Counted from the stretch's first letter, positions 1-20,958 are shown. The stretch: 20,958 nucleotides of DNA from a virus (IMGVR_UViG_2703718839_000004:1-20958), one strand, 5' to 3'. Program-made: numbers and translations. The notes: a model not told the origin generated them from the sequence alone.

Positions 1-1
1 C

Positions 2-27
2 TTCTCCCAAACCAACGTTTATGAAAA
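2..27. other. gix/cix/hix-type DNA-inversion crossover site (edge of an invertible segment lying upstream of the window)
   Basis: TTCTCCCAAACCAACGTTTATGAAAA fits the Gin/Hin/Cin/Pin crossover consensus TTnTCnnAAACCnnGGTTTnnGAnAA (recalled from memory) at 17 of 18 defined positions; it sits ~55 bp upstream of the invertase gene, as gixR does relative to gin in Mu. Confidence 0.7.
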
Positions 28-82
28 TGCAGAGATAACGGCTAACTGGCATCATCTCCGGTTTTTATTCAGGGGGATGATC

Positions 83-649
83 ATGCTTATTGGCTATGTA
101 CGCGTGTCAACAAATGACCAGAACACCGATTTGCAACGCAATGCACTGAACTGTGCGGGATGTGAGCGGATTTTTGAGGATAAAATCAGTGGCACCAAGT
201 CCGACAGACCGGGGCTGAAAAAGCTGCTCAGGACACTATCGGCAGGAGACACGCTGGTTGTCTGGAAGCTGGACAGACTGGGGCGCAGTATGCGGCATCT
301 TGTTACGCTGATAGAAGAGCTGCGCCAGCGTGGCGTGAATTTCCGAAGCCTGACTGACAGTATTGATACCAGCACCCCAATGGGCCGTTTCTTTTTTCAT
401 GTCATGGGTGCCCTGGCTGAAATGGAACGCGAACTGATAGTTGAACGTACCAGGGCGGGGCTGGCTGCAGCTCGTGCTAAAGGCAGAGTAGGTGGACGCC
501 GTCCTAAGTTGACCAGCGAACAGTGGGCACAGATTGGGCGTTTACTCGAGGCCGGAGAATCAAGACAGCGTATTGCACTGATTTTTGATGTAGGCGTTTC
601 TACCATTTATCGAAAATTTCCGGCAAACAAGAACAATAAATCTCCCTGA
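83..649 (+). CDS. Serine DNA invertase, Gin/Pin/Cin/Hin family (tail-fibre host-range switch recombinase)
   Basis: Translation MLIGYVRVSTNDQNTDLQRNAL...VVWKLDRLGRSM...SIDTSTPMGRFFFHVMGALAEMERELI is near-colinear with Gin/Hin as I recall them, including the catalytic Ser in the VRVST motif. Start moved from 77 to the ATG at 83 because GGGGGA at 72-77 gives proper SD spacing only for that codon. Confidence 0.9.
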   Translation: MLIGYVRVSTNDQNTDLQRNALNCAGCERIFEDKISGTKSDRPGLKKLLRTLSAGDTLVVWKLDRLGRSMRHLVTLIEELRQRGVNFRSLTDSIDTSTPMGRFFFHVMGALAEMERELIVERTRAGLAAARAKGRVGGRRPKLTSEQWAQIGRLLEAGESRQRIALIFDVGVSTIYRKFPANKNNKSP

Positions 650-697
650 ATCAGCTTTATTTTGATTATCCCTGAAAGCAGACAAATACCGTCATTT

Positions 698-715
698 TGT
701 GTGAATAACGGTACA
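698..715 (+). promoter_or_regulatory. Candidate Ogr-dependent P2-type late promoter element (TGT-N12-ACA dyad) upstream of FI
   Basis: TGTgtgaataacggtACA at 698-715 matches the TGT-N12-ACA activator-binding dyad of P2/P4 late promoters; located ~80-95 bp upstream of the FI start. Exact -10 and transcription start not resolved. Confidence 0.45.
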
Positions 716-791
716 ACTGCGTTTAGCTGTTTGTCAGGCACAATCACTTCAACATAGGGCGAAGCCTAATCCAATCAGGAGGTTCGCCACT

Positions 792-1964
792 ATGGCTCAG
801 GATTACCACCACGGGGTGCGCGTTGTTGAAGTCAACGAAGGCACCCGATCCATTACCACGGTGAGCACCGCCATCGTGGGTATGGTCTGCACGGGCGATG
901 ATGCCGATGCAAAAATGTTTCCTCTTAATAAACCTGTGCTGATCACTGATGTGCTGACCGCCAGCGGTAAAGCGGGTGAGTCTGGCACGCTGGCCCGTTC
1001 GCTGGATGCCATCGCTGACCAGGCAAAACCCGTGACCGTTGTTGTGCGTGTGCCGCAGGGTGAAACGGAAGAAGAAACCACAACCAATATCATTGGCGCA
1101 GTGACCGCCGAGGGTAAAAAAACAGGTATGAAAGCCCTGTTATCTGCCCAGTCACAGCTCGGCGTTAAACCGCGCATTCTCGGCGTGCCAGGTCACGACA
1201 CGAAGGCGGTAGCTACTGAGTTGCTGAGCGTGGCGCAAAGCCTGCGTGGATTTGCTTACCTGTCAGCGTATGGTTGCAAGACGGTGCAGGAAGCAATCAC
1301 TTACCGTGAAAACTTCAGTCAGCGTGAAGGAATGCTGATCTGGCCCGACTTTACTGGCTGGGACACGGTGCTGAATGCCGAAGCAACGGCTTATGCCACC
1401 GCCCGTGCGCTCGGTCTGCGCGCTAAAATTGATGAGCAGACCGGATGGCACAAAAGCCTGTCCAACGTGGGCGTGAACGGTGTCACCGGAATTTCTGCTG
1501 ATGTGTTCTGGGATCTGCAGGACCCGGCAACCGATGCAGGTCTGCTTAACCAGAACGATATCACCACGCTTATCCGCAAAGACGGTTTCCGCTTCTGGGG
1601 TTCCCGCTGTCTGAGCGATGATCCGCTCTTTGCCTTCGAAAACTACACCCGCACGGCGCAGGTGCTGATGGACACGATGGCAGAAGCGCACATGTGGGCG
1701 GTGGACAAACCGCTGAACCCGTCGCTGGCCCGCGACATTATCGAAGGTATCCGCGCCAAAATGCGTAGCCTGGTCAGTCAGGGCTATCTCATTGGTGGTG
1801 ATTGCTGGCTGGACGAGTCGGTGAACGATAAAGACACGCTGAAAGCCGGGAAGCTCACCATCGATTACGACTACACGCCAGTGCCGCCACTTGAAAACCT
1901 GATGCTGCGTCAGCGCATCACCGATCAGTACCTGGTGAATTTCTCCAGCCAGGTCAGCGCGTAA
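792..1964 (+). CDS. FI: P2-like contractile tail sheath protein (gpFI)
   Basis: 390-aa ORF with AGGAGG SD 7 nt upstream; N-terminus [19 protein letters not shown]... and motifs [56 protein letters not shown] match P2 FI as recalled. Confidence 0.95.
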
Positions 1965-1973
1965 GGGGACAAC

Positions 1974-2489
1974 ATGGCTTTACCACGCAAATTAAAACAC
2001 CTGAACCTGTTTAACGACGGGAACAACTGGCAGGGGATCGTTGAGTCGCTGACGCTGCCGAAATTCACCCGCAAATATGAGAAGTATCGCGGCGGCGGTA
2101 TGCCCGGAGCGGTGGATGTGGATCTGGGACTGGATGACAGTGCACTGGATACAGAATTTTCCATTGGTGGTACTGAACTGCTGCTGTTTAAGCAGATGGG
2201 CAAAGCCACGGTGGATGGCATCCAGCTGCGCTTTACCGGCTCTATTCAGCGTGACGATACCGGGGAAGTGCAGGCCGTGGAGCTTGTGGTGCGTGGACGT
2301 CACAAAGAAGTAGATTCCGGCGAGTGGAAGACGGGCGAAAGCAACACTACCAAAGTGACCAGTACCAACAGCTACGCGAAGCTGACCATCAATGGTGAGG
2401 TGCTCTATGAAGTGGACCTGATCAACATGGTGGAAATTGTGGACGGTGTGGACCTGATGGAAGCGCACCGCAACGCCCTCGGCCTCTGA
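1974..2489 (+). CDS. FII: P2-like tail tube protein (gpFII)
   Basis: 171-aa ORF directly after FI with AAGGGGA SD; MALPRKLKHLNLFNDGNNWQG... is typical of P2 FII; conserved position between sheath and E. Confidence 0.92.
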   Translation: MALPRKLKHLNLFNDGNNWQGIVESLTLPKFTRKYEKYRGGGMPGAVDVDLGLDDSALDTEFSIGGTELLLFKQMGKATVDGIQLRFTGSIQRDDTGEVQAVELVVRGRHKEVDSGEWKTGESNTTKVTSTNSYAKLTINGEVLYEVDLINMVEIVDGVDLMEAHRNALGL

Positions 2490-2543
2490 TGTATCTGAAC
2501 GGCGCGGAATGCCGCGCCAGAACCTAATTTACAGGACAACAAA

Positions 2544-2846
2544 ATGAGCGATAAGCAGACTGAAAAGACCATTCAACTGGATACTCCCATCATGCGCGGT
2601 AAAACAGAAATTACCGAAATTGTGTTGCGTAAACCGCAGTCCGGTGCGCTGCGCGGCACACGCCTGCAGGCCATTATGGATATGGATGTGAACGCGATGA
2701 TGACCGTGATCCCCCGCATCTCCAGTCCGGCACTGACTGCACAGGAAATTGCAGAGATGGACCCGGCAGATCTCACTGCCATGTCGGTTGAGGTTGTCAC
2801 TTTTTTGTTGAAGAAGTCGGTGCTTGCCGGTTTACCGACAGCCTGA
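2544..2846 (+). CDS. E: Tail assembly chaperone gpE (in-frame product)
   Basis: 100-aa ORF in the conserved P2 position between FII and T; contains the T TTT TTG slippery heptamer at 2801-2807. Confidence 0.85.
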   Translation: MSDKQTEKTIQLDTPIMRGKTEITEIVLRKPQSGALRGTRLQAIMDMDVNAMMTVIPRISSPALTAQEIAEMDPADLTAMSVEVVTFLLKKSVLAGLPTA

Positions 2847-2980
2847 CGGTTGACGATCTGGTGGCTGATATCGCCACCATCTTTCACTGGCCGCCATCCG
2901 TTACTGACGTTATGCCGCTGACCGAAGTGCTGGAATGGCGGTATAAAGCGATTCAGAGAAGCGGGGCCAGCCATGAGTGA
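2544..2980 (+). CDS. E': gpE+E' fusion made by programmed -1 ribosomal frameshift at TTTTTTG (2801-2807)
   Basis: After a -1 slip at 2801-2807 the reading frame stays open (…VEEVGACRFTDSLTVDDLVADIATIFHWPPSVTDVMPLTEVLEWRYKAIQRSGASHE) to the TGA at 2978-2980, overlapping the T start; this is the known P2 E/E+E' (lambda G/GT-like) arrangement. Confidence 0.7.
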
Positions 2981-5900
2981 CAATAACCTGCGTCTGCAGG
3001 TGATTCTTAATGCGGTTGACAAACTCACCCGCCCATTTCGATCCGCGCAGGCCAGTTCAAGAGAACTGGCTGCTGCTGTCAAAAAATCCCGCGATGCAAT
3101 AAAGCAGCTTGATCAGGCCGGGAGCAGTCTGGACAGCTTCCGAAAGCTGCAGGCAGAAAATCAGAAATTAGGCGACAGGCTGAACTATGCCCGCCAGCGT
3201 GCAAATTTGCTCAGTCAGGAACTGGGAGCGATGGGGCCGCCTTCGCAACGTCAGGTTGTTGCTCTGGGCCGTCAACGGCTGGCTGTTCAGCGCCTGGAAG
3301 AACGCCAGAAAAAGCTGCAGCAGCAGACGGCGCTTGTGCGTGCAGAACTTTATCGTGCTGGTATTTCAGCTAATGATGGCGCCAGTGCGACGGCCCGCAT
3401 TACCCGTGAAACGATGCGTTATAACAGGCAGCTTTCTGAGCAGGAAGCGAGGTTACGACGTGTCGGGGAGCAACAGCGAAAAATGCACGCCGCCCGGGGG
3501 GCTTACGCCAGGCGTCTTGAGGTAAGGGATCGTATTGCAGGTGCCGGAGCCACCACCACGGCTGCAGGGCTGGCAATGGGCGCACCAGTGATGGCGGCAG
3601 TAAAAAGCTATACCAGCATGGAAGATGCCATGAAAGGTGTGGCAAAGCAGGTCAATGGTCTGCGTGACGATAATGGCAACCGCACTGCGCGTTTTTACGA
3701 AATGCAGGGTGCCATCAAGGCTGCCAGCGAACAGTTGCCGATGGAAAACGGTGCTGTGGACTTCGCCGCACTGGTTGAAGGTGGTGCGCGCATGAACGTC
3801 GCAAACCCTGACGACAGCTGGGAAGACCAGAAACGTGACCTGCTGGCCTTCGCCAGCACGGCGGCAAAGGCGGCAACAGCCTTTGAACTGCCAGCGGATG
3901 AACTGTCAGAAAGTCTGGGGAAAATCGCCCAGCTCTACAAAATCCCTACCCGCAATATTGAGCAGCTCGGTGATGCGCTGAACTATCTGGATGATAACGC
4001 CATGTCGAAAGGGGCGGACATCATTGATGTCATGCAACGCCTGGGCGGTGTGGCTGACCGTCTGGATTATCGTAAAGCGGCGGCGCTGGGTTCCACCTTC
4101 CTGACACTCGGCGCTGCGCCTGAGGTTGCAGCCAGTGCAGCAAACGCGATGGTGCGTGAATTGTCCATTGCCACCATGCAAAGCAAGAGTTTCTTTGAAG
4201 GGATGAATCTGCTGAAACTCAATCCAGAAGTGATTGAAAAGCAGATGACGAAGGATGCGATGGGAACTATCCAGCGCGTGCTGGAGAAGGTGAATGCGCT
4301 GCCACAGGATAAGCGCCTGTCTGCCATGACCATGTTGTTTGGTAAAGAGTTTGGCGATGACGCAGCGAAACTGGCAAACAACCTGCCGGAACTTCAGCGC
4401 CAGTTAAAACTGACAGCGGGCAATGATGCGCTCGGTTCCATGCAGAAAGAATCCGACATCAACAAGGATTCACTTTCTGCTCAGTGGTTGCTGGTCAAAA
4501 CCGGAGCACAGAACACCTTCAGCAGCCTGGGGGAAACGCTGCGCCAGCCGCTGATGGATATTCTGTACACGGTGAAAAGCGTCACGGGGGCGTTGCGTCG
4601 CTGGGTGGAAGCTAACCCGGAACTGACGGGCACTCTGATGAAAGTAGCCGCTGTGGTAGCTGCCGTTACCGTGGGCCTCGGCACCTTAGCGGTGGCGCTG
4701 GCTGCAGTGCTGGGGCCGCTGGCAGTCATCCGTCTGGGATTCTCTGTGCTGGGTATCAAAACGTTACCTTCCGTTACGGCAGCAGTAACCCGAACCAGCA
4801 ACGCGTTGTCCTGGCTGGCTGGCGCACCACTGGCACTGCTGCGACGCGGGCTTGCTTCATCGGGCAACGCTGCAGGTTTACTTACTGCGCCGTTGTCGTC
4901 TTTGCGCCGCACGGCATCACTGACGGGAAATGTCCTGAAAACTGTAGCAGGTGCGCCGGTTGCACTTTTGCGGTCTGGATTATCCGGTTTACGTGCGGTT
5001 GCTGTGATGTTTATGAATCCACTGGCGGTACTACGCGGCGGACTGGCTGCCACAGGCACGGTGCTGCGTATGCTCGCATCCGGTCCACTGGCGATGCTGC
5101 GCGTTGCCCTGTATGCCGTCTCTGGTCTGTTAGGTGCTCTGCTCAGTCCGATAGGTCTTGTGGTTACTGCACTGGCGGGTGTGGCGCTGGTTGTCTGGAA
5201 ATACTGGCAGCCCATCACCGCATTTCTCGGTGGCGTGGTGGAAGGATTCAAAGCGGCGGCAGGTCCTGTCAGTGCCGCGTTCGAACCGCTTAAGCCTGTG
5301 TTCCAGTGGATTGGCGACAAAGTACAGGCGCTGTGGGGCTGGTTTACTGATCTGCTGACGCCCGTTAAGTCGACCTCTGCCGAACTGCAGAGTGCAGCGG
5401 CAATGGGGCGACGATTCGGGGAGGCTCTGGCGGAAGGGCTGAATATGGTCATGCATCCGCTGGACTCCCTGAAATCCGGCGTTTCCTGGTTGCTGGAGAA
5501 ACTTGGCATTGTCAGTAAAGAGGCCGCAAAGGCGAAACTGCCGGAAAGCGTGACGCGTCAGCAACCTGCGACGGTGAATGCAGACGGTAAAGTGATGATG
5601 CCATCGGGTGGTTTTCCGTCATGGGGATATGGCTTTGCGGGGATGTATGACAGCGGCGGGTATATCCCGCGCGGGCAGTTTGGCATCGTCGGTGAAAACG
5701 GGCCGGAAATTGTTAACGGCCCGGCAAATGTGACCAGCCGGAGAAATACAGCTGCACTGGCTGCCGTTGTTGCCGGAATGATGGGTGTTGCTGCTACGCC
5801 AGCAGAGCTTCCACCGTTGCACCCTTTGGCACTTCCCGCGAAAGGCGGTGAAGCGATGGTGAGTCGTGCAGCCACTGTGCTGCCCGTTCAACGGATTGAG

Positions 5901-6050
5901 GCACCGATGCAGATCATCATTCAGACGCAGCCAGGACAAAGTGCGCAGGATATTGCGCGGGAGGTGGCCCGCCAGCTTGATGAACGTGAACGCAGGCTGA
6001 AGGCAAAAGCCAGGAGTAACTACAGCGATCAGGGGGGATACGACGCATGA
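2973..6050 (+). CDS. T: Tail tape measure protein (gpT)
   Basis: 1025-aa ORF, coiled-coil-rich N-terminal half, hydrophobic Ala/Gly/Leu-rich middle, canonical position after E/E'. Confidence 0.9.
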   Translation: MSDNNLRLQVILNAVDKLTRPFRSAQASSRELAAAVKKSRDAIKQLDQAGSSLDSFRKLQAENQKLGDRLNYARQRANLLSQELGAMGPPSQRQVVALGRQRLAVQRLEERQKKLQQQTALVRAELYRAGISANDGASATARITRETMRYNRQLSEQEARLRRVGEQQRKMHAARGAYARRLEVRDRIAGAGATTTAAGLAMGAPVMAAVKSYTSMEDAMKGVAKQVNGLRDDNGNRTARFYEMQGAIKAASEQLPMENGAVDFAALVEGGARMNVANPDDSWEDQKRDLLAFASTAAKAATAFELPADELSESLGKIAQLYKIPTRNIEQLGDALNYLDDNAMSKGADIIDVMQRLGGVADRLDYRKAAALGSTFLTLGAAPEVAASAANAMVRELSIATMQSKSFFEGMNLLKLNPEVIEKQMTKDAMGTIQRVLEKVNALPQDKRLSAMTMLFGKEFGDDAAKLANNLPELQRQLKLTAGNDALGSMQKESDINKDSLSAQWLLVKTGAQNTFSSLGETLRQPLMDILYTVKSVTGALRRWVEANPELTGTLMKVAAVVAAVTVGLGTLAVALAAVLGPLAVIRLGFSVLGIKTLPSVTAAVTRTSNALSWLAGAPLALLRRGLASSGNAAGLLTAPLSSLRRTASLTGNVLKTVAGAPVALLRSGLSGLRAVAVMFMNPLAVLRGGLAATGTVLRMLASGPLAMLRVALYAVSGLLGALLSPIGLVVTALAGVALVVWKYWQPITAFLGGVVEGFKAAAGPVSAAFEPLKPVFQWIGDKVQALWGWFTDLLTPVKSTSAELQSAAAMGRRFGEALAEGLNMVMHPLDSLKSGVSWLLEKLGIVSKEAAKAKLPESVTRQQPATVNADGKVMMPSGGFPSWGYGFAGMYDSGGYIPRGQFGIVGENGPEIVNGPANVTSRRNTAALAAVVAGMMGVAATPAELPPLHPLALPAKGGEAMVSRAATVLPVQRIEAPMQIIIQTQPGQSAQDIAREVARQLDERERRLKAKARSNYSDQGGYDA

Positions 6051-6532
6051 TGATGGTGCTGGGATTGTACGTGTTTATGCTGCGCACCGTGCCGTATCAG
6101 GAGCTGCAGTATCAACGCAGCTGGCGACATGCGGCAAACAGCCGGGTAAACCGACGCCCGTCAACGCAGTTTCTGGGACCGGACAACGACATGCTGACGC
6201 TTTCTGGTGTTCTTATGCCGGAGGTAACGGGCGGCAGGCTGTCGTTGCTGGCTCTGGAGCAGATGGCAGAACAGGGAAAAGCATGGCCCCTGATTGAAGG
6301 CAGCGGCACGATTTACGGCATGTATGTGATTGAGGGACTGAATCAGACTAAAACGGAGTTTTTCCGCGACGGTATGCCGCGCCGGATTGAGTTCACCCTG
6401 TCGCTAAAACGCGTGGATGAATCCCTGTCCGATATGTTCGGTGATCTCAGTGCGCAACTGAATAATCTGCAGGGAACGGCAACATCTGCCTTAAGCGATA
6501 TCAGTAAAACGGTGGGAGGGCTGCTGTCGTGA
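6047..6532 (+). CDS. U: P2-like tail protein gpU
   Basis: 161-aa ORF overlapping the T stop (ATGA); sequence and position match P2 U. Confidence 0.88.
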   Translation: MMMVLGLYVFMLRTVPYQELQYQRSWRHAANSRVNRRPSTQFLGPDNDMLTLSGVLMPEVTGGRLSLLALEQMAEQGKAWPLIEGSGTIYGMYVIEGLNQTKTEFFRDGMPRRIEFTLSLKRVDESLSDMFGDLSAQLNNLQGTATSALSDISKTVGGLLS

Positions 6533-7629
6533 ATTTCAGCTCTGAACTGCTTAACAAAGGCAACAAAACTCCGGCATTCAGCATCAGTATTGAAGGCAGG
6601 GATATCACCACTGTGCTGGACAACCGCCTGATGGGGCTGACGCTGACGGATAACCGGGGCTTTGAAGCGGACCAGCTTGATCTGGAGCTGGACGACGCCG
6701 ATGGAAAAATCGTGCTGCCGCGCCGTGGGGCTGTCATTACGCTGGCGCTGGGCTGGAAGGGACAGCCGCTTTTCCCGAAAGGGGCATTCACGGTGGACGA
6801 GATTGAACACACTGGCGCACCGGATCGCCTGACTATCCGGGCGCGAAGTGCTGATTTTCGAGAAACGCTGAATACCCGCCGTGAAAAGTCGTGGCACAAG
6901 ACCACCGTTGGGGAAGTGGTGAAGGAAATAGCTGCGCGGCACAAACTGAAGATGGCATTGGGTGAAGACTTGTCGGATAAACTCGTGGAGCATATAGACC
7001 AGACTAATGAGAGTGACGGCAGTTTTTTGATGCGGCTGGCGCGCCAGTACGGTGCTATTGCGTCGGTGAAAAATGGCAATCTGTTATTCATCCGGCAGGG
7101 GCAGGGTAAAAGCGCCAGCGGTAAACCACTACCGGTGATCACTATCACACGCAAGGACGGCGACAGTCACCGCTTTACCCTGGCAGATCGCGGAGCTTAC
7201 ACGGGCGTCATTGCCAGCTGGTTGCATACCCGCGAACCCGCGAAGAAAGAAAGCACCACGGTGAAGCGTAAGCGCAGGACTAAGAAGCAGAAGAAAGAGC
7301 CGGAAGCGAAGCAGGGCGATTACCTGGTGGGTACGGATGAAAACGTGCTGGTACTTAATCGCACTTATGCCAACCGGAGCAACGCCGAACGGGCAGCGAA
7401 AATGCAGTGGGAACGCCTGCAACGCGGCGTTGCATCATTCTCGCTACAACTGGCGGAAGGGCGGGCAGATCTCTACACAGAAATGCCTGTGAAGGTCAGT
7501 GGCTTTAAACAGCCGATAGATGATGCGGAATGGACCATTACGACTCTGACGCATACCGTCAGCCCGGATAACGGTTTTACGACCAGTCTGGAGCTTGAAG
7601 TGAGGATTGATGATTTCGAAATGGAATGA
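6529..7629 (+). CDS. D: P2-like tail protein gpD (late control gene D)
   Basis: 366-aa ORF with GTG start overlapping the U stop (GTGA); basic KKESTTVKRKRRTKKQKKEPEAK stretch and overall architecture as in P2 D. Confidence 0.88.
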   Translation: MNFSSELLNKGNKTPAFSISIEGRDITTVLDNRLMGLTLTDNRGFEADQLDLELDDADGKIVLPRRGAVITLALGWKGQPLFPKGAFTVDEIEHTGAPDRLTIRARSADFRETLNTRREKSWHKTTVGEVVKEIAARHKLKMALGEDLSDKLVEHIDQTNESDGSFLMRLARQYGAIASVKNGNLLFIRQGQGKSASGKPLPVITITRKDGDSHRFTLADRGAYTGVIASWLHTREPAKKESTTVKRKRRTKKQKKEPEAKQGDYLVGTDENVLVLNRTYANRSNAERAAKMQWERLQRGVASFSLQLAEGRADLYTEMPVKVSGFKQPIDDAEWTITTLTHTVSPDNGFTTSLELEVRIDDFEME

Positions 7630-7719
7630 TTCTTCGCAATGGAGAACTTTTAAGTTTGCAAAATGGAATAATGCGGTATCATTATTGTGAATTTAGCAAA
7701 AATGGGGAGAACTCGAAAA

Positions 7720-7938
7720 ATGATGATTTGCCCACTGTGTGGAAGTGCCGCCCATACTCGCAGCAGTTTTCAGGTATCTTCATTGACCAAAGAGCGTTAC
7801 AACCAGTGCCAGAACATTAACTGCAGCCATACTTTTGTTACCCATGAAACTTTTGTTCGTTCGATTGCAACGCCAAAAGAGTCAAATCCGGTTCAGCCGC
7901 ATCCAATGAAATCAGGACAGGTGGCGCTCTCTCTTTGA
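7720..7938 (+). CDS. ogr: Ogr/Delta-family zinc-finger late transcription activator
   Basis: 72-aa product MMICPLCGSAAHTRSS...ERYNQCQNINCSHTF with the CxxC...CxxxxC zinc motif of P2 Ogr; GGAGA SD 9 nt upstream of the ATG at 7720. The longer ORF from 7687 was rejected. Confidence 0.85.
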   Translation: MMICPLCGSAAHTRSSFQVSSLTKERYNQCQNINCSHTFVTHETFVRSIATPKESNPVQPHPMKSGQVALSL

Positions 7939-8295
7939 CGCTGCCGCCATTTTGTCGCCATCGTTAAAAAACAGTGCTTCTAACATCATGATTTTAAAAG
8001 GCATAAATTTCAGGCAACAAAAAACCCATTTTTTTTGCATGATGTGACCACGCTCAACTTCAATCCTTCTGATGTCAGCTTTATCGGTATTACACTGCGC
8101 CAATGCAGACAACAAGGCGACATTCAGATCTAAGCTCGAGCCCCACGTAAAATGATCAGGTAAATCAGGCTGAGGGGTTTCAGCCGTCAGGCTGGCTGGT
8201 AACGGAACTACCGGAACCTGGACGTAAACTGTTCGCGTACTTCCGCAACCGGTCAGCAGCGGCAGCAGGCACAGGACGTGAAGCACAATCATCAT
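7912..8295 (-). CDS. Rz1-like o-spanin (outer-membrane lipoprotein), +1 frame, starting inside Rz and running past it
   Basis: MMIVLHVLCLLPLLTGCGSTRT carries a lipobox (LTGC) followed by a Pro-rich segment PVVPLPASLTAETPQPDLP; start 8295 lies inside the Rz gene. The 3' extent is uncertain: the last ~40 codons run through AT-rich sequence and overlap ogr convergently by 27 bp. Confidence 0.55.
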   Translation of the reverse strand: MMIVLHVLCLLPLLTGCGSTRTVYVQVPVVPLPASLTAETPQPDLPDHFTWGSSLDLNVALLSALAQCNTDKADIRRIEVERGHIMQKKWVFCCLKFMPFKIMMLEALFFNDGDKMAAASKRERHLS

Positions 8296-8572
8296 CCGCA
8301 ACAGCCACTTTGATATCTTCCTGGGTTCTCTGTGACTCCAGTGCGATCTGCTGTTTTGCATGTTGATTCGCCTCCTGAATGATGTTCGTTATTGCCATAG
8401 TACGCAGAACATTCGCGGTGATAGCCTCAGTAGAATCAGCTCGCTGTTCCGCAGCATCAGCACGCTTCTGCTCCTCCAGAAACTTTCCATGATAGTGATT
8501 CGCTGACCAGACAAGACCACCAGCGACACAAGCAATAAACGTTAAAATGAGCGCCCAATAACTCATCTTCAT
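8180..8572 (-). CDS. Rz-like i-spanin
   Basis: 130 aa with an N-terminal TM helix (YWALILTFIACVAGGLVW) and a charged coiled-coil-like periplasmic part; start overlaps the endolysin stop (ATGA); contains the embedded lipoprotein ORF. Confidence 0.7.
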   Translation of the reverse strand: MKMSYWALILTFIACVAGGLVWSANHYHGKFLEEQKRADAAEQRADSTEAITANVLRTMAITNIIQEANQHAKQQIALESQRTQEDIKVAVADDDCASRPVPAAAADRLRKYANSLRPGSGSSVTSQPDG

Positions 8573-9183
8573 ACCAGCAGCGCCGACCGCGCCTTGTTGT
8601 ATCGGACCTTACGATCCTCAATACCGTTCAAACCGCCGTTAATGATGCGCGTAACACGGTTAATATCGGCACCGTAGATCATGCAACCTTTAGAGGTGTA
8701 GAACCATGCAGCTGAGCGCGCAGCCTGTAGTTCCTGTTCCAGTTGTTCAGGTGAAGTCACCAGATCTAACTTCAGCGCCGCGCCACAGATGCGATAATTA
8801 TGGAGGCCAGTGATTTGAATTAATCCTCTACCACGATATTTCCAGCCATCACCTGGTGCTTTGTTACCCAGTCGGTTGCTATACACCAGATTGGCAATAG
8901 CATCCTGACGAGCTGCATGTCCGGATGTTCTGCCAAGGGCATCAGCCTGCTGCTGTGTGATCCTCTTTCCGAACGTCGCCACCAGCGCAGATGGTGTGTA
9001 GTTAAAATTTTCAACTACGGCGCTAAACCCCATCGACTCATGGCCTACCTGAGCGATAAACATTGCCTGATCCGCTGGTGCTGTAATGCCGAATTCCTTC
9101 ATCGCCGCATCAATGTGCGGAAACCAGCGCGCAGCCAGCCCGGCGCTAATACCAGCCGCCTTTTGAAATAATTGTTGGTTCAT
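8569..9183 (-). CDS. Endolysin, glycoside hydrolase family 19 (chitinase-like lysozyme)
   Basis: 204-aa protein with GH19-type motifs (AMFIAQVGHESMGF, YRGRGLIQITGLHNY) as I recognise them; start overlaps the upstream membrane-protein stop (TAATG). Confidence 0.85.
   Translation of the reverse strand: MNQQLFQKAAGISAGLAARWFPHIDAAMKEFGITAPADQAMFIAQVGHESMGFSAVVENFNYTPSALVATFGKRITQQQADALGRTSGHAARQDAIANLVYSNRLGNKAPGDGWKYRGRGLIQITGLHNYRICGAALKLDLVTSPEQLEQELQAARSAAWFYTSKGCMIYGADINRVTRIINGGLNGIEDRKVRYNKARSALLV

Positions 9184-20958: not shown

Follow-up and report, generated by a model that had tools for sequence, protein, structure and literature searches.

Integration of P2 and lambda at secondary attachment sites belongs to classical genetics. 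Such sites of P2 are reportedly the subject of work by Barreiro and Haggard-Ljungquist from 1992. As in the P2-like family analyzed here, the phage-side endpoint at the classical P2 and lambda secondary sites is fixed at the core while the bacterial flank varies; partial core homology is usually kept there, however, and the lambdoid site described below is a poor match. Integration of one prophage into another has also been documented in E. coli, specifically in STEC and EPEC strains, where the resident prophages possess genuine attB copies that originate from chromosomal loci (Nakamura et al. 2021, PMC8112680). The best reading of the present locus, a temperate phage inside an E. coli prophage with one junction visible, is similar to these systems (Nakamura et al. 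2021, PMC8112680). However, in place of a real attB, the lambdoid target offers 3-5 bp of microhomology and no att-like sequence. The DNA analyzed, from here on referred to as the window, is the entire draft contig LOOC01000040.1 of GCA_001575295.1 (20,958 bp), which carries the attR side only. A literature search by accession (LOOC.., GCA_001575295) did not yield any match. Judged by alignment, the junction found in this window joins the right end (attR) of a P2/186-like E. coli prophage to the middle of a lambdoid prophage. Both elements are common and well-known prophage types, and the case is best classed as a further example of a familiar phenomenon, namely secondary-site use or a prophage-prophage junction.

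The left end of the contig falls inside the P2-like element, at a gene for a Hin/Gin-type serine DNA invertase located at the very start of the contig (77-649, + strand; Pfam Resolvase and HTH_7). This contig end probably reflects an assembly break in the invertible tail-fibre segment of this prophage. The structural genes of the P2-like module end with one for a gpD-like late control/tail protein (6529-7629, + strand; Pfam Phage_GPD), and this region is collinear with Klebsiella phage 4LV2017 and E. coli P2-like prophages. It is followed by ogr (7720-7938, + strand), with an ATG at 7720 and a stop codon at 7936-7938, encoding a 72 aa Ogr/Delta zinc-finger late-gene activator (Pfam Ogr_Delta, E=5e-22; PHROG 603). 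Gene order, with gpD preceding ogr, and the presence of the Ogr/Delta zinc-finger protein are those of a P2/186-like (Peduoviridae) right end, and the core found downstream of ogr is identical to the attL core of complete prophages. Between ogr and the core lies the AT-rich P arm of the att site (7939-8002), which is identical to the spacer separating ogr from attR in canonical prophages.

Three comparisons illustrate how closely this module follows known elements. Phage 4LV2017 (KY271398, Peduoviridae, Elveevirus) shows the same order of gpT, gpU, gpD, ogr, P arm and att core, is 96.5% identical over 7000-8029 and shares both core and endpoint. The P2/186-like prophage located between ybjL and rcdA in E. 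coli UPEC-245U/190328 (NZ_CP049845.1) is 100% identical over 6000-8029, ogr included, and 99.4% identical over 2-8029, again with the gene order, att core and endpoint of the window. E. coli B2C is 99.9% identical across the whole of 1-8029, and this complete segment is present in 943 E. coli genomes with identities of up to 99.9%. The P2-like right end, consisting of ogr, P arm and att core, is complete rather than eroded. The earlier note had taken ogr as the last gene of a P2-like element and expected a prophage end or recombination joint next to it; ogr does mark the end of the element, and the edge of the attR core follows at 8029.

The common core of attR occupies 8003-8029 (27 bp, imperfect when compared with the empty attB) and contains a perfect 14 bp stretch, AACAAAAAACCCAT, at 8016-8029. 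It was missed in the initial inspection, which had noted no recognizable att core between the two modules, yet it sits exactly at the breakpoint. Comparison of attL and attR in UPEC-245U gives the same perfect 14 bp core, which ends at CAT and has its right edge at the equivalent of 8029. In this strain, the prophage is located between rcdA (int/attL side) and ybjL (ogr/attR side), with attL reading ...TTTTAGAT-AACAAAAAACCCAT-TTATGTAAACGGG... and attR reading ...TTTCAGGC-AACAAAAAACCCAT-CAACCTTGAACC..., while the P' arm of the P2-like phage reads TTATGTAAACGGGTTAATG. Matches to empty ybjL sites begin at the equivalent of 8003, and the common core is therefore about 27 bp long and imperfect. The record of 4LV2017 annotates as attR its last 19 matching bases, corresponding to 8011-8029 of the window. 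No second copy of the core was detected in the window, even with 2 mismatches allowed.

The canonical integration site of this P2-like family is the ybjL terminator, which is occupied, with attR abutting it, in 1105 of 5426 complete E. coli genomes. Direct reading of the UPEC-245U sequence (L004 6012-6090, L006 5480-5530) indicates that the core, on the opposite strand, forms the stem end and T-run of the ybjL terminator, and that it plays the same role in a terminator-like hairpin following int in attP. Given this overlap of core and terminator in both partners, integration would keep a terminator for ybjL. In canonical P2-like prophages, the core is followed on its right by this terminator (CAACCTTGAACC...), whereas the window continues there with the 3' end of a lambdoid o-spanin gene.

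Endpoints of the family were surveyed in 120 IMG/VR contigs containing the P-side 25-mer. The 25-mer is followed by the ybjL flank in 108 contigs, by the P' arm (attP form) in 8, by other sequence in 3 (L026, L034 and L031) and by the contig end in one. P-side sequence terminates at ...AACCCAT in all 120 contigs, with the switch directly after ...CCCAT, and position 8029 therefore represents the integrase-defined end of the P2-like family. In L026 and L034, the core is followed by a 5'-truncated CDS of the Mg-chelatase/ChlI family (Pfam Mg_chelatase), which we read as yifB/comM-type; its flank, TAACCTTGCTCC, resembles the canonical flank CAACCTTGAACC. A search for the uninterrupted form of this yifB-type site did not return any near match in E. 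coli, and the flank presumably stems from another genus. The core of L031 is followed by a porin-like N-terminus, with the insertion located after about codon 28; we take this flank to be the start of a porin-like gene on the basis of 29 residues. All three appear to be non-canonical integrations disrupting host genes. The variable flanks found next to one and the same phage-side endpoint indicate that non-canonical insertions do occur in this family.

To the right of the junction, the window contains a lambdoid early region that is normal overall and encodes Q, DUF968, KilA-N, RusA, Dam and an Ash-family protein as well as CII-like, Cro-like and CI-like proteins and an integrase. The Q-type antiterminator (10674-11426, - strand; Pfam Antiterm PF03589; named antitermination protein Q in Escherichia phage SKA5) drives the lambdoid late operon leftwards, toward the junction. 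Downstream of Q lie two holin-family genes (9183-9464 and 9451-9837, - strand; Pfam Phage_holin_3_7 and Phage_holin_8), a GH19 endolysin gene (8569-9183, - strand; Pfam Glyco_hydro_19, a match marked as weak) and the gene of a 130 aa Rz-like i-spanin (8180-8572, - strand; PHROG 214, E=3e-47). The i-spanin has a precomputed Pfam match to DUF2570, which in our own Pfam scan scored 16.7 bits, below the curated cut-off of 26.6; its E. coli homolog is named DUF2570 domain-containing protein in RefSeq. Between Q and the holin genes, in a so-called moron position, lies an AT-rich ORF (9986-10576, - strand, 34% GC; 196 aa from the first ATG, called as 182 aa) with a hydrophobic N-terminus, for which no match was found in Pfam, NCBIfam, PHROGs or PADLOC. 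Further, Rfam models identify a C4 antisense RNA (16055-16142, 82.8 bits) and isrK (16167-16243, 63.7 bits) adjoining each other at 16055-16243 on the - strand, inside or next to the lambdoid Phage_ASH gene. The arrangement resembles a P1/P7-type c4-ant immunity module, here placed in a lambdoid backbone.

The closest described relative on the lambdoid side is Escherichia phage SKA5 (OR670062), which is 99.7% identical across endolysin, i-spanin and o-spanin (8027-9200), with related lambdoid prophages reaching 99.7-100%. SKA5 carries ORFs of the same size in the holin positions and a Q antiterminator upstream, and SKA5 and its kin combine a GH19 endolysin with an overlapped Rz/LysC spanin pair, all as in the window. 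The o-spanin of SKA5 is 89 aa long, ends with a TGA stop codon and is followed by GrlR-like, HNH, TerS and TerL genes, whereas in the window the stop codon is lost and the P2-like end follows instead. Intact relatives generally continue after lysC with a GrlR-like gene, an HNH endonuclease, TerS (P27 family), TerL, portal, protease and capsid genes. A search with the GrlR-like protein returned cluster representatives only, at no more than 93% identity. The lambdoid prophage is cut mid-genome, between the lysis cassette and the GrlR-like/HNH/terminase genes and directly behind the last sense codon of its o-spanin gene, and not at one of its ends.

Two lambdoid landmarks were considered for position 8027 and rejected. 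A natural lambdoid module boundary is contradicted by 68 E. coli genomes with the same lysC allele, in all of which the join between lysC and the GrlR-like gene is intact, and no high-identity lambdoid match breaking at the lysC stop codon was found among E. coli genomes. In HK97-like phages, cos is expected near the HNH and TerS genes. These genes are located further downstream in the relatives, so that the junction does not represent a lambdoid cos end.

Alignment with intact P2-like and lambdoid prophages, as proposed in the earlier note, places the breakpoint at 8027-8029. Megablast of positions 7000-9200 against phage records returned two clean groups, one of P2-like Klebsiella phages (7000-8029), among which 4LV2017 is the best annotated, and one of lambdoid phages (8027-9200). 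P2-like phages and prophages align with the window through 8029 at 96.5-100% identity and lambdoid prophages align from 8027 onward at 99.7-100% identity, with three- and four-way alignments locating the switch between ...AACAAAAAACCCAT and TTTTTTTGCATG.... On the lambdoid side, more than 1600 E. coli genomes align from 8027 onward, with 100% identity over 8027-8500 in the best cases. That two different phage elements meet here, as initially suspected, is thus borne out, with the P2-like element extending to 8029 and the lambdoid one beginning at 8027. The three bases CAT (8027-8029) are the sole ones common to the P2-like attR and the lambdoid sequence. When attP and attB are reconstructed, the microhomology extends to CATTT (8027-8031), such that attP shares 5 bp with the lambdoid target compared with 3 bp for the ybjL attR. 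As the break falls within 3 bp of the att core edge, an integrase is strongly implied, and random deletion or an assembly chimera are argued against.

UPEC-245U contains both parental sequences, 100% identical around the breakpoints, at separate loci (~4.207 Mb and ~4.900 Mb, ~693 kb apart), and their relative orientation is such that an inversion would be needed to generate the join of the window. With intact copies matching both flanks at 100% identity, erosion is absent and the event seems to be a recent one. The earlier proposal of two elements in tandem with one end eroded therefore holds with regard to the two elements and fails with regard to erosion, the P2-like end being complete and the lambdoid prophage being cut mid-genome.

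The junction itself was found nowhere else. It is absent from all 5426 complete E. coli genomes and from phage records, and exact-pattern scans with junction 34- to 42-mers did not return any hit in GTDB species representatives, IMG/VR or JGI metagenomes. The fused protein encoded across it (WP_432763920.1, RefSeq, E. coli) is found in one contig only among ~15 billion proteins. No independent genome or phage record was found in which the same contiguous arrangement recurs, whereas a conserved single-phage or mosaic genome type would be expected to recur. We therefore regard the junction as a one-off prophage-prophage join, and the reading as a genuine hybrid phage, in which an Ogr-driven P2-type tail module would be combined with a Q-driven lambdoid early/lysis module, is not supported. 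The physical contiguity of the two modules and their seemingly intact state within the window speak for a hybrid. However, a complete att core located exactly at the joint marks the terminus of an integrated element rather than a boundary between modules of one genome, and neither side diverges from separate parental prophages, with which the two sides are collinear at 99-100% identity and which UPEC-245U carries as distinct elements. The join further destroys a stop codon and leaves convergent transcription without a terminator. In light of these observations and of the unrepeated arrangement in phage records, viral contigs and genomes, a single hybrid phage is barely credible.

The observation that the junction is present in a single draft contig also raises the question of misassembly, in which case both prophages would be separate in the strain, with contig ends joined by the assembler or a gap closer. 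A spontaneously excising prophage would create a branch point in the assembly graph at its att core. The 3-5 bp shared at the joint are, however, far below any k-mer or overlap length, and few random joins would land within 3 bp of the att core edge. In addition, there is no population-level mosaic boundary in lambdoid prophages that could give rise to a contig end at 8027. Taken together, a chimeric contig appears improbable.

One consequence of the join is a chimeric o-spanin. The ORF (7912-8295, - strand) encodes 127 aa, with a Pfam LysC match to residues 13-81 and a PHROG 456 ('Rz-like spanin') match to residues 1-87. Residues 1-89 (8029-8295) represent the native LysC/Rz1-like protein, while residues 90-127 (7915-8028) result from read-through into P2-like att and antisense ogr DNA. 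The native part shows the hallmarks of a two-component spanin, namely a lipoprotein signal peptide (MMIVLHVLCLLPLLTGC...) with an LLTGC lipobox and its cysteine, the family domain, and a start at 8295 nested out of frame within the i-spanin gene (8180-8572), an architecture known as overlapped spanins. The family-typical native C-terminus is replaced by 38 extra residues without family match, with both Pfam and PHROG profiles stopping short of this tail. In SKA5 and UPEC-245U, the intact protein ends in ...GHIMQKK followed by TGA and is 89 aa long from the MMIVLH start, or 111 aa if the upstream ATG, chosen by PGAP, is used.

The extension can be traced to a single base. Intact lambdoid relatives have TGA at the former stop codon (8026-8028, - strand), where the window has TGG (Trp90). 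On the displayed strand, the stop codon is the complement of TCA, and position 8026, the first base derived from the P2-like side alone, is C instead of T. The stop codon is therefore converted from TGA to TGG and 38 more codons are translated, passing through the att core, the AT-rich P arm in antisense and the last 27 nt of ogr, also in antisense. The initial description of the last codons as AT-rich and non-spanin-like was accurate, the GC content being 38.5% (7939-8029) compared with 50.8% in the native o-spanin part. Likewise, coordinates and profile matches confirm the 27 bp convergent overlap (7912-7938) reported between ogr (7720-7938, + strand) and the o-spanin ORF (7912-8295, - strand). 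When the antisense strand of the P2-like part is entered at random, about 39% of the entries stay open for at least 38 codons before a stop codon, and an extension of this length is therefore unremarkable. Loss of the stop codon at the junction thus accounts for the long ORF, its AT-rich tail and the 27 bp overlap as passive by-products. Given what is generally known about spanins, the 38 aa C-terminal extension probably impairs the o-spanin or its interaction with the i-spanin.

With regard to the origin of the junction, we favor, with moderate confidence, integration of the P2-like phage at a non-canonical and poor secondary site inside a resident lambdoid prophage. The P2-like integrase would have inserted the phage at a poorly homologous lambdoid site between the lysis cassette and the packaging genes, resulting in a prophage within a prophage, with the remainder of the lambdoid element expected beyond the attL of the P2-like prophage. 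The crossover would fall in the CAT(TT) microhomology, and the first base of the P2-like side would turn the o-spanin stop codon TGA into TGG. The longer match of the lambdoid target to attP than to the ybjL attR (CATTT, 5 bp, versus 3 bp) appears to support insertion. The contig runs unbroken through the junction, suggesting that the P2-like right end is present as a single copy in the genome. Insertion at this site predicts a reciprocal join between attL and the lambdoid sequence of the form ...CAAAGTTAACATCAT directly followed by TTATGTAAACGGG....

Two observations count against insertion. First, the target is without att likeness, and a tyrosine integrase would recombine there rarely. The intact lambdoid site reads ...GTTAACATCAT followed by TTTTTTT... 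(uninterrupted sequence ...AACATCATTTTTTTT...) and shows no significant likeness to the att core, ranking ~100 of 2480 windows in a 12.5 kb lambdoid stretch; it was accordingly rejected as a pseudo-att site. No recognizable attB copy of the incoming phage was found in the host prophage, and no lambdoid prophage with the core next to lysC was found among E. coli genomes. Second, the junction was found once only, and neither IMG/VR nor the GTDB representatives contained a match to the reciprocal junction that insertion predicts. The junction looks like rare secondary-site use and not like a recurrent system.

The same lack of att likeness, which means that ordinary recombination of attP with attB is not obviously favored, could point to a later rearrangement. 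In this scenario, the edge of a canonical ybjL/rcdA attR would have been joined to the point following the o-spanin gene by inversion, or by deletion if the orientations in the strain differ, through integrase-assisted or illegitimate recombination, leaving the lambdoid prophage split or truncated. UPEC-245U shows that both parents can reside at separate loci in 100% identical form, and an inversion there would give the exact join; chromosome inversions between prophages have also been reported in E. coli (PMC8112680). However, a non-integrative route would need a break exactly at the att core edge, the microhomology available to attR is 3 bp only compared with 5 bp for attP, and an inversion spanning several hundred kb of a single replichore would be costly. 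To our knowledge, recombination of attR with a pseudo-site is not a normal reaction of tyrosine integrases, which also counts against this scenario. We thus consider a rearrangement unlikely, although it deserves more weight than misassembly.

If the P2-like phage was inserted as we favor, ~33 kb of antisense P2-like DNA would interrupt the lambdoid late operon, and the lambdoid prophage would not be packageable as a unit. Q-dependent late transcription would enter antisense P2-like DNA before reaching the packaging genes, and the composite element would exceed the capacity of the lambdoid head, so that, short of prior excision of the P2-like element, the lambdoid prophage would be disabled. 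The ogr gene, in turn, is left without the usual ybjL terminator after attR and faces convergent transcription. No terminator-like hairpin was found between 7500 and 8700, in agreement with the initial remark that no terminator separates the two modules. One could further imagine that the P2-like phage acts as a nested reversible block in the late operon of a still-functional lambdoid prophage, similar to a switch of the 'active lysogeny' type. While integrated, it would separate Q and the lysis genes from the packaging genes and disable the o-spanin, and precise excision mediated by integrase and Cox would restore the TGA stop codon and lambdoid particle production. We regard such a switch as highly improbable.

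For annotation, the value of this analysis lies in correcting the 'hybrid phage' and 'long spanin' readings. The region does not represent a new hybrid phage type, and the 127 aa 'LysC' (WP_432763920.1) is an artefactual fusion arising at a prophage junction rather than a new long spanin. Further, the junction provides a base-resolved example of a P2-like phage end joined, inside another prophage, to a site with almost no att homology. If insertion is indeed the origin of the junction, it would add one more case to the known prophage-in-prophage phenomenon and would illustrate how one prophage may inactivate another by splitting its late operon.
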